IMG/VR virus record: IMGVR_UViG_3300027852_000032
Location: 1-64,000 of that record
From: a virus
Taxonomy: Duplodnaviria > Caudoviricetes
Length of the DNA stretch: 64,000 nucleotides
Strand: one strand, 5' to 3'
Part shown: in pieces, positions 1 to 64,000 of the stretch
Position numbering within the stretch: position 1 is the stretch's first letter
Layout: each line of letters begins with the position of its first letter
The notes under the pieces: model-generated
The model's input: only the letters and a program-made list of their open reading frames with translations
Told to the model about the DNA's origin: nothing
Databases searched by the model: none
Program-made: the position numbers and the translations under genes

Positions 1-2
1 TT

Positions 3-179
3 TGAGCTGCTATAATCAAACTCAATTAAGTTTGAGCCCTGCTTCCTATTATCCGTAAAGTCATTCCCTGCGGAAAAACTAGACATATCATCCGCAAAGC
101 CGGTTGTGATATCGCAGGTATGCAAGGCTTGTAAATCGGTTGTTCCATCCGCCCTTTTATATGAGAATGTTCCAGGCAT
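3..179 (-). CDS. 5' part of a late gene running off the window (possible tail fibre/structural protein)
   Basis: ATG at 179 just after the stop of the 183..593 gene; open frame MPGTFSYKRADGTTDLQ... to the window edge. Confidence 0.55.
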   Translation of the reverse strand, partial: MPGTFSYKRADGTTDLQALHTCDITTGFADDMSSFSAGNDFTDNRKQGSNLIEFDYSSS

Positions 180-182
180 ATT

Positions 183-593
183 TTATTCCCATGTTTCTAT
201 CGTTATCTTTGTGTGGGGTGTTGTTTGCACTGTAACATGCGAAGGTTCAGACGGGCTTGTTCCATCATAAACCAAAACAGTATCGTTTGAGAAAAAACTT
301 TCATTTCCTGAGGTATCATATGCGGTGAGATTGAAAACGTTATCCCCCTCAACAAGACCTTCCGCTACGAGCTCTATACTGGTTGCCGTTGGGTCTGAAA
401 CATCTACAAGCAGTTCTTTCGCAAGATAAACCCTATAACCGGCGAGGTCATCTTCTGTATTAGCCGTCCAGGAAACTCGTATACTCCTACTGATCGTATC
501 TCCGGGAGCAGCGAATATTGTTGTTGAAGAAAAAAGGATCAGAGCTATCAATCCCGTTATTATCGCTGTTGCTACTTTTATTAGTCTCATCAA
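183..593 (-). CDS. Fibronectin type III-like small protein with N-terminal signal/TM segment
   Basis: Hydrophobic N-terminus; VSWTANTEDDLAGYRVY and LTAYDTSGNES are FN3-like strand motifs. Confidence 0.65.
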   Translation of the reverse strand: MMRLIKVATAIITGLIALILFSSTTIFAAPGDTISRSIRVSWTANTEDDLAGYRVYLAKELLVDVSDPTATSIELVAEGLVEGDNVFNLTAYDTSGNESFFSNDTVLVYDGTSPSEPSHVTVQTTPHTKITIETWE

Positions 594-602
594 ACATACC
601 TC

Positions 603-1673
603 TTATTTTAGGTTATAGTTACTTGAGTTCAACTCTTTAACTGGTGTTCCATCACTCCAGATGCCCATGAACCGTTGCTTATCAGTATTGTCCAATCCAT
701 ACTCACGGTTTTTACCGTAAAAAGCAGCATCAGTCAACCCATCGAAAAGTTTCCATAAACCGTAATAATCCATAGCGTCAACCACTCTTCTACCGGAAAA
801 GACTTTTGTGAACCCGTTGTATCTGATTGTCTTAATCTTTCCGTTTATGTTCGATATGCTATCATAATTGGATACCGGTGATGATGCCGCAAAATGATCA
901 GCTACCAAAGGTGGCCACCCAAGGTTATCAGACCTCAGTAGAATATAGTTTTTATTCTGTGCCGGAATAGTCACACTTCCCATGAAAATCTTTTTGGCGT
1001 CAATATCTTCGACCACCCAGTCCCTGTCTCCAGCAACAGATAGAAGTAGAGTGTCTCGGTGAATGCCTCTAAGCCCTTCGAGGGGAATATTCTTACTGGC
1101 TCTTTTTTTCCAAGTCACCCCCGGGAATACGCACATTACTGCTCCGGGGGTTGGAATTCCTCTCTCACTTGCAAGCGCAGCCATGTTAGCTGAGATGATA
1201 CCTCCGGCGGAGTGACCTACCACAGCAAACTTGGATAAGTCAGGGGTAACATGTCCCGCCCCTGTCTGTAAAATAGAGATTGCATTTTTTACCGATTCAA
1301 TCGCATTATGCGTGAAGTCTTTCGGCAACGTTAAAAGCCCTCCCTGATACCTGGGGAAGATCACAATGTTTCTGCGCTTTACAATGTGATCGATCCATGC
1401 TCCGTAATTCCCTGGCGTCATCGCTGACCATCCGTGGTTGAACACTACAACAGGCGCTTTGTCGGGTTTCGGTTCATCTGGCTCGAAAATCCAGAACTCG
1501 TCCTTTCCTTTGTTGTAGTGAAACATCGCAACAGCATTGTGCTTGAAACCATTGTCGACTATCGGTGTATTCGGTTGTTCCGGTTGCTGCTCCTGTCTGG
1601 CTTCTGCGTAAACAGCGGGCAGCATCACTAACGCTGCAAAAACTATAAGACTAATAACAATTAATTTTTTCAT
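603..1673 (-). CDS. Secreted alpha/beta hydrolase (esterase/chlorophyllase-like fold)
   Basis: Signal peptide ending VYA; PVVVFNHGW oxyanion segment; nucleophile elbow GHSAGG; candidate Asp (GDRD) and His (ADH). Confidence 0.8.
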   Translation of the reverse strand: MKKLIVISLIVFAALVMLPAVYAEARQEQQPEQPNTPIVDNGFKHNAVAMFHYNKGKDEFWIFEPDEPKPDKAPVVVFNHGWSAMTPGNYGAWIDHIVKRRNIVIFPRYQGGLLTLPKDFTHNAIESVKNAISILQTGAGHVTPDLSKFAVVGHSAGGIISANMAALASERGIPTPGAVMCVFPGVTWKKRASKNIPLEGLRGIHRDTLLLSVAGDRDWVVEDIDAKKIFMGSVTIPAQNKNYILLRSDNLGWPPLVADHFAASSPVSNYDSISNINGKIKTIRYNGFTKVFSGRRVVDAMDYYGLWKLFDGLTDAAFYGKNREYGLDNTDKQRFMGIWSDGTPVKELNSSNYNLK

Positions 1674-1690
1674 AAAATTTCCTCCTCTGT

Positions 1691-2230
1691 TTAATCGGGT
1701 ATAAACCGCATATACACGCGGTAAACGTGATTGTTTTTCTTTGTGTAGTCGTTAACTTCGGTTGGAGAAGGATGCTCTAAATCATAATTTTCATCTACCA
1801 ATCGCAGAACCGAAGCATAATCGCTGCAAATCCTTGACCTGCCAGGTATCTGAAGCCATCGCAAACCTACTGCCAAACCAACAATTTGTAGCGGGTCGTA
1901 CAGTCTCTTGTACCAGGGTCTGCCCACCTCAGAGTTAAGATACCTTTTAATTAACCCTCGCTCGTGAATATTCCACGCAGGATTGGTTATAAGTTTTACC
2001 CTGTGATTTCCGGATAAATACTCTTTTGCCGGCACTCGACGTAAAGTCCAATCCTGAGAAATAAATACATTGGGCGCAACATACCACATTAAATGGTTAT
2101 AGGAACCTTTCTCATGAAGCTTGATGCCGGCAGAAAAAAAAGATTGCATATTGTCCGTCAGCGCCAGAAAGGGAAAATCTTTCTCCGGAATCCTTATCAC
2201 ATCTAAAGCATCAGTTGTTAATGAATCCAC
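1691..2230 (-). CDS. Permuted papain-like (NlpC/P60, YiiX/YebB-like) protein
   Basis: His (SYNHL) precedes Cys (RICSDY), with GRPWY..YD between them, the permuted NlpC/P60 order. Confidence 0.55.
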   Translation of the reverse strand: MDSLTTDALDVIRIPEKDFPFLALTDNMQSFFSAGIKLHEKGSYNHLMWYVAPNVFISQDWTLRRVPAKEYLSGNHRVKLITNPAWNIHERGLIKRYLNSEVGRPWYKRLYDPLQIVGLAVGLRWLQIPGRSRICSDYASVLRLVDENYDLEHPSPTEVNDYTKKNNHVYRVYMRFIPD

Positions 2231-2242
2231 AGTACCTCGCTA

Positions 2243-2434
2243 TTAATCTTCTTGCTTCTGTTTTTGATGTTTAACGTCAAGAACTAAACGGGTTGCCTTA
2301 GCTGCAGCCCTGACCCTTGGATCAGGGGAGACCGAAGCCATATTGATAATGATATCTTCTACCTTTCTAAACTCTTCACTTGTTGTTGTTGCTTTTACCT
2401 TTTTTAACAGACAGGTTAAAATTTGTGTTTTCAT
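2243..2434 (-). CDS. Hypothetical protein in lysis block
   Basis: 63-aa ORF overlapping the endolysin stop (ATGA coupling). Confidence 0.55.
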   Translation of the reverse strand: MKTQILTCLLKKVKATTTSEEFRKVEDIIINMASVSPDPRVRAAAKATRLVLDVKHQKQKQED

Positions 2435-2967
2435 ATGCTTAAAGTTATCCCTTGTTTAATTGCTTGCGCTAATTCCCTCTGATTCTCGGCCTCTTTTAAA
2501 AAACCTCTCTCAATGTTATTTGATAAGAAACCACACTCGATTAGGACTGCTGGCATCCTGGTATTCCCTAAGACATAAATGTCCGACTTCCTGATGTCCC
2601 TGTGCCTCATCTTAGGGAATCTCTTTACCAGTTGAGAATCGATTGATTCCGCAATGACCGCGGACATTAACGAGTGCGTTGTGAAGGTGTGGACTGTCAT
2701 CCCCTGCGCTTCCGGGTCTGTAAAAGCATCGCAGTGAATAGAGATAAATAAATCTGCCTTTGCCATATTGGCAGTGAGCGCAACCTGATATAAAGAGAAA
2801 TATTCGTCCTTATTCCTGGTTAAAAGCGTCCGGTACCCGTTTAGATGAAGCTCATAATCTAAATAAAAGGCAATCGCAAGGTTTATGTCATCCTCGTCCA
2901 CTCCATGATATGAGGCACCGTCATCATAGCCACCATGCCCGGGGTTTATGCAAATAAGTTTACTCAT
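2431..2967 (-). CDS. Endolysin, N-acetylmuramoyl-L-alanine amidase (Amidase_3)
   Basis: NPGHGG, E, SIHCD zinc ligands and catalytic Glu in PAVLIECGFL. Confidence 0.92.
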   Translation of the reverse strand: MSKLICINPGHGGYDDGASYHGVDEDDINLAIAFYLDYELHLNGYRTLLTRNKDEYFSLYQVALTANMAKADLFISIHCDAFTDPEAQGMTVHTFTTHSLMSAVIAESIDSQLVKRFPKMRHRDIRKSDIYVLGNTRMPAVLIECGFLSNNIERGFLKEAENQRELAQAIKQGITLSI

Positions 2968-3281
2968 TGTTTGTTAATATCCGCAATAGCCTCTTCTATT
3001 ATCGATTTAAACTCGTCCTTCGTGATTAAAGACCGCTTAAGGTTTATTATCTCGATTTTGTTTTCGCTGGATAACACGGTATTAGTCATGATTTGAGATT
3101 CCTTCTCCATCACCCTGGAAAACGAGTCTTGCATGACATAGCCGTAAACAGCGACAACAGATCCAATACAGAGTGTAGTGACCCCTGCAACGAGCGTAAG
3201 TGTTGACAGGGACACCTTTCTCTTTAAACCCGACTTAACTTCCTTTATTTTTGCACAATCATCTCCGAGACAGTTATCCAT
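2964..3281 (-). CDS. Single-pass membrane protein, possible holin/antiholin
   Basis: One TM helix; directly upstream of and coupled to the endolysin. Confidence 0.45.
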   Translation of the reverse strand: MDNCLGDDCAKIKEVKSGLKRKVSLSTLTLVAGVTTLCIGSVVAVYGYVMQDSFSRVMEKESQIMTNTVLSSENKIEIINLKRSLITKDEFKSIIEEAIADINKQ

Positions 3282-3326
3282 TTCCTATTCCTTTTTCTGA
3301 ATAGGCACATTCAAAGTTTTATCCTG

Positions 3327-3734
3327 TTACGAAAAAATTACCCTTAGTGTGCCTGGATCAAATTTCGGTGCATCATCTCCGGAATCTATGATTAAAGCAA
3401 CAGCAAGCTGATGACTAAAAAAAAGATTTCCTGATTGATCCCAAATCCCAAAACCTACAACTGTACCCCATGCGTCCCCCGACGGTGCAGGAAAAAGAAT
3501 TGTTGATATGTTACTCGATATGCCATCGCCTGATTGGGGTTCCGTCCAGTAAGAAGCTCCGGGTCCGTACAGAACTCTCTCATATTCAGCCGCAGATGGC
3601 TCGACACCACCGACACCGTACTCATTAGGCATCGTTGTGAATAGGCTTATGTGTATCTCTGTTGGCGCAGTAAGAGATACCGACCTAAAAATATAATTAG
3701 CTATAGCTGACTCTAAAAAGTTTGATGCTGACAT
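3327..3734 (-). CDS. Minor tail protein
   Basis: SNFLE...HISLFT...YER...WGTVVGFGIWD...F.PG.L pattern of a common small phage tail protein; follows tail tip genes. Confidence 0.6.
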   Translation of the reverse strand: MSASNFLESAIANYIFRSVSLTAPTEIHISLFTTMPNEYGVGGVEPSAAEYERVLYGPGASYWTEPQSGDGISSNISTILFPAPSGDAWGTVVGFGIWDQSGNLFFSHQLAVALIIDSGDDAPKFDPGTLRVIFS

Positions 3735-3778
3735 ATCTATCTATTACCAAGTTTAAAAGTTTATGACAAGTCAAATGT

Positions 3779-6205
3779 TTAACTTCTTGCTGTTGTCCAG
3801 TCATGAGTTTGCAAGCATGTGTACCCATCGCGGCTGCTGGTCAGTGTTACTCTTAACCCTGGAGGAAGCGTAACCCCTCCATTATCTGCCAGTTGATCCG
3901 CCTCGGTGTAGGTATAACTTAGACCAGTTAAACCAGATTCCGTGCGCAACAGCCCACCACCGCTTGTGTTATAAAATTTTAATTCATAGGTTGTTCCTGC
4001 TTCAGCGGCACCGACATCCGTATCAGTCTGGTACCAGGTTTCAATTGTGTTAAGTTTCCGATTCCTGTGGTTCCAGCTAACAGACAAATCACCTGTAAAA
4101 TTAACAGGATAATACTCGTTCTCCAATCTCCAATTTCCGGGGGGATACGGTTTTAAACCCCTTGAATCAAACGTTATCAACCGGGGTGTGCAAAGGGCTA
4201 AATCCAGGGTGCCGCCTGTTGACTCCGGCTGCGCTACGGTCGTAACAGTGCCACCAGCAGCTGGACATCTCTTGCTCAACTGAGCTGCCCACTGAACACT
4301 CCAAATGCGGGTTCCGATAGAACTGTGTACAGCGGGTACAGTGTCCAACAATCCTCTATGAATATTATTAAAGGTTATATAAACTCCACCTGTTATAGTG
4401 GATGTTTCATAGGACATGAATTCTCCGTCACAATAAAGCAACCCGCTAAGTTCACGCGCGTTTGCATCTTCCTCTTCCCATAAAGACAATCCGGACTCGA
4501 TCTCAACTGTAAAAGAAGATGTAGAAAACTCTTGTACCAATCCAGGTGCTTCGTAAATAATTGCCGTGGGTGCAAAACCATTGTCGTCTACGTGCAGTGC
4601 GTGACTGTTACTGTACTTGTCGTAAAAATCATACCCTTTTGAATAATTTGATGGAGCCACAGCCAAATACAGCTGGGTTGCCATATCCGCCTCTTCTGCG
4701 GATGCTTCCACATACCCCAGAATACTACGTAAGGCATAAGGAGCCTCAATCTGCAGGTAAGTAACAATATCCACAGGGCTGTCGTCATACACAGCAGCGC
4801 CCGATGTACCACTGCTGTCGTAAATAGTAGCGTTCCCACTGCTCACATCTTCAACAGCATCGATATAAATTCTGCTATCAGTTAAGGACCCAAGGTCAAT
4901 CTCAATAACCCTGAGAACGGCTTCGGTAATACCGCGATCGGCCCAGGAAAACCTAAAGGGATCTCCGGGTGTAAGATTAAAAGCATCTCTGTCGCAATAA
5001 AAACTAACCTTTAACACAGGAGCGGCCAATACATTCATATCACGGATTGCTACCCGCCCTGCGACATCATGAGTACAGATCCCAATGTATTTCTTTTCAA
5101 TGCTGATGATCGCGCCCTGCATCTGCAAATTACCTGTATCGTGGGCAACAACAGTCCGCTCTTTTCGAGCAACGGCATCGTAATATACCACATGCAATTC
5201 ATTAGCAGTTTCCTCGTAACTTGGCTTAGAACACTCTGTAAGGGTAATTATATTCGATTCATCAAACAGAGGTAATGCCGCGGGCGTATAGTCTGGTCTC
5301 AACAATTTAAGCTTAAATAAACCTGTAAGAATATCGTAATACAGCACTCCATCTACATGCCTGAGAATTTCTTCGATCAAATCCTCGTACGATTTTCGGT
5401 TATCCCACTGCAAGCTAAGACCAAAATCTTCATCATAAAGTGTTTCTGCTACCTCGTTAAAACTATCCATACCAATAAGCGATGCCGACAACGCAGCTCC
5501 CCAATCCTTGTTGGTAACAATTTCATAGATCATATTGGCTGCATTCGCGTAACCGCCAATATCAGCGTAAGCTGCGGAAGGTGCTATTGGAAGCCTGCGC
5601 ACAAAGAAAGACATCCTCAAAAGTGTAGAGCTATTCCCGATATACATGTGCTCAAAAATAACTGCTGTAGTCCCGTAATGGTCTGGATACTCAGGGCTAA
5701 CAATGTTCAAGAGATAATTGTTCTGAGTGCTTACGTTAGGATCACCGGGTTTGAAGGAAAAGGTACCAGTAACACCTCCGGCATCATCCCCCTTGTGGAA
5801 ATTTGGCTCATTTATTTCGTAGGATGTGTCAGAATCAGCAGTCCCCTCCCATAAGGAACGTTCATCAAAAAAAATCGCCTCCATAACCGACTTACCGGAA
5901 CACAACGCGGCGTGCATCCCTATGTAATACTTGTATCCTATGGTTACTTTTTTGTCCGAAAACCATCCAGTTTTGATTTTCTTCTTGATAGGAACTACCT
6001 CTAAATCACCGTACCAAATTACATTCGGCGCTTTTAACTCAACTAAGCCCCAAACACAAGGAACTGGTCTGGCCTCAGAAACAGTGGGAAAATTAAAGTC
6101 CCCCAGACCAGATGCCTTAGCATCCTCTATGTCTGGTTTCGGCCTTAAAAGTTCTGAAACTACAGCCAAAACTAATGAAACTAAAAAAGAAATTAAAATC
6201 GACAT
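3779..6205 (-). CDS. Tail tip/central hub protein (Phage-tail_3-like)
   Basis: FNFPT..EARPVPCVWG...PNVIWYGD, IGYKYY.GMH and NAANMIYEIVTN..WG motifs; position after the BR0599-like gene. Confidence 0.8.
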   Translation of the reverse strand: MSILISFLVSLVLAVVSELLRPKPDIEDAKASGLGDFNFPTVSEARPVPCVWGLVELKAPNVIWYGDLEVVPIKKKIKTGWFSDKKVTIGYKYYIGMHAALCSGKSVMEAIFFDERSLWEGTADSDTSYEINEPNFHKGDDAGGVTGTFSFKPGDPNVSTQNNYLLNIVSPEYPDHYGTTAVIFEHMYIGNSSTLLRMSFFVRRLPIAPSAAYADIGGYANAANMIYEIVTNKDWGAALSASLIGMDSFNEVAETLYDEDFGLSLQWDNRKSYEDLIEEILRHVDGVLYYDILTGLFKLKLLRPDYTPAALPLFDESNIITLTECSKPSYEETANELHVVYYDAVARKERTVVAHDTGNLQMQGAIISIEKKYIGICTHDVAGRVAIRDMNVLAAPVLKVSFYCDRDAFNLTPGDPFRFSWADRGITEAVLRVIEIDLGSLTDSRIYIDAVEDVSSGNATIYDSSGTSGAAVYDDSPVDIVTYLQIEAPYALRSILGYVEASAEEADMATQLYLAVAPSNYSKGYDFYDKYSNSHALHVDDNGFAPTAIIYEAPGLVQEFSTSSFTVEIESGLSLWEEEDANARELSGLLYCDGEFMSYETSTITGGVYITFNNIHRGLLDTVPAVHSSIGTRIWSVQWAAQLSKRCPAAGGTVTTVAQPESTGGTLDLALCTPRLITFDSRGLKPYPPGNWRLENEYYPVNFTGDLSVSWNHRNRKLNTIETWYQTDTDVGAAEAGTTYELKFYNTSGGGLLRTESGLTGLSYTYTEADQLADNGGVTLPPGLRVTLTSSRDGYTCLQTHDWTTARS

Positions 6206-6208
6206 TTT

Positions 6209-7006
6209 TCACAATCCTATAACAAATGGATTCCGGTTAGGTACAAAAGGATACCCTCCATACCTGCGAGAGTTTGAAAACTTATCCACACAGGTGTCAA
6301 AAGTATGGCTGCATCCAGCACTAACAGTTATTGAGGAGCTACTTGTTAGCTGATCTATCAGAGCAGTAACAGTAATCTGGTCTCCTATATGGGAAGTAAT
6401 CATACGGTATTTATTATTGAACCTGAAATAGCCACCACTAAACCAGCCGTCATCGTAGCTTGCAAGTGCTGTCGAATAAAGATTCAATCCTGAAATAGAA
6501 TAAAGAGTTGTATTTACAGAGAACGTTGTTTCGGAAATACCACAAGGGATTCCGTACAAAACATGATTGCACATGTACTGGTATTGAAGTCTGGGCCCTG
6601 TTTTATTCAATGTCGTGGCGAAACTATCACAAGATAAGACTGCTTTGTCCTCTTGCCACGAGGCACTCCTTACTCGCCCTGCCCATACAATAACGGATTC
6701 TTCATCCACATCCGTTACGTGATACCTGTAGATGGTTAAGCTAACTGGGGTTTCTGGCGGAAAACCATCAAAAAGCAAAGCTATAGGAAAATCTACAGGA
6801 ACGTCTATAAGTAATTTTCCCCCTGTAAGCTTCGTTGTCCAGCGAACCTTTGTTCTTTCTATAGGCGTTGGTACATAGAGTTGAGATGCGACTGTTAAGG
6901 CTCTCGTCGCACTCGTGTAACCGTACACTTGCCCGCCATGACTAAAAAGATAAAGCTCGGCTGGAGCCCCGCTATGAACCGAAGTTTCTACTGCACTATA
7001 AGACAT
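6209..7006 (-). CDS. Tail assembly protein, BR0599/DUF2163 family (lambda gpL-like Cys cluster)
   Basis: C.H.LY...CG and GC.HT.DTC..KF.N...YGGYPFVP..NP C-terminus. Confidence 0.85.
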   Translation of the reverse strand: MSYSAVETSVHSGAPAELYLFSHGGQVYGYTSATRALTVASQLYVPTPIERTKVRWTTKLTGGKLLIDVPVDFPIALLFDGFPPETPVSLTIYRYHVTDVDEESVIVWAGRVRSASWQEDKAVLSCDSFATTLNKTGPRLQYQYMCNHVLYGIPCGISETTFSVNTTLYSISGLNLYSTALASYDDGWFSGGYFRFNNKYRMITSHIGDQITVTALIDQLTSSSSITVSAGCSHTFDTCVDKFSNSRRYGGYPFVPNRNPFVIGL

Positions 7007-8753
7007 TTATCACCTGCACTGACATCGAGCAAACAGCCTCGTCTGCATTTGTATATTGGATATTCACTTCATCACCTGCTAACCGAACTGAATTCAGAAA
7101 AGATATAAGCGTAAAATCTCCAACATTAATATCAAAACCCCAAGAAGTATCCAGCGTGATTGTTTCCTCAGCGCTGCTGAGTTCCTCGCTATCAATGATC
7201 TGAGCAATATAATCTAAACCATTGGTATGCTTCAGATACAGATGTGTTCTGTATGGATTCTGATTAATGAGCCTACTGTACCCAATGTTACGGACTGTCA
7301 TAACCGTCTGGCTTTGGGGTAGAACATCAGTCATTGTGAAATCATTACGCCACGTAGGAACCCAAAAAGGTTTCACTTTTCCTGCTAAACTCGCAAGCCA
7401 ACCCTTGAAATCCCAAATCTTAGTCCGACCGTTGAGATGAAAAGAAAGGGGAAAAATTTCATCGGGGTAACCGAAACGATCTCTATAGGCAACAACCCCG
7501 GTTAACGGATCTAAAAGATGCATTAACCGTTCAGACCTTTCTGTCCAGCCCGCTGTTACTGCTGGCCGCATTTCCACTACATCATAGGTTTTGTACTGGG
7601 TAAACGCTGTGAACGCATGCTCATATGTATCAGGATAGTAATCAAAAAATACTTTGTTTTTTGAGAACCCAGACACGAATGTAGTTCGTTCAAAATTCGG
7701 TTGCAATTTGCAAAGATGAAGGGGTGTGACCGTGGCGCCATTTGCATAATTGTTGGTTAAAGAATACCCTGTCTCTAAGGTAATAGACCCAACGCCCACG
7801 CTTGTGATATTAAGCGCCTCAAAGTTCTGGAGACTGTCAATAATAAATGCTGACCACCCAACACTAAAATCTCCGTAATCTGTATTGACTGTGATTACAC
7901 TATCCCCTGCGTTGTGTGCAACCGCTGTTTTTCTTTCTTCACTCCAAACGGGAACACCAAACAAACTCGGTTGCCAACCGGCAAGTAATTGGTTGAGCGA
8001 AGATTGGTCAAACAAGGTGGTAGGAAACGCTGTTATTTCTTTAGTAATTCTCGGGTCCAACCTATTCCTTATCCGCTGCTCTTTACCATCGTATTTCCGC
8101 AATACGCTGGTAAGCCAGGAGTATGTTTCAGTGTAAACTGCATCAGTTTGAGGGGGGTAAGGAAAGACAAGAACCCTCGTTCCGGTAACAAGGAAAACAA
8201 CAGTATCTCCGTTCGAAAATGTAAATGTAACCGTGTTGTTAATAGTGGGGGCGCCAAGCAAGCTGAGTACAGTTGAAAAGGTTATCTCCTCTGTAGGGGA
8301 AAAATCGTCGGTCTCAACAAGCCCCACAATAGAAGTCCCTCCCGCTCCAGTGGTTGTAATATCGTCAACAGTTAAAACAGGTTCGATATAGGCATTCCAC
8401 ATGTAAGTATCTTCTGCTATATCTGCAACTACGAATTCTGCATCAAACGGGTTTGGTTCAATCCAGATCCGGTTGTAAACAAAATCCATAGCGAAATTGG
8501 GTAAATCAGACGAGGCCACAACGGTCTGGAGATCCGTACTCTCGCGGTTACCGTAACCATTCTCCACCTTATGGTTAAAAGACCCGCACACAACCTCAAG
8601 GTCCACAGCGGAATCAACAGCTAAAGGTAAAGATTCTCCCGCTAATAAGAATATACCAAAAACGTCAGAAAAATACGAGTTGGGTACACGGGTTAAAAAA
8701 CTAAGCTTTGATAGAGAATCGGAAGTAACGCTGAATGTAATATCCCCATCCAT
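6996..8753 (-). CDS. Virion structural/distal tail protein
   Basis: ETYSWLTSVL...G.EQR...R..PR and G...PFWVPTW motifs; synteny between tape measure and tail tip. Confidence 0.7.
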   Translation of the reverse strand: MDGDITFSVTSDSLSKLSFLTRVPNSYFSDVFGIFLLAGESLPLAVDSAVDLEVVCGSFNHKVENGYGNRESTDLQTVVASSDLPNFAMDFVYNRIWIEPNPFDAEFVVADIAEDTYMWNAYIEPVLTVDDITTTGAGGTSIVGLVETDDFSPTEEITFSTVLSLLGAPTINNTVTFTFSNGDTVVFLVTGTRVLVFPYPPQTDAVYTETYSWLTSVLRKYDGKEQRIRNRLDPRITKEITAFPTTLFDQSSLNQLLAGWQPSLFGVPVWSEERKTAVAHNAGDSVITVNTDYGDFSVGWSAFIIDSLQNFEALNITSVGVGSITLETGYSLTNNYANGATVTPLHLCKLQPNFERTTFVSGFSKNKVFFDYYPDTYEHAFTAFTQYKTYDVVEMRPAVTAGWTERSERLMHLLDPLTGVVAYRDRFGYPDEIFPLSFHLNGRTKIWDFKGWLASLAGKVKPFWVPTWRNDFTMTDVLPQSQTVMTVRNIGYSRLINQNPYRTHLYLKHTNGLDYIAQIIDSEELSSAEETITLDTSWGFDINVGDFTLISFLNSVRLAGDEVNIQYTNADEAVCSMSVQVINVL

Positions 8754-8789
8754 ATTTATCCTAAGTTTTAGTTTAAATTTGAGTTTGAA

Positions 8790-9881
8790 TTATTGTATTC
8801 TTATGGCAAACCATCGATCTGACTCCAGAGTCCCATCAGGAAGAATCAAAAATTTATCATTTCCGTACTCAAGAATTGTTCCAGGGGTTTCACCTACACA
8901 ATTACAGCTATAAAAAGGTGTTGTTGCGAAAGGTTGAATGTAGCTGTCCGCAGGTCTCATCACTGAGTAAACAGTTTTCATGAGATGGTAACGACCCCCA
9001 ATTGTTCTCGATATCTTTAAATCTTCAAAGTTCGGATACGAAAGTTCTGACCCTGAGTGATCTGATCCCTTTGTCCAGTAGTGATTCTCGTAAACAGGGT
9101 CTAAGTGTTCATCCCCCCATACTATTTTTCCTGCCGACTGCTGTGTTGTTGTCCCTTGCTCGTAGAAAAAAAGAGAAGTATAGGGTTTAGTTGAATAAGG
9201 AGCTGCAAATGTTCTGTACACCTCCCATGGGTAACACGTGGTAGAGGCACTGTTGTTTATAGGCGAAAAACACCTTAAGATCAAGTTTCCATCAATCGGC
9301 ATTGTTGCGTCTAACGGAACAACAGAGCCAAAGCAAAAATGTTGGTGATAGAAATTATCGTGTGTTATCGCCATCCAAATAAACTTATCATCTCCAAACA
9401 AGTACATCTTAGGGATAGCCAAGTCATGTGTTATCCGAATCCCCCCCGTACCAGTCTGGTAACTACCACACGCTTCAAAAGAGTTATTGGAATCCTGGTG
9501 CCACGGAGCATACCGATTCCCTGTGGCGTCATAAGTTGTATTTTTTACAGCTCCCAAACCAAGAGCATAATCCGTAGGATCATGCCCCGCCACCCCCCCG
9601 CGAGGGTTGTAAGTGCTGACACTTTGGTGGAAATTATGCAACATGAACTGAAAGATAAGGTTCTGTGCCCCTCCCCATCCGGGAGAACTTAGGTGAAAAA
9701 AAGAATAGTATGAATCCGGGGTTCCCTGGAATCCATAAGGTTCTTCGAACTGTTCATAGCGTTCACCAGAACGAAAACCTGATTCTGTCCAACCTGCGGC
9801 CACTGCAAATGCTCGGAGTTTCGCAACAACGTCTGTTATTCCGCTTACATTCGTATGTATTTCATAGTTAGGATAAAGCAC
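8790..9881 (-). CDS. Virion structural protein (tail)
   Basis: Long ORF; GTG at 9881 preceded by GGAGG is the more likely start than 9971. Confidence 0.6.
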   Translation of the reverse strand: MLYPNYEIHTNVSGITDVVAKLRAFAVAAGWTESGFRSGERYEQFEEPYGFQGTPDSYYSFFHLSSPGWGGAQNLIFQFMLHNFHQSVSTYNPRGGVAGHDPTDYALGLGAVKNTTYDATGNRYAPWHQDSNNSFEACGSYQTGTGGIRITHDLAIPKMYLFGDDKFIWMAITHDNFYHQHFCFGSVVPLDATMPIDGNLILRCFSPINNSASTTCYPWEVYRTFAAPYSTKPYTSLFFYEQGTTTQQSAGKIVWGDEHLDPVYENHYWTKGSDHSGSELSYPNFEDLKISRTIGGRYHLMKTVYSVMRPADSYIQPFATTPFYSCNCVGETPGTILEYGNDKFLILPDGTLESDRWFAIRIQ

Positions 9882-9885
9882 TATT

Positions 9886-11658
9886 TTATACCTCCTCCAC
9901 GGCGTAAAAGTTATAAACCCCACCGTTTGCCCCACCGTAGAAAATTCGATACGTTTTGCTCCCCTGAACAAAGGTGCTTTCCGCTGTCAACGACTGCCCC
10001 CGCGCAACGAAGATACCATCTAATTGGGTGAGTAAAACGTCGTTTGCCTCCTCTTTTACGTAGACTGGCCATGTCATTAGTAACCCATCATACGTAGAAG
10101 CAACCGGCTGTATGTTGATATCACCCTGTTGGGGAGCCATAAACAATTCGTTATATTTATAAACACCACTTGTAGAACGCAAAAGCATATAAGTCCCAAG
10201 AGACGAAGAATTGTAACCTCTATGGACAGAATACCTATTCGAAGCGTAAAGGTAATCGTACACATCCCCTCGTTCTCCGATGGCCATGTTCGGCCTCGGA
10301 TAGCTGGACGGTGGATCTAAACGGTAAGCAAATCCAGTATACGCCGATGTGTAGCTTGAGTCCGAGCATCTCGCGACCATAAAAATCCTCTGTTTATTAG
10401 CGTATAGCCACATAGGAAGAATCGAATCGGAAAACGGAGCTGTAGGCAACTTCGAAAAACATTGGTTACTTGTGTCATATGTCCCCATACCAAACCCATC
10501 GAGATTCACATGCCAAAGTGTTAATGGATCGCTGTGGTAAACATTTAACGCCCACCCCCACTTTGACGTAGAGGTATTCTTCCACTCCCTTATACCTATA
10601 AGTATTTCTTCTACCCCTGAAATCCCTGTACTTTTCAAAACACAAGCACGTGTTTCGTCTCCGTGAGTAGTTTCTACATTAGATATGTTTCTCGCATTAT
10701 CCCACAACCTGACTTCCCAATCGCCCCTGTCAGGATCTGTTACATACTCTTTATAGTTCATTACCAATGTGGTACCTGTTGCAGGGGCTGCATCAAACTC
10801 CAAAGACCATGTACCATCCTTTGCTACGGAACCGGCAGTCACCCCAGTTCCAGTAATAACACCGTCAGCATCAGCGTAAGCTACGTACTGATTGGCCCAA
10901 AGATCATGGCCTTTGGTCACTACAAAATCGTCAACTGTCACAGATACTCCAGAATCAATTGCCCGATGAAGCTCAATATCAACAGTAACTTCACGCCCAT
11001 TACGCAAAGGGAAACTCCCTACAAGCGTATAGGAGCCCGCTCCATCTTTTCCATAAAATTCAACAACAGTGTTTATTCTTTTTAATTTCAACCCACCATA
11101 AGCTGAAGTACGAGCAGAGGCAACGATAGATGACAGGTTATCACTGAAATTAGACTGACCAAAAAACTTAGCGCCGTCGTAGACCCCGGCATAACATTCC
11201 ACGTAATTATCCGCATCAACTGAGAACCGTAGACCTACACCATCGGCGTCATCTGCCAACCCCGATAGGCTGCTGAAATCGAAAGATATTTCACAATCAT
11301 CAAGGACTCTAAAGTTACTGGATAACACAACGGAATCTGCGGAACCAGTAGCAGCTATCGCTAATGCTAAATCTCCCGCAGCAGATGAAGAACCATCCGT
11401 CCCGTTGTCAACTGTCCATCTCGTAGTATTCAGCGTCGCAAAATCATCATCAGCCGAAGCAGGTGAAACTGTGGTCCCGTGAATTACAGCAGCTCCATAC
11501 CGGTGCACACTTGTGTTAGACAAAGTTCCAGAGAAGCCGGTCTCACTACTGTCTGGTGTTCCAAGTGACTCCCCTTCCACTACAGTACCCGTAGCATAAT
11601 CAACTAAGGCATCCAAAGCGCCACAAAAATCAAAAGCTGTTTTGGTTGTGAATGACAT
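9886..11658 (-). CDS. Virion structural protein (tail), Gly/Ser/Thr-rich, possible lectin-like insert
   Basis: 590-aa ORF coupled to the tape measure stop; beta-rich composition. Confidence 0.6.
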   Translation of the reverse strand: MSFTTKTAFDFCGALDALVDYATGTVVEGESLGTPDSSETGFSGTLSNTSVHRYGAAVIHGTTVSPASADDDFATLNTTRWTVDNGTDGSSSAAGDLALAIAATGSADSVVLSSNFRVLDDCEISFDFSSLSGLADDADGVGLRFSVDADNYVECYAGVYDGAKFFGQSNFSDNLSSIVASARTSAYGGLKLKRINTVVEFYGKDGAGSYTLVGSFPLRNGREVTVDIELHRAIDSGVSVTVDDFVVTKGHDLWANQYVAYADADGVITGTGVTAGSVAKDGTWSLEFDAAPATGTTLVMNYKEYVTDPDRGDWEVRLWDNARNISNVETTHGDETRACVLKSTGISGVEEILIGIREWKNTSTSKWGWALNVYHSDPLTLWHVNLDGFGMGTYDTSNQCFSKLPTAPFSDSILPMWLYANKQRIFMVARCSDSSYTSAYTGFAYRLDPPSSYPRPNMAIGERGDVYDYLYASNRYSVHRGYNSSSLGTYMLLRSTSGVYKYNELFMAPQQGDINIQPVASTYDGLLMTWPVYVKEEANDVLLTQLDGIFVARGQSLTAESTFVQGSKTYRIFYGGANGGVYNFYAVEEV

Positions 11659-14600
11659 TACGCAAGCGCTCCTTTGTTCTCTCTCATGATATTTACGATT
11701 AGTTTTTCACCCTCTCTTGTGCTAAGGTAACTCTTTGTCATCGCGGGGTCAAGAACATTTACTATTTTTGTTCCCCCTTGGCTTGGAGCGGGGCTAATTC
11801 TATCGGCTATCTTATCCATGGCTTTGTCCATGCTACTCCCCAAACCCTCAATCCGTGCGGGGATTGATCTACCGTCCGGAAGGGGGACAATCGCTTCTGG
11901 ATATTGGCCTTCCCCTATAAGACCGACTGTCGGCTTGCTTATATTTGTAGCGCCTGAAGCAAACCCCTGTAGAGGTTGAAAATGCCCATCCCATATTGCA
12001 CCGTTTGCTGCAGCAGAGCTACTGAGTACAGAAGCTCCTATAGATACCAGGCTCCCAACCCAACCACTACCGCCCTCTGTACCGCCGCTGTCACTACCCA
12101 ACGCAGCTTTCATGACCTTAACCATAGTCAGGTGGATCATCATCTGCGCTGCATCAGCAATAATAGATTGGAGTAGGGAATTGAAATCCATCTTTCCAGT
12201 GGCGACGAACTCAGAAAGAGACTCTGTCATCTTCTCAAAAGAGGAGGAAGCGAACTCGGAGGCCTGAGAAAAAACATCCGAGGCATTTTCTAAGTAACTG
12301 TTTACTCCGTTATCAAGACCACCCCAAAAATCCTTACTGGCCTCGGCTTGCTGCTCAAAACTCTTCTCTGCATTTTCTGTTATCTTAGCATACGCCTGGT
12401 CTACCTTTTCCACCGCAGCATCTAACTCTTTACCTTCGTATATGCTACCAAGCTCGGCCTTTTTCTGATCCCTTTCTAAGTTTATACCTCTTAGCTCTCT
12501 GCTTTGGTCTTGCTTCTTCGGGGCTTGAGTTCGAATGGACAGATCAAACTCAACATCAGTCATTTTTTCGTTTGAAGCTTTGACTATTTTTTCCAGTTCC
12601 TTGCGCAACCCCTCGGCTCTACCTATATCTTCTAAACTAATCAGTTCATTGAAAACCTCACGCTTTGCTTCTACCGCAGCCAAAGAAGCGACGACACCGG
12701 AAATACTGTCATCCATCTGACGAAGCTGAGTATCAGTTTTCTCGACCCCAGGAATCTTCAGCATCTCGGCACGTTTGTCTTTTAGCCGACCCACTTGCTT
12801 GGTAAGAGCTACTTCCTCCGCGTCGAACTCTTCTTCCTGAAGCTTCCTTTTTTCGTCTATGAACTCAGATTCAGCAATCAAACCGGCTTTTTTCTTGGCC
12901 TCAAGCAAGCGTCCTTCCTGCTTAATTGAGGCCATTGTCAAAGTCTTTTCCCTGTCTATTTGGCTTTTACGTAGGTCAAGAGATGTCGCAATATATTCCT
13001 TTTGCTTTGTTACATCCGTAACAATCTTATCAGAAAGACGCAGTGTAGTCAGCTGGCTAAATCTCTTTTGTGCAATGTTTAACTGAGAGTTAAGAGAAGC
13101 GACCTCGTCCCTCGCTTTTTCCGCGGCTCCTTCTGCGCCTGGTACAGCTAAATCCTGTCCAGCATGGATCTCTGCCTCGTTGAATATTTCAACTGCGGCA
13201 TCCCTCTCCATGGTTAGAAGATCAATGTTGTCTCTAACCGCTTGGCGTTTTATCTGATAAACCTTATCCTTGTAATCTTCCTCGGCAATCTGCTTGGACT
13301 TATGCAGGTCTCCCAACATCTGCAGTTCAAAAGAATCCTGTTCTTTCTTCTCATTCTGTAGCAGCTTAGCCTCAGTTATCGCATCCAAATCACCTACTCT
13401 GTAAGCCTTGGCCATTGCAGCTTTTGTTTTCTTGACCGCGGATTCAGCAGCCTCCTGCTCGGCTTTCCAGGCTCCGGGATCACTCAGCATCCTCGCTTTT
13501 TCTGCACGTAATTCCCTGAACTCTTTTTTTAAAGAAAAAGCCGCCTCTCTGCTTCGCTTAAAATTTTCAACCATTTCAGAGTTATTCGGGTGTTTCTTTA
13601 CATTCTTTGCCAACTCTAATGTTTGCTCGTTTAAATCCGCTAACGTTTCAGTAACCTTGGCTATTTTCTTATCAAACGGAGCAGCCATTACAGCAACTTC
13701 TAAACTACCGTAAACACTTTCTAATCTGGTAACATCTTGAGCTTCCTGCAAAAGTGCTTTACTTTGCGGCGTACCGAACCAACCTTTAGTCCAGTCCTGT
13801 CCCTGCCTGGGGTTTTTTCCTAATGTACCGGCCTTCTGCTTTTCATAAAGCTCTGCTGCATTTAAAGAAGCCAGCACAGTTTCGTCAACGTCGACAATAA
13901 CATCTTTTAGACCCACATAAATATTTTCTATCGTTTTGGCAACAACTGCGGGGGCTGAAAATAAATCCACAAGATCCTCTGCTGCACCCATTAAAAATCC
14001 AGAAAGCCCGGAAAGACCCCTTGACAGCGTTTCAACTGTTCCACTATCAGCGAGATCCCTGAGAGAAAGGATAAGGCTTTTTAAATCTTCGGTCCCAGTT
14101 CCTTTTATTGCCGCTTTTTGCCAAGCAGCTTTAGTTTCATCCCAGAGAATCTTGTTAGTTTTAGCGAGATCCTTGTACATACTTGCTACAAATGATCCTT
14201 CTTTTTGAATCTCCTTGAGAATCTCAGCCCTCTTAGCTAAAGAAAAATTCCCCAACTGCATCTGTTCGTCGATTCTTTTTAGATCATCGATGCTAATGGC
14301 CGTGAGCATGGAACCCGCCGAAGCAGCGCGAAGAGAAAATACGCTGGTCAGAACTTTCATCCTATCTGAATCAGGAAGGTCTTTTATTGTAGCTGAGAAA
14401 TTGGAAAACAATTCTGTTAGCGTAAGCAAGCTTCCATCTTTAGCGAACAAACCGAAATCTATGTGCATGTCTTTAAAAAGCTTTCTGGTTTTTCTCGTTG
14501 GGTTTTGTAGCTGTCTTATCGCGGTTCTAAGGGACGTTGCTGCTTTAGTCCCCTTAATACCCATATCACTCATAATACCAAGACCAGCAGCAATCTCAAC

Positions 14601-16211
14601 AAATGAAGCTCCCGATAACTTAGCAAGCTCAGATGTATATTTGAACTGGCTCAACATCTCTTTGATATCAAGTGTTGCATCCAGAGAAGCATAGCCAATA
14701 ATATTTGCTGCATCTGCTAATGATCGCAACCCCCGATCTGTGCCCACCATTTCAACAGACCAAGCCCTGTACTGAGACATAAGCGCGGAGGTAACTTCGC
14801 CCAGGCCTTCTTCCGCAACTGTCGCTAATTGCGCAATTGTCTTGACTTCTTCCAGTGCTGTTGACGCATCGAAACCAGCTTTCATTAAGACCTTAACACT
14901 ATCTGCCAACTCGTTTGGACCTTGAGCCACCCCACCTATTGCTAAGATACCGTCATACAGATTTCCATAGGTCGCAGTGGTATCCTTGGTCGCTTTCCCC
15001 AAAGAAACCATATATTCAAGTTGGTATTCAAATGAGGACGCCGACTTTAACCCTTTTACAGCAGAGGTAACAGCAGCAAAAGTAGCCAACATAGGTAACA
15101 TCGAACCGTAGGTTAACCATAATGCGCCCAAACCTCCGGAAACACCTCTAAGAGCACTGGTAAACTTATTCGCAGAGAACGCAGCCTGATTTGTTGACGC
15201 AGTAAACACCTTCTGCGCCGTTATCGTTTTGTACTCTTCCTTCGTTATAAGCCCTAACCTCCGTGCTTGCGTGGCCAGAGCCTTGTTATTTGCGTGTATA
15301 GCTGCTAACTTCTTATCAGAGCTGCTGATCCCCAGTGCTTTAATCCGTACTCCCTCAGCAAGCGCCCGATTACGTGTCTCTAACGCCGCTGCTTCCGCCC
15401 TCGCATTCGTAACAGAATCAAGACTCGCAGGGGTTAACTTAGTCCTTTTCTCGATTCTGGTTGCTCCTAATTGTGCAGCCATATTAGAACGTAAAGAAAC
15501 AGTACTCTCTTGTTCAGCTATAGCAAGTTTAGTATAGCTTGCAGCCAGGACATCTACCGCAGGGATTTCTTTCTGAATTCCAGCGATGTCAGCGTAACGA
15601 GCTTCACTTATCAGCCCTTTTTCAAGAAGAAGTCCGGCAGCCGCGACGGTTTCGGCCTTCATCGAAGCAATAAGTGCACTCTTAGAAGCCGCTTCTACAG
15701 TGGCAAGCTCAACTTGAACTGCCATTTCTTTATTGAGAAGATTTGTAACTCCGATTAAAGCCTGATCTGTAACAAGCTGCTGCCTTTTAACTGCGGAAAG
15801 CGTCTCCATTGAGATCAGCAATTCTTTCGCCGATGCCTTTTGTTTAGCGTGGGCGGCATTCACTTTCTCAACCTGGGCGCTACTTCCAGACAGTGCTTTT
15901 GCATACGCGGAGAAACTGGAGGTTAGCACATTGAGGACAGCTTTATTTTTTGCCAGACTACCTGTAAGGTTGGCAACATCTTGCGAAGTTTTGACACTTT
16001 TTACAGAAAGGCTATTGAGGTTCACCTGCATACTCGCTGCAGATAAACTTGCTTCTTTAGCTTCTTTATCCAGAGCAGCTACTTGAGCAGTCAGCTTAGA
16101 CAGATCGGCTTTTGTTGGTCTGGAGAGTACAGACTCAATGCGATCAAGGAGGGTTTCAATTTTTTGAAGGTCTCCATCCTCCGCTTTTATCGTCAGGAGT
16201 AATCCGCTCAT
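11658..16211 (-). CDS. Tail tape measure protein
   Basis: 1517 aa, Ala/Leu-rich helical; TP901-like core (GIKGTKAATSLR); C-terminal GEGQYPEAIVPL; follows the chaperones. Confidence 0.93.
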   Translation of the reverse strand: MSGLLLTIKAEDGDLQKIETLLDRIESVLSRPTKADLSKLTAQVAALDKEAKEASLSAASMQVNLNSLSVKSVKTSQDVANLTGSLAKNKAVLNVLTSSFSAYAKALSGSSAQVEKVNAAHAKQKASAKELLISMETLSAVKRQQLVTDQALIGVTNLLNKEMAVQVELATVEAASKSALIASMKAETVAAAGLLLEKGLISEARYADIAGIQKEIPAVDVLAASYTKLAIAEQESTVSLRSNMAAQLGATRIEKRTKLTPASLDSVTNARAEAAALETRNRALAEGVRIKALGISSSDKKLAAIHANNKALATQARRLGLITKEEYKTITAQKVFTASTNQAAFSANKFTSALRGVSGGLGALWLTYGSMLPMLATFAAVTSAVKGLKSASSFEYQLEYMVSLGKATKDTTATYGNLYDGILAIGGVAQGPNELADSVKVLMKAGFDASTALEEVKTIAQLATVAEEGLGEVTSALMSQYRAWSVEMVGTDRGLRSLADAANIIGYASLDATLDIKEMLSQFKYTSELAKLSGASFVEIAAGLGIMSDMGIKGTKAATSLRTAIRQLQNPTRKTRKLFKDMHIDFGLFAKDGSLLTLTELFSNFSATIKDLPDSDRMKVLTSVFSLRAASAGSMLTAISIDDLKRIDEQMQLGNFSLAKRAEILKEIQKEGSFVASMYKDLAKTNKILWDETKAAWQKAAIKGTGTEDLKSLILSLRDLADSGTVETLSRGLSGLSGFLMGAAEDLVDLFSAPAVVAKTIENIYVGLKDVIVDVDETVLASLNAAELYEKQKAGTLGKNPRQGQDWTKGWFGTPQSKALLQEAQDVTRLESVYGSLEVAVMAAPFDKKIAKVTETLADLNEQTLELAKNVKKHPNNSEMVENFKRSREAAFSLKKEFRELRAEKARMLSDPGAWKAEQEAAESAVKKTKAAMAKAYRVGDLDAITEAKLLQNEKKEQDSFELQMLGDLHKSKQIAEEDYKDKVYQIKRQAVRDNIDLLTMERDAAVEIFNEAEIHAGQDLAVPGAEGAAEKARDEVASLNSQLNIAQKRFSQLTTLRLSDKIVTDVTKQKEYIATSLDLRKSQIDREKTLTMASIKQEGRLLEAKKKAGLIAESEFIDEKRKLQEEEFDAEEVALTKQVGRLKDKRAEMLKIPGVEKTDTQLRQMDDSISGVVASLAAVEAKREVFNELISLEDIGRAEGLRKELEKIVKASNEKMTDVEFDLSIRTQAPKKQDQSRELRGINLERDQKKAELGSIYEGKELDAAVEKVDQAYAKITENAEKSFEQQAEASKDFWGGLDNGVNSYLENASDVFSQASEFASSSFEKMTESLSEFVATGKMDFNSLLQSIIADAAQMMIHLTMVKVMKAALGSDSGGTEGGSGWVGSLVSIGASVLSSSAAANGAIWDGHFQPLQGFASGATNISKPTVGLIGEGQYPEAIVPLPDGRSIPARIEGLGSSMDKAMDKIADRISPAPSQGGTKIVNVLDPAMTKSYLSTREGEKLIVNIMRENKGALA

Positions 16212-16561
16212 GATAGGTTTCCCTCACTCTTTTGCTTTTTAAAGAAGTTGGCTAAGTAAACGTCATCCATTGCTGCTACAAACCTGAGTAGTCTCGAAAA
16301 GTAGCGTGGACCGTGGACAAAGTCTAATCTAGCATATGATTCAATTTGGGGAATACTCAGAGGCTGTGGTCCAGTGTATGCGAACTGCCTTCTTTTATGC
16401 AGCATAGAAAAAGCAGACCAATATGTTACTAATCTCGGGGGGATAACTGGACGCCCTTTTTCAGCCGACGGGCCAAGTTTCTTCCCTCTCTTTTTTAACT
16501 CAGAAAAGAAGGAAGATGACTCTCCCCACGACAGATCGTAAGCCAAGGCCTCTGTTAGTTT
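16208..16561 (-). CDS. Tail assembly chaperone, frameshift extension (gpT-like)
   Basis: Open -1 frame entered at A AAA AAC (16564-16558); W.AF..L...R.....GPQPL...I..Y...MD..YL motif. Confidence 0.75.
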   Translation of the reverse strand, partial: KLTEALAYDLSWGESSSFFSELKKRGKKLGPSAEKGRPVIPPRLVTYWSAFSMLHKRRQFAYTGPQPLSIPQIESYARLDFVHGPRYFSRLLRFVAAMDDVYLANFFKKQKSEGNLS

Positions 16562-16956
16562 TTTTCGTCCCTATCCTCCAACTCAACCTTATAATTGGCT
16601 ATATCAGAAGCATGTTCCATAACCATTTTGCGGAAATCCTTGTGACTTAAGATCATAACAGCGTTTTCAGTGTTGTATTCCAACTGCTTTCCCTTGTAAG
16701 ATAAGTTTTTCCACCCAAGAAGAATTGTTCCCGCCAGAATTTTGATTAAGATATCTTTATCTGCCTTTTCGTAAGCCTCAGCTGATAAACCCTGAGAACG
16801 TATAGCGAACGCATCGGCCTCTTCCTGAACCAACTTGAGATAGTTATCGTTATCCCTTCGGGCAACTAAAAGACTTGCGCCTCCGCCGAGATCAACAGTA
16901 ATACCCTCAGTTTCTTTTCTCTCATCCGTGGCGAACTCGCTAAATATATCTAACAT
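16555..16956 (-). CDS. Tail assembly chaperone (gpG-like)
   Basis: Likely start MLDIFSEF at 16956; ILLGWKNL motif; ends GAA AAA AAC TAA; lies between tube and tape measure. Confidence 0.8.
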   Translation of the reverse strand: MLDIFSEFATDERKETEGITVDLGGGASLLVARRDNDNYLKLVQEEADAFAIRSQGLSAEAYEKADKDILIKILAGTILLGWKNLSYKGKQLEYNTENAVMILSHKDFRKMVMEHASDIANYKVELEDRDEKN

Positions 16957-17039
16957 AATAAACAGAATCCTTTTAATTGTGTGGCTTCGGTTCTTTCTTT
17001 CAAAGAACACTAAAGCCACCATGTTAAGTCATTGAGCTA

Positions 17040-18218
17040 TTAAGCAGGAGCAGTACCGAATCTATCGATATAGACAACCTTATCTGTAGCCCCAGGAGCA
17101 ATAGCCTTGAAATCTGTAGAAAGCATAACATCGGCATCTTTGCCAGAAGCCTGTATTGTGGGTATCCCGAGTTTACACTTATTGAATACAAAAGCGTACC
17201 CATTCCCCAACACATCCTGGACAGGAAACTCAATTGATACAGTCGTGTTTGCTAATGCCTTATCGTAAATATCCCCGTCGTTTAGATAAATCTCTAATGT
17301 CCCCTCTACAGCATACGTACTCCGACCGATTCCTACATTCCCCAAAACACTTAATCCTGCCTGCCCCCTTAGTTTTGCGTCAATCGATACGTTCGCAGAT
17401 TTTACGAATGTGTTCGCAAGAGGATCTCCATCAAGCAGTATGTTACCAACACCTGTTACAGCGTTCATGATGCCGTAAGCATTCGCAGCATCAGCAGCGC
17501 CACCAAAATGGGTAGCGTCACTCCTCAAGGCATCAGAGCCCATAAAGTCAAGACTACCTGTTAAAAGCGCACCTGTAGCCAGCGACAGTGACAGCTTGGA
17601 AGCCGCCATTCCCCTGTAGGCAAAAAACTGTGAAACATCGGAAAAATTCTTCTGAACAGTGAATGTCTTTAGTGCTGCAGATCCCAAAGTCAATCTGGAG
17701 CCAGTGATACTGTAAGTCGTGTCAGTTTCGTCAACAACTGGATAATCAGTATCAAAGGTAAGAACATCCGATGTGGCAGTGGCAATCCTGAAAACTCCCA
17801 GATTCAGCTCTGTTCCGTCACCAATAAAAGAAACCCACTGGCCGTCAACAAAATCATCGAAATCACCCGCTGTACCCGTTGCGGTATTCCCGGCCTCTGC
17901 AAAAGTTACAGTTGCCAAGGCCACAACGCCATCTGTACCCGCCTCTGTGTAGGTATTGGCGAGTAAGGCCTCAAAAAAAGGATCATACTCTCTGTACTGG
18001 AGCTCAAGGTTTACCCCTCCCTGGGCGGTCGCACCGACGGGGACCAGATCAGAAACCTGCATTGTAGAATTAATCTCTTTGGACTCTTCTAACGTAATAT
18101 CGTAAGCAAGAGACTCTCCTGTCATTCTTAAATTTTTAGGCGTACCTACTGAATCGATAACCCCGAAGGTCGCCTCTTCCAGGTACGATAACTGAGTTGA
18201 ACTTGTGCCTGCCAGCAT
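17040..18218 (-). CDS. Major tail tube protein
   Basis: E.TFG......LR.TGESL.....ES.EI N-terminus; position. Confidence 0.85.
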   Translation of the reverse strand: MLAGTSSTQLSYLEEATFGVIDSVGTPKNLRMTGESLAYDITLEESKEINSTMQVSDLVPVGATAQGGVNLELQYREYDPFFEALLANTYTEAGTDGVVALATVTFAEAGNTATGTAGDFDDFVDGQWVSFIGDGTELNLGVFRIATATSDVLTFDTDYPVVDETDTTYSITGSRLTLGSAALKTFTVQKNFSDVSQFFAYRGMAASKLSLSLATGALLTGSLDFMGSDALRSDATHFGGAADAANAYGIMNAVTGVGNILLDGDPLANTFVKSANVSIDAKLRGQAGLSVLGNVGIGRSTYAVEGTLEIYLNDGDIYDKALANTTVSIEFPVQDVLGNGYAFVFNKCKLGIPTIQASGKDADVMLSTDFKAIAPGATDKVVYIDRFGTAPA

Positions 18219-18238
18219 AACAATTTCCCCCTTTGCAA

Positions 18239-18655
18239 TTAAGTGATGGAATCAAACTGGAAAGGCACTGTGGTAAACCACGACTGCCACCCCACCGCTG
18301 GTTCCTGTTTTCTGCATGTAATCCCGTACAACCGAATCTCGCCAACAATTTGAATAGCAAATGCAGCTCGCACGACATCAAGCATATCAAACAAAGGCTT
18401 AGACCCCTTCCCGTTTCTGGCGTACAGATCAGTGTGAATCTCTCCGAATCCTCTCTGCAGAGGGTTGGTCCCGTTCATATCTCCTTGCTTAAAGCCAGAT
18501 AAGCCGACAGAAAATAGAGCAAAAGGCTCTACCTGTTGGAGTAAATCCGGCTCTTGAACACCCTCTCTAAACAACTCAGCCGTCCCCGCTTGAGCAGTCC
18601 ATACAGCCTCTATTCGGCTGCTTAAAATTACCCTTACTGAATCTGATGTTGTCAT
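18239..18655 (-). CDS. Tail terminator/completion protein
   Basis: Size, position before the tube gene, C-terminal GWQ....VPFQFD. Confidence 0.6.
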   Translation of the reverse strand: MTTSDSVRVILSSRIEAVWTAQAGTAELFREGVQEPDLLQQVEPFALFSVGLSGFKQGDMNGTNPLQRGFGEIHTDLYARNGKGSKPLFDMLDVVRAAFAIQIVGEIRLYGITCRKQEPAVGWQSWFTTVPFQFDSIT

Positions 18656-18656
18656 T

Positions 18657-19259
18657 TTATATCAATTCCATTATTCCAGAGTCTGATAGCTTAGCAATGA
18701 CAAGCTGCCGTTGCTGCGCCTCGCTTAATATAGCCATCCTTGAATTAAACCAACCAACAGTTCTCATTACCATATGCCCCGGCCTATTAACCCTTCTTAA
18801 ATAATTATTGGGGTTTTCCTCAAGCATCTCGACATAGGAACCTTCAAACAGATCTTCAGCATTATTACTCAAAAAAATAACTTTATCAAGAGCAATCTGT
18901 AGGACTTTATCGCTATTACGTTTTTTGGCTTCGTCAACAGCCGTTGGGTGAGCTTTGCATTTTATCTGTTTTGATAGCTTAGTTTCGGAAACCGGTCCGT
19001 CATCGTCAAAGATATCTGAGATGCCAACCCTATCGTCAATGAATAGACTACTCTTCGACATGTCCAACATGTTCACCCCAATATTCCACTGAGCTGCCGC
19101 ATGTCCTGTCCACTGCGGAGTTTCATCAACCAACATGTTAAAGGCCACAGTCACGTAACCCTTGAAAACATCGGTCATTTCCTTCCTAAGTTTGGCTTTT
19201 GTTACCTTAACCGCACGCTTAAACCTAAGTTTTTCAGCAGCTGAAACAGAAAAAAACAC
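18657..19259 (-). CDS. Neck protein (HK97 gp10-like)
   Basis: ETPQWTGHAAAQW motif (TP.DTG-like); position. Confidence 0.6.
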   Translation of the reverse strand: MFFSVSAAEKLRFKRAVKVTKAKLRKEMTDVFKGYVTVAFNMLVDETPQWTGHAAAQWNIGVNMLDMSKSSLFIDDRVGISDIFDDDGPVSETKLSKQIKCKAHPTAVDEAKKRNSDKVLQIALDKVIFLSNNAEDLFEGSYVEMLEENPNNYLRRVNRPGHMVMRTVGWFNSRMAILSEAQQRQLVIAKLSDSGIMELI

Positions 19260-19261
19260 GA

Positions 19262-20125
19262 TTATACCCTCCGTAAATGAAGCTCCCAGCTGGTCCCTGC
19301 GGCATCATCCTGTGCAGAAATAACTCGATAAGACGTCCCTTTGGCCGTGCAGATATCGGCTGGTTCCGGCTGAGCAACATCTGATTTCTTTACCGTAACT
19401 ATCCGATCACTGGCCTTATACTTTGCTGCGTCTAAATTGCTGAACCTATAGTTCGTCTGCACCAACTCAAGAATTGCAGGGAAATCTTCCGGTGTTCCTG
19501 CCGTTAAGGTGTCTGTATTGACATCGTATACCCCTTGTGCAGTATATGTTACATTTACAAGCGAGTCATCCCCCAACTCGCTGCAAACCGCAGCGTTAAA
19601 ACCAGCCTCTAAGCTTTCAACAGACTGGATTCTGTAGAGAATACCGGCTGAGGACAGTATTAGATTGTCTCTTGTTGACCGAGGTTCGGTAGGAGACATA
19701 TAAATATTACAGAAATTAAAAAATAGAGTGGACTCCATCTCGTCTTTATCAATCTTTCTCCAAACAGCATCCCCGTAGAAAGGAGTAACGGTACCCGGAA
19801 TCGGATCTGTTAAAAAATCAACAGCAGAAGCCTCCCGATAACTATCACCACAAGGGTGGATAACTACATTTTCTCGAACAGCATCCCCCTGGAAAAAATC
19901 AATGGCAACTCTTCCAGTTATAAACCTATCGTCGCCAACCCTTACGATACCTCTGTCCGGAAGGACAACCGTTGATGCCGAAATAAACTTTCTCCAGCTC
20001 GCCACACTGTCACGAACACTACCGTCATATGGGTTTGTCTGCCCTAAAAAGAGCAACTCGCCAGTATAACCGTCGTAAACTGGTAACTTTTTGTGAGATG
20101 AAACAATAGCCGCTAAGTCTACCAT
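19262..20125 (-). CDS. Head-tail joining/closure protein
   Basis: Position; C-terminal YRVIS....GTSWELHLRR. Confidence 0.5.
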   Translation of the reverse strand: MVDLAAIVSSHKKLPVYDGYTGELLFLGQTNPYDGSVRDSVASWRKFISASTVVLPDRGIVRVGDDRFITGRVAIDFFQGDAVRENVVIHPCGDSYREASAVDFLTDPIPGTVTPFYGDAVWRKIDKDEMESTLFFNFCNIYMSPTEPRSTRDNLILSSAGILYRIQSVESLEAGFNAAVCSELGDDSLVNVTYTAQGVYDVNTDTLTAGTPEDFPAILELVQTNYRFSNLDAAKYKASDRIVTVKKSDVAQPEPADICTAKGTSYRVISAQDDAAGTSWELHLRRV

Positions 20126-20132
20126 TAGTTAC

Positions 20133-20627
20133 CTATGTTCCTGTTATTGGGTCAGAAGATGGTGTCGACACCTGCAACACGTTCCTTGTGGTTGCTGCTG
20201 CTGACGTTACCGCATCCGGCAGATAATCTACATACGCGTCCAATAATGCTGCCCTTGCACGGTCATACTCCGTGTCAATCCTCGGGATGGCATTATCGAA
20301 CGATGTTGACGTATGCCTGAGAAACGATGCCTTTCCTTCTGTGGAAGACCGAACCGCAAATTGCGGAAGTGCTGCAAGACATACCTTAGCCACTGCATAA
20401 GTAGCAAAGAGACTCACAGCATCTGCAAAACGCGCTGCACCAGCGTCGGTATCAACAAGAGCATCAGCCGTAGCGTAATCCTCCACTATGGTCGCACAAA
20501 CACGGTACAGGTCTGCTTTTAATGCCAGTGTATAAAAATGATCGTTTAATACAACGTTCGGGAGTTCGTTAGCGCTAACCCCCAACAGAACCCGTACACT
20601 GTTTGGTGTGGTATAATCGCCTAACAT
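20133..20627 (-). CDS. Head-tail adaptor
   Basis: YTT..SVR.LLG N-terminus, helical; follows the capsid gene. Confidence 0.55.
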   Translation of the reverse strand: MLGDYTTPNSVRVLLGVSANELPNVVLNDHFYTLALKADLYRVCATIVEDYATADALVDTDAGAARFADAVSLFATYAVAKVCLAALPQFAVRSSTEGKASFLRHTSTSFDNAIPRIDTEYDRARAALLDAYVDYLPDAVTSAAATTRNVLQVSTPSSDPITGT

Positions 20628-20863
20628 TTTTGTATCAATCCCCGTTTAAGCTGGACATCTATCCACGATCCCAATTCAACCAAAACTCCGTGCCCATCCT
20701 CAGGAATCATAATGCCATCAAAAGGAGCATACATAGGTCGAATAACAGCCCTAACCCTGATAACCCCATCAGGAATCACCTCCGGTGCTGCTTCAACAGG
20801 AACCTCGACTACTGGTGCAGCTTCGATAACAGAAGCCGCACTATCTTTCTTTTTCTTCGACAT
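20621..20863 (-). CDS. Small hypothetical protein downstream of major capsid
   Basis: 80-aa ORF with GGAGG RBS. Confidence 0.6.
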   Translation of the reverse strand: MSKKKKDSAASVIEAAPVVEVPVEAAPEVIPDGVIRVRAVIRPMYAPFDGIMIPEDGHGVLVELGSWIDVQLKRGLIQKC

Positions 20864-20900
20864 AAAAATTTCCTCCGCTACATTCAGGATCGACCTTTAA

Positions 20901-22058
20901 TTATATTGTGAGAGAGAGTACGTCAAAGGCTTCATCCCTTAAACGATAGGCGATCTCAGAAAAGTCAAACCTAAGCGCACTTGACCGTCTTAGGACAAAC
21001 TGTTCAACAGCAGAGTAAGCCGCGGCGCTATTCCTGATTCTTACGATAGCACTACGGGCATCCAAACCCATAAGCGTATTTGCAGTCCAACCGGCAGAAT
21101 CATCAACAATAAATAACTGTACATTTTCCAAGAGTCTGTTCATCAAGGAAAACTGAGGTGTCAGCGACCCGGGGACATGCTGGTTCGTATTTGTAGTCTG
21201 CAGTGCTGCTTCCATCGACAGCATACCATCGATATCCGTTACGACATGGGTGAGGTGCCTCTTGTAATAATTATTCACCAGCCACTTAACAAGAGCTTTC
21301 TTTGTGACATCCCCTGCCACTGTAATTGCCGCATCATATGAATCAGCCTGTGTTACAGCAAGAGCCGACTGACCCATATCCTCATCGCCGTTTAAACAAC
21401 TCAAGAGATAGTCATAAGTACGAGCATTCCTCTCAACAGCCAACTGACGCTCAACAACCATAGACACGAAATCCAGCGTAGTCGAACTAAGCGCCTGGTC
21501 AGAAACTTCCATACCTATGGACATTGTGGGCAGTGACCTGGCTGTGTCGGCAGTTGTGATGGATAGCATTGTCTGGGGCGGTGCAAGCTGTGAGATAACT
21601 TTGGCCCGAGTCTCGGCACCCGTAACGTCAACCACTGGCTGCTCGACACGGTTACTTGTGACATTAATATCTGAGGCAACCATCTTATCAAATGCCATGG
21701 GATCGGTCTCCCTATCCACAGCAATTTCGCTCTCAATAAGTTCGAGTATAACAGCTGGATACAGAATACGTGATGCGGGATTTGCATCGGCAACTGCTGC
21801 CGCATTCAGTTCTGCTCTCCCGGAAAGTATATCATCCAATGTTGGGGATTTCAAGCCGAATTCCTTATTCCCACCAACCAGTAAACCAGAGCTCGCACAC
21901 ATCTGCTCAAAGGTAGATGATTTGGCCTCAGACCCCGTAGGATAAGTTCGATTAATATACTGGGGCACGGATAATCCCTTATCAACCGCTGCTTTGTAAA
22001 TACTTGGTGATAATACAGCCTCAACACGCTGGCCATCAGCGTTTGTAAAAGTTGGCAT
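20901..22058 (-). CDS. Major capsid protein
   Basis: 385 aa, canonical position after protease and decoration genes. Confidence 0.8.
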   Translation of the reverse strand: MPTFTNADGQRVEAVLSPSIYKAAVDKGLSVPQYINRTYPTGSEAKSSTFEQMCASSGLLVGGNKEFGLKSPTLDDILSGRAELNAAAVADANPASRILYPAVILELIESEIAVDRETDPMAFDKMVASDINVTSNRVEQPVVDVTGAETRAKVISQLAPPQTMLSITTADTARSLPTMSIGMEVSDQALSSTTLDFVSMVVERQLAVERNARTYDYLLSCLNGDEDMGQSALAVTQADSYDAAITVAGDVTKKALVKWLVNNYYKRHLTHVVTDIDGMLSMEAALQTTNTNQHVPGSLTPQFSLMNRLLENVQLFIVDDSAGWTANTLMGLDARSAIVRIRNSAAAYSAVEQFVLRRSSALRFDFSEIAYRLRDEAFDVLSLTI

Positions 22059-22125
22059 AATACAAATCCTTTTTTCTTTGATTTAGGTTATTCAAAAACA
22101 ATAGACAGTAAACAGTAAACCGACT

Positions 22126-22602
22126 TTAACAGACGCGTTCAATCACGCAAGTGTCGCCTACTGCGCCGGCAACTCCAAGAGAAATAACTCTCCACGAAAA
22201 GAAAGTAATGTCCTGTGAGGTTGCCTTGCAAACCTTTGGTCCGGAAGTTGTTAGAGCTGTACCCGCTGCAACAGGGGTACCGACTACAACATAATCACCG
22301 AGTACAATTGTACCAGTCCCGGCCGTTGCTTGCAAACCATCGCAGATACAAGCCATACGATCATTCGTTTTCACAGATCCAATGGTGAAACCATCCTGTG
22401 TCGCGGGCTCAATAGCGACAACGCAACCCTCAATCTGGGCACCTGCAGCAGACAACGCATACTCAGATTCAGCCGTAAGACCCACCAGCTTTCCTTTGTC
22501 GTTATCAACAAGGTAATTTGTTTTTGTCCCATCCTGTGTTAAACGAGCAACGATAATATCCGAAGCAGCATTAACGTCAACCCCCATTTTAAACTTGGCC
22601 AT
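22126..22602 (-). CDS. Capsid decoration/cement protein
   Basis: 158 aa, Gly/Ala/Thr-rich, between protease and capsid as for lambda gpD. Confidence 0.6.
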   Translation of the reverse strand: MAKFKMGVDVNAASDIIVARLTQDGTKTNYLVDNDKGKLVGLTAESEYALSAAGAQIEGCVVAIEPATQDGFTIGSVKTNDRMACICDGLQATAGTGTIVLGDYVVVGTPVAAGTALTTSGPKVCKATSQDITFFSWRVISLGVAGAVGDTCVIERVC

Positions 22603-22676
22603 AACGCTTCCCCCTTATTCTTATTCCTATTATTATTATTATTATTCTTATTCTTGTTCTTGTTTACTCAGTTGTT

Positions 22677-23288
22677 TTAGCCGTTCAAAGGAACAACCAC
22701 CTGTTTACTCCGTGCCGCTTCAAATCTGGACGGCGCAGTAGGTTTTTCTTTTTCTTCCTCTTCTATAGAAGCAACACCTCCTGCTGGACACAAAGCCGCA
22801 AACAGCTCTACCTTTTCATTATAAACAGAAAGAATCACATCAGGTTCGGAATCTTCTTTCAAAGGATTCTCGGTGTTTAACGCGATACACATGTTGCCTA
22901 CGGCCTTTTCCACAATAGCCGACAGTTTTCCTATAAGCTCAGATGCCGCGGCTATTTCCCTGTCTTTCTCCTCAATCAAGGCAATATTGGGATCAGGGGT
23001 ATTTTCATCCTCCTCCTCGGCAGTAAGCTCGGCTGCTGCTTTAAGATCGGCATCCTCTTTCAAGAGCAAAGCATCTTCCTCTGTACCTTCCCCAGCTGCA
23101 GTACGCTTAGCTGCTGCTTCAAGCTCAGCTGCTGCTTTAAGATCGGCATCCTCTTTCAAGAGCAAAGCATCTTCCTCTGTACCTTCCCCGGCTGCAGTAC
23201 GCTTAGCGGCTGCTTCAAGCTCGGCTGCTGCTTTAAGATCGGCCGAGGCAAATGCAGAAGCCATCTGGTATGTTTTTGTTTTTTTCAT
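22677..23288 (-). CDS. Putative nested scaffolding protein (internal in-frame start)
   Basis: In-frame ATG (MKKTKTY) preceded by AAAGGGGGAA; lambda C/Nu3-like layout. Confidence 0.5.
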   Translation of the reverse strand: MKKTKTYQMASAFASADLKAAAELEAAAKRTAAGEGTEEDALLLKEDADLKAAAELEAAAKRTAAGEGTEEDALLLKEDADLKAAAELTAEEEDENTPDPNIALIEEKDREIAAASELIGKLSAIVEKAVGNMCIALNTENPLKEDSEPDVILSVYNEKVELFAALCPAGGVASIEEEEKEKPTAPSRFEAARSKQVVVPLNG

Positions 23289-24125
23289 CGTTTGTGCTTC
23301 CCCCTTTGTTTCCTGTGTAAGTGTTGATAAAACATTCTGAAACGTATCTACTTTGTCAAACAAGCCAACCTTTACCGCTTGCTGCCCAACAAACTCCCTA
23401 CCTTCCAACGCAGGTTCCAGTTGTTTGATAGACAGATTGAGATTACTGGAAACCTCACGAACAAAAACAGCCTCTGTCTCAAGCATTAATTTTAACGTCT
23501 CTTCCTCTGCTTTCTCTGTTAACGGCTCAACCGAATTGAATAACTGTTTAAACTCCCCGGTTCTGAGTATTTTCCGCGTAACCCCATCATTCTCATCCTG
23601 CTTAGAGTACTCAACGTGTTGTGTGACTACACCAATACTCCCTGCAATACCAGTTGCAGAGATATACCTTTTCCTCGCTGCCGATGCTAACCAATAAGCG
23701 CCGGATGCTGCCATTTCAGCAAAACAGTAAACAGGTTTTATCTTGTCTACCTCTTTTATTAAATTAGAGGTTTCAAGTGTCATCGGCACCTGACCGCCGG
23801 GACTTGTAACATCCAGTAAAATATTGGCAACTCCGTCGTTACCAGCGGCTTCTAAAAGCGCTCTCTGGATCTCCGATTGGCTGAGGTATCCCATATATTT
23901 GTTATACCAGTTATCACTACAAACAAGAATCCCTGATATATTGATAATCCCCACACCGTCGACAACTGATAGGATTGGCGAGCAGGTTTCTGCCTCTTCG
24001 TCAGAACTGGAGACCACAGCCTCAAACTCTTTGCGCGCTTCCTGGGCCTGCGGTGTGGTCAACCAATCAAGCTGCGACAGGTATAACCGGTATGAATCCT
24101 CTGTACCTACCCAAAATGTAGCCAT
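22677..24125 (-). CDS. Prohead protease (S49/SppA-like) fused to scaffold
   Basis: DVTSPGG, MAASGAYWLASAA and GSIGV motifs; acidic helical C-terminal half. Confidence 0.9.
   Translation of the reverse strand: MATFWVGTEDSYRLYLSQLDWLTTPQAQEARKEFEAVVSSSDEEAETCSPILSVVDGVGIINISGILVCSDNWYNKYMGYLSQSEIQRALLEAAGNDGVANILLDVTSPGGQVPMTLETSNLIKEVDKIKPVYCFAEMAASGAYWLASAARKRYISATGIAGSIGVVTQHVEYSKQDENDGVTRKILRTGEFKQLFNSVEPLTEKAEEETLKLMLETEAVFVREVSSNLNLSIKQLEPALEGREFVGQQAVKVGLFDKVDTFQNVLSTLTQETKGEAQTMKKTKTYQMASAFASADLKAAAELEAAAKRTAAGEGTEEDALLLKEDADLKAAAELEAAAKRTAAGEGTEEDALLLKEDADLKAAAELTAEEEDENTPDPNIALIEEKDREIAAASELIGKLSAIVEKAVGNMCIALNTENPLKEDSEPDVILSVYNEKVELFAALCPAGGVASIEEEEKEKPTAPSRFEAARSKQVVVPLNG
23027..23241 (-). 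repeat. 96-bp tandem duplication (2+ copies) in scaffold
   Basis: DLKAAAELEAAAKRTAAGEGTEEDALLLKEDA repeated, third copy partial. Confidence 0.9.
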
Positions 24126-24171
24126 AGTAACACCTTCCTTCCTTCCTTCCTTCCTTCCTCTGTTTTTTAAT

Positions 24172-25686
24172 TTAGGATTTAGAATCTTTCGGTGCGTCTC
24201 CGGATAAATCCTGGTTCAATGCCGACGTGTTGCTCTCCGGTGTTTTAACTTCCGCGCTCTGGTTGCCCAATTTAAACATCGTTCCTGACAATGGAGTCGC
24301 GCCAGGCAAAGGCAATGTACCTGTTAATTCCAACGATGCTTCCGCATCACTCATCAAGCCAAGAGATAGCAACTCCAAAATCCGCGACTGACGCATCATC
24401 TTAAAAGCTTCTAATTCGCTTTCCGGTCTTAAATCTACAGAATTGAACTTAAACTCAACGACCACATCAATACCGTACAACCTAACCGCCATGGTAAGCA
24501 AGCGGGAAAAAATCTCGTTCAACTTAAGTATAACTCCGGATTCCACAGTTTTAACAAAGAGCATTGTCTGCGTTGAGGCTATGTTAGAACTACCTACGCT
24601 TTCCAGGCCGAGGATAACGGGAGCCGATTTCGCACCAGAACTTATTTTTCCATTAATAATATTGGACAATGCCTTCCACTCTTCGCTTACCGTGGTCGTA
24701 CCCGCGGTAAGATATTCTATGGTTAAGCAGTCAAAGAATACCAAAGCATCCTCAGGGTTTAAGCCGTCTATATTATTTCTAACGGTATCAATTAATACCT
24801 CCGCCGCCTCTTTCAACTTATCCGGATCAGCTAAAACCTCCGCCGGTAATGTTTTACGCCACATATCCTCAATGATCACTACCTTCACGCGCGGATGCAC
24901 CGCACGGTTTGCAACCCTTCGAAGATCATTCATAAAGGTTTGCTGCGCTACTATCGGCTGAATCGAAGCCTGTACTGGAGAATCCGCCGTAGAAGAAAGT
25001 AAATCCTGATCCAGCGAAACATAAAAAAATGTGGAGATATCAAGCGGAATTTCCTCCGACCCCAAAACCTGATAGGGAATTTTCCTGTTCTTATCATACT
25101 TGAACTTTATTTTTTCTATAGATATCGGCTGCATGGCCTCCGGAAGCCGGGCTTTATTTAATAAAAGCTCAATAGCACACCCGCCTAACATCAACAATTC
25201 CTTGCCCAGGGACTCTCCAGCCGACCTAATACTTTGGTAAGCATTATATCCAACGGGGCTTGCAGCACCAGCACCTGTTGCCATCGGATCAACATTTAAT
25301 AAATCAAATTTACGACACATCTGCTGAACCAACACAGTCCCATCATCGCTAATAGTCCCGTCTAAGTTCCTTGCAATTGCTAAGTAAGTGGATGACAAGG
25401 CTAAACGTAAAGCCGAAAATATCGCTGCAGAAAGATCAGGACTCGCTTTAGATAACTTGCGCAAAACCCCAGGAGTAGTCGCCGCATACCTCAAATCCGT
25501 AATGTCCAGATTTGCAAGGTTTAAATCTTCTTTCGGCAAAAAAGAATCTTTCGACTGTTTTGCCGAAGTAATATACGAAGGTAAACTCACCGGCCTGTTC
25601 GGCAATTTCTTTGGTAAAGGTGGAACCTCGATATTAGATGCCGCAGACAAAGTTTTTGTGTTTTTCCGGTTGAAGAGATTAAACAC
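24172..25686 (-). CDS. Portal protein
   Basis: 504 aa between terminase and protease. Confidence 0.8.
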   Translation of the reverse strand: MFNLFNRKNTKTLSAASNIEVPPLPKKLPNRPVSLPSYITSAKQSKDSFLPKEDLNLANLDITDLRYAATTPGVLRKLSKASPDLSAAIFSALRLALSSTYLAIARNLDGTISDDGTVLVQQMCRKFDLLNVDPMATGAGAASPVGYNAYQSIRSAGESLGKELLMLGGCAIELLLNKARLPEAMQPISIEKIKFKYDKNRKIPYQVLGSEEIPLDISTFFYVSLDQDLLSSTADSPVQASIQPIVAQQTFMNDLRRVANRAVHPRVKVVIIEDMWRKTLPAEVLADPDKLKEAAEVLIDTVRNNIDGLNPEDALVFFDCLTIEYLTAGTTTVSEEWKALSNIINGKISSGAKSAPVILGLESVGSSNIASTQTMLFVKTVESGVILKLNEIFSRLLTMAVRLYGIDVVVEFKFNSVDLRPESELEAFKMMRQSRILELLSLGLMSDAEASLELTGTLPLPGATPLSGTMFKLGNQSAEVKTPESNTSALNQDLSGDAPKDSKS

Positions 25687-25706
25687 TTTACAGACACCCC
25701 CGTAAG

Positions 25707-25775
25707 GTTTTTTATTTTTTATTTTTTATTTTTTATTTTTTATTTTTTATTTTTTATTTTTTATTTTTTATTTTA
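25707..25775. repeat. (TTTTTTA)n microsatellite between terminase and portal
   Basis: About nine T5-6A units. Confidence 0.85.
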
Positions 25776-25782
25776 AATTGAG

Positions 25783-27597
25783 TTAAAAGTTTTTCAATTT
25801 AAAGGTAGAGATTAATGGGACATTTTGCATTGCTACTCTTGGTTCTATACCTGAATTCATACAGAAAGCAAGAAAAACGTACAATAAACTGAAAAAATAA
25901 TGATCTACACCCCTTGTTTTCCTCCAAACAAACTTCCCCTCCTCGGCTTCCGTTCGGAGCTGAGGAACGAAAATACGCTTCAAATCCATAAGATGCTCGG
26001 TATACGTGGAACATACCAAAGGTAAAGGGTCGAATGTAATAACGCCTTCCCTTAAAGCCGATACTAACAAATCGAAACCTCTATCCCTTGCTACTGAAAT
26101 ACTTCTAACCAAAGACATCGCTTTCGTAGGTTCGTCGGTGTTCTGCTCAGTAACATCGTACAGCGCAAGCCCCTTCTTTTTCGAGAATATACTTGCAAAC
26201 AGCGTAGGGTGCTTCTCCTGGAGCATCATAACCGAATCCGTATATGGCAAGGAATCTACAACCCCTGCGATGACTCCGAACTCTGCATACAACTCGGCCA
26301 CCCTCTTCCTTACAGAATGCAGGGGAATCATCTCCGCATGTATAACCCGCAGCGACTCTTTAGATTTAGACTTAGATTTAGAGCCGTTACTTACAGGTGC
26401 GGCGATTGTGCAAGCGCATTCCCCTCCCATATCCAAGCCCATTAGGGCAAAAGGAACTCGTGCTTTAAAGTCCTGTGACTTAAACTGGTGAGCCGATCCG
26501 CGATTAACAGAATAGGAAATATTAGGTACCAACGGCTTGTGTTTGAAAAAGGTGCTTATTTCTTCTAATGAAAGGCCTGTTTCTTTGCTGGCCAACTCCA
26601 AACCAAGCGCATCATTATAAAAATCCTGCAATCTTGAGTACCTGCCAGACCTTTCTATGAGAGAACCTGGGGTAATAATCGCAGGGATTGAGAAAGGTGA
26701 TATATGATACCCGTGAAACTCAGCCTTAGAATCGTTATTCTCGCACACAAACTCCCTTGTTGTGGGGTCCAAAATGTAAGAGGATGGGAGAGGGCGACTG
26801 CACTTCGGGTTCGGACAGATCAATGCCGCTGTTTTTAGGTCAAAATCGTTCAGAATTGCGCTGTTTAGAAAAGATATTTCTGACAAATCGTGGCTATTGG
26901 AGAAGTTGGGGAGGTAGACATGCTTATAATAATCTGGTTTGAACCACTGATTACACCTCGTACATTTCTGCAATAACACATGCTGCCTTGAATTATCGTA
27001 CTTTAAGGAAATCCCGTACCCTGGAACCGTAGGAGTTGATAAATAGAATTCGTCTTTTATACTGGAATGGATCAGACGGGAAATCAACTGATTGATCACA
27101 TCGTGACTTTCCGCTCCATCCAACTCGTCTACCACTAAAGCATCCAAATCGATTGCGAGAACATTTGTCGTGGATGTCGCCGATGCTCCCTGACTCATAA
27201 GAAACGAGTCACCAAATTGCTTTAGTTCAGAGCTATCATTCCCTTTCTCTAACCTGATCTTTACATTTGGAGAGGCGTTAATCAAAGGGTCCAGCCGCAT
27301 CTTTACGAACTTCTGTGAAAACTTTGCGCTTGGCAGGACATATGACAACTTAACTCCGGCCTGTAAAGAAACAAAGGCTAAAGCTCTACATAGATTCAAA
27401 GCGGATAGGCCTACTTGAGAACATTTTTTGACAACCTTCTTTCTACATGCGTCATCGAGGATAACCTCTTGATATTCATGGTTTAAAAAACTAAATGGTT
27501 TGCCATTCAGGATTATGTTTTCTTTTATCCAACTCGTAAAGATTAATTTTGTCTGGGCTAACCCTGCTCGGAGTCGGTCAAGATGTGATTTTATCAT
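25783..27597 (-). CDS. terL: Terminase large subunit (GpA-like ATPase plus nuclease)
   Basis: KCSQVGLS Walker A-like, LVVDELD Walker B, STPT, CxxC pairs, MGLDMG and DHY nuclease motifs. Confidence 0.9.
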   Translation of the reverse strand: MIKSHLDRLRAGLAQTKLIFTSWIKENIILNGKPFSFLNHEYQEVILDDACRKKVVKKCSQVGLSALNLCRALAFVSLQAGVKLSYVLPSAKFSQKFVKMRLDPLINASPNVKIRLEKGNDSSELKQFGDSFLMSQGASATSTTNVLAIDLDALVVDELDGAESHDVINQLISRLIHSSIKDEFYLSTPTVPGYGISLKYDNSRQHVLLQKCTRCNQWFKPDYYKHVYLPNFSNSHDLSEISFLNSAILNDFDLKTAALICPNPKCSRPLPSSYILDPTTREFVCENNDSKAEFHGYHISPFSIPAIITPGSLIERSGRYSRLQDFYNDALGLELASKETGLSLEEISTFFKHKPLVPNISYSVNRGSAHQFKSQDFKARVPFALMGLDMGGECACTIAAPVSNGSKSKSKSKESLRVIHAEMIPLHSVRKRVAELYAEFGVIAGVVDSLPYTDSVMMLQEKHPTLFASIFSKKKGLALYDVTEQNTDEPTKAMSLVRSISVARDRGFDLLVSALREGVITFDPLPLVCSTYTEHLMDLKRIFVPQLRTEAEEGKFVWRKTRGVDHYFFSLLYVFLAFCMNSGIEPRVAMQNVPLISTFKLKNF

Positions 27598-27952
27598 GAT
27601 ACCTCTCTAAGAAAGGTGTCTGAAGTTCAGGGAACTCCTTTAAGGTTTCCAGTAAAACACGTTCGATCCTTTTGATTGTTTCAGTCGTGTTCAGTACAGC
27701 TTGTATATCGACTAATTGCTTTAAGATCGCTGTTATTGTGTTGGCCACCTGCGCTTTCTGATTCAAAGGCGCAGCGCTTGTCTTAGCGTCGGATTGCATA
27801 CCTTTGGCCAGATGCAATTGCATTATGATCTCGGCTTCCAAGTTGAGCGAATCAGTTGTAATCGGTAGCGATGACTGCAGCCGATTGAGCAAAGCTATCT
27901 TCTCTGCTTCGCTGTAAGCGTCTAAATCTATGCTGTTCACGGGTAAGTTCAT
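27578..27952 (-). CDS. Probable terminase small subunit
   Basis: Helical 124-aa ORF immediately upstream of terL; start at 27952 (MNLPVNS) fits the promoter. Confidence 0.6.
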   Translation of the reverse strand: MNLPVNSIDLDAYSEAEKIALLNRLQSSLPITTDSLNLEAEIIMQLHLAKGMQSDAKTSAAPLNQKAQVANTITAILKQLVDIQAVLNTTETIKRIERVLLETLKEFPELQTPFLERYHDKITS

Positions 27953-27958
27953 GTTCCA

Positions 27959-27987
27959 AGGATAGGAGAAGCGGAAAATTTTGTCAA
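27959..27987 (-). promoter_or_regulatory. Sigma70-like leftward promoter
   Basis: TTGACA(27987-27982)-17 bp-TATCCT(27964-27959). Confidence 0.65.
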
Positions 27988-28111
27988 GGGGAAAGTTCGT
28001 GGAATGGAGATTTAAATTTAGGATGAAAAAGTTCAGCGAGATGAAAATTCCTGTCGGGGACCACGTTGGCCCTACGGCTACACATTCCATTGCAGGAAAA
28101 GGGTATACGTC

Positions 28112-28358
28112 AGGCGCACCCAACCTTTTGAGGCGCACCCAACCTTTTGAGGCGGACCCGATTTGTTGAGGCGGACCCGATTTGTTGAGGCGGACCCGAT
28201 TTGTTGAGGTCAGTCATATTTGTTGAGCTGGACCCGATCTTTTCAGGTCAGTCATATTTATTAAACTGGACCCGATCTTTTCAGGTCAGTCATATTTGTT
28301 GAGCTGGACCCGATCTTTTCAGGTGGACGCCATTTGCTGAGCTGGGTATCATTTACTA
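28112..28358 (+). repeat. Degenerate 19-bp tandem array A (13 units)
   Basis: AGGCGCACCCAACCTTTTG x2, AGGCGGACCCGATTTGTTG x3, then alternating AGGTCAGTCATATTTGTTG / AGCTGGACCCGATCTTTTC. Confidence 0.92.
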
Positions 28359-28398
28359 AGCCAGGCAAAACTAAAACGTCAAGCCGTGGGCGGGGGAA

Positions 28399-28418
28399 AT
28401 GCAGTAACGTTACTGCAT
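28399..28418. promoter_or_regulatory. Perfect palindrome ATGCAGTAACGTTACTGCAT (operator-like)
   Basis: Identical copy at 28505-28524; the pair flanks the rightward promoter. Confidence 0.7.
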
Positions 28419-28437
28419 AAAAAGATAATCTTTCTGC

Positions 28438-28467
28438 TTGACAAAGGGATAATCTTTATGGTATACT
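28438..28467 (+). promoter_or_regulatory. Strong sigma70-like early promoter
   Basis: TTGACA-18 bp-TATACT with TG extended -10; AAAGATAATCTTT dyad at 28421-28433. Confidence 0.8.
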
Positions 28468-28504
28468 GTTCTTGAGGCTGGGGAAAGTCTCGGGAAAAAA
28501 AGGA

Positions 28505-28524
28505 ATGCAGTAACGTTACTGCAT
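28505..28524. promoter_or_regulatory. Second perfect palindrome ATGCAGTAACGTTACTGCAT
   Basis: In the leader of the first early gene. Confidence 0.7.
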
Positions 28525-28583
28525 AAAAAAATATAGGTCTGGGGGATAACCCTTGGGCTAATAAAAAAACAGGAGAAAAAAAA

Positions 28584-29255
28584 ATGGAAGAAACAAAAAC
28601 AAAAGCAACAAAAGCAACAAAAGCAACAAAAGCAAAGAAAAAAGCAACACTGGTACACACCAGTTTGTACGTGGGGTACCTGGAAGCATTCAACGCAGAG
28701 AATAAGGCGCTAAAGACCACGGCAACAAGGATTGAAAAGATCGAAAAAACTGGACTGAAACTCCCAGAATTCTTCCTGGCACTTTGGGCCGAAGGATATA
28801 AGAGGCCAGCGACCTGGCCTTTGAACAGCTCTGGGCAGGCGTTAAGCCCTACAAGCAGCAAAACTCGGGCAGCACTGCCCGAAGTTAATCGGTTGGTATC
28901 CGCGCTGGCTATGCGGGAAAGTCGGCGTAAGAAAGCGGCTGAAGCTGAAAAGCTGGCAGCTGAAAAGGCTGAAGCCGAAAAAAAAGCGGCTGAAAAGCTG
29001 GCAGCTGGCGATGATGATGACGAAGGCGAAGGCGACGGCCTGGAGGGTGATGATGACGAAGGCCTGGAGGGTGATGATGAAGGCCTGGAGGGTGATGATG
29101 AAGGCGAAGGCGAAAAAAAATCGGACCCGAAAATTGAGACTTACAACAAAGAAGTATGCGTAAAGCAACTCCAAGCCTTGTTGGTAAAGGCTTATGGAGA
29201 AGAAAATATGGAGTTGCATACTGCGGCAAGCAAGTTGATAAAGCTGCTCGTATAA
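28584..29255 (+). CDS. First early protein, basic N-terminus and acidic repeat tract
   Basis: AGGAG RBS; KAT repeats, EK-rich helix, (DDEGLEG)n. Confidence 0.8.
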   Translation: MEETKTKATKATKATKAKKKATLVHTSLYVGYLEAFNAENKALKTTATRIEKIEKTGLKLPEFFLALWAEGYKRPATWPLNSSGQALSPTSSKTRAALPEVNRLVSALAMRESRRKKAAEAEKLAAEKAEAEKKAAEKLAAGDDDDEGEGDGLEGDDDEGLEGDDEGLEGDDEGEGEKKSDPKIETYNKEVCVKQLQALLVKAYGEENMELHTAASKLIKLLV

Positions 29256-29256
29256 A

Positions 29257-29343
29257 AAAACACTGCAAATCGTTCACCATAAACGATTTGCAGTGTTTTA
29301 AAGAATGCGGTAACTGTTACCGCATTCTTTAAAACACTGCAAA
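29257..29343. repeat. Two overlapping long inverted repeats
   Basis: 18-bp stem 29257-29274/29282-29299 and perfect 28-bp-arm palindrome 29287-29343. Confidence 0.9.
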
Positions 29344-29361
29344 AAAAAAGGATAGAAGAAA

Positions 29362-29574
29362 ATGGAAGCAAGAATTGAGCTGTTAAAAGAACAAGGCTGG
29401 GAAGAGTCCAGCCTTGTAAATGCCTGCGGACACCCGGATCACTGGGTGGTCAGCTTGATACACAAAAATCACCCTGGCCTGATCGCTGCTGCAAATTGCA
29501 GTGATCACCGACGGGCCTGGATCTGGACAGCAGATAGCCCGCAGGCACTTTGCCTGTCCAGCTGGGACGTTTAA
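29362..29574 (+). CDS. Small early hypothetical protein
   Basis: 70 aa, AAGGA RBS. Confidence 0.6.
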   Translation: MEARIELLKEQGWEESSLVNACGHPDHWVVSLIHKNHPGLIAAANCSDHRRAWIWTADSPQALCLSSWDV

Positions 29575-29594
29575 AAAAAAACAAGGAGAAAAAA

Positions 29595-29819
29595 ATGAAA
29601 GATCAGAGCGAGAAAATAAAGAGGACCCAGCCTATCTTTGCGGAAAAAGACGGGCAGCTTGTCGGGATGCTCGTCCACGAATTCCTGCCAGAAGAGCAGG
29701 ACTACATGTGGGTACTAAGAATTGGGGGGCATCTCAGTGCCTCTGGGTATTGGAAGGAAAGGCGTGACCTTGTAGCCGACGCCACTCTGTGGGGCTACAG
29801 GTTTTTTGTGAGGGATTAA
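29595..29819 (+). CDS. Small early hypothetical protein
   Basis: Start at 29595 after AAGGAG. Confidence 0.6.
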   Translation: MKDQSEKIKRTQPIFAEKDGQLVGMLVHEFLPEEQDYMWVLRIGGHLSASGYWKERRDLVADATLWGYRFFVRD

Positions 29820-29844
29820 TTGATCCCTCACCCAGTTAACCGTA

Positions 29845-29882
29845 AAAATTTTTTGGCGGATTAAAAACCGCCAAAAAATTTT
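29845..29882. terminator. Hairpin, probable (bidirectional) terminator
   Basis: AAAATTTTTTGGCGG / CCGCCAAAAAATTTT 15-bp stem at the end of the first early unit. Confidence 0.6.
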
Positions 29883-29892
29883 ACCCTGATGT

Positions 29893-30120
29893 TAGGCGCA
29901 GCTAACATCAATAGGTGCAGCCAACACCGATAGGCGCGCCAAGGTAAAGTGGACGCGCCAAGGTAAAGTGGACGCGCCAAGGTAAAGTGGACGCGCCAAG
30001 GTAAAGTGGACGCGCCAAGCACTTTCGGGCAAGACTCAACTTTTGAGGTAAGCCTCAATCTTTCGGGTGAACCTCAACCTTTCGGGTGAACCTCAACTTT
30101 TGAGGTTAAACATATTTCTT
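29893..30120 (+). repeat. Degenerate 19-bp tandem array B (12 units)
   Basis: TGGACGCGCCAAGGTAAAG x3-4, CGGGTGAACCTCAACCTTT-type units; same period and orientation as array A. Confidence 0.9.
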
Positions 30121-30210
30121 TCCAGAATTATGTGCGTTACCATGGATATAATAAGGGCCATGTTGTTATTTTTTCTAAAGAGCCGGATATATTCCGGTTT
30201 TTCAGAAAGG

Positions 30211-30570
30211 TTAACAACCCTTTTGGGGAGGTAGGAAGGTCATAGCCACGTCATAGTCATGGCTATTAACAGCCGTTAGACCATTCCTTGCACAGAATTC
30301 GCAATAGTCTGTATAAAGTTTGGAATAATTGAATCTATCAATGAAGGATAGATAAATCCAGCAGGATTCCACCTTCAAAGAATCCTGAATCTTTTCAGAT
30401 GCTTGCGCAGCCTTACGAGATAGATTGAAGAATGTCTCTGCATCAGACGCTTGAGTACAGGCCAGAGATTTTCTACAAAACTCCAATTCCATGGATTTTA
30501 GCTCAATTATAATGCTCGCCGGTTCGAGCCTATTTTCGGTGTAAGTTATTGATTTTGCTGTCTTTTCCAT
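30211..30570 (-). CDS. Hypothetical protein, opposite to the early arm
   Basis: 119-aa ORF with ATG; no recognisable motif. Confidence 0.45.
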   Translation of the reverse strand: MEKTAKSITYTENRLEPASIIIELKSMELEFCRKSLACTQASDAETFFNLSRKAAQASEKIQDSLKVESCWIYLSFIDRFNYSKLYTDYCEFCARNGLTAVNSHDYDVAMTFLPPQKGC

Positions 30571-30589
30571 CTTTTTATAAGGTCCCTTA

Positions 30590-30850
30590 TTTTCTACATT
30601 TTCTACTTTTTTTGATCTTAATAAATAAAGTAGAAAGAGTAATAAGTAAGTAATATAAAGGGGTTATGGCGATTTTTACTGGAATTTTCTACATTCTACA
30701 ATATTTTTTATGTTTAGAACCTGAGAATTTTTTTTTTTTTTTTATTGAAATAATTCTAAACTGAAAATTTTGTAGAAAATTAAGAAAATTAGCAAAGCCC
30801 CGTCCAGTAAGGGTTTGCCAGTTCCGCTTTTCTACAACTTGTAGAATAAT
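30590..30850. other. AT-rich origin-like tract
   Basis: Eight TTCTAC/GTAGAA copies in both orientations and a T16 run (30728-30743), non-coding. Confidence 0.45.
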
Positions 30851-31032
30851 TCCTGTTTATAATCAAGCCAGGCATCAAAGCGATAGGCATCTTGATGTTT
30901 TCCTGACCAGTCGTTAGGTAAATTCTAACGCTTGTTAAGTGAAAAAAACCGGTTCAAAATCGAAATCGAACTCAAATTGAACTCAATTTCGGGTTGAAAT
31001 CGATTTAAAATAACAGATTGAACCCAATAATA

Positions 31033-31108
31033 CAGTAACAGTTACTGCAAATCAAGAAAAAAATACAGTAACAGTTACTGCAAGGTAAGAAAACAGTGAC
31101 AGTTACTG
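31033..31108. promoter_or_regulatory. Three CAGTRAC-A-GTTACTG palindromes upstream of cca
   Basis: Copies at 31033, 31066 and 31094. Confidence 0.7.
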
Positions 31109-31154
31109 TAAATACAATAGGTTAAGCACCACTTACTGTATAAGGAGAACAAAA

Positions 31155-32627
31155 ATGGAAACCAATTTAAATCGAAATCGAGATTTCAAGTCCGAGAGAG
31201 ACTTTGCCGAGTTCATAAAGGAGCTCGGCGGCGATGCTTATTTAGTAGGCGGAGCGGTAAGGGATCAGTTCTTAAGCTCCTGTGTCCCTGCCACCGAAAG
31301 GGATAGGGACTATATGGTAACAGGGATTGCCCCATGTGCTATCCCTTTCGAAAAGATTGTGGGAACTTCGTTTCCCGTGTACATAGTCAATATCGAAAAT
31401 ACGGCATGTGAGGTCGCCCTGGCGAGGACCGAGAGGAAAATCAATACCAATGCAGCCGTTACGACTAAAAACGCTCATACGGCGTTCACAGTGACCTCTA
31501 ACCCCCACATCACAGTAAAGGAAGATCTTAAGCGCCGTGACCTGTCTATGAATGCAATGGCGATACATATCCTGTCCCAGGTCCTGGTGGACCCTTATAA
31601 TGGCAGGCAGGACATTAAAAATAGACTGCTGCGGCATACATCACTCGCTTTCACGGAAGATCCCCTGCGAATTTTCCGCGTAGCGCGTTTCGCATCACAA
31701 TTTAATTTCCGAGTTGCAGAGGAAACAGAGGATTTAATGAATTCGATTTCGAGTTCTAATTCGTTAAACACTTTGAATCCACTGCAACACGGCGATCTGA
31801 ACTATATACCAGGAGAGCGAGTTTGGAAGGAAACTGAAAAAGCTCTTGCTTCAAGGTATCCACACAGGTTTTTTGAAGTATTGAAAGAAATTGATGCCCT
31901 TTCCGATTTCTTTCCGGAAATACTTGCCCTGGACGTGCCGGATAAACATGATGGAACGGCATTTAAACATACAATGCGCTTAATGAAAGGAGCAGCGACG
32001 ATATCGGCGACAATATCAACGACATCAACCACACAAACATCAATAAGCGCAGTGGAGCAGTTCTCGTTGCTCACGCATGACCTTGGCAAGGCGCTTACAC
32101 CTCCGAGCAAGCATCCGTCCCACCACGGACATGATAAGCTTGCCCATGCCCCTATCACTAACCTATGCAAGAGATTGAAAGTTCCGAATAAATACAGAGA
32201 TCCTGCCCTCACATTCGCAGCGGAACATATGCGGGCGAAGGTCGCTACCGAGATGCGGGACGGAAAGTTCTTGAGATGGGTCTTGAATTTGAGTTCAAAT
32301 TCAAATAAAAATGAAAATCCAAATGAAAATCGGAACCCGGATTCGGATATCGTTATGATCTTAAAATTATCATACCTGGATTCGGCATTAAAGGATAATT
32401 GCGATTTTCTCAAAAACCGAAAGCATTTCCGAACGCTTGCTGTTTTAATAGATCTTGCTCTGCATGCGATAAATAGCGTTCATGCAAGGGATTTATTGAA
32501 GGAAAAAAAAGGGGAGGGAAAGAAGTACTCTCCTGGACCTAAGTTGGGCGAGGCGTTATTCCAGCGAAGAGTTAGTGAATACCGCCAACTTAAGAGGGTA
32601 AACAAGGAGATTTTAGACGCATGGTAA
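31155..32627 (+). CDS. cca: Multifunctional CCA tRNA nucleotidyltransferase with HD domain
   Basis: VGGAVRD, DRDY, ALARTERK, EDLKRRDLSMNAMA, EDPLRIFRVARF, ERVWKE, THDLGK. Confidence 0.92.
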   Translation: METNLNRNRDFKSERDFAEFIKELGGDAYLVGGAVRDQFLSSCVPATERDRDYMVTGIAPCAIPFEKIVGTSFPVYIVNIENTACEVALARTERKINTNAAVTTKNAHTAFTVTSNPHITVKEDLKRRDLSMNAMAIHILSQVLVDPYNGRQDIKNRLLRHTSLAFTEDPLRIFRVARFASQFNFRVAEETEDLMNSISSSNSLNTLNPLQHGDLNYIPGERVWKETEKALASRYPHRFFEVLKEIDALSDFFPEILALDVPDKHDGTAFKHTMRLMKGAATISATISTTSTTQTSISAVEQFSLLTHDLGKALTPPSKHPSHHGHDKLAHAPITNLCKRLKVPNKYRDPALTFAAEHMRAKVATEMRDGKFLRWVLNLSSNSNKNENPNENRNPDSDIVMILKLSYLDSALKDNCDFLKNRKHFRTLAVLIDLALHAINSVHARDLLKEKKGEGKKYSPGPKLGEALFQRRVSEYRQLKRVNKEILDAW

Positions 32628-32725
32628 CGATACCTTACTCGAGGACATGGAGTTCTGATTATAGGGGATAACCCTGTAATTCAGGAAACAAAAACGAAAA
32701 CAAAAAAGAAAAGGAAAAGAAAATC

Positions 32726-33208
32726 ATGAACAAAGATAAGCAGACAGGGATAGCATATGGGGTAATCCCGGTAAACATGGTGAACCCTGACGCACTCGAC
32801 TCTATAAACAGTATGAGCGATTATAAGGTAGAAATCCATGATGATTGGATCTTCGTTGTACAATCGCCGAGGATAACAATAGTTTATCCCTGTTCCCCAT
32901 GCGCTCCTGGAGCAGGAGACCTCACCAATCCAGACTGCGACTATGACTACGATGACGCAGAAAAAAATAATGGCAATGGCAATGGCAATGGCAATGGCAA
33001 TGGCAATGGCAATGGCAATGGCAATGGCAATGGCAATGGCAATGGCAATGGCAATGGCAATGGCAATGGCAATGGCAATGGCAATGGCAATGGCAATAAC
33101 CCAGGCATAGTAGCTTATTGCTTAGGGGGGGAGTTCTTCGATTCTGATTTCCCTATACCTTATAGCTACCTTAATCACAGTAGAAAAAATCTTAACGTAA
33201 GAGGATAA
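32726..33208 (+). CDS. Hypothetical protein with (Asn-Gly)21 insertion
   Basis: TGIAYGVI and CSPCAPGAGDL motifs either side of the linker. Confidence 0.75.
   Translation: MNKDKQTGIAYGVIPVNMVNPDALDSINSMSDYKVEIHDDWIFVVQSPRITIVYPCSPCAPGAGDLTNPDCDYDYDDAEKNNGNGNGNGNGNGNGNGNGNGNGNGNGNGNGNGNGNGNGNGNGNNPGIVAYCLGGEFFDSDFPIPYSYLNHSRKNLNVRG
32969..33094 (+). repeat. (AATGGC)21 perfect microsatellite
   Basis: 126 bp, in frame. Confidence 0.97.
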
Positions 33209-33227
33209 AAAACAAAAGAGGAAGAAT

Positions 33228-33730
33228 GTGGAAAAATTAAAACATGAAAGGCTTCAGGAGCTTTTAGATTATAACCCCCATTCGGGAACCTTTACACGGA
33301 AGGGGAGGAGTTCCGATAAGTATAGCGGAACAATCGCAGGGCAGCTTCATTTGGATGGCTACATTTATATTAGAATTGACGGGAAATATTATTTTGCTCA
33401 CGAATTAGCATGGTTCTATGCTCATGGGTATTTTCCTGAAAATCAGATCAAACATATAAATCGAATCCGGGACGATAATAGGTTAATAAACTTACGTGAA
33501 GCTACACGAGTTTGCAATCTACAGAATCAAAAAATCCGCATAAGTAACAACGCCGGCATAACAGGTGTTAGCTGGCACAAAAAAATAATAAGAATGTTTA
33601 TCTCGGCTCTTTCAGCAATCTATTAGCAATCTATTAGCAATCTATTAGCAATCTATTAGCAATCTATTAGCAATCTATTAGCAATCTATTAGCAATCTAT
33701 TAGATGCCGCAAAAGCCCGCTTTGATGATG
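33228..33730 (+). pseudogene. Disrupted HNH(-AP2-like) homing endonuclease
   Basis: Paralogue of 40874..41392; C-terminal YLGSFSNLL/DAAKARF is out of frame and split by an 11-bp array. Confidence 0.8.
33616..33703 (+). repeat. (CAATCTATTAG)8 perfect tandem repeat
   Basis: Eight exact 11-bp units. Confidence 0.97.
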
Positions 33731-33788
33731 ATTCCACTACACTTGTGTAGCAGAATCATCATCAAATTCATAAACCATAGTATAAATC

Positions 33789-34160
33789 ATGAAAAGGAGA
33801 ACAAAAACAATGTCTACACGTTGCCAAGTAATATTAAAGGATGAATACGGGGATTCACTTTGGTTTTACCGGCATTCAGATGGATACCCCGAGGGCGTCA
33901 TGCCTTCCCTGAACAGGTTCATGGATTTAGTGAAAAGCAACAAGATCCGTGGGAATGTAACCCAGGCAGCAGGATGGTTGGTACTGATAGGCGCGGAGGA
34001 ATACGAGGTATCTCTTGATAGCCACAGTGATTGGAAGTGCGGAGCGTATGAGCCCTGCCCTGATAAAGTCCCACACGGGGGCATTGAATATCTGTACATT
34101 CTCCACTTAGGAGAGCAAACCATAACCACGAGGAAGATCGATTATGAAGATAAATTCTAA
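33789..34160 (+). CDS. Conserved-type phage early protein
   Basis: MSTRC...YRHSDGYPEG motif seen in many small phage proteins. Confidence 0.65.
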   Translation: MKRRTKTMSTRCQVILKDEYGDSLWFYRHSDGYPEGVMPSLNRFMDLVKSNKIRGNVTQAAGWLVLIGAEEYEVSLDSHSDWKCGAYEPCPDKVPHGGIEYLYILHLGEQTITTRKIDYEDKF

Positions 34161-34842
34161 AAACAGAAATGTAACAATAGAAAAGAAAAATGCCTGTATT
34201 CTGTTCGAGGACATGAAGTTCCTGATTATAGGGGATAACCCTGTAATTCAGGTGTCGAAAACTTACATGGACGTTAACTTTAAGGAGAGGAGCCATAGGA
34301 TTCTTAACAAAAACAAAATCCCACCCGGGTTTTATACTGTGGAAAAAAACCATAAATATAAAATCACAATCAAAAAATTAGAAAAGGAATCCCAAGATGC
34401 ATCTGCATCTACATCTCGATATACATCTCGATATACACTGAACCACTTTCGCCACTCACAAAGGTGTTTAATACCTTCGATAGGTTCCCCCTTAAAAAAC
34501 AAGTTGCCAGAGGGATTCGAGGAGTTATCGCAGCCATACCCAACACACAACGAAGGTAAAGGTAAAAATAAAAACTTCGGCCAGTGCCTTTCATTGTGTT
34601 TTCATCAAATCACTCAAGAGTCACAAAACTACGGTTTCTTGATCGATATGGAATTCCTGAAGAATGTAATAGAGGTTCCCTTAAATTTTGGGAGTTCCAC
34701 AGAATCCACAGAATCCACAGAACCGGCCTGGACATTTCAATTTATACTGCCAGGATTAAAAAAGGAGCTGCCGGTATTCTGCTTCGTGTCGAAGCATGAA
34801 ATCAGCTTTAGACTGGCATTAATATCGCCATTGAGAATTTGA
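34144..34842 (+). CDS. Hypothetical protein with low-complexity insertions
   Basis: 232-aa ORF in the operon; TSRYTSRY and STESTESTE stutters. Confidence 0.6.
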   Translation: MKINSKNRNVTIEKKNACILFEDMKFLIIGDNPVIQVSKTYMDVNFKERSHRILNKNKIPPGFYTVEKNHKYKITIKKLEKESQDASASTSRYTSRYTLNHFRHSQRCLIPSIGSPLKNKLPEGFEELSQPYPTHNEGKGKNKNFGQCLSLCFHQITQESQNYGFLIDMEFLKNVIEVPLNFGSSTESTESTEPAWTFQFILPGLKKELPVFCFVSKHEISFRLALISPLRI

Positions 34843-34880
34843 ATTCAAATCTAAATTCAAATTTAAAAGGAGTAACAATA

Positions 34881-35471
34881 ATGCGAACGATAACAAAGCG
34901 TATATACGGGTTAGAGGAACTGTCTCCTAACTCCAGAGCAAGAGCTATTGAGGACTTTCGTGCCGATCCTGATTCCAATCTAATGGATTGGAACTGGCAC
35001 GAAGATACCATAGACGACACCAGAAGAGTAGCTTCTATGCTTGGGATCGAGATCGATCATGTTTATTTTTCCGGTTTCGGCAGCCAGGGTGATGGAGCTT
35101 GCTTTACCGGTACCTATGATCATCACGAAAGTTCATCAGTCAAGGCTATAAAAAAATACGCTCCTCAGGATAAGGAACTGCACAACATAGCCAGGTCGTT
35201 GGACGAGAACATAACCTGCAGGAGTGCAGAGATCACGCGGTGGGGGAGGTACTATAACGCGTATTCAACGCATGTTGAGCCGTTGCCACCATTTGAGACA
35301 GGAGACGGCTCAGTGGAAGAACTGGCCAATACTCTGCGCCAATTCATGGATTGGATTTATAAGCGGTTAGAGGCGGAGTACGATTATTTACAATCGGACG
35401 AGGCTGTAATTGATGTCATAAAAGCTAACGGCTACGAGTTTTACGAAGGAGGAGAATTATTTCAAATATGA
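34881..35471 (+). CDS. Acidic early protein of a phage/plasmid family
   Basis: YFSGFGSQGDGACF and WIYKRLEAEYDY..SDE...ANGYEF; start after AAGGAG. Confidence 0.7.
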   Translation: MRTITKRIYGLEELSPNSRARAIEDFRADPDSNLMDWNWHEDTIDDTRRVASMLGIEIDHVYFSGFGSQGDGACFTGTYDHHESSSVKAIKKYAPQDKELHNIARSLDENITCRSAEITRWGRYYNAYSTHVEPLPPFETGDGSVEELANTLRQFMDWIYKRLEAEYDYLQSDEAVIDVIKANGYEFYEGGELFQI

Positions 35472-35773
35472 AAATATATCCAGAAGTAAAAATAACAAAC
35501 ATGTACTCGTATAAAGGAACTATGAATCGGGTTGCCAATCAGTTTATCGTTTCACTTCCTGATGACGGTGAGTATTTTCAGAGCTATAAGACAATAATAG
35601 CATATAAATCTTCTCCATATGGTCAGATTTATTTAGACGAGAAGCAATGGGATTGCTCTGTATCCACAGGCCGTTATAGGAATCAATACCTGGGGGAGGG
35701 GATAGCTGAAACAAGAAAGAAGATTGCTGATGGAACTTATAAATTAGAGAATCTAAATGAAAAGAAGGATTGA
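35468..35773 (+). CDS. Conserved-type phage early protein
   Basis: ANQF...YFQSY.TIIA...WD.S.ST.RYRNQYLGE. Confidence 0.65.
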   Translation: MKIYPEVKITNMYSYKGTMNRVANQFIVSLPDDGEYFQSYKTIIAYKSSPYGQIYLDEKQWDCSVSTGRYRNQYLGEGIAETRKKIADGTYKLENLNEKKD

Positions 35774-36408
35774 TAACAAATATGAAAATAAGACGAAAAG
35801 TAAGTATTTCAGAGGGCAATACGAAGATGGGGACGGTGCCGAGTATAAGCCTTTCTCCGGGACCCAGCCCCAGAGGCTCATGTAAACCGAGTATTCCCTG
35901 TTTTAGCCAATGTTACGCAGTTAGGACAAGCCACCGCCTGCCCGCTGTAAAAAGGGCTTGGGATAGGAACTTAAGGTTTTATAAAAGAGATCCTCTTGAT
36001 TTTTTCAAAAGGATAGGGGGGTATTTGGCCTACCACCAGCCTCCGTATTTCCGGTGGCATGTGGCCGGCGATATTCCTGACCAGGAATATCTGAATTATA
36101 TGATTAGACTCGCTTTGGAAAATAAAAAAACTGCGTTTATGTGCTTCACAAAACAGTTCGAGTTCGATTTTGATTACTCAGAAATAGAATCCGAATTCGA
36201 ACCTGTTTCGAATTTGAAAATTATTTTCAGTAGGTGGCCTGGGGATACAGTTCCTCCTGCGATCAACGATTTTTCTATGGCCTGGATGCAGGACGGAAGT
36301 GAGACAAGGATTCCAAGCAACGCTTTACAATGTGTAGGAAAATGTGACAGTTGTTTCCGTTGTTGGAGCTTGGCAAGGAACAGGCATGTATATTTCAACC
36401 TTCATTAA
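35770..36408 (+). CDS. Gp88-like Cys-rich (probable Fe-S) protein
   Basis: GNTKMG, SC....PC...CYA, FRWHVAGDI, C-terminal CVGKCDSCFRCW. Confidence 0.75.
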   Translation: MITNMKIRRKVSISEGNTKMGTVPSISLSPGPSPRGSCKPSIPCFSQCYAVRTSHRLPAVKRAWDRNLRFYKRDPLDFFKRIGGYLAYHQPPYFRWHVAGDIPDQEYLNYMIRLALENKKTAFMCFTKQFEFDFDYSEIESEFEPVSNLKIIFSRWPGDTVPPAINDFSMAWMQDGSETRIPSNALQCVGKCDSCFRCWSLARNRHVYFNLH

Positions 36409-36432
36409 GTAAAAATCAATAAGGAGATATCC

Positions 36433-36687
36433 ATGGAAGAGAAAAATTTATGCAGAAAGGTTAGAAAAGTAGACAACCCTTACGAAATCTGGCAGAGTAT
36501 CGATGATAACAAAACTTGGACTTGGAGAGTGCTTAAAAAATACCAAAAGCCAAGCCTTGAGGCTAAGAATCCGCATGCCCGATGGTTTTGTGCAGTATCG
36601 TCACCTTATACAGGTGCCGGATACGGATATGGTGACGTTTACGTTAATGAGATTAAATCCCAAGCAAAACAAGTTCAGGAGTACTAA
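36433..36687 (+). CDS. Hypothetical early protein
   Basis: AAGGAG RBS; Trp-rich 84 aa. Confidence 0.7.
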   Translation: MEEKNLCRKVRKVDNPYEIWQSIDDNKTWTWRVLKKYQKPSLEAKNPHARWFCAVSSPYTGAGYGYGDVYVNEIKSQAKQVQEY

Positions 36688-36692
36688 CAATC

Positions 36693-36941
36693 ATGATTGA
36701 ATGCATAGCGGCCTACAGGGCTCATGATGGGTCTTTGCACTATACTAAAGAAGAAGCCATCACAGCCAACACCGAGGCAATGGAAGCGAGATTGGACAAA
36801 TCCGTGAAACACGGATTAAAATTTTTTACAAGTCAGCATGCCCAGGTTATGAATTACTTAATTAACAACAGGAAGTTCTTGAGTAAACTGCTGGGGCTTG
36901 AAGATATTGATCCGAAACCATGTGATTTAAAAACGCAGTAA
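36693..36941 (+). CDS. Hypothetical early protein
   Basis: AGGAG RBS; stop lies within a palindrome. Confidence 0.65.
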   Translation: MIECIAAYRAHDGSLHYTKEEAITANTEAMEARLDKSVKHGLKFFTSQHAQVMNYLINNRKFLSKLLGLEDIDPKPCDLKTQ

Positions 36942-36960
36942 CTGTTACTGCGCTTTTAAA
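36926..36960. promoter_or_regulatory. Extended CAGTAAC-T-GTTACTG palindrome
   Basis: 17-bp arms, one mismatch. Confidence 0.7.
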
Positions 36961-37005
36961 TTAAACTAAATTAAATTAAACCAGCACAGGAAGAAAAGAA
37001 TAAAC

Positions 37006-37203
37006 ATGGAATTACGAAGTGATTTGTGGATACGAACGGGGGGAAGAGGCCGGAAGGAAGTTACCGAGGAGGCCAGCATAAGAATAGGCATGTTGAACCG
37101 TAAGGTAACTGAAATCTATTCTACTCAAAGCCAATTCAAGCATGGCGATTTCTGGCACAGTCATGTTTGGTATATGTATCAGGAAGTAAAAGGGGAGTCA
37201 TGA
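37006..37203 (+). CDS. Hypothetical early protein
   Basis: 65-aa ORF coupled to the next gene. Confidence 0.55.
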   Translation: MELRSDLWIRTGGRGRKEVTEEASIRIGMLNRKVTEIYSTQSQFKHGDFWHSHVWYMYQEVKGES

Positions 37204-37721
37204 TTAAGATAAATGTAAAAAACCGAATGTTCAGTGAATATAACTGGGTTACGAGTACGATTGGGAAAACAAATACAAAGGCTTTTCCCGATCTTCTGCA
37301 CGCAACAGAGGATTGCGTGTGGACTACCTCTTCATTACGCACGGTACTCCATAAGTTGAAAGGAAAGCAGGATTTGCTTCCTTGTGGGAGTTTCGAAATT
37401 GTTAAGAGGAGCAAATCAGGGTTGTGGCTTAACCCAGTCGAATCAACGGAATCAGCGCGACTGGTAAGTCCGATGTATGGGGAGTTGGACCAGAGTTATT
37501 CCCGATTAAGTTTAGTTGGGGATGTTCACTGGGTTGATTATTGCTATATCATAAAAACTGATCCTGGTGTTAGTAAAGCTTACAATACTGATATGTTCAA
37601 ACTGTCGCACCAAATGCCTGGGATCAGACTAACGGCTTGGATTTCACCGAGGCCAGGGTTGCCCTTGGTCTTGAGGAATGAGGGCTGCTGTGAAGCAATA
37701 ATAGCGGCCTATAGCCTATAA
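37200..37721 (+). CDS. Hypothetical protein
   Basis: Start at 37200 after GGGGAG. Confidence 0.6.
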   Translation: MIKINVKNRMFSEYNWVTSTIGKTNTKAFPDLLHATEDCVWTTSSLRTVLHKLKGKQDLLPCGSFEIVKRSKSGLWLNPVESTESARLVSPMYGELDQSYSRLSLVGDVHWVDYCYIIKTDPGVSKAYNTDMFKLSHQMPGIRLTAWISPRPGLPLVLRNEGCCEAIIAAYSL

Positions 37722-37725
37722 CCTG

Positions 37726-37746
37726 TTACAGTAACTGTTACTGTAA
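37726..37746. promoter_or_regulatory. TTACAGTAAC-T-GTTACTGTAA palindrome
   Basis: Perfect 10-bp arms just upstream of a GGAGG RBS. Confidence 0.7.
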
Positions 37747-37767
37747 ACTCTGCGGGAGGTAAACAAT

Positions 37768-38190
37768 ATGGAATATTTTGAGATAAGGTGGACGATTTCC
37801 AGGGGCAGGGATACAGAAGGGTTCAACATCTGCTCAATTTGGCAAAATGGAAAAAAAATAACATCTTGTAAAGGTGGAAATTACGACATGAAGGGGACAT
37901 GCTTCGGAAATTGGTTAGAAATCAAATATGCAGATCGCTTGAAGAGGCTTTATGCACCTTCTTTCTATGGGTTAACTTTCCTGAAAAAGAAAAAGGGAAA
38001 GAACGGTGGGTATGCTTTCCTAAAATGGTACAGACCCAACTGCATTATTTCTCTCGACGGAGCGTACGGTTGGGAAAGTATGAAGAAGATCGCGAAGGCG
38101 ATTAAACTGAACATTAGACAGACGCATGTCTCAACCAACTTGCGAGTTTATTTGGTTGAGGATAAAAAAAGAAGAAGCCCACAGGTATAA
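37768..38190 (+). CDS. Hypothetical early protein
   Basis: GGAGG RBS; SRGRDT.G.NIC...GG.YDM.GT motif. Confidence 0.7.
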   Translation: MEYFEIRWTISRGRDTEGFNICSIWQNGKKITSCKGGNYDMKGTCFGNWLEIKYADRLKRLYAPSFYGLTFLKKKKGKNGGYAFLKWYRPNCIISLDGAYGWESMKKIAKAIKLNIRQTHVSTNLRVYLVEDKKRRSPQV

Positions 38191-38244
38191 TCAATTACAA
38201 TAAATTACAATCAATTACAATAAATTAAAGGAGAATAATAAATC

Positions 38245-38601
38245 ATGTTAAAAAATATTTCTGTTTTCAAGGGTAATAAAAAGGATATTGAAGATTGGCC
38301 GACTGTATCCCCGAAAGGATTTATGAGGTGGTTTGAGGCTAAATTTAACCAGATCCCGGAGTGGTATGCACACATGGCAGTTGTGCAACTGTCAGTGGAA
38401 AAGAGGTATGGCGAAGATCACCCCGTGATCGACATCTGTTACCACAGGCCGGAGACCGAGGAGGAAATAAAAGAAAAGGTGTCCGGGCGGAAGGCTACGG
38501 AACAGCAGCAAAAAGAGAGGGATCTTGAACAACTGCAAGAGTTGATGGCGAAACACTATGGGCCTGATGCTCGTATTGTAAACAAATGGGAGGAAAAATA
38601 G
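38245..38601 (+). CDS. Hypothetical protein
   Basis: AAGGAG RBS; RPETEEE coiled-coil C-terminus. Confidence 0.7.
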   Translation: MLKNISVFKGNKKDIEDWPTVSPKGFMRWFEAKFNQIPEWYAHMAVVQLSVEKRYGEDHPVIDICYHRPETEEEIKEKVSGRKATEQQQKERDLEQLQELMAKHYGPDARIVNKWEEK

Positions 38602-38604
38602 AAG

Positions 38605-38820
38605 ATGATTTCTTGTGTTGAACAGCCCTGGGCAGCGATCCGGAAGAGCATAGAAACAGGGGAAGAGTTTATCGATATGACATTAGTAAACATGGACAAG
38701 GATATTATCTTAGACGAGGTATACGAGCTAAGATATTCCTCTGCATCATGGGATAGGGATAACCCAGTAGTAAGGGTTTCAAGGTGTGTTCTTACGGAAA
38801 CACCGGGGAGGGCTAAATGA
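38605..38820 (+). CDS. Tandem paralogue 1 of 3
   Basis: SC.E.PW.AIR...TGEEFIDM...WD.DNPV.RVS.CVLTE. Confidence 0.75.
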   Translation: MISCVEQPWAAIRKSIETGEEFIDMTLVNMDKDIILDEVYELRYSSASWDRDNPVVRVSRCVLTETPGRAK

Positions 38821-39041
38821 AAAAAAGTATTTCTTGCACTGAACGGCCTTGGGTAGCTATACGCCGCTGTAAAACAACGGGTATGGAATTCATTGATATG
38901 ACATTAATAGATAAAAACGCAGTGCTAATCTTTGACAAGATAGAGGAACGGAGGCTCGATTGCGAGGCATGGGATAAAGATAACCCTGTAATAAGGGTTT
39001 CAAGCTGCGTTCTTACAGAAAACCAGGGAGAAAATAAATAA
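38817..39041 (+). CDS. Tandem paralogue 2 of 3
   Basis: Same motif set. Confidence 0.75.
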   Translation: MKKSISCTERPWVAIRRCKTTGMEFIDMTLIDKNAVLIFDKIEERRLDCEAWDKDNPVIRVSSCVLTENQGENK

Positions 39042-39043
39042 AA

Positions 39044-39265
39044 ATGAAAAAAAGTATTTCTTGTACTGAACAGCTATGGGTAGCGATTCGCCTGCGCATG
39101 GCAACAGGGGAAGAATATATGGACATGGTTTCTGTGGACAAAGATAAAACTATGGTTTTGGAGAAGATAAAACAACACAATCCGCTTTTAATACAGTGGG
39201 ATAAAGATAACCCAGTAGTAAGGGTTTCAAGCTGCGTTCTTACGGAAACACCGGGGAGAAAATAA
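39044..39265 (+). CDS. Tandem paralogue 3 of 3
   Basis: Same motif set. Confidence 0.75.
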   Translation: MKKSISCTEQLWVAIRLRMATGEEYMDMVSVDKDKTMVLEKIKQHNPLLIQWDKDNPVVRVSSCVLTETPGRK

Positions 39266-39537
39266 ATAAAAACGGAAACACCCTATTAAATCAAATCTTG
39301 TTTTTGATTCCAAAACGAGAACGGAACAGGATTTGAGTACGAAATCGAAAAATCGAAAAGTCGAAAAATCGAACACAGGCGTATCATCTCCTTATAGCCA
39401 TGCCTACTGGCTTGGCAGACAAAAGCAACACCCAGTTTATTTGGGTACGCCGTTTTCCATGTTAATAAACGGGCTTGGCAGCCTTTGGGTGTTGCAGTAG
39501 GCTTTAACCATAACTATAAAAATAAAGGAAATAAATC

Positions 39538-39897
39538 ATGTCTATCGAAATAGAAATTGAAAAAATTATTGTTAGGGGAGAACAAAGGATAAAGATATTG
39601 GAATTGAAAGGGTTGAATATCGAGGATCTTCCCAAAAGATATAAAGAGGGGGAGTATGTTTCCATCGCGAGGAGTAAACACTACTTATTCTACAGTAGCA
39701 ACAGGGAAAGAACTGTAAAAGGCAACACCAGGAATTGGCACGGGACTTACCTTGAGGTAGGCGGAGTAATTACTCGGCAATTTTTTGAAGAGTGCCTTAG
39801 AAACATCAGGCGTTGTGGCGAGATTTTGGTTAAGGTAAATAAAAAATTAGAGGAAGAAAACAAAAATTGGAAGGGTAATGAACTCTTTATTATATAG
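39538..39897 (+). CDS. Hypothetical protein
   Basis: AAGGA RBS, 119 aa. Confidence 0.65.
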   Translation: MSIEIEIEKIIVRGEQRIKILELKGLNIEDLPKRYKEGEYVSIARSKHYLFYSSNRERTVKGNTRNWHGTYLEVGGVITRQFFEECLRNIRRCGEILVKVNKKLEEENKNWKGNELFII

Positions 39898-40023
39898 CCC
39901 GTAACCACAAAGGAGAACGGGAATAACATATGAATCGGGGTAATTAACTATTAATAAGGAAGATGTTATCGCGTTGGCCAAGGAATTTTGCCTGGTCATC
40001 TTCCTTGAAGGTACGAATTTATA

Positions 40024-40272
40024 ATGGATACGGAAATAAAAACAATAGACGAGCTGGAATCGTTTATAATTAGTTTGGAGGAAGAATTGGATAAAGCTGT
40101 GAATAGTATACTCAATACACTTCCAATCAAGATTCCACGCTTAATAAAAATACAGGGAATATACATTCAATTCATAGAGGTTAGCGCAACAGGAGAGGAG
40201 TGCAATCAGTACATTCCAGGAAGGCCAGGCATTGAGTTAAGTGTCGATATAAACAACGGGAGGAGAAAATAA
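40024..40272 (+). CDS. Hypothetical protein
   Basis: 82-aa ORF in the operon. Confidence 0.55.
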   Translation: MDTEIKTIDELESFIISLEEELDKAVNSILNTLPIKIPRLIKIQGIYIQFIEVSATGEECNQYIPGRPGIELSVDINNGRRK

Positions 40273-40275
40273 AAA

Positions 40276-40890
40276 ATGCTTGAATATATACCCAGTGTTT
40301 CATTTGGGAAAGATTCAACAGCAATGCTGTTGATGATGATAGAAAAAAACGAGCCCATACATTCTGTTATGTATTTTAATACTGAACGGGAATTTCCAGA
40401 AATTCTCGTTCACGCAAAGAAGTTGATCGCTGATACAAGCACGAAAGTTAAATTCCAGACCGTCCGGCATTGGGCGGGGTTCGATTTCCTGGAAGCTCGG
40501 TACGGTCGCCCGCATCCCTCTGGTGGATGGTGTGCCGGAAGGAAAGGGGATGTGTGCAATAAATATTTAAGGCTGATGTTGAAAGATAACCCAGATATTG
40601 TTGAATGTATAGGTTATTCGGCGAATGAGCAGAAAAGGGCAGATAAATTGCTTAAATCAAAAAAGAAAAAATGGCCTTTACGTTTCCCGTTAATTGAATG
40701 GGGTATTACCGAAAAGATGGCGCTGGAATATTGTTACGATCACGGGTATCGTTTCAGTGGCGTTTATGATTGGATGCCGTCAAAAAGGGTAAGTTGTTAT
40801 GATTGCCCTAAACAATCGAAAGCTGATTTTGCAGCTATAAAGGAGCATCATCCGGAGCTAATAGGAGGAGGGGATGAAGTTGACGTATGA
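40276..40890 (+). CDS. PAPS reductase-like (PP-loop) protein
   Basis: SFGKDS PP-loop, WC, IGYSANEQKR, FPL.EWG.TE, SCYDCP. Confidence 0.82.
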   Translation: MLEYIPSVSFGKDSTAMLLMMIEKNEPIHSVMYFNTEREFPEILVHAKKLIADTSTKVKFQTVRHWAGFDFLEARYGRPHPSGGWCAGRKGDVCNKYLRLMLKDNPDIVECIGYSANEQKRADKLLKSKKKKWPLRFPLIEWGITEKMALEYCYDHGYRFSGVYDWMPSKRVSCYDCPKQSKADFAAIKEHHPELIGGGDEVDV

Positions 40891-41392
40891 AAGGGTTAGG
40901 GAGGTTTTGGATTACGACCCTGGGACTGGTGAGTTTGTTTGGAAGGATCGGAGTTCCAATAAGTTCAGTGGTAAAATCGCTGGAACACTCAATCCGAATG
41001 GATATAATTATATTCAAATAGACAGGAAAATTATTTTTGCCCATCGTTTGGCTTGGCTTTACATTTATGGATATTTACCAGAACATCAGATTGACCATAT
41101 TAACCAGGTCAGAAACGACAATAGAATCAAAAATCTCAGGGAGGTTTCCCAGTCATGTAACATGCAGAATCAGAAGATTGATATAAGGAATAAGTCAGGT
41201 GTCACAGGTGTTAGTTGGTGTAAACGGGATAGGAATTGGCAGGTCTATATAAAAAAGAATAGAAAGCAAATCCACCTGGGTTTTTTCAATAACCTTCTTG
41301 ACGCAGCAAAAGCCCGTTATGCAGGAGAACAAAAATATTTTAATTGTGTAGTAAAGTCATCAGCAGAAAAATTTATAAAGGAAAATTCATAA
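40874..41392 (+). CDS. HNH homing endonuclease with AP2-like C-terminus
   Basis: AHRLAW, IDHINQVRNDNRIKNLR, SGVTGV, HLGFF. Confidence 0.9.
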   Translation: MKLTYERVREVLDYDPGTGEFVWKDRSSNKFSGKIAGTLNPNGYNYIQIDRKIIFAHRLAWLYIYGYLPEHQIDHINQVRNDNRIKNLREVSQSCNMQNQKIDIRNKSGVTGVSWCKRDRNWQVYIKKNRKQIHLGFFNNLLDAAKARYAGEQKYFNCVVKSSAEKFIKENS

Positions 41393-43416
41393 TGCTTAAA
41401 AAAATAGAGAAACTACGAATAGAACTTCACGATCTCAATCGTAAATATCACACAGAAGGCAACTCCGAGGTTTTGGATTCGGTCTACGATAAAAAGTTCC
41501 GGGAGTTGCTGGACTTAGAAGCAAAATGCCCTGAAGCATATTCACCGAACTCACCCACATCACGAGTGGGGTCCCCGCCGAAAGGGGACAGCGGGTTCAA
41601 AAAAGTTAAGCATAAAATCCCAATGTTAGGGTTGGATAACTGTTTTACTGAGGAAGAAGTCATGGCTTTTCACAAACGGGTTTTAAATCTCACGGAAGAT
41701 GCGGTCTGTGATGATATCGTATATATTTCTGAACCCAAGTTCGATGGGGTGGCGATTGAGTTGATTTACGAAAATGGAGTTCTATCCCAAGCCCTAACGA
41801 GGGGGGATGGGAAAATAGGGGAGGACGTAACCGACAATGTGAAAACTATTCCAACTGTACCGATTTTCATCAAAGATGGAGTCGGCTGGTTCCCGGAATA
41901 TCTTGAAGTGAGGGGTGAAATTTTCATAGCTAAAGAGCCCTTTAACAGGCTGAATAAGGAGCGAAGTTTAAAAGGGCTACCTATATTCGCCAATCCCAGA
42001 AACGCTGCTGCTGGAGCTCTGAGGCAGATAGATTCAAGAGGTACAGCGGAACGCCCTTTGGACATAGTTATTCATGGAGTTGGAAAAACAAAAGGAATGA
42101 GTTTTTTCAGTTCTCAGGCAGATATTATGAGATCGTTATTTTTTCTTGGGTTCAAAACTCCACCGAATTCTATGTTAAGATCAGGTATAAAAGAAGTCTG
42201 GAGTTACTGTAACTGGTTATTAGAAAGGAGGGACTCTCTGTCTTATGAGATCGATGGCGTAGTGATCAAAATCGACAACCTTGATTTGCAGAATGCTCTC
42301 GGGTCCACAGGAAGAGCACCCAGGTGGGCGACATCTTACAAGTTTCCCGCTCTGCAGGAGATGACTGTGGTTGAGGATATAATAGTCCAGGTCGGTAGGT
42401 CAGGAGTTTTAACGCCGGTTGCGGTGCTGGAACCCAAAGTGGTTAGCGGCGTTACGATCTCAAGAGCGACCTTGCACAATGAGAAGGAAGTCCACAGGAA
42501 GGACATAAGAGTAGGCGATACCGTTGTCGTACAACGGGCGGGGGATGTCATTCCGGAAATCGTCAAGGTTGTCCTTTCCGAAAGAGAAGGAGAGGAAGAA
42601 AGAAAGGTATTCAGGATGCCTGAAAATTGCCCCTCATGCAACCATCCTGTGCAAAAGAAAAGGGGCGAGATAGCCATCACTTGCAGTAACAGTTACTGTC
42701 CCGCACAATCGGCCGAGAGCATTAAGCACTTTGTATCCAAAAAAGCTTTCGATATTGATGGGTTCGGAAAAAAGCTTTCCGATCAGCTTGTTGAAGAACT
42801 AATAATTAAGTCCAGAGCTGACATTTTCAGGTTGGACAGGAAAAAATTATTACGTATGGATCGGATGGGCGAGACGTCGGTTAAAAAGTTACTTGATAAT
42901 ATTGAAAAAAGTAAAAACATTACATTTGAAAAATTTATATGTTCCCTGGGAATCCCAAATGTAGGCCGGCATGTTTCGGAATTGCTTGCTGATAAATACA
43001 ATAACATTGCAGATATGTTCTTTGGAGTTCCAATTATGCAGGGGATCGGTGGTAAGATAACAGAGAACATCTCTTATTTTTTCTCCGAGCAGCATGGGGC
43101 TGTGATGGTACAGGAGCTTATAGAATTGGGTGTCCGGATTCAGTATCCGAAATCAAATTCTGATTCCGAGGAAGAATCTGGGACCAGGCTCAACGGAGAA
43201 AAATTTGTTGTAACCGGAAAGTTGGAAAGAGCGGGCAGGAGCGAAACGAAGGCCATGATAAAAGATAACGGAGGAAAAGTCAGCGGTTCGGTCAGCAAGA
43301 AAACGGATTTTCTGGTGGTAGGAAGCTCTCCAGGGAGTAAACTGAAACGTGCTCAGGAACTGGGTGTTAAGGTAGTCAGCGAAGAAGAACTTCATCAGAT
43401 GCTAATTGAGGAATAA
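41392..43416 (+). CDS. ligA: NAD-dependent DNA ligase
   Basis: EPKFDG adenylation motif, NPRNAAAG, Zn finger, HhH, C-terminal BRCT; likely start MLKKIEK at 41392. Confidence 0.96.
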   Translation: MLKKIEKLRIELHDLNRKYHTEGNSEVLDSVYDKKFRELLDLEAKCPEAYSPNSPTSRVGSPPKGDSGFKKVKHKIPMLGLDNCFTEEEVMAFHKRVLNLTEDAVCDDIVYISEPKFDGVAIELIYENGVLSQALTRGDGKIGEDVTDNVKTIPTVPIFIKDGVGWFPEYLEVRGEIFIAKEPFNRLNKERSLKGLPIFANPRNAAAGALRQIDSRGTAERPLDIVIHGVGKTKGMSFFSSQADIMRSLFFLGFKTPPNSMLRSGIKEVWSYCNWLLERRDSLSYEIDGVVIKIDNLDLQNALGSTGRAPRWATSYKFPALQEMTVVEDIIVQVGRSGVLTPVAVLEPKVVSGVTISRATLHNEKEVHRKDIRVGDTVVVQRAGDVIPEIVKVVLSEREGEEERKVFRMPENCPSCNHPVQKKRGEIAITCSNSYCPAQSAESIKHFVSKKAFDIDGFGKKLSDQLVEELIIKSRADIFRLDRKKLLRMDRMGETSVKKLLDNIEKSKNITFEKFICSLGIPNVGRHVSELLADKYNNIADMFFGVPIMQGIGGKITENISYFFSEQHGAVMVQELIELGVRIQYPKSNSDSEEESGTRLNGEKFVVTGKLERAGRSETKAMIKDNGGKVSGSVSKKTDFLVVGSSPGSKLKRAQELGVKVVSEEELHQMLIEE

Positions 43417-43419
43417 ACA

Positions 43420-43683
43420 ATGGATCAACGACACGCAAAATTAAGGGCTTGTGCTTCTTGCGAATGGATTTTTAGAGAAGAGCAGGGTGACGAAGGTTGC
43501 CCTAAATGCGGGTTTGCTCATTATGGAGCAAGGTATGTTTACGGGAAAAAGTGTTACAAATACGAAGAAACCCAGCAACCCTGGATTGATAAAGAGGTTT
43601 CTGAATTCATTGCTGGGCTGCAAAAACAGATAATCGGCAAACACAGAAAAAATTGCCGGAGCAAATCAAAATTAAAATTTTAA
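43420..43683 (+). CDS. Zn-ribbon protein
   Basis: CASC...CPKC. Confidence 0.65.
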   Translation: MDQRHAKLRACASCEWIFREEQGDEGCPKCGFAHYGARYVYGKKCYKYEETQQPWIDKEVSEFIAGLQKQIIGKHRKNCRSKSKLKF

Positions 43684-43691
43684 TTTAAAGC

Positions 43692-43719
43692 TTGCCAATC
43701 TACTATAACCTGCTATAAT
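43692..43719 (+). promoter_or_regulatory. Sigma70-like promoter of the replication block
   Basis: TTGCCA-16 bp-TATAAT with TG extended -10. Confidence 0.65.
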
Positions 43720-43730
43720 CCGCGTCTATT

Positions 43731-43946
43731 ATGATTATAAAAAAAGAAAATGATAGAAAACGAATAATAAAAATCGGAGAAGCCGCAAAGATGTTGGGCA
43801 CTACGCCAGCCACTTTGCGGTTTTGGGAGCGAACGGGGGAAATACTTCCGGCAAGGAAAACCGCCGGAGGTACCCGTTATTACGATGTCGAAAGCCTTCA
43901 GCTTTTGATAAGGAACACAAAACCGACTGATGAAAACGTGGAGTAG
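43731..43946 (+). CDS. MerR-type HTH DNA-binding protein
   Basis: IGEAAKMLGTTPATLRFWE..G...RKTAGGTRYY. Confidence 0.88.
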   Translation: MIIKKENDRKRIIKIGEAAKMLGTTPATLRFWERTGEILPARKTAGGTRYYDVESLQLLIRNTKPTDENVE

Positions 43947-44011
43947 CGATCTTTGATCCTTGCGAGTAGCTTGGAATTAATATCTTTATAATCCAGGAGT
44001 AAAAAAAAGAA

Positions 44012-46849
44012 ATGGATCAAGATTCGGATATAAAAATCAAAATTACAAAATTTGGAGATCGAAAAAATATCCTGGGTAAAAAGGTGTTTCTTGCGAAAGC
44101 ATCTAATGCTGATGCGCCTGTCCTTGAAAAAGAATCGGTGGTCGCATTTTCCCAGGGATATTTTGAAACAATAACAACAACATGGGATAAATTTGGAGAA
44201 GTCTTAACCGCACTAAAGCCGAACGAAACGCTCGGCATGGGTGTAAATGTAAATGCCAATGGCGTCAAAAAGTATGGAGGTGAAGTAGTAACCGCCCTCA
44301 CAGAGGCTAAGCGTAAGGCATCAGAGAAGAAAGAAACCGAAGTTTTTTGTGCCCGAACCTTATCAAATTTTGTCTGGCACAAACCACCAAGCTTAATTCG
44401 CAACGTAGTGATGATCGATGTTGATGATATAACGTCATCGATGACGCAATCGAATATTATCAAAAAGTTTTTTAAACTGTATCCTGAAATGTTGAAACTT
44501 CCGGGTGGTTGTTGGACTCGGGCATCAGCAGGAGCATATATTAAAAATATAAAAGATGGTTCTTGGTTTACGGAGCTCTCTGGTATGCACCTGTACTTCG
44601 CGCTGCCCAGTTCAGTCGAAATTTCTGATCTAAAAAAATACCTGCGAGTACAATCATGGTTGGCAGAGGAGGGCAGGTACGTAGCAAGCAAACACCGCTT
44701 CGGATATTCACTCTTGGAGAGGCACTTCATTGACATGAGTGTATTTTCTCCGGAAAGGCTTGATTTCATCGGTGGAAGTGTTTGTGGCGAGGGTCTTGTA
44801 CAGGAAAGACCGGCTCCAAAACATGTAAAAACAAATTCAACCACATCCGCAGCTCCTGATTTTTCAGTTTCGGATGATGAAAAAGAGCTTGCTGATTACC
44901 TCCGGCAGGAAGCGAAATCAAAACTGGGTTCGAATTTGCCACATGTAAAAGTTGAAAAAGGAATGGAAAAATATGTGGCTGCTGTGGAAGCCGGAACGCT
45001 TCCTGGAATGTTTCCCTTGAACTTTGATACTATGGGAAGAGTATTTGTTTGGGAGGTAATATTTCAACCTGAAAAATTTAAAGGGCAAACACTTAGCGAT
45101 CCCCTGTTCCCAGAGAAGGGGAGGTGTAAAGCCAAGTATTATTTCAACGAGGAGGGAAACACTGACTCACGACATGTAATTAACTCTTTTGTAAAAGGAG
45201 GTAGGCAATTCTTTTTGGCACTGGATTTGGAAGGTGCCCGAAATATGGTCAAAAATTTAAACCTGGAAGATTTGGAGGCTCATTTCGGGGCAGATGGACT
45301 GGGATGGGAAGAGATCGCTGCTATGAAATCAGATGCGGAACTTCAAGGTTTATTGGAGGACTTGAAAATGAGGGGGATAGGGAAACTGGCAGAACTGAAA
45401 GCCCATATAGGGAAAGCAAAGGGTGACGGTTTGCTGGAAAAAAAGCAAGCTGTGTTGGATGATTTTAACGAGCGGTTTGCTTATGTTGACATCGGGTCCA
45501 ATCCAAGAATTATAGAGGACACCGGAGATGCAATTCTTTTGCGTACAAGGCGGGATTTCTTAACCGCGGTTGAAAACATACATATTCCTGTCTGGTCAAA
45601 AACAAAAAACTGTGTGACTAACGCGGCAGCCGGTGTTTGCTGGTTGCAATGGGATAAAAAAAGGATGTACGACGGGATTGAGTTCAACCCGACCGTACAA
45701 GCGAAGGAGTTTAAGCGAGGTAAAAAGAGAATATATAACCGATTCAAGGGTTTTTCAGTCGAACCAACGAATACCAGGGTATGCGGGCGTGAGGCATGTA
45801 AAGGTTTGGGTTGCTTTAGGTGGTTCTTTGGTGATGGTAAAAAACACAAAGGGCAGTTTAAACTCTGCCCAAGCGGATCATGGACTTACTGGCTTATGAC
45901 AATCCACGACGTTGTTACGGAAAAAAATAAAAAGCATACTCGATGGGTTTTGGACTGGCTGGTAGACACGGTAAAGAATCCTGTACATGGTGCGGGAAGG
46001 CCTGGAACAAGTCTTGTTGTCAGGGGTGGGCAGGGGACAGGAAAAGGAAGTGTTGTCTGGCCAATCATGCAGATTCTAAGCCCGTATACGTTCCAGTGCG
46101 ATTCAATGGCAGAAGTTCTTGCCCCCTTCAATGCTTTTATGGAGGACACAATATTATTGTTTGCTGATGAAGCGATCTGGGGAGGATCTAAGAAAGAAAG
46201 CGGCAAACTAAAGCGGCTGATAACTGAGGATACGCTCAATATCCAACGGAAAGGGATTGATACTTGTCAGGCTCCCAACTTTATCCGGATGTATGTTTCT
46301 TCGAATGGCACATGGGTTGTTCCTGCTGAGGATGACGAGCGTCGGTATACGGTATTTAACGTTTCTGACGACTACAAGGTTAATCACGAGTGGTTCGCCA
46401 AAGTCAAAGGTGCAAGTCTTAGCGAGCTTTTGGACGAAATTTACAACTGGGATATCAAATCCGACATCAAACACAACCTCCAAACGGAAGCGTTGGAGGA
46501 TCAAAAAAGGCAGGGGTGGTCAGTGTATGACGAGTTCCTGTCCGATTCTCTTGACGAGATGCGGTATTGGGATTTCAAATTTAGACCAAGGGAAGTGTCG
46601 AATACCGAGATAACTTTGGTTTATGAGACCGAGTACGCACGGCATTGGAAGGCGAAGGGTTTGACCAGTAGGATGTTTATCGGTCGTTTGCGGAAGAAAT
46701 TCAAAGATGTGGGAGTTGATCTTCCGAGGGGACAAAAAATTAAACAAGGACAAGACTGGGTTTACGGGTTTAAGTTTCCGGAGTTCGAATCGGTTTGCTC
46801 GGTAATCAATATTGATCCCGAAAAAAAGAAAAAGGAGATTTCTGTATGA
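44012..46849 (+). CDS. Primase-helicase (primase-like N-terminus, SF3/DUF5906-like NTPase)
   Basis: MIDVD and GMHLYF primase-like motifs; GGQGTGKG Walker A; FADEA Walker B; DERRY. Confidence 0.85.
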   Translation: MDQDSDIKIKITKFGDRKNILGKKVFLAKASNADAPVLEKESVVAFSQGYFETITTTWDKFGEVLTALKPNETLGMGVNVNANGVKKYGGEVVTALTEAKRKASEKKETEVFCARTLSNFVWHKPPSLIRNVVMIDVDDITSSMTQSNIIKKFFKLYPEMLKLPGGCWTRASAGAYIKNIKDGSWFTELSGMHLYFALPSSVEISDLKKYLRVQSWLAEEGRYVASKHRFGYSLLERHFIDMSVFSPERLDFIGGSVCGEGLVQERPAPKHVKTNSTTSAAPDFSVSDDEKELADYLRQEAKSKLGSNLPHVKVEKGMEKYVAAVEAGTLPGMFPLNFDTMGRVFVWEVIFQPEKFKGQTLSDPLFPEKGRCKAKYYFNEEGNTDSRHVINSFVKGGRQFFLALDLEGARNMVKNLNLEDLEAHFGADGLGWEEIAAMKSDAELQGLLEDLKMRGIGKLAELKAHIGKAKGDGLLEKKQAVLDDFNERFAYVDIGSNPRIIEDTGDAILLRTRRDFLTAVENIHIPVWSKTKNCVTNAAAGVCWLQWDKKRMYDGIEFNPTVQAKEFKRGKKRIYNRFKGFSVEPTNTRVCGREACKGLGCFRWFFGDGKKHKGQFKLCPSGSWTYWLMTIHDVVTEKNKKHTRWVLDWLVDTVKNPVHGAGRPGTSLVVRGGQGTGKGSVVWPIMQILSPYTFQCDSMAEVLAPFNAFMEDTILLFADEAIWGGSKKESGKLKRLITEDTLNIQRKGIDTCQAPNFIRMYVSSNGTWVVPAEDDERRYTVFNVSDDYKVNHEWFAKVKGASLSELLDEIYNWDIKSDIKHNLQTEALEDQKRQGWSVYDEFLSDSLDEMRYWDFKFRPREVSNTEITLVYETEYARHWKAKGLTSRMFIGRLRKKFKDVGVDLPRGQKIKQGQDWVYGFKFPEFESVCSVINIDPEKKKKEISV

Positions 46850-47298
46850 TAGACCAAATATGGTCGAAATACCCACAAGAAGCTTACACGGTAACAGTAC
46901 CAGATGGCCGCGTAATGGGGCTCGGCGTACACCCTGCGTTCAGTACCGCCCCTGGAGCATGGAATATATTCTGGCTGACCTGTCCGGCATTGGATGACTT
47001 AGCCTACTATAAAGGAGATCCTGCGAACTATTACCACACAATGACCTCGCTTCCGATCTGTGTGGGGGCTGCGTTGCAGTTGGTCCCAATGAATGAGGAT
47101 GAACCAGGATCAGTAACTTACGGGCAATTGGCAACAAGACATACGCCATCGGAATTTATTAAGATTGTTGGGCCAGATAAAGATAACTTTCTTCTCTCTG
47201 CTTATTACGGTGACTATTGGTTTAAATTAGCTGAGGGTAACACCAAGAAATATGAAAAGAATCATGGCAATGTTGTTCATCATGACTTTAGGAGATAA
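46846..47298 (+). CDS. Hypothetical protein
   Basis: Coupled to the primase stop; AAGGAG RBS. Confidence 0.65.
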   Translation: MIDQIWSKYPQEAYTVTVPDGRVMGLGVHPAFSTAPGAWNIFWLTCPALDDLAYYKGDPANYYHTMTSLPICVGAALQLVPMNEDEPGSVTYGQLATRHTPSEFIKIVGPDKDNFLLSAYYGDYWFKLAEGNTKKYEKNHGNVVHHDFRR

Positions 47299-47300
47299 AG

Positions 47301-48236
47301 ATGAAAACGATAGTAAAGGTAATTTTCGGGTCTTATCTATATGGAACGGCAACACCCGAATCAGACAGGGACTATAAAGGTGTATTCATGCCAACACGGG
47401 AGCAAATCTTTTTAGGTAAAATCCCGAAAAGTATCAACACATCAACGGGATCAGATAATAAAAGGAATACTGCCGATGATGTTGATATGGAAATGTATTC
47501 GCTCCCTTACTTTATAAAGCTGGCGTGTGAGGGGCAAACTGTAGCACTCGACATGCTCCATGCGCCACGATGGGCGATTATAGAGAACTCAAATCTCTGG
47601 TCGGAAATTGCAAGGAGAAGAAGTGGGTTTTACACAAAGAATCTCAAAGCCTTTATCGGATACGCTCGTCGACAAGCTGCTAAGTATAGCGTCAAAGGCA
47701 GCAGACTAAAAGCTGCAAAGGAGGTCATAGACATATTGACGCCGTTTTCCAATGAAACCCGAATGGCAAATATTTGGGATATACTTCCGGTGGGCGAACA
47801 CCTGCATATGTTGGGCGAGAATCGAAACAACCTGAGAGAATATCGGGTTTGCGGAAAGATTATCCAGGAATCAGCTAAGGTTGACTACGTCCTGGATATG
47901 CTCAACAAATTCTGTTATGCCTTCGGAAAACGAGCAAGGGATGCCGCGGATAATAAAAACATCGATTGGAAAGCAGTCTCCCATGCCATGAGGGCGGCGT
48001 ATCAAACTATAGAAATCTTAGAGCGCGGAACATTGAGCTTTCCGTTGTTAACAGCACCTCTGCTGCGGTTAATAAAACAAGGCGGGCTTGACTATGTAGA
48101 AATGGTTTCCCCTATGCTGGAAGGACTTATTAAGAGGGTTGAGGTTCTTTCTGGAGAAAGTGAGCTTCCGGAAAAAGTGGACCAAAAGTACTGGGATAAT
48201 TTTGTTATAGAAGCTATGGAAGGTAGCTTAAGATGA
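47301..48236 (+). CDS. Pol-beta-superfamily nucleotidyltransferase
   Basis: FGSYLYG..TPESDRDYKG (GS...DxD); DWKAVSHAMR. Confidence 0.85.
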   Translation: MKTIVKVIFGSYLYGTATPESDRDYKGVFMPTREQIFLGKIPKSINTSTGSDNKRNTADDVDMEMYSLPYFIKLACEGQTVALDMLHAPRWAIIENSNLWSEIARRRSGFYTKNLKAFIGYARRQAAKYSVKGSRLKAAKEVIDILTPFSNETRMANIWDILPVGEHLHMLGENRNNLREYRVCGKIIQESAKVDYVLDMLNKFCYAFGKRARDAADNKNIDWKAVSHAMRAAYQTIEILERGTLSFPLLTAPLLRLIKQGGLDYVEMVSPMLEGLIKRVEVLSGESELPEKVDQKYWDNFVIEAMEGSLR

Positions 48237-49669
48237 AAGGAACCCCTTGTGACATAATTTTAGAGAGTTATGAACTACCTTTCGAACTCCGTCCCGATCA
48301 GATTCTGGCTATCAACAAAGTGTGCGTTTCCGATTGGGAAAAGGCCGCTTTGTTCATGGATGTTGGGGTTGGTAAAACTGTAGTTTCAACTCTAATCGCA
48401 TTCTGGTGGGCAATGCGAGGTGATATTGATCAAATTGTTGTCGTAATGCCCCCTATCATTTTACTACAATGGGAAGAGTGGATTCAGACGTTTCCAGATA
48501 TCACCACAAGTATTTATTATGGAACACTGAAACAAAGAAAAACAATCGATTTAAGCGCTGATTTCGTTTTCACAACAAACGGAATGTTTAAGAACGATTT
48601 CGAAAAAATAAAGGAATATTACCAGAATAAAAAAGTGCTGCTTCTTGTAGACGAAGCGGCATCATTAAGAAACATCGAAACGCTGTTCTATTCAGCTGTC
48701 AGGGAGTTTGTGTTCCTTACTCCATATAAACGTTTGCTTATGCTGACCGGAACAGCTTTGGGCGCTCCGCAGCACGCTTACGCTTATATGAGTTTGAAAA
48801 CACCGGATTTGTATCGTGATTACCTGCGGTTTGTTATGCAGCACGTAGAAAAAACAGATAAATTCAAGCGGGTGACGAAGTATCGGAGCTTAGATGTGTT
48901 GGCTGCTAATTTAATGGAGCAAACAATCTGGTTGAAAGCCGAGGACGTTCTGGATCTTCCGCCAGTTACCTGTGTTCCAAAAATTTATGAACTTTCAAAA
49001 AAACACATGAAACTCTATAATGATTTGGTCGAGGAAAAGTTGTTGGAACTGGATGACGGGGCTACACTGGACGGCACTACTCCGGAAAGAATGAGGCATA
49101 CGTGCCAGCGGGTTATCATGTCCCCAAGTACTTACATGGATTCCAAGATAGTTCCATCGGGTTTTGCATTAATCGACTCATTTACTAACGAATTAGGAAT
49201 GTTTAAAGGAGGTGCAGGATGTGAGAAATTAGTTATCTACTGTAATTACAGGGATACAAACGAGTACGTGCATGAGCATGTAACAGAGAAGTTAAAATTA
49301 AAAGCTGTTCAGGCATTTGGGAAGCTTGGACCCAAAAAAAACATGGACGCTGTCCAGCAGTTTTTAAACGATCCGGAGATTCAAATATTAATCGCCCACC
49401 CAGGGAGCGTGGGGATAGGTTGTAACTTTCAATCCGTTTGCCGTGCGGTTCTCTTTTTGGAGATACCAACCACTGCAAACACTTATATCCAAGCGTTAGG
49501 TAGAGTTAAGAGGGAAGGTCAGAAAAGAAATATTATTGTCTGGCTTGCTACAGCGAAAGGTACAATTCAGGTACACCTTAGAAGAGTTGTATTGAAATCA
49601 GAGGATATGGTTCAAATCGTGATGCCAACTAAAGAAACTTTACGTTCTGCACTTTTTGGCTTGACGTAG
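48233..49669 (+). CDS. SF2 (SNF2-like) helicase
   Basis: DVGVGKT, VDEA, LTGT, QALGRVKREGQ. Confidence 0.88.
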   Translation: MKGTPCDIILESYELPFELRPDQILAINKVCVSDWEKAALFMDVGVGKTVVSTLIAFWWAMRGDIDQIVVVMPPIILLQWEEWIQTFPDITTSIYYGTLKQRKTIDLSADFVFTTNGMFKNDFEKIKEYYQNKKVLLLVDEAASLRNIETLFYSAVREFVFLTPYKRLLMLTGTALGAPQHAYAYMSLKTPDLYRDYLRFVMQHVEKTDKFKRVTKYRSLDVLAANLMEQTIWLKAEDVLDLPPVTCVPKIYELSKKHMKLYNDLVEEKLLELDDGATLDGTTPERMRHTCQRVIMSPSTYMDSKIVPSGFALIDSFTNELGMFKGGAGCEKLVIYCNYRDTNEYVHEHVTEKLKLKAVQAFGKLGPKKNMDAVQQFLNDPEIQILIAHPGSVGIGCNFQSVCRAVLFLEIPTTANTYIQALGRVKREGQKRNIIVWLATAKGTIQVHLRRVVLKSEDMVQIVMPTKETLRSALFGLT

Positions 49670-49740
49670 TATTACCAATATGATAGTAATATAGATGTAC
49701 ATGTTAATAATAATAGTTTAATAGAAAAGGAAAATGACAA

Positions 49741-50484
49741 ATGGCTATGAAAAGAAACGTTGAAGAAGCAAAGAGTAATTTCGATGAAGCAGTTAATGCC
49801 GCCGGTACAAAAACAGTTGAAGCGGAAACAAAAACAGTTAATGCCGCTGGAACAAAAACAGTTGAGGCAGAAACAAAAACAGTTGCAAAAGCGGCACCCA
49901 CTGTGGTTGCGAAAGCTGTGAAGCGGGATATGGTCAATGTATTCAGCGGTCTTGAAGATCAGTTTACCGCTGACTACGGAATGCTCCCCCGGATCAAGGC
50001 GTCAAACGGAAATTGCATGGATGGGGATGATAAAATCCTTGGAGCAGAGATCGAGATCCAGGTTCTTTCTTGGAACAAAAATTATGTTGCGAGCCCCTGT
50101 AATAAGGATGCCCCCTCTGATTTGGTGAAATATTCACTCAACAGGGAGGCTTTTGACGACGGGACAGGTGGTTTAGATGAGTACATCTCTGACCTCAAGA
50201 AGGCAGGTTGGGCGGATGCCTGCGTAAAGGAATATTTTGACGTCGTGGCTGTGCTTGTTAAGTCGGAAAAAGACAGTGAACACACGGGGGAGATGGTGCA
50301 GCTCCAGCTTGCCCCTACTTCTGTCAAAGCATTCAATGGATTTAGGTTGCAGACTGGATTCAAAATCGCACGGGGATTACTGTCCGCTGATAGTTTAAAA
50401 ACAATCAAGGCGAGTGCGGAGGTCGTTTCTGCGAATGGATATACATGGACGAAGTTCTCTTTCAGTCCCATAATTAAATATTGA
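49741..50484 (+). CDS. Probable ssDNA-binding/annealing protein
   Basis: Position, own terminator, LAPTSVKAF motif; N-terminal 39-bp tandem duplication. Confidence 0.5.
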   Translation: MAMKRNVEEAKSNFDEAVNAAGTKTVEAETKTVNAAGTKTVEAETKTVAKAAPTVVAKAVKRDMVNVFSGLEDQFTADYGMLPRIKASNGNCMDGDDKILGAEIEIQVLSWNKNYVASPCNKDAPSDLVKYSLNREAFDDGTGGLDEYISDLKKAGWADACVKEYFDVVAVLVKSEKDSEHTGEMVQLQLAPTSVKAFNGFRLQTGFKIARGLLSADSLKTIKASAEVVSANGYTWTKFSFSPIIKY

Positions 50485-50501
50485 TTTAACATTTTGAGGG
50501 G

Positions 50502-50532
50502 GCAGGGAGCATTTTGAGGCTCCCTGCTTTTT
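50502..50532 (+). terminator. Rho-independent terminator
   Basis: GCAGGGAGC/GCTCCCTGC stem followed by T5. Confidence 0.85.
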
Positions 50533-50640
50533 CTCAAGAGGTAACAGAAAAATCATGTCACCAACAGCATTGTTAATCGAAGATCTTGGCAAGTGCAGGG
50601 TTGCAGTTTTGAATTATTGGGTATAGAGGGGGAATCTTGA

Positions 50641-50847
50641 ATGGATAGAGAACTGAGGGCAATCGAGTTTGAAGCTTTAGCAATCGAGTCACAAATAATT
50701 TGCATAGAGGCTCAAGGAATGAAGTATGAAAATGAATCGTGTATGTATTTAGGTCAGGACGTAGCTTACCATGAAGGTTCTTTTCAGGAAAAAGCAGAGC
50801 AACTTCAATCGATAGCACAAAAAATAAGGGACTTGGCCAAGCTATGA
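50641..50847 (+). CDS. Hypothetical protein
   Basis: 68 aa, coupled to the next gene. Confidence 0.6.
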   Translation: MDRELRAIEFEALAIESQIICIEAQGMKYENESCMYLGQDVAYHEGSFQEKAEQLQSIAQKIRDLAKL

Positions 50848-51191
50848 AAATTGAAGAATTACAAAAATATTTTGAATACGCAGAGTCGAATCAAGTAAGG
50901 TTCGAAGGTAAATGTCACGATTGTGAACTCCCTGTTACTGTTGACGCAGACCTGGAAGCAGATGGAAAGATCACTGTTTCAGGAGGTGCATTGTTTAATC
51001 CCCAAATTAGTGCAGCTGATAACCAACTTTTTTTGAAATGTGAAGCGTGTTTCGAGAAAGACGATACTTTACAGAACTACCAACCATGCGCTGTGTATTC
51101 AAGGGTGGTTGGATATCTTCGACCAGTAGATAACTGGAATAACGGCAAAAAAGCGGAATATAAAAAACGAAAGCTTTTCAAAAATGTTTAA
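50844..51191 (+). CDS. Stand-alone NrdD C-terminal (glycyl radical) domain with Zn-binding Cys pairs
   Basis: CHDC, CEAC, YSRVVGYLRPVDNWNNGKKAEY..R. Confidence 0.82.
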   Translation: MKIEELQKYFEYAESNQVRFEGKCHDCELPVTVDADLEADGKITVSGGALFNPQISAADNQLFLKCEACFEKDDTLQNYQPCAVYSRVVGYLRPVDNWNNGKKAEYKKRKLFKNV

Positions 51192-51416
51192 ATGAGGTGG
51201 GTTGTGTGGGTTGTGACAACAGAATACAACGATTACGATCAGCATGGCGTTTATTTTTTAGCTGTGTTTTCAACAAAGCCAAGTTTTCAGCAACTAAAAG
51301 CATTAATAAAAGAGGACGACGTGACAGTGGGTAAGCTAACAAGGGGTGGAGGTCGCCAGGGAATAGAAGATAAGTGGTATAACCTAACAAAAGTAAAAAG
51401 TGACGGAACGATATAA
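51192..51416 (+). CDS. Hypothetical protein
   Basis: EYNDYDQHG.YF...GGGR motif. Confidence 0.6.
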   Translation: MRWVVWVVTTEYNDYDQHGVYFLAVFSTKPSFQQLKALIKEDDVTVGKLTRGGGRQGIEDKWYNLTKVKSDGTI

Positions 51417-51436
51417 CTGTCACAACGGAGAATAAA

Positions 51437-51730
51437 ATGGAAGGAAGGGAAGTGATCATTCACGAGTATGTAACAGTTAAAAATAAAGTATCTTTTGGCA
51501 AAGTGGCAATTGGAGAGGGAATTTTTCGAGCGTTCGGCTGTGACTATGAAACATTAGAGGATGGCGTCGGTAATTTCTCGACAGCAATCATCGAAATGCC
51601 TGACGGTAAATTAAAAAATATTCCGGTAGAGCTGATCGTTATGAAAACTGCAAAAAAAGTTAAGGACAAACCTAAAACATTAATTCCTGAACATAAGCCA
51701 CCCTCTGAGGAGGGGATATGGGCAAGGTGA
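51437..51730 (+). CDS. Hypothetical protein
   Basis: GGAG RBS; GNFSTAIIE.PDG motif. Confidence 0.65.
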   Translation: MEGREVIIHEYVTVKNKVSFGKVAIGEGIFRAFGCDYETLEDGVGNFSTAIIEMPDGKLKNIPVELIVMKTAKKVKDKPKTLIPEHKPPSEEGIWAR

Positions 51731-51776
51731 CGAGTATCAGCGGTATAAATTAATAGAAGTAAAGGGGGAAAATAAA

Positions 51777-51995
51777 ATGGAAGAACGCATAGCGAGGAAA
51801 ATAAATGTAAATAGGACGCAAATCGAGGTCTTTACCAATAATATTAACGAAGCAGTTTACATCGCTACGCTTGAATTGGGGGATGAGATTCGAGAAATAG
51901 AAGATTATCATATCTTCTACCAGGGAGAAGAACAGCTCAACAGGTTTGTATTTGTCAAGCCAGAGCATATTCTATACCCAAGGTCTTATGGTTAA
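51777..51995 (+). CDS. Hypothetical protein
   Basis: 72 aa, purine-rich RBS. Confidence 0.55.
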   Translation: MEERIARKINVNRTQIEVFTNNINEAVYIATLELGDEIREIEDYHIFYQGEEQLNRFVFVKPEHILYPRSYG

Positions 51996-52009
51996 CAAAG
52001 GAGGTAAAG

Positions 52010-52246
52010 GTGAAGTTGTACGACACAGTTCTTGGGTTAATAGAAATCAAGAACAAAATAAAAAACAATAGTGTTCATGACGGGGATTTGTCTGTTATGG
52101 AGGAAAATTATTTCAGTCAAATTATCGCACTTTGTCATGAAATTGCAAACATGACAAAGTGCTGCGCCACACCTGATTGGCAGGTTGATCTTTTCGATGA
52201 GATCTGCTGTGGAAACTGCGGAAGATTACTAAAGAATAAAAAATAA
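52010..52246 (+). CDS. Hypothetical protein with C-terminal Zn ribbon
   Basis: AGGAGG RBS; CC...CCGNCG. Confidence 0.6.
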   Translation: MKLYDTVLGLIEIKNKIKNNSVHDGDLSVMEENYFSQIIALCHEIANMTKCCATPDWQVDLFDEICCGNCGRLLKNKK

Positions 52247-52257
52247 AGGATAATGCA

Positions 52258-52548
52258 ATGAATAAAAAAGAATTTGTTAAAGAAATCCATAAAGAGCTTA
52301 CCACTGACAGTTTAAAACAGGCTTCTGAGGTTTTAGATGTCGTCGGAAAAATAATATCGGATACTTTAAAAAAGGCAGATAGCGTTACCCTCCCCGGCAT
52401 TGGGAAATTCGGCGTCAGGGTTAAGATTGCCCATACTGCAAGGAATCCTCAAACAGGAGGTTCAGTTGAAGTTCCGGCGAGGATTGTACCTACGTTTAAA
52501 GCTGTAAAAGCCTTGAAAAATATTATTAATGAAAAAGTGAAAAAGTAG
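52258..52548 (+). CDS. hup: HU/IHF-family DNA-binding protein, copy 1
   Basis: MNKKEF, LPGIGKF, ARNPQTG, PTFKA. Confidence 0.93.
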   Translation: MNKKEFVKEIHKELTTDSLKQASEVLDVVGKIISDTLKKADSVTLPGIGKFGVRVKIAHTARNPQTGGSVEVPARIVPTFKAVKALKNIINEKVKK

Positions 52549-52637
52549 GCGGACTCCTACACGGTTTTGCCAGGAAACCTGGAACCCAACACACTGAATT
52601 TCCGCCTATTCCATTTATAAATTCAGTGTGACCTGGC
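52546..52637 (+). ncRNA. Putative double-pseudoknot structured RNA, copy 1
   Basis: Five helices conserved by compensatory changes relative to 53134-53230. Confidence 0.7.
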
Positions 52638-52706
52638 TTTTATCTACTTGTGTCGGGTCTGCGGGGCAGATCTTAGAGACGCGCTTTTAACAAAAGGAAA
52701 ATAAAG

Positions 52707-52994
52707 ATGAATATTACTAAAAAAGAATTTGTTGCAAGAATCCATGAGGATCTTGCTACCGATACTCTGAAACAAGCAGCAGCAGTTTTAAATGTTGTTG
52801 AAGATATAATAACCGATGCCTTGGAAAATGCAGACAGTATCGTTCTACCCGGAATAGGAAAATTCGACGCAAAGGTTAAACACGCCAGGGTAGCCAGAAA
52901 CCCAAAAACAGGAGCTCTCATTGATGTTCCACCTAAAGTTGTGGTTACGTTCAAAACTGCGAAATCTTTAAAGGATGCCCTGAATGGAAAATAA
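52707..52994 (+). CDS. hup: HU/IHF-family DNA-binding protein, copy 2
   Basis: KKEF, LPGIGKF, ARNPKTG, VTFKTAKSLKDALN. Confidence 0.93.
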   Translation: MNITKKEFVARIHEDLATDTLKQAAAVLNVVEDIITDALENADSIVLPGIGKFDAKVKHARVARNPKTGALIDVPPKVVVTFKTAKSLKDALNGK

Positions 52995-53127
52995 AAATAA
53001 AAATAAAAATAAAAATAAAAACGAAGAGGCAGATGCAGAGGCAGAGGAAGCAGAGATTGAGCTTGATCCGGCCTTTGCCCTACCTATCTCCGGGCTTTCC
53101 GAAGTCATAAAAAAACTGAGAAGATAA
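52984..53127 (+). CDS. Possible 47-aa low-complexity peptide (not in ORF track)
   Basis: MENKNKNKNKNKNEEADAEAEE...KLRR; AAGGA upstream. Confidence 0.35.
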   Translation: MENKNKNKNKNKNEEADAEAEEAEIELDPAFALPISGLSEVIKKLRR

Positions 53128-53133
53128 CAAAAA

Positions 53134-53230
53134 AGCGGACTCCTTTCACGGGCTTGCCAAAAATCCCCGGAACCCAACACACCTGAATTTCCGCTGTTTT
53201 CATTTATTGGTTCAGGTGTGGTTTTGGCAA
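53134..53230 (+). ncRNA. Putative double-pseudoknot structured RNA, copy 2
   Basis: Same fold as copy 1; G-U pairs indicate the plus strand. Confidence 0.7.
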
Positions 53231-53301
53231 CATCCACAAGAAGCCGACTGAATGGTAAATCAAAATGTCACTCATATTTTAAAAGGAATAAGGGGGATTA
53301 G

Positions 53302-53862
53302 ATGTCAACAGTAGTTATAGACGCAGGGCACGGAGGTGAAGATATAAAAGGTGCAGTTTTCGAAGCTGCCCATGAGGACGAAATAAATCTGAACATCGCC
53401 TATTTCGTTGATTTTTATTTGACTATGGGAGGACATTCTGTAGTCCTCACCCGAGATACAGACGTGTATGTTTCGCTGTTCTCACGAGTTCAGATAACGG
53501 AACGCCAAAATGCGGATGCCTTTGTAACGATTCATTGTAATTCCGATAAGGATACAACTCAGCAGGGGATGGAGCTGTGTATTGGTAAAACGCCTTCGCT
53601 CGGTGATCTCCATCTCGCATGGCACATAGAAAAAACGATGCTGATGATGTTTCCAGACCGACGGCATTGGGGTATAAAAAATTCACAATACTACATAGAT
53701 AAGATCAGTCGACCAGCTGTTATGATAAGAACCGGATTCTTAACTAATACCCCGGATCGGCATTTTCTAATCAAAGTAGAGAATCAAAAACGCCTGGGCA
53801 AATGTATTGCCGAAGGCATAATGCGTTACCTTTTATTTATGGGAGGAAAATACAGATGGTAG
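53302..53862 (+). CDS. Amidase_3-family protein lacking the catalytic Glu
   Basis: DAGHGG, E, TIHCN retained; PAVMIRTGFL in place of PAVLIECGFL. Confidence 0.85.
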   Translation: MSTVVIDAGHGGEDIKGAVFEAAHEDEINLNIAYFVDFYLTMGGHSVVLTRDTDVYVSLFSRVQITERQNADAFVTIHCNSDKDTTQQGMELCIGKTPSLGDLHLAWHIEKTMLMMFPDRRHWGIKNSQYYIDKISRPAVMIRTGFLTNTPDRHFLIKVENQKRLGKCIAEGIMRYLLFMGGKYRW

Positions 53863-54185
53863 AAAACATAAGCACAAAGGATTTGCAAGAAGAGTTGGCT
53901 AAACGTATTCCTACCTTGGATGATTGCTTGTCAGACCCCGGAATTGTTCCGGATTGGGACACGCTTTCTGAAACGATTTACCAACACGAAAAAATGATGT
54001 TTCATCTAAAACAGATGGCGGCTGGTTACTACTGGATGGATTACAGCTTCGAAACCCCTGACCCGCGGAAGCGAATGGAAGAGGAAGGAGTTAAGGTAAA
54101 CCAACAACTTTGCAGAGGGACTGTTCTTCCAGAGAAGGCTTTCTGTTGCCCTGAGCTTGAGAAGAAATTCGGAGGCGATAAGTGA
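53856..54185 (+). CDS. Hypothetical protein
   Basis: Start MVENIS after GGAGG. Confidence 0.6.
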   Translation: MVENISTKDLQEELAKRIPTLDDCLSDPGIVPDWDTLSETIYQHEKMMFHLKQMAAGYYWMDYSFETPDPRKRMEEEGVKVNQQLCRGTVLPEKAFCCPELEKKFGGDK

Positions 54186-55032
54186 GAATAGCAAGAGTGT
54201 TCCCCCGGAGGACAAAAGCATCGCCGGATGATGCCTTAGCTTTTTTTGGACCTCCACCGGACGGGCTGGAAGTCGATACAGTCCGTATAAGTGTTACATT
54301 CACAGAAGATATTGACGTTGCGGGGGAATTGTATTCGTTATGGGAAAAGATTGCACCAGTAAAAATCGGTGGGCCTGCCCTTTACGACAAAGGAGAACAC
54401 TTCACTCCTGGTATGTATCTAAAACATGGGTACGTTATCACGTCCAGGGGATGCCCGAATGATTGTTGGTTTTGCGATGTCCCTCAACGTGAGGGCAATA
54501 TCAGAGAGCTACCCATAACAGAAGGCTGGAATTTATTAGATTCAAATATATTAGCATGCTCTGATCAGCACGTTAAATCTGTTTTTGCGATGCTTAAGAG
54601 TCAACAACGAAAAGCGGAGCTTACTGGAGGGCTTGAGGCACGAATTTTAACGGACTATCACGTTTCACTGTTATGGGATCTCCGACCATCACAAATATTT
54701 TTTGCATATGATACAGCAGACGACTTAGATCCGTTGGTTGTTGCTGGTGGTAAACTGAGGTATGCGGATTTTACCCGGCGGCATTTACGATGCTATGTCC
54801 TAATTGGATATAAGGGCGATACCACCCAGCAAGCTGAAAAGCGATTAAATCAAGCATGGGCAGCAGGTTTTTTGCCAATGGCAATGCTTTACCGAAGTAA
54901 TGAACACAAACCCGACAGAGACTGGGAAAAATTTCAAAGACTATGGGCGAGACCTGCGATCACAAAATCAATAATCAAAGCGCAATATCAAAAGACTTTT
55001 TGTTGCCCTGAGCTTGAGAAGAAATTCGGAGG
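54144..55032 (+). repeat. 32-bp exact direct repeat pair (54144-54175, 55001-55032) flanking the radical SAM gene
   Basis: TGTTGCCCTGAGCTTGAGAAGAAATTCGGAGG twice. Confidence 0.92.
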
Positions 55033-55039
55033 TAAATAG
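54182..55039 (+). CDS. Radical SAM protein
   Basis: TSRGCPNDCWFC (CxxxCxxC), IGGPA, CYVLIGY. Confidence 0.88.
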   Translation: MRIARVFPRRTKASPDDALAFFGPPPDGLEVDTVRISVTFTEDIDVAGELYSLWEKIAPVKIGGPALYDKGEHFTPGMYLKHGYVITSRGCPNDCWFCDVPQREGNIRELPITEGWNLLDSNILACSDQHVKSVFAMLKSQQRKAELTGGLEARILTDYHVSLLWDLRPSQIFFAYDTADDLDPLVVAGGKLRYADFTRRHLRCYVLIGYKGDTTQQAEKRLNQAWAAGFLPMAMLYRSNEHKPDRDWEKFQRLWARPAITKSIIKAQYQKTFCCPELEKKFGGK

Positions 55040-55384
55040 GTGGAAGTGTTAGTTTATATCTGCGTAAGTGTAGTTATTCTTTTGGTTTACATCGAGATTA
55101 GCAATCCTAACCAACTCGAAGATCTCGATTACTACCCCAAGCAAGAAGAGGTCCCAGTGGTTGAATTTTATCAAGCTCAAAAGGAAGATGTCTTGGTTGC
55201 CGGCAAAGCCGTTTCTAATTCGGATTTTGTTGAAACGACAGCAGCGGTGATAGAGGCATCTATACCGAAACTGATATCAGGAGGGCGTGCTGCTGAACTG
55301 ATGGCAACGATCACGCACTTACTTAAATGCAGGAGAGTATGTGAGGAACACTCTCTCCTACGCGAAACTTTGGATATAGGATGA
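55040..55384 (+). CDS. Membrane-anchored hypothetical protein
   Basis: N-terminal TM; GGAGG RBS supplied by the repeat. Confidence 0.6.
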   Translation: MEVLVYICVSVVILLVYIEISNPNQLEDLDYYPKQEEVPVVEFYQAQKEDVLVAGKAVSNSDFVETTAAVIEASIPKLISGGRAAELMATITHLLKCRRVCEEHSLLRETLDIG

Positions 55385-56190
55385 AATTAATACAAAGCGA
55401 CTGTTTAAAGGAAATGGTCAATATTCCCAACGATTCGGTTGACATAGTGTTTACATCCCCTCCATATGCTGACAGGCGCAAAAACTGTTACGGAGGGGTT
55501 CCTGCGAGTGAATATGTAGAGTGGTTCTTACCCATCACAACGGAGATCAAAAGGGTTCTGAAACCTACGGGTTCTTTTTTCTTGAACATAAAAGCCCATA
55601 CTCAGAAAGGTGAGCGAGGCTTATATGTCATGAAGTTGGTTATTGCTTTACGAGAAGAGGTCTTGTTTAAGTTTGTTGACGAATTTTGTTGGACAAAAAA
55701 TGCGTTCCCGGGTGCTTATAGAGGTAGATTAAAAAACGGGTTCGAACCTGTGTTTCATTTTACGAAAATAAACCCTTCGAAGATAACTTTTAATCCAACT
55801 GCTTGCGGAACACCTGTAAAACCAGAGAGCACAGCCAGAGCGTACAGAAAACAAGGTGGCTCTCCTGCTAATGGGAGCGGGATGCCAGGGGTGAACGCAA
55901 CCAACATGCAGAGAATGAAAACAGCGAGACCATCGAATGTTGTGTGTGTTAATAATGTTAGCAATCAATTCACAGCGAAACAGAAACACCCTGCCACCTT
56001 CCCTGTCGGGTTGGTTGATTTTTTTGTAAAAACTTTTAGCAACGAAGGAGGTGTGATACTCGATCCGTTTATGGGTTCAGGTACTGTGGGCGTATCCTGC
56101 AGGAATTTAGGAAGAGATTTTATAGGCATTGAGCTTAACGAAGATTATTTTGAAATTGCTAAACAAAGGATAAGCGAGGGGAAATTATGA
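55381..56190 (+). CDS. Amino-DNA methyltransferase (N4-C/N6-A, beta class)
   Basis: TSPPY before HPATFP and LDPFMGSGT. Confidence 0.92.
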   Translation: MKLIQSDCLKEMVNIPNDSVDIVFTSPPYADRRKNCYGGVPASEYVEWFLPITTEIKRVLKPTGSFFLNIKAHTQKGERGLYVMKLVIALREEVLFKFVDEFCWTKNAFPGAYRGRLKNGFEPVFHFTKINPSKITFNPTACGTPVKPESTARAYRKQGGSPANGSGMPGVNATNMQRMKTARPSNVVCVNNVSNQFTAKQKHPATFPVGLVDFFVKTFSNEGGVILDPFMGSGTVGVSCRNLGRDFIGIELNEDYFEIAKQRISEGKL

Positions 56191-56390
56191 AAATAGATAT
56201 GAGCATAGATTCTAACACATTTTGGTTAGGGACATGGGTTTGCGCTGCCGTTGTTACTGTCACCATAACAGCGGCCGTATGGAGTTTCTGCATCACAGAA
56301 GTCAAACATTACACTAAGAACGGTTATGAACAAATTTCGGATAAAGGAACAGTAAAGACATATTGGAGAAAGGCAAAGATTAAAAATTAA
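56187..56390 (+). CDS. Small membrane protein
   Basis: One TM helix. Confidence 0.55.
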   Translation: MKIDMSIDSNTFWLGTWVCAAVVTVTITAAVWSFCITEVKHYTKNGYEQISDKGTVKTYWRKAKIKN

Positions 56391-56401
56391 AGATTAAAAA
56401 C

Positions 56402-56450
56402 TAATAATTAATAATTATTAATTATTAATAATTATTAATTATTAATTATT
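56402..56450. repeat. AT-only (TAATAAT/TAATTAT)n stutter
   Basis: Intergenic, upstream of thyX. Confidence 0.8.
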
Positions 56451-56474
56451 TTCAACTATTTTGGAGGAGATAAA

Positions 56475-57143
56475 ATGCGATTAGTGAAACCAAGTGTTGA
56501 GATTTTGAGTATAATGGATGGTGGCCGGTCTCTGAATCTTATCGAACGTGCAGGAAGAGTTTGTTACAAATCTGAGAATAGGATAACCACCGATTCAAAT
56601 AGAGCTTTTGTTCGTAAAATAAAGGACAATGGCCACCATTCTGTGCTGGAACATTCGGCAATTACTGTAGATATTGTTTGTGATCGAGGTGTAAGTCACG
56701 AGCTTGCCCGGCATAGATTAGCAAGTTTCTCCCAGGAAAGCTCGAGATTCTGCAACTACAAAGGGGGTGTCACCTTCGTTATCCCTCCCTGGACATCATT
56801 TCTCGAGGGTGAATACAGCTTAATTAATCAGTTGCCAAAAAAGGTCGCTGATGCGCATTGGCTTTTGTTTGTGCTAAATGCTGAAAAAACTTATAAGGAT
56901 CTTTTGAGGAATAATTGGTCAGCACAAAAGGCTCGTTCTGTTTTACCGAACTCTCTGAAAACTCAAGTCGTGGTTACTGCTAATTTCAGAGAATGGGCCC
57001 ACATCCTGAATCTTCGATGCTCCCCTCAGGCACATCCGCAGATGCGTGAGATAATGCTTCCTCTTCTGGAAAAATTGCATAAAGTGGTCCCAATCGTTTT
57101 TGACGACCTATACGAGAAATATATCCGGGGGGAGCGTGACTAA
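56475..57143 (+). CDS. thyX: Flavin-dependent thymidylate synthase
   Basis: GHHSVLEH, RHRLASFSQESSR, ARSVLP, AHPQMRE. Confidence 0.96.
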   Translation: MRLVKPSVEILSIMDGGRSLNLIERAGRVCYKSENRITTDSNRAFVRKIKDNGHHSVLEHSAITVDIVCDRGVSHELARHRLASFSQESSRFCNYKGGVTFVIPPWTSFLEGEYSLINQLPKKVADAHWLLFVLNAEKTYKDLLRNNWSAQKARSVLPNSLKTQVVVTANFREWAHILNLRCSPQAHPQMREIMLPLLEKLHKVVPIVFDDLYEKYIRGERD

Positions 57144-57747
57144 GAGATTTACGGAAAGGTTTTCTGAGGAGGTTAAGCAAGAAATTGCTGACCTCTATTC
57201 CTCTGAAAAGGTACACACTTTGACCAAATTGGCCGAGATTTACTCCTGCTCCATAGGGACAATCCGTAACCTGCTGATAGCGAAAAGAATCGCTATCCGC
57301 AGCAAACAGGAAGCACAGAGAAGAAAAAGTAATATTGATGAAAAAGATAAGGCAAGGTTTTGGGAAAAAGTTGAGGTTGGTGGTCCCGAAGATTGCTGGA
57401 ATTGGACTGGGACATACAATTGCAAAGGTCTCGGCAGATTTGGTTTCAGGGGGAAAGTTTTGTATGCTCACCGCTTTGCCTATACCCTGACGTTCGGGGA
57501 AATTCCCAAAGGGATGCACGTTTATAAGTCTTGCAAAAAAAACTTATGCGTGAATCCTGCTCATCTAATATTATTGGATCGCAGCGAGAGGGCTAAGATA
57601 CCAACTGTTTTGAAACCGAAGGACGTTTTGGAAATCAGAAGCATGGTTAAGACTGGCCACAAACAAAAGGAGATAGCCAAAAAATTTAAGATATCCCAAA
57701 CGACAGTATCAAAAATAAACTCACGTCATATCTGGAAAAATATATGA
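57136..57747 (+). CDS. HNH-like protein with HTH domains at both ends, nuclease site degenerate
   Basis: CWNWTG, YAHRFAY, CVNPAHL; VYKSC where active members have H. Confidence 0.75.
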   Translation: MTKRFTERFSEEVKQEIADLYSSEKVHTLTKLAEIYSCSIGTIRNLLIAKRIAIRSKQEAQRRKSNIDEKDKARFWEKVEVGGPEDCWNWTGTYNCKGLGRFGFRGKVLYAHRFAYTLTFGEIPKGMHVYKSCKKNLCVNPAHLILLDRSERAKIPTVLKPKDVLEIRSMVKTGHKQKEIAKKFKISQTTVSKINSRHIWKNI

Positions 57748-57945
57748 AGAAGGGATTCACACGCAGCGGAGAGGACTGCGCAAATAGCAAGCTTGATAAT
57801 AAAAAAGTGTTAGGAGTAAGAAAAATGCTTAAAAAAAGGACACCCTAAACAAATCGCGGACTTGTTTAGGGTGTCCCAGACAACGATATCGAGGATCAAT
57901 TTAAGAAGAACATGGAAGCACATACAAGGGAGGATGACCAAGTGA
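57744..57945 (+). pseudogene. Frameshifted small HTH gene
   Basis: GEDCANSKL..V...RKMLKK then +1 frame GHPKQIADLFRVSQTTISRI...WKHI; break at A7 57831-57837. Confidence 0.7.
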
Positions 57946-58634
57946 CACAAAGGCTGTTAATTTCAGATACCGAGACTACTGGGTTTAACCCCACAAAGGA
58001 CGGTATAGTTGAAATCGCATTTGTTGAGGTGAGCGAAAGTTTAATTGAGCTCTCCAGATTTGAGAAGATAGTGAACCCTAACATCCCCATATCAGCCTCA
58101 GCCTCGGCTACACATGGGTTAACGGACAAGGATGTCTTAGGATGCCCCACTGTGGAAGAAGCTCTTAAGCGGTTTGAGCCAGATTACTTTGAGGACGTTT
58201 TTCTCATTGCGCATAATGCTCAGTTTGACTTGAGATTCCTAAAAAAGTATTGGCAAATCACTGGCATATTTTGCACATTAAAGGCGGCAAGATTCATCTA
58301 CCCTGAAGCTCCTGACCATAAGCTCGGCACTCTCAGATACTGGTTAAAGTTGGACAATGATCTTGGAGTCCGTAAAGATATTCTTGCCCATTCGGCACTT
58401 TCGGATGTCGAGGTAACGCTCACACTGCTCAAACGTATGGTCAAGAATTCTGGGCTGACCCTGCCTCAACTTCACGAAGAGATTTACAAACCTAAAAAGA
58501 TAACCCACATGACATTTGGCAAGCTCAAAGGGACAAAGTTGGAAGACCTTCCCAAGAAATATGTCACGTGGCTTTTAACGCTTAAAGATTTAGATGTGGA
58601 TTTAAGAAACTCTTTAGTTAAAATAAAAGGATAA
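57942..58634 (+). CDS. DEDDh 3'-5' exonuclease (DnaQ/ExoX-like)
   Basis: SDTETTG, AHNAQFD, AHSALSD, C-terminal MTFGK.KG; GTG start after GGAGG. Confidence 0.92.
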   Translation: MTQRLLISDTETTGFNPTKDGIVEIAFVEVSESLIELSRFEKIVNPNIPISASASATHGLTDKDVLGCPTVEEALKRFEPDYFEDVFLIAHNAQFDLRFLKKYWQITGIFCTLKAARFIYPEAPDHKLGTLRYWLKLDNDLGVRKDILAHSALSDVEVTLTLLKRMVKNSGLTLPQLHEEIYKPKKITHMTFGKLKGTKLEDLPKKYVTWLLTLKDLDVDLRNSLVKIKG

Positions 58635-61600
58635 TGATAATGAAAGGTACAATCCCATACGATTCATTAGAAAAACTTCCGGACACCGACAGGCTTATAA
58701 TTGATGCGAGTTCAATCATAAGGGCATGCTGCTATGCTGGCCAGGATTTAGAATTTGGAAAGACGGTTAAACTTGAAAATGGGAAGTCTGAATTTGTGAA
58801 CTCGGGCAGATACGGCGCAGATTTATTTCTATATTCCTACGCAGGAGTGATTGAGCTTTACGGTTTCAAACCTTACCAAACAGTGCTGGTATTAGATGGC
58901 TTCGATGGCAATCGCCTGCGAAAAAACATGTACGCAGGTTACAAGGCAAAACGTGCTAAGTTATCACAGGAACGATATGATTCTTTCAACGAGGCGATCA
59001 AATTATCGTCAGAAGCTCTACTAAGCCTTGGAGGTCTGGTCGTACAGCAGGATATGACCGAAGCGGACGATATTATCGCTTACCTCTGCAAAAACCTGAA
59101 GGGTAAGAAGCTTGTGTGGTCGCGGGACGGTGATATGCTCGCTCTTCAGAAAGAAGGTGAAGTTGATGTTCTTCTGAATGAAACATTAAATCCAGAGCTG
59201 TCTCCGGCTTGCGATAACAGTCAGATCCCTATTTACAAAGCTTTAGTCGGAGATGCTTCCGATTGCCTTCCAGGAGCAAAGGGTTTTGGAAAGAAAGCTT
59301 TTGAGGGTATGGTTTTGAAATACGGAGACGAAGGGTTAGCCGAAATGAAAGAGATGTTAGAAACAGAAACCTTATACCTCCTTAACCCGGATAGTTTCAA
59401 ACCGTTCAGAAAGATCCTCGCCAACAGGGAGGAGGTATACAGCAGTTACCAGTGTGCCAAGTTTTATCCACAACATGTTAACACAGCCTATTCCCCCATG
59501 AGGATCGAAGCAGGCTTGGTTCAAAAAGTAACACCTGATACTCACCCTCGATTAATTGAATATGCAGGGGAGGTAGCACTAAGCTCAGCTGAACAGGATC
59601 TAAAAACTCTAAAAGACCACATTAAAAGATCACCTTTTATTGCTCTTGACTTAGAAACAACAACCCCTGCCGAAAGTAAAGAATGGGTAAATGCTATCAG
59701 GGAAACGAAAAAGGGTAGCGGAAAAAAGCCTAATATTGTTGATGTTTTTGGTTCTACGATTACAGGAGTAGGGATTACCTGTGGGGATAACTTGCAGATT
59801 ACGTATTATACACCTATTGACCACAAAGATTGCCATAATTTTTCTTTAGACGATCTTGCAGATGTTATTGATACGATACCGGAAGGGATTCCGGTAGCAG
59901 TTCATAATTCCAGCTTTGAGCTTCCGGTCATCTACAATAACATGGGAGGGTGGCTTTCAAACGTAGTCGATACGCGGATAATGAAATCCTACGTTGACGA
60001 GAACACGAGACTGGGCTTGAAATCTTGCGCTAAACAATACTTTGATTACGACCAAACCAGCTACGAAGATGTTACCCAAGGTCGTACCATGGACGAGCTA
60101 ACTGGTGATGAGGTCTTGAGCTACGGCGCTGACGATACGATTGTTACCGCAGCATTGTACAACAGACTCAAGTTTACTCTGGAATTGGAGAATACGCTCC
60201 CTGTTTTTGAGGCTTGTGAACTATTAACACAATACTGGGTGGCGGAGGCTTTTATTAACGGTTTTCCACCTGATCTTGTCTGTCTTAAGGAGCTGGAAAC
60301 GAAAGATCAGCAGGAACTTTTACGCTTGGAAGAAGAGCTTTTTAATTACCTACATTCAATCGATTGGCCGGGAAGTAAGTTCGTTCCTCTCTTTGATGCG
60401 GGCTTAGGAAAAGAAGCTTTCCTAAGATTAACTGGAAAGAAGTTGGATTGTAGAGCCCGTTTAGTTGAAAAGGTTGCCGAGGCTATGCGGGAGCAGGGGC
60501 AACCGGAACTTGCTGACCTGTGCGAAGCCCAGGATTTGGATTCAATTAACAAAACTCTGGCTGCTTGTTTCGAACCGAAGCCGGAGTTCGACGTTGAAAA
60601 AAATAAACATATCAAGGAGTTGGTTTACGATACATGGGATTTACCTGTTCGCTTTCGGACTATACCAACAAAGATTATGAGAAGAAAGGGGATTACTCAA
60701 GGAAATCCGCAGGTTGATAACCCTGCAATAGCTCATATGCTTGCACTCGATCTTGATTCTGCAACGATTGAACATAGGATCTTGAACGTTATAAAAGAGA
60801 TTAAAGCTATTAACACGAGACAAGGCCTTTATTACACACCATACCCTGTGCTGGCCCATTGGAAAGACGGTAGAATCCATGCAAGTCTGGGGCAAAGTCT
60901 GGCTGTAACCCGTAGATTTACGCCTTCGCAGCCGAACCTGAATCAGTTACCTAAAAAGGGAGAGGGCCTTGCTGTTAGAGGTGTTGTTCGGGCTCCTAAA
61001 GGATGGTTTGTTTGCTCTATGGATTGGTCCGGCCAGGAATTACGGTTGGCTGCAGATGCCTCACAGGACGAGAACATGCTATCCTGCTACATAGGTGAAC
61101 ATCTCAAGGATCTGCATAGTTTGGTAGGGGCTTCAATCGCCGAGAAGAAGGGATCGGAGTTCGGTGACTATGATAAATTTGTTGCTAACCTTAAGAATCC
61201 GGAAGTTCACGAGTTCCGCGATACAGCAAAGCAGGTAAATTTCTCAAGCCAATATTTATGCCGAGCGCCAAAGCTTGCAAAGTTGCTGGTAACTGATACA
61301 GAATCTGCTCAGACTTATCTGGAAGCAAAGGATGCTACTTATCCGGGGCTCGCAATATGGCAGCAACGAGTTATCGATCAGGCGAGAGAATTAAGTTACG
61401 CAGTCACAAGGTTGGGCGCAAGGAGACACCTTCAGGACAGCATAAAATCGTCGGACAAGTACAAAGCTGCTGAAGCTGAACGTCGAGCTGTTAATTCTGA
61501 AATACAGGGAAGTGCTTCTGAAATGACTAAATTGGCAATATGTGAGATGATCCGCACAGGTCATTTTCATGGAGGAGGCGCGCGAATAATCTTTCCTCTT

Positions 61601-61840
61601 CATGACGAGCTTGTGTTTTTTATCTCAGGCTCGACACTACACGAGTCACTGCCGGTATTTCATAAATGCATGAGAACTCCGTATGCGGATATGACTGTTC
61701 CACTCGAATCCGATATTATGTTGGGTCAGGATTTCGGCTCATTAACCGATGTTGGAGCAGAAGCTACGAAAAAGAACATAGATAAATCTTTGGAACAATT
61801 AAAACAATTAAAACAGCTAAAAGATAAGGAAAAGAAATAA
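58634..61840 (+). CDS. polA: Family A DNA polymerase with 5'-3' and 3'-5' exonuclease domains
   Basis: EADDII, GDASD..PG.KG.G; DLET, HNSSFE, YGADD; DWSGQELR, R..AK.VNF...Y, HDEL. Confidence 0.95.
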   Translation: MIMKGTIPYDSLEKLPDTDRLIIDASSIIRACCYAGQDLEFGKTVKLENGKSEFVNSGRYGADLFLYSYAGVIELYGFKPYQTVLVLDGFDGNRLRKNMYAGYKAKRAKLSQERYDSFNEAIKLSSEALLSLGGLVVQQDMTEADDIIAYLCKNLKGKKLVWSRDGDMLALQKEGEVDVLLNETLNPELSPACDNSQIPIYKALVGDASDCLPGAKGFGKKAFEGMVLKYGDEGLAEMKEMLETETLYLLNPDSFKPFRKILANREEVYSSYQCAKFYPQHVNTAYSPMRIEAGLVQKVTPDTHPRLIEYAGEVALSSAEQDLKTLKDHIKRSPFIALDLETTTPAESKEWVNAIRETKKGSGKKPNIVDVFGSTITGVGITCGDNLQITYYTPIDHKDCHNFSLDDLADVIDTIPEGIPVAVHNSSFELPVIYNNMGGWLSNVVDTRIMKSYVDENTRLGLKSCAKQYFDYDQTSYEDVTQGRTMDELTGDEVLSYGADDTIVTAALYNRLKFTLELENTLPVFEACELLTQYWVAEAFINGFPPDLVCLKELETKDQQELLRLEEELFNYLHSIDWPGSKFVPLFDAGLGKEAFLRLTGKKLDCRARLVEKVAEAMREQGQPELADLCEAQDLDSINKTLAACFEPKPEFDVEKNKHIKELVYDTWDLPVRFRTIPTKIMRRKGITQGNPQVDNPAIAHMLALDLDSATIEHRILNVIKEIKAINTRQGLYYTPYPVLAHWKDGRIHASLGQSLAVTRRFTPSQPNLNQLPKKGEGLAVRGVVRAPKGWFVCSMDWSGQELRLAADASQDENMLSCYIGEHLKDLHSLVGASIAEKKGSEFGDYDKFVANLKNPEVHEFRDTAKQVNFSSQYLCRAPKLAKLLVTDTESAQTYLEAKDATYPGLAIWQQRVIDQARELSYAVTRLGARRHLQDSIKSSDKYKAAEAERRAVNSEIQGSASEMTKLAICEMIRTGHFHGGGARIIFPLHDELVFFISGSTLHESLPVFHKCMRTPYADMTVPLESDIMLGQDFGSLTDVGAEATKKNIDKSLEQLKQLKQLKDKEKK

Positions 61841-62009
61841 TGCAATTAAAAAGCAAAACCATTCTATCCAGAAAGCCGCGGTTGAAAATAAAGTCCAATC
61901 ATTTAAGAAGTGGAGTATCAAAAGCTTCCAGGCATTGGGTGAGCTCTATACAGGGCACAGCGGTGAGAGATGGAAAAGGCTGGTATATTCAACAAAAGGA
62001 TAAGAAATA

Positions 62010-62279
62010 ATGCAGATTGATACCCAACAAATGATAGCTGAAGAGTTTAACAGGATAAGAGATTTAGTTCTGCTTAAGAACAAAGATTATGGGGATTCCG
62101 TTGTCAATCCAGTTCGGATTTTCAGCACAGCTGACAGCATAGAACAAATCTATGTCCGGATTGATGACAAACTATCCAGGTTAAGCAACCGGGGCCCAAA
62201 ATTAATTGCAGAGGATACTGTTTCAGATTTAATAGGGTATCTAATTCTGTTACTGGTTGCTGAAAAAAAAAAATACTAA
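62010..62279 (+). CDS. MazG-like nucleotide-modification-associated domain protein (DUF1599-like)
   Basis: KNKDYGDS, VRIDDKLSRL, EDTVSDLIGY. Confidence 0.8.
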   Translation: MQIDTQQMIAEEFNRIRDLVLLKNKDYGDSVVNPVRIFSTADSIEQIYVRIDDKLSRLSNRGPKLIAEDTVSDLIGYLILLLVAEKKKY

Positions 62280-62306
62280 ACCTTAAAAATTAGGAAAATA
62301 ATAACA

Positions 62307-62459
62307 ATGGCACAGCAAAAGAAAGGGTTCCAGTCGTATCTATTAAGAAATGTTCCCCTGGGGATTTACAAAGATGCCAGGAAAAAAGCAAAAGAACTGG
62401 GGTATTCTTTACGGATGTACATAATTTTACTGTTGAAAAAGGATCTCGGTGAAGATTAA
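62307..62459 (+). CDS. 50-aa ribbon-helix-helix-like protein (not in ORF track)
   Basis: MAQQKKGFQSYLLRNVPLGIYKDARKKAKELGYSLRMYIILLLKKDLGED; AGGA upstream; overlaps the next start. Confidence 0.6.
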   Translation: MAQQKKGFQSYLLRNVPLGIYKDARKKAKELGYSLRMYIILLLKKDLGED

Positions 62460-62940
62460 AAGTAAAAACAAAGAGTTCGAAACCCTTGCCGACCGTAAGA
62501 AACGCAAAGCCACGGGAAGCAGGGGAAAGGTTTCTGAGCAAGCAGTGCAAAAGGTATTGGTAGCCATACAGAAAAAAGATGTTACCTTTGATTTTGACCG
62601 CTTGCTCGATGCCCGCGCTGCCGGACGAATTATCCCTGCCCAGGTTGCAGACTACCTCCTTTTTTCCAAAGGTAAGTCTGCAACCCTGGAGGTGAAAGGG
62701 TTGAAGAAAGGTTTCCGGTTGACTAAGGCAGCCTTTCCGCAAAGGCCTCGTATGCTTCGAAGGGAAAAGGCAGGGTGTTCCGGTTTTGCTTTGGTTCACA
62801 CCTTAGAAAATGACGAGTGGATGCTGGCGGAGATAGCAGAGTTTGCTACCCTTCAGCCCAGTTGGAAATTAACAGTAGAGAATTGCAAGCAATTCCCTAC
62901 AGCAAAAGGAGCAATTGAATGTCTGATAGATATGCTTTAA
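62449..62940 (+). CDS. PD-(D/E)xK nuclease, probable Holliday junction resolvase
   Basis: RGK.SE, ADY, LEVK, Q motif. Confidence 0.7.
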   Translation: MKIKSKNKEFETLADRKKRKATGSRGKVSEQAVQKVLVAIQKKDVTFDFDRLLDARAAGRIIPAQVADYLLFSKGKSATLEVKGLKKGFRLTKAAFPQRPRMLRREKAGCSGFALVHTLENDEWMLAEIAEFATLQPSWKLTVENCKQFPTAKGAIECLIDML

Positions 62941-63950
62941 TCTCAGATTTGCACATGGGGTTGTCGAGAACTGCGGGTGTAACTGACAGCTCGCTTCGTC
63001 AGTTCGAGAGTGATAAACTTACCCTTTTACACATTTTCCTCAAGGAAAACGAGGACAAAGAGATAATCATTGCCGGGGATCTATTCGATGCGAATCTCGT
63101 TTCGTTGTCCACACTCCTCGCAATTCTCCACGCAATGCGGGAACACCCGAAACGGATTTGGATACTTGCGGGTAATCATGATCTGTCAAGAAATACAGTA
63201 ACGATGTCCAGTTTCGATTTTCTCGACCAGATTGCAGGCCTTATGCCGGATTCTGATATAACTCTGGTTACAGAGCCTACGCGGATAAAGGAACAAAGCC
63301 TTGTAATGATCCCGCATCTCGGCAACCAAGAAATCTTCGATAAAGCACTAAGTGACTACAGCAGTAAGGACTGCACATTAATCACGCACTGCAATTACGA
63401 TAATTTCTTTGCGCTCAACAAAGATCATTCCTTAAACTTAACTCCGGAACAAGCCCAAGAGTTCAGGCAGGTTATTTCCGGGCACGAACACACGGCTCGT
63501 AAGGTAGGGAATGTCCATATGCTTGGCAGCTTCGCTCCCTACAATGTAAAGGAAGCCGCAACACCGAGGGTGACGCACATCCTCAATACCACGACTGGTG
63601 AACTTGAAGTGGTACAAAGCTTGGTTCAGAACAGCGTAATAGGAACGTATTCAGAATTACACTATAACGATTTACAAAACCCCGTAGATGCCTTGGCATC
63701 CGCAGGGTTTATAAAGGTCACAGGTAGTGTTACTGCTGCCGAAGCACCTTTAATCCTCACCCAAATTGCGGATTTTCGCAAGAATAGCGTAGCGTATATG
63801 ATCCAGAACGCTACTGTGGTGGAGGCTATCGGACTGGAGAGCCTTGAAGAAACCTCGTTTGAGAGCATTGATACATGGAAAGCGCTTGGGTCGATGTTGG
63901 GAGAAGATCACAAACTGCAATTAAGGGAGCTTGGATATGCAATTAGTTAG
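62919..63950 (+). CDS. Mre11/SbcD-like metallophosphoesterase nuclease
   Basis: SDLH, GDLFD, GNHD, SGHEH. Confidence 0.88.
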   Translation: MSDRYALISDLHMGLSRTAGVTDSSLRQFESDKLTLLHIFLKENEDKEIIIAGDLFDANLVSLSTLLAILHAMREHPKRIWILAGNHDLSRNTVTMSSFDFLDQIAGLMPDSDITLVTEPTRIKEQSLVMIPHLGNQEIFDKALSDYSSKDCTLITHCNYDNFFALNKDHSLNLTPEQAQEFRQVISGHEHTARKVGNVHMLGSFAPYNVKEAATPRVTHILNTTTGELEVVQSLVQNSVIGTYSELHYNDLQNPVDALASAGFIKVTGSVTAAEAPLILTQIADFRKNSVAYMIQNATVVEAIGLESLEETSFESIDTWKALGSMLGEDHKLQLRELGYAIS

Positions 63951-64000
63951 CGTACGTTTAAAGAATTTCATGATACACAGGGACAAGACTATTAACTTTA
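63937..64000 (+). CDS. 5' end of Rad50/SbcC-like ATPase (truncated by window)
   Basis: MQLVSVRLKNFMIHRDKTINF following Mre11. Confidence 0.7.
   Translation, partial: MQLVSVRLKNFMIHRDKTINF

Follow-up and report, generated by a model that had tools for sequence, protein, structure and literature searches.

Results of our comparative analysis indicate that an element of about 95 nt, which occurs twice in one operon of this uncultured tailed phage, represents a new, uncatalogued RNA family that lies on the plus strand together with the genes and is predicted to fold into two interlocked H-type pseudoknots. It is the family and its helix layout that are new; untranslated RNAs with a structured fold are already known, as a kind, from the borders of phage genes. 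Both copies are located in the window, i.e., the whole 64-kb stretch of DNA that was analysed (64,000 nt of a 136,909-bp genome), together with the following genes:

52258..52548, plus strand: HU1 gene, 96 aa (PF00216, E 2.7e-24; from the list of open reading frames)
52544..52637, plus strand: RNA element copy 1, 94 nt, five helices predicted to form two interlocked H-type pseudoknots (covariance model R1, 126.7 bits; structural alignment)
52707..52994, plus strand: HU2 gene, 95 aa, 56% identical to HU1 (PF00216, E 1.2e-25)
52984..53127, plus strand: small acidic ORF, 47 aa, with the pattern ...EIELDP..LPI.GL.EVIKKLRR before its stop; conserved in L006/L008 (P0003) and L007 (P0004)
53134..53230, plus strand: RNA element copy 2, 97 nt (covariance model R1, 94.4 bits; helices A-E mapped)
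53302..53862, plus strand: Amidase_3-family gene 3' of copy 2, given as context only (PF01520, E 2e-33)

The first-pass annotation had described an element following HU1 that recurs after HU2 and a short ORF, and both the two plus-strand copies and the assignment of the two genes as HU paralogues were confirmed. The copies are separated by 590 nt. Their alignment has a mean column identity of 84%, and the similarity falls away on both sides. In the entire genome, the 14-mer GGAACCCAACACAC is present only at the two element sites, in both cases on the plus strand, while the reversed control pattern gave no match. The TAG stop codon of HU1 (52546-52548) forms part of the first strand of copy 1, the 5' side of its helix A, and the small acidic ORF overlaps the end of HU2.

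Predicted fold of the element

In all six sequences that we could align (the two copies and the four homologues described below), the helix strands run A B C D C' B' E A' E' D', which corresponds to two interlocked H-type pseudoknots; the five helices proposed earlier from the two copies were found also in the homologues. Their positions are as follows:

52544-52553/52601-52610, plus strand: copy 1 helix A, core GGCGGA/UCCGCC, A' in the loop of hairpin E
52555-52557/52581-52583, plus strand: copy 1 helix B, UCC/GGA, invariant in the six sequences
52563-52567/52575-52579, plus strand: copy 1 helix C, positions 3-5 covary
52569-52574/52632-52637, plus strand: copy 1 helix D, GCCAGG (hairpin C loop) with CCUGGC (3' tail)
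52590-52600/52620-52630, plus strand: copy 1 helix E, 11 bp, compensatory changes at 9 of 12 positions
53134-53139/53190-53195, plus strand: copy 2 helix A, mapped
53141-53143/53169-53171, plus strand: copy 2 helix B, mapped
53150-53152/53166-53168, plus strand: copy 2 helix C, mapped
53154-53162/53222-53230, plus strand: copy 2 helix D, mapped
53178-53189/53209-53220, plus strand: copy 2 helix E, mapped

Helices B and C of copy 1 make up one hairpin with a 5-nt bulge (UACAC), and the loop of helix E holds A' and a conserved YCAUUUAU stretch. The element comprises two hairpins (B/C and E) and has no three-way junction. Its 5' strand A pairs with the loop of the 3' hairpin E, and its 3' tail D' with the loop of the 5' hairpin B/C. 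Helix A is coaxially stacked on E and helix C on D, with linkers of 0-1 nt, and it follows from this stacking and from the pairing layout that the five helices close into a ring in which both RNA ends are locked. Across the family, which spans about 90-97 nt, helix E has 10-12 bp and helix A 6-10 bp.

Homologues, covariation and searches for known relatives

Four further distinct versions of the element, each with all five helices, were identified in other uncultured phages (loci L008, L007, L010 and L013), which places the element beyond chance. Among 60 chance motif matches that served as a control, not one combined at least 6 bp in A, 5 bp in D and 7 bp in E. The divergent copy is that of L013, in which the sequences of A, D and E are entirely different, yet paired at the same positions (e.g., helix D is GCUGGC/GCCAGC). 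In the covariance-model search suggested by the first-pass annotation, this copy was recovered although it had not contributed to the model (25.1 bits, E 4e-6).

Compensatory changes noted between the two window copies are all present: the outer pair of helix A changes from G-C to A-U, the GG/CC of helix D to AAA/UUU (giving GCCAAAA/UUUUGGC in copy 2), and helix E gains a C-G and U-G pairs. They extend to the homologues, with 25 helix positions changed on both sides among the six sequences, including 8 of the 9 positions of helix A that are present in at least three of them. The cells of the six-sequence alignment contain 11 G-U pairs and one A-C, which indicates a plus-strand RNA, as had been proposed from the two copies. 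This bears directly on the possibility that the element is not an RNA at all, and is instead a protein-coding extension or a DNA-level site for recombination, replication origin or packaging. Frames do stay open through the element past the stop in several copies, and the element is located within a block of replication and nucleotide-metabolism genes. Nevertheless, those frames are not conserved owing to 1-nt indels, the substitutions are pairwise compensatory, and on the opposite strand each of the 11 G-U pairs would turn into an A-C mismatch, so that we assign to this explanation next to no probability. Coding read-through was rejected on the inconsistency of the frames.

The helices keep the same order and register relative to three strings that are invariant across the six sequences, CUCCU, CACGG and YGGAACCCAA, and the invariant unpaired or B-helix nucleotides number about 30. 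Of the linkers that had been called invariant, CACGG and the YGGAACCCAA of GGAACCCAACACAC proved to be so, while CACAC is a strand segment of helix E with covarying positions. The GAACCC within the invariant string is complementary to the tRNA T-arm over 6 nt only, and a reading based on this pairing was dropped. Copy 1 shares 86% identity with the L010 element, 82% with that of L008 and 74% with copy 2. The RNA is thereby better conserved than its neighbours, the HU proteins being 48-56% identical against the 86% between copy 1 and the L010 element. Since copy 1 is closer to the L010 and L008 elements than to copy 2, the arrangement in the window is not a simple recent duplication of an HU gene with its RNA.

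Searches for described relatives were negative. Rfam 15 yielded no match at the gathering level in the 64-kb window, and even at E <= 10 no match overlapped the element in the window or in L007, L009, L029 and L030. A blastn search of 50,697 GenBank phage records with both copies returned only chance matches of 22-29 nt. The element was not found in a literature search, in which the invariant strings matched only primers. A strict motif scan of viral contigs (excluding the window's own record) had no match, and HU1, HU2 and the amidase, used as anchors in the viral contigs, had no close relatives there; among 5.8 billion proteins, a relative of HU1 was recovered at only 46%. The looser scan of viral contigs gave 62 loci, of which only L010 and L013 are real, the inspected loci L074 and L042 being GC-rich chance matches. 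Also rejected were two chance matches inside genes from a scan of 185,579 species genomes (L011, L012) and GC-rich coding sequences from the metagenome scan (L004, L005). Relatives of the gene upstream of the L013 element (34-39% identity) are not accompanied by the element. The five lineages of uncultured tailed phages are a lower bound, since the public collections were searched by exact motifs, by which variants in CUCCU, CACGG or GGAACCC are missed; the metagenome collection was scanned with the strictest pattern only.

Position of the element relative to genes

The element is always on the strand of its upstream gene, in the untranslated gap just past the stop codon, within operons or at their end. 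It is present in one or two copies per genome, and singly in the other phages. In five of the six copies a TAA stop precedes helix A by 6-8 nt; in the sixth, copy 1, helix A overlaps the TAG of HU1. The spacer measures 6 nt in L007, in L013 and in copy 2, and 8 nt in L008; in L010, where the TAA is now out of frame, it is 6-8 nt. This spacing, together with the A-rich lysine codons (AAA AAA, AAA AAG) immediately 5' of the stop, raises the question of a recoding or termination signal, by which the pseudoknot would induce read-through, frameshifting or altered termination of the upstream ORF. A distance of 6-8 nt is canonical for recoding pseudoknots, which lie 5-9 nt past a stop or slippery site, and the coaxial A and E helices do resemble the H-type pseudoknots of MuLV gag-pol and of the dnaX- and IBV-type -1 frameshifting. 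In contrast to them, the element has no conserved extension frame: due to 1-nt indels, the read-through frame differs between copies and the extensions end at unrelated places. L013 carries tandem stops (TAA TAG), and the element adds a second interlocked pseudoknot and the ~30 invariant nucleotides, which recoding does not need. The same spacing is expected of a knot that is packed against the gene as tightly as ribosomes terminating there permit. We therefore consider recoding very unlikely.

The genes downstream of the element are all different (HU2, the amidase-like gene, and genes for a DUF5758 protein, a phrog_4074 protein and a zinc-ribbon protein), and the upstream genes vary between lineages. 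The 3' flanks are unrelated and contain no conserved expression platform. In L013 there is no downstream gene on the strand of the element at all: 8 nt past it there is a hairpin with a U-run, and then a convergent gene whose product ends with DDIPF. The L013 element is a pure 3'UTR element ahead of a terminator. The terminator is separate from the element and 3' of it, and the element itself lacks a hairpin plus U-run, which led us to reject its assignment as an intrinsic terminator; a terminator scan found none on the plus strand at either window copy, where D' is followed by only four U in copy 1 and by none in copy 2. The placement in L013 and the variation of the downstream genes also led us to drop a riboswitch or other leader controlling the downstream gene, including the ligand-controlled regulator of the first-pass annotation. 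What such a leader has in its favour is an aptamer-like complexity of the fold and the potential of CUCCU to base-pair with a Shine-Dalgarno site further on, which reads AGGAG in both L008 and L007, and we give it only a very slight probability. The CUCCU pairing, feasible in these two lineages, was dropped, since it would be available to any anti-SD-like pentamer and the site is missing from L013. Also dropped was a pairing between loop L3 and start regions 3' of the element, which was inconsistent across the copies.

The element had been presented as a module working with the HU paralogues, and this was not supported. No PF00216 gene is present in the L013 (68-kb) and L010 (27-kb) records, which are incomplete (75% and 43%, respectively), the third HU gene of the present genome (G000:127121-127390) has no element, and in L008 a MazG-like gene and a small ORF separate HU from the element. 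The link between HU and the element is not general, and HU would be a frequent neighbour of the element and not its partner. A commoner neighbour is the conserved acidic ORF of 35-47 aa, whose differences between the window, L006/L008 (P0003) and L007 (P0004) are mostly in third codon positions. With its KKLKK tail it adjoins the element in three lineages, and it is absent in L013 and at copy 1; its TAA lies 6 nt 5' of helix A of copy 2. In L010 it is frameshifted, and the frame that ended at the TAA before the element is no longer open. A profile of this small ORF searched against 1.84 billion proteins had P0004 as its only real match; the other matches, mainly long repetitive proteins, were taken as compositional.

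These neighbours are relevant to the explanation that the element is a cis-acting binding site for a protein or RNA polymerase, either an antitermination RNA similar to HK022 put or Bacillus EAR, or an operator for HU or for the small ORF product with its basic tail, which adjoins the element in three lineages. The put and EAR elements are untranslated RNAs located just past an ORF inside operons. Similarly to HK022 putL/putR and Bacillus EAR (epsC), our element is a structured RNA that would act in cis in an untranslated operon gap, and HK022 also has two copies per phage; in L013 the element is 8 nt 5' of an intrinsic terminator, and the invariant B helix and linkers could form a recognition surface. 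On the other hand, put consists of two simple stem-loops, neither put nor the EAR (epsC) Rfam model resembles the element, the window copies are not followed by any evident terminator, and antitermination would have no need of a second copy at a distance of 590 nt within the same operon. The frameshift of the small ORF in L010 and its absence from L013 and copy 1 argue against it as the binding partner, and the HU distribution in the two incomplete carrier records and at the third HU gene led us to drop an HU operator. Taken as a whole, a cis binding site appears unlikely.

The type III antitoxin RNAs ToxI and CptI are also pseudoknotted and repeated, and are linked to phage-host conflict. They differ from our element in consisting of short units of 36-45 nt, repeated in tandem and placed immediately 5' of the gene for an endoribonuclease toxin. 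The 90-97-nt element, with copies 590 nt apart here and single elsewhere, has no toxin-like neighbour (its neighbours being HU, the small ORF, the amidase-like gene, DUF5758 and others), and a ToxI-like antitoxin was dropped.

Possible function of the element

Proposed by analogy, the most likely role of the element is to mark or protect the ends of message segments. Our tentatively preferred reading in mechanistic terms is a knot that would, in cis, block RNA decay or give it a direction at the borders between cistrons. As a boundary element of the phage transcript that contains it, such a compact knot would be hard to unravel for processive enzymes, mainly exoribonucleases (RNase J, PNPase, RNase R), and might perhaps halt also Rho or stray ribosomes. 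Decay begun on one side would stop at the knot, which would leave a stable end at a fixed position on the adjacent cistron or on an RNA derived from the 3'UTR.

The analogy is to the class 1 exonuclease-resistant RNAs (xrRNAs) of flaviviruses, in which a ring of ~15 nt surrounds the 5' end and halts 5'-3' exonucleases. Like those of Zika and MVE, the element is compact (~70-100 nt) and located in untranslated viral RNA. The likeness is one of layout only, the A-A' pseudoknot taking the place of the 5' pseudoknot and D-D' that of a latch from loop to 3' tail, and both covary. In the flaviviral xrRNAs, a pseudoknot of the 5' end into the core is combined with such a 'latch' pseudoknot (PMC8374639), and they form a general mechanical block, independent of proteins, that stops also the bacterial RNase J1 (PMC5760640). 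The element differs from them by having no three-way junction, by a 5' pseudoknot of 6-10 bp vs. 2-3 bp, by its carrier, which is the mRNA of a DNA phage and not the genome of an RNA virus, and by lacking any sequence or covariance-model similarity. To our knowledge, no exonuclease-resistant RNA from a DNA phage has been described, and our literature search found none.

Several observations count against the boundary knot. The ~30 invariant nucleotides fit catalysis or specific protein recognition equally well. Neither the three-way junction nor a match to the Rfam xrRNA models is present, and a secondary structure cannot show threading of the 5' end. In L013 the 3' end is already protected by the terminator and there is nothing coding downstream to protect. 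The location of the HU1 stop inside helix A of copy 1 means that ribosomes must melt this helix each time HU1 is translated.

The main rival, which we regard as unlikely, is a new class of self-cleaving ribozyme that would cut polycistronic phage transcripts at gene boundaries. The HDV-like ribozymes have the strand order P1 P2 P3 P3' P1' P4 P4' P2', undergo self-scission at G1 and have a catalytic C in J4/2. The element shares with the HDV-like and minimal theta ribozymes of tailed phages a small double-pseudoknot fold and an intergenic location on the gene strand in uncultured Caudoviricetes (PMC10879173). Its one or two copies per genome, its size, its lack of a fixed gene partner and its invariant junction nucleotides (CUCCU, CAC, ACCCAA, YCAU), which are typical of small ribozymes, are also in line with catalysis. 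Nevertheless, the helix order is not HDV-like, with A' inside the E loop and D inside the C loop, and no Rfam ribozyme model, the HDV family included, matches even at E <= 10; the early impression that the topology is unlike that of known families is borne out by both results. The theta subgroup often adjoins the 3' ends of phage tRNAs, and ARAGORN found no tRNA gene in the window. Long stable helices such as E and A are unnecessary for catalysis, no cleavage site was identified, and orphan motifs assayed for self-cleavage have mostly been negative.

Release of the element from a 3'UTR as a trans-acting ncRNA, which might, e.g., titrate a defence protein or an RNA-binding protein of the host as a decoy, would agree with the high sequence conservation for a phage intergenic region and with L013, where the element and its terminator resemble a stand-alone small-RNA unit between convergent genes. 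We find it quite improbable: the sequence 5' of the window copies contains no conspicuous promoter-like site, no target is known, and the distance to the next start codon in L008 and L010 is no more than about 20-25 nt, from which the element is read there as part of an mRNA.

That the element has an activity of its own and of a new class, be it as the first protein-independent, xrRNA-like knot RNA that stops exonucleases in a DNA phage or bacterial mRNA, or as a new class of self-cleaving ribozyme, we consider almost an even proposition. Complex, strongly covarying folds with ~30 invariant nucleotides are rare and have repeatedly proved to be ribozymes, riboswitches or nuclease-resistant knots. 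At 90-97 nt the element is of a size suited to immediate biochemistry and structure determination, and for all helices but the invariant B its six natural variants already include compensatory mutants. If it is self-cleaving, it would be a new ribozyme class. If the exoribonuclease block is true, the xrRNA principle would be extended from eukaryotic RNA viruses to phage mRNAs, and the element would provide a compact part for transcript stabilisation in bacteria. Were it no more than a signal for processing or insulation, it would still show how these phages set message boundaries in their long operons.

Sequence, structure and relatives of the duplicated element

The uncultured virus record comprises 136,909 bp and is 96%-complete, and the window represents its first 64 kb. 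The part of the window discussed here contains the following features:

52258-52548, HU1, an HU-family gene (PF00216, E 2.7e-24)
52544-52637, plus strand, copy 1 of the RNA element
52707-52994, HU2, an HU-family gene (PF00216, E 1.2e-25)
52984-53127, small acidic ORF of 47 aa, overlapping the end of HU2
53134-53230, plus strand, copy 2 of the RNA element

The HU1 and HU2 proteins are 56% identical. The stretch of about 95 nt located 3' of HU1 and its second copy, 3' of the small ORF, align with a mean column identity of 84%, and the similarity is lost on either flank. They have in common the 14-mer GGAACCCAACACAC, which occurs nowhere else in the genome. The five helices (A-E, in the strand order A B C D C' B' E A' E' D') described in the first-pass annotation are present where it placed them, as are the compensatory differences between the copies. 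A 7-bp hairpin (GGUCUGC-GGG-GCAGAUC, 52652-52670), which lacks a U-run, lies between copy 1 and HU2; its counterpart is missing after copy 2 and in the homologues.

Scanning metagenome contigs for the motif revealed one true relative, locus L006, whose small ORF led to L008 and L009 of the same phage; L007, of a different phage, was also reached via the small ORF, while L010 and L013 were added by two looser scans of viral contigs. Each of these phage records contains one copy of the element, and the genome of the window contains two. Further motif scans and model searches yielded no additional members. As the collection searches relied on exact motifs, and metagenomes were scanned with the strictest pattern, the five lineages are probably an undercount of the family. 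The L010 element is intact (119.6 bits). That of L013 was scored by a covariance model built without it (25.1 bits, E 4e-6), and its helices A (GGCACAAGA/UCUUGUGCC), D (GCUGGC/GCCAGC) and E (UCAGAUCGCU/AGCGAUCCGA) are wholly unlike those of the window copies in sequence, with the pairing positions being the same. The identity of copy 1 to the element of L010 is 86%, to that of L008 82%, and to copy 2 74%; the RNA is more conserved than the neighbouring proteins. The initial observation was right and is now backed by independent homologues.

A search of the whole window against Rfam 15 gave no gathering-level matches, and at E<=10 nothing overlapped the element in the window or in four homologous loci. 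Only chance matches of 22-29 nt were obtained by blastn against 50,697 GenBank phage records, and a literature text search with the invariant strings returned only unrelated primers. The earlier description of a new structured RNA, with a topology unlike those of known ribozymes and riboswitches, stands. There is good support for regarding the element as a new family of RNA in which two pseudoknots interlock in an unusual way.

Covariation, strand and geometry

A script anchored on three invariant motifs (CUCCU, CACGG and YGGAACCCAA) recovered helices A-E in each of the six distinct sequences, with A of 6-10 bp, B of 3 bp, C of 3-5 bp, D of 5-9 bp and E of 10-12 bp in an element of 90-97 nt. 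Both sides changed at 25 helix positions, as counted over the six sequences for positions present in at least three of them. No variation is seen in helix B (UCC/GGA) or in pairs 1 and 2 of C, which are thus uninformative on pairing. The script lengthens helices through standard pairs only, and this by itself accounts in part for the scarcity of mismatches. As a fair control we took 60 places where the same sequence motifs occur by chance. None combined A of at least 6 bp, D of at least 5 bp and E of at least 7 bp; this combination was found in all four members tested (L007, L008, L010 and L013), and also in both window copies. Eleven G-U cells versus one A-C cell indicate that the folded strand is the plus strand, that of the flanking genes, as had been proposed from G-U pairs, and nested-only folding also favours it (z of -3.33 and -1.27 for the plus strand, -1.49 and -0.56 for the minus strand). 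Because the copies differ by one-nucleotide indels, no reading frame can be conserved through the element, and we regard an explanation not involving RNA as scarcely credible.

Since E directly abuts A' (0 nt), A and E would form a classical H-type pseudoknot with coaxial stems, apparently closed by a loop of 9-14 nt bearing the conserved YCAUUUAU. C and D are predicted to form a second H-type pseudoknot with a first loop of 0-2 nt, the spacer being absent in four of the six sequences. The long loop of each pseudoknot would hold stems of the other. Together with the single-nucleotide linkers between A and B and between E' and D', this interlocking suggests that the five helices close on themselves in a ring-like manner, with both RNA ends tied in.

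Gene neighbourhood

The genes directly upstream of the element are as follows:

Copy 1, HU1
Copy 2, L007 and L008, small acidic ORF (window 52984-53127; L007:146-253; L008:3416-3529)
L010, small acidic ORF, degenerate
L013, gene of a phrog_30542 protein

A TAA stop lies 6-8 nt 5' of helix A at copy 2, L007, L008, L013 and L010, and at copy 1 the TAG stop of HU1 is itself overlapped by helix A. The element always lies in untranslated RNA, at about the shortest distance from the stop codon 5' of it that a terminating ribosome permits; a recoding or termination signal appears improbable. The small ORF, the commonest upstream neighbour, encodes a conserved product of 35-47 aa whose tail is basic (EVIKKLKK) and which has no match in Pfam or PHROG. 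It is a real gene: most differences between its copies fall on third codon positions, and EIELDP..(L/S)PI.GL..VIKKL is retained. In the window it begins with five AAATAA repeats encoding (NK)n, which its relatives lack. In L010 (8741-8838), frameshifts break the ORF, so that the TAA has lost its open frame: MEEHVARKINV... ends early, LDPDL...GLSEIIKN is read in a different frame, and an A-run with six residues instead of the seven needed puts the customary KKLKR* terminus out of frame. Either the gene is decaying or the homopolymer was misread in sequencing.

Downstream, a different gene is found in every case (HU2 or genes of amidase-like, DUF5758, phrog_4074 and zinc-ribbon proteins). In L013, a hairpin with a U-run follows 8 nt 3' of the element, and then the end of a convergent gene:

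L013:10200-10240, minus strand, intrinsic-terminator-like hairpin with U-run
L013:9851-10201, plus strand, convergent gene of 116 aa

This arrangement excludes a leader role of the L013 element, and a riboswitch is very improbable for the family. The product of the convergent gene, which is located after a gene of 402 aa, ends with DDIPF, the tail typical of SSB proteins.

The proposed link of the RNA to the HU paralogues did not hold. PF00216 had no match in the L013 or L010 record, as far as these are available, and no element accompanies a third HU-family gene outside the window (G000:C1:127121-127390; 111-aa ORF, 37-38% identity to HU1 and HU2). HU is not a constant partner of the element. 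Directly 5' of HU, a 78-aa Cys-rich protein is encoded (window 52010-52246; L008:2426-2662), with a nearly invariant C-terminal half (HEIANMTKCC..PDWQVDLFDEICCGNCG) and no match in Pfam or PHROG; it looks like a small zinc-binding protein particular to this phage group. The similarity of a 115-aa protein (window 50844-51191) to anaerobic ribonucleotide reductase NrdD (PF13597, E 9e-11) is confined to the very end of the NrdD C-terminus (positions 520-562 of 562), and the syntenic place in L010 is occupied by a full 603-aa ORF with an NrdD-like C-terminus.

Possible functions of the element

Any function of the element is what we infer throughout. It has to account for a knotted, presumably very stable fold with locked ends, strong conservation and no fixed upstream or downstream gene. 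Together with the placement after stop codons, in one case in a pure 3'UTR, these features are best fitted, although tentatively, by a cis-acting transcript boundary element. The knot would be a mechanical obstacle to enzymes travelling along RNA, chiefly exoribonucleases; decay from one side would halt at it, so that a stable end would remain on the adjoining cistron or on a 3'UTR fragment. An RNA released to act in trans is rather unlikely, and an element bound by a protein or by polymerase, an antitermination RNA for instance, only slightly less so. The nearest precedent for a boundary element is the flaviviral xrRNA, in which a pseudoknot at the 5' end is combined with a latch between a loop and the 3' tail, and which halts unrelated enzymes, including bacterial RNase J1 (PMC5760640; PMC8374639). 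The element shares both parts of this design but lacks the three-way junction and a covariance-model match, so that the resemblance is a likeness of layout and not membership, and threading and resistance are hypothetical here.

The main rival, a new self-cleaving ribozyme, is unlikely as well, albeit the least so of the alternatives. Many small ribozymes of phages occupy similar positions (PMC10879173), and the invariant junction nucleotides are compatible with catalysis; however, the helices are ordered differently from those of HDV-like ribozymes, and there is no hint of a cleavage site. The RNA family merits bench work.
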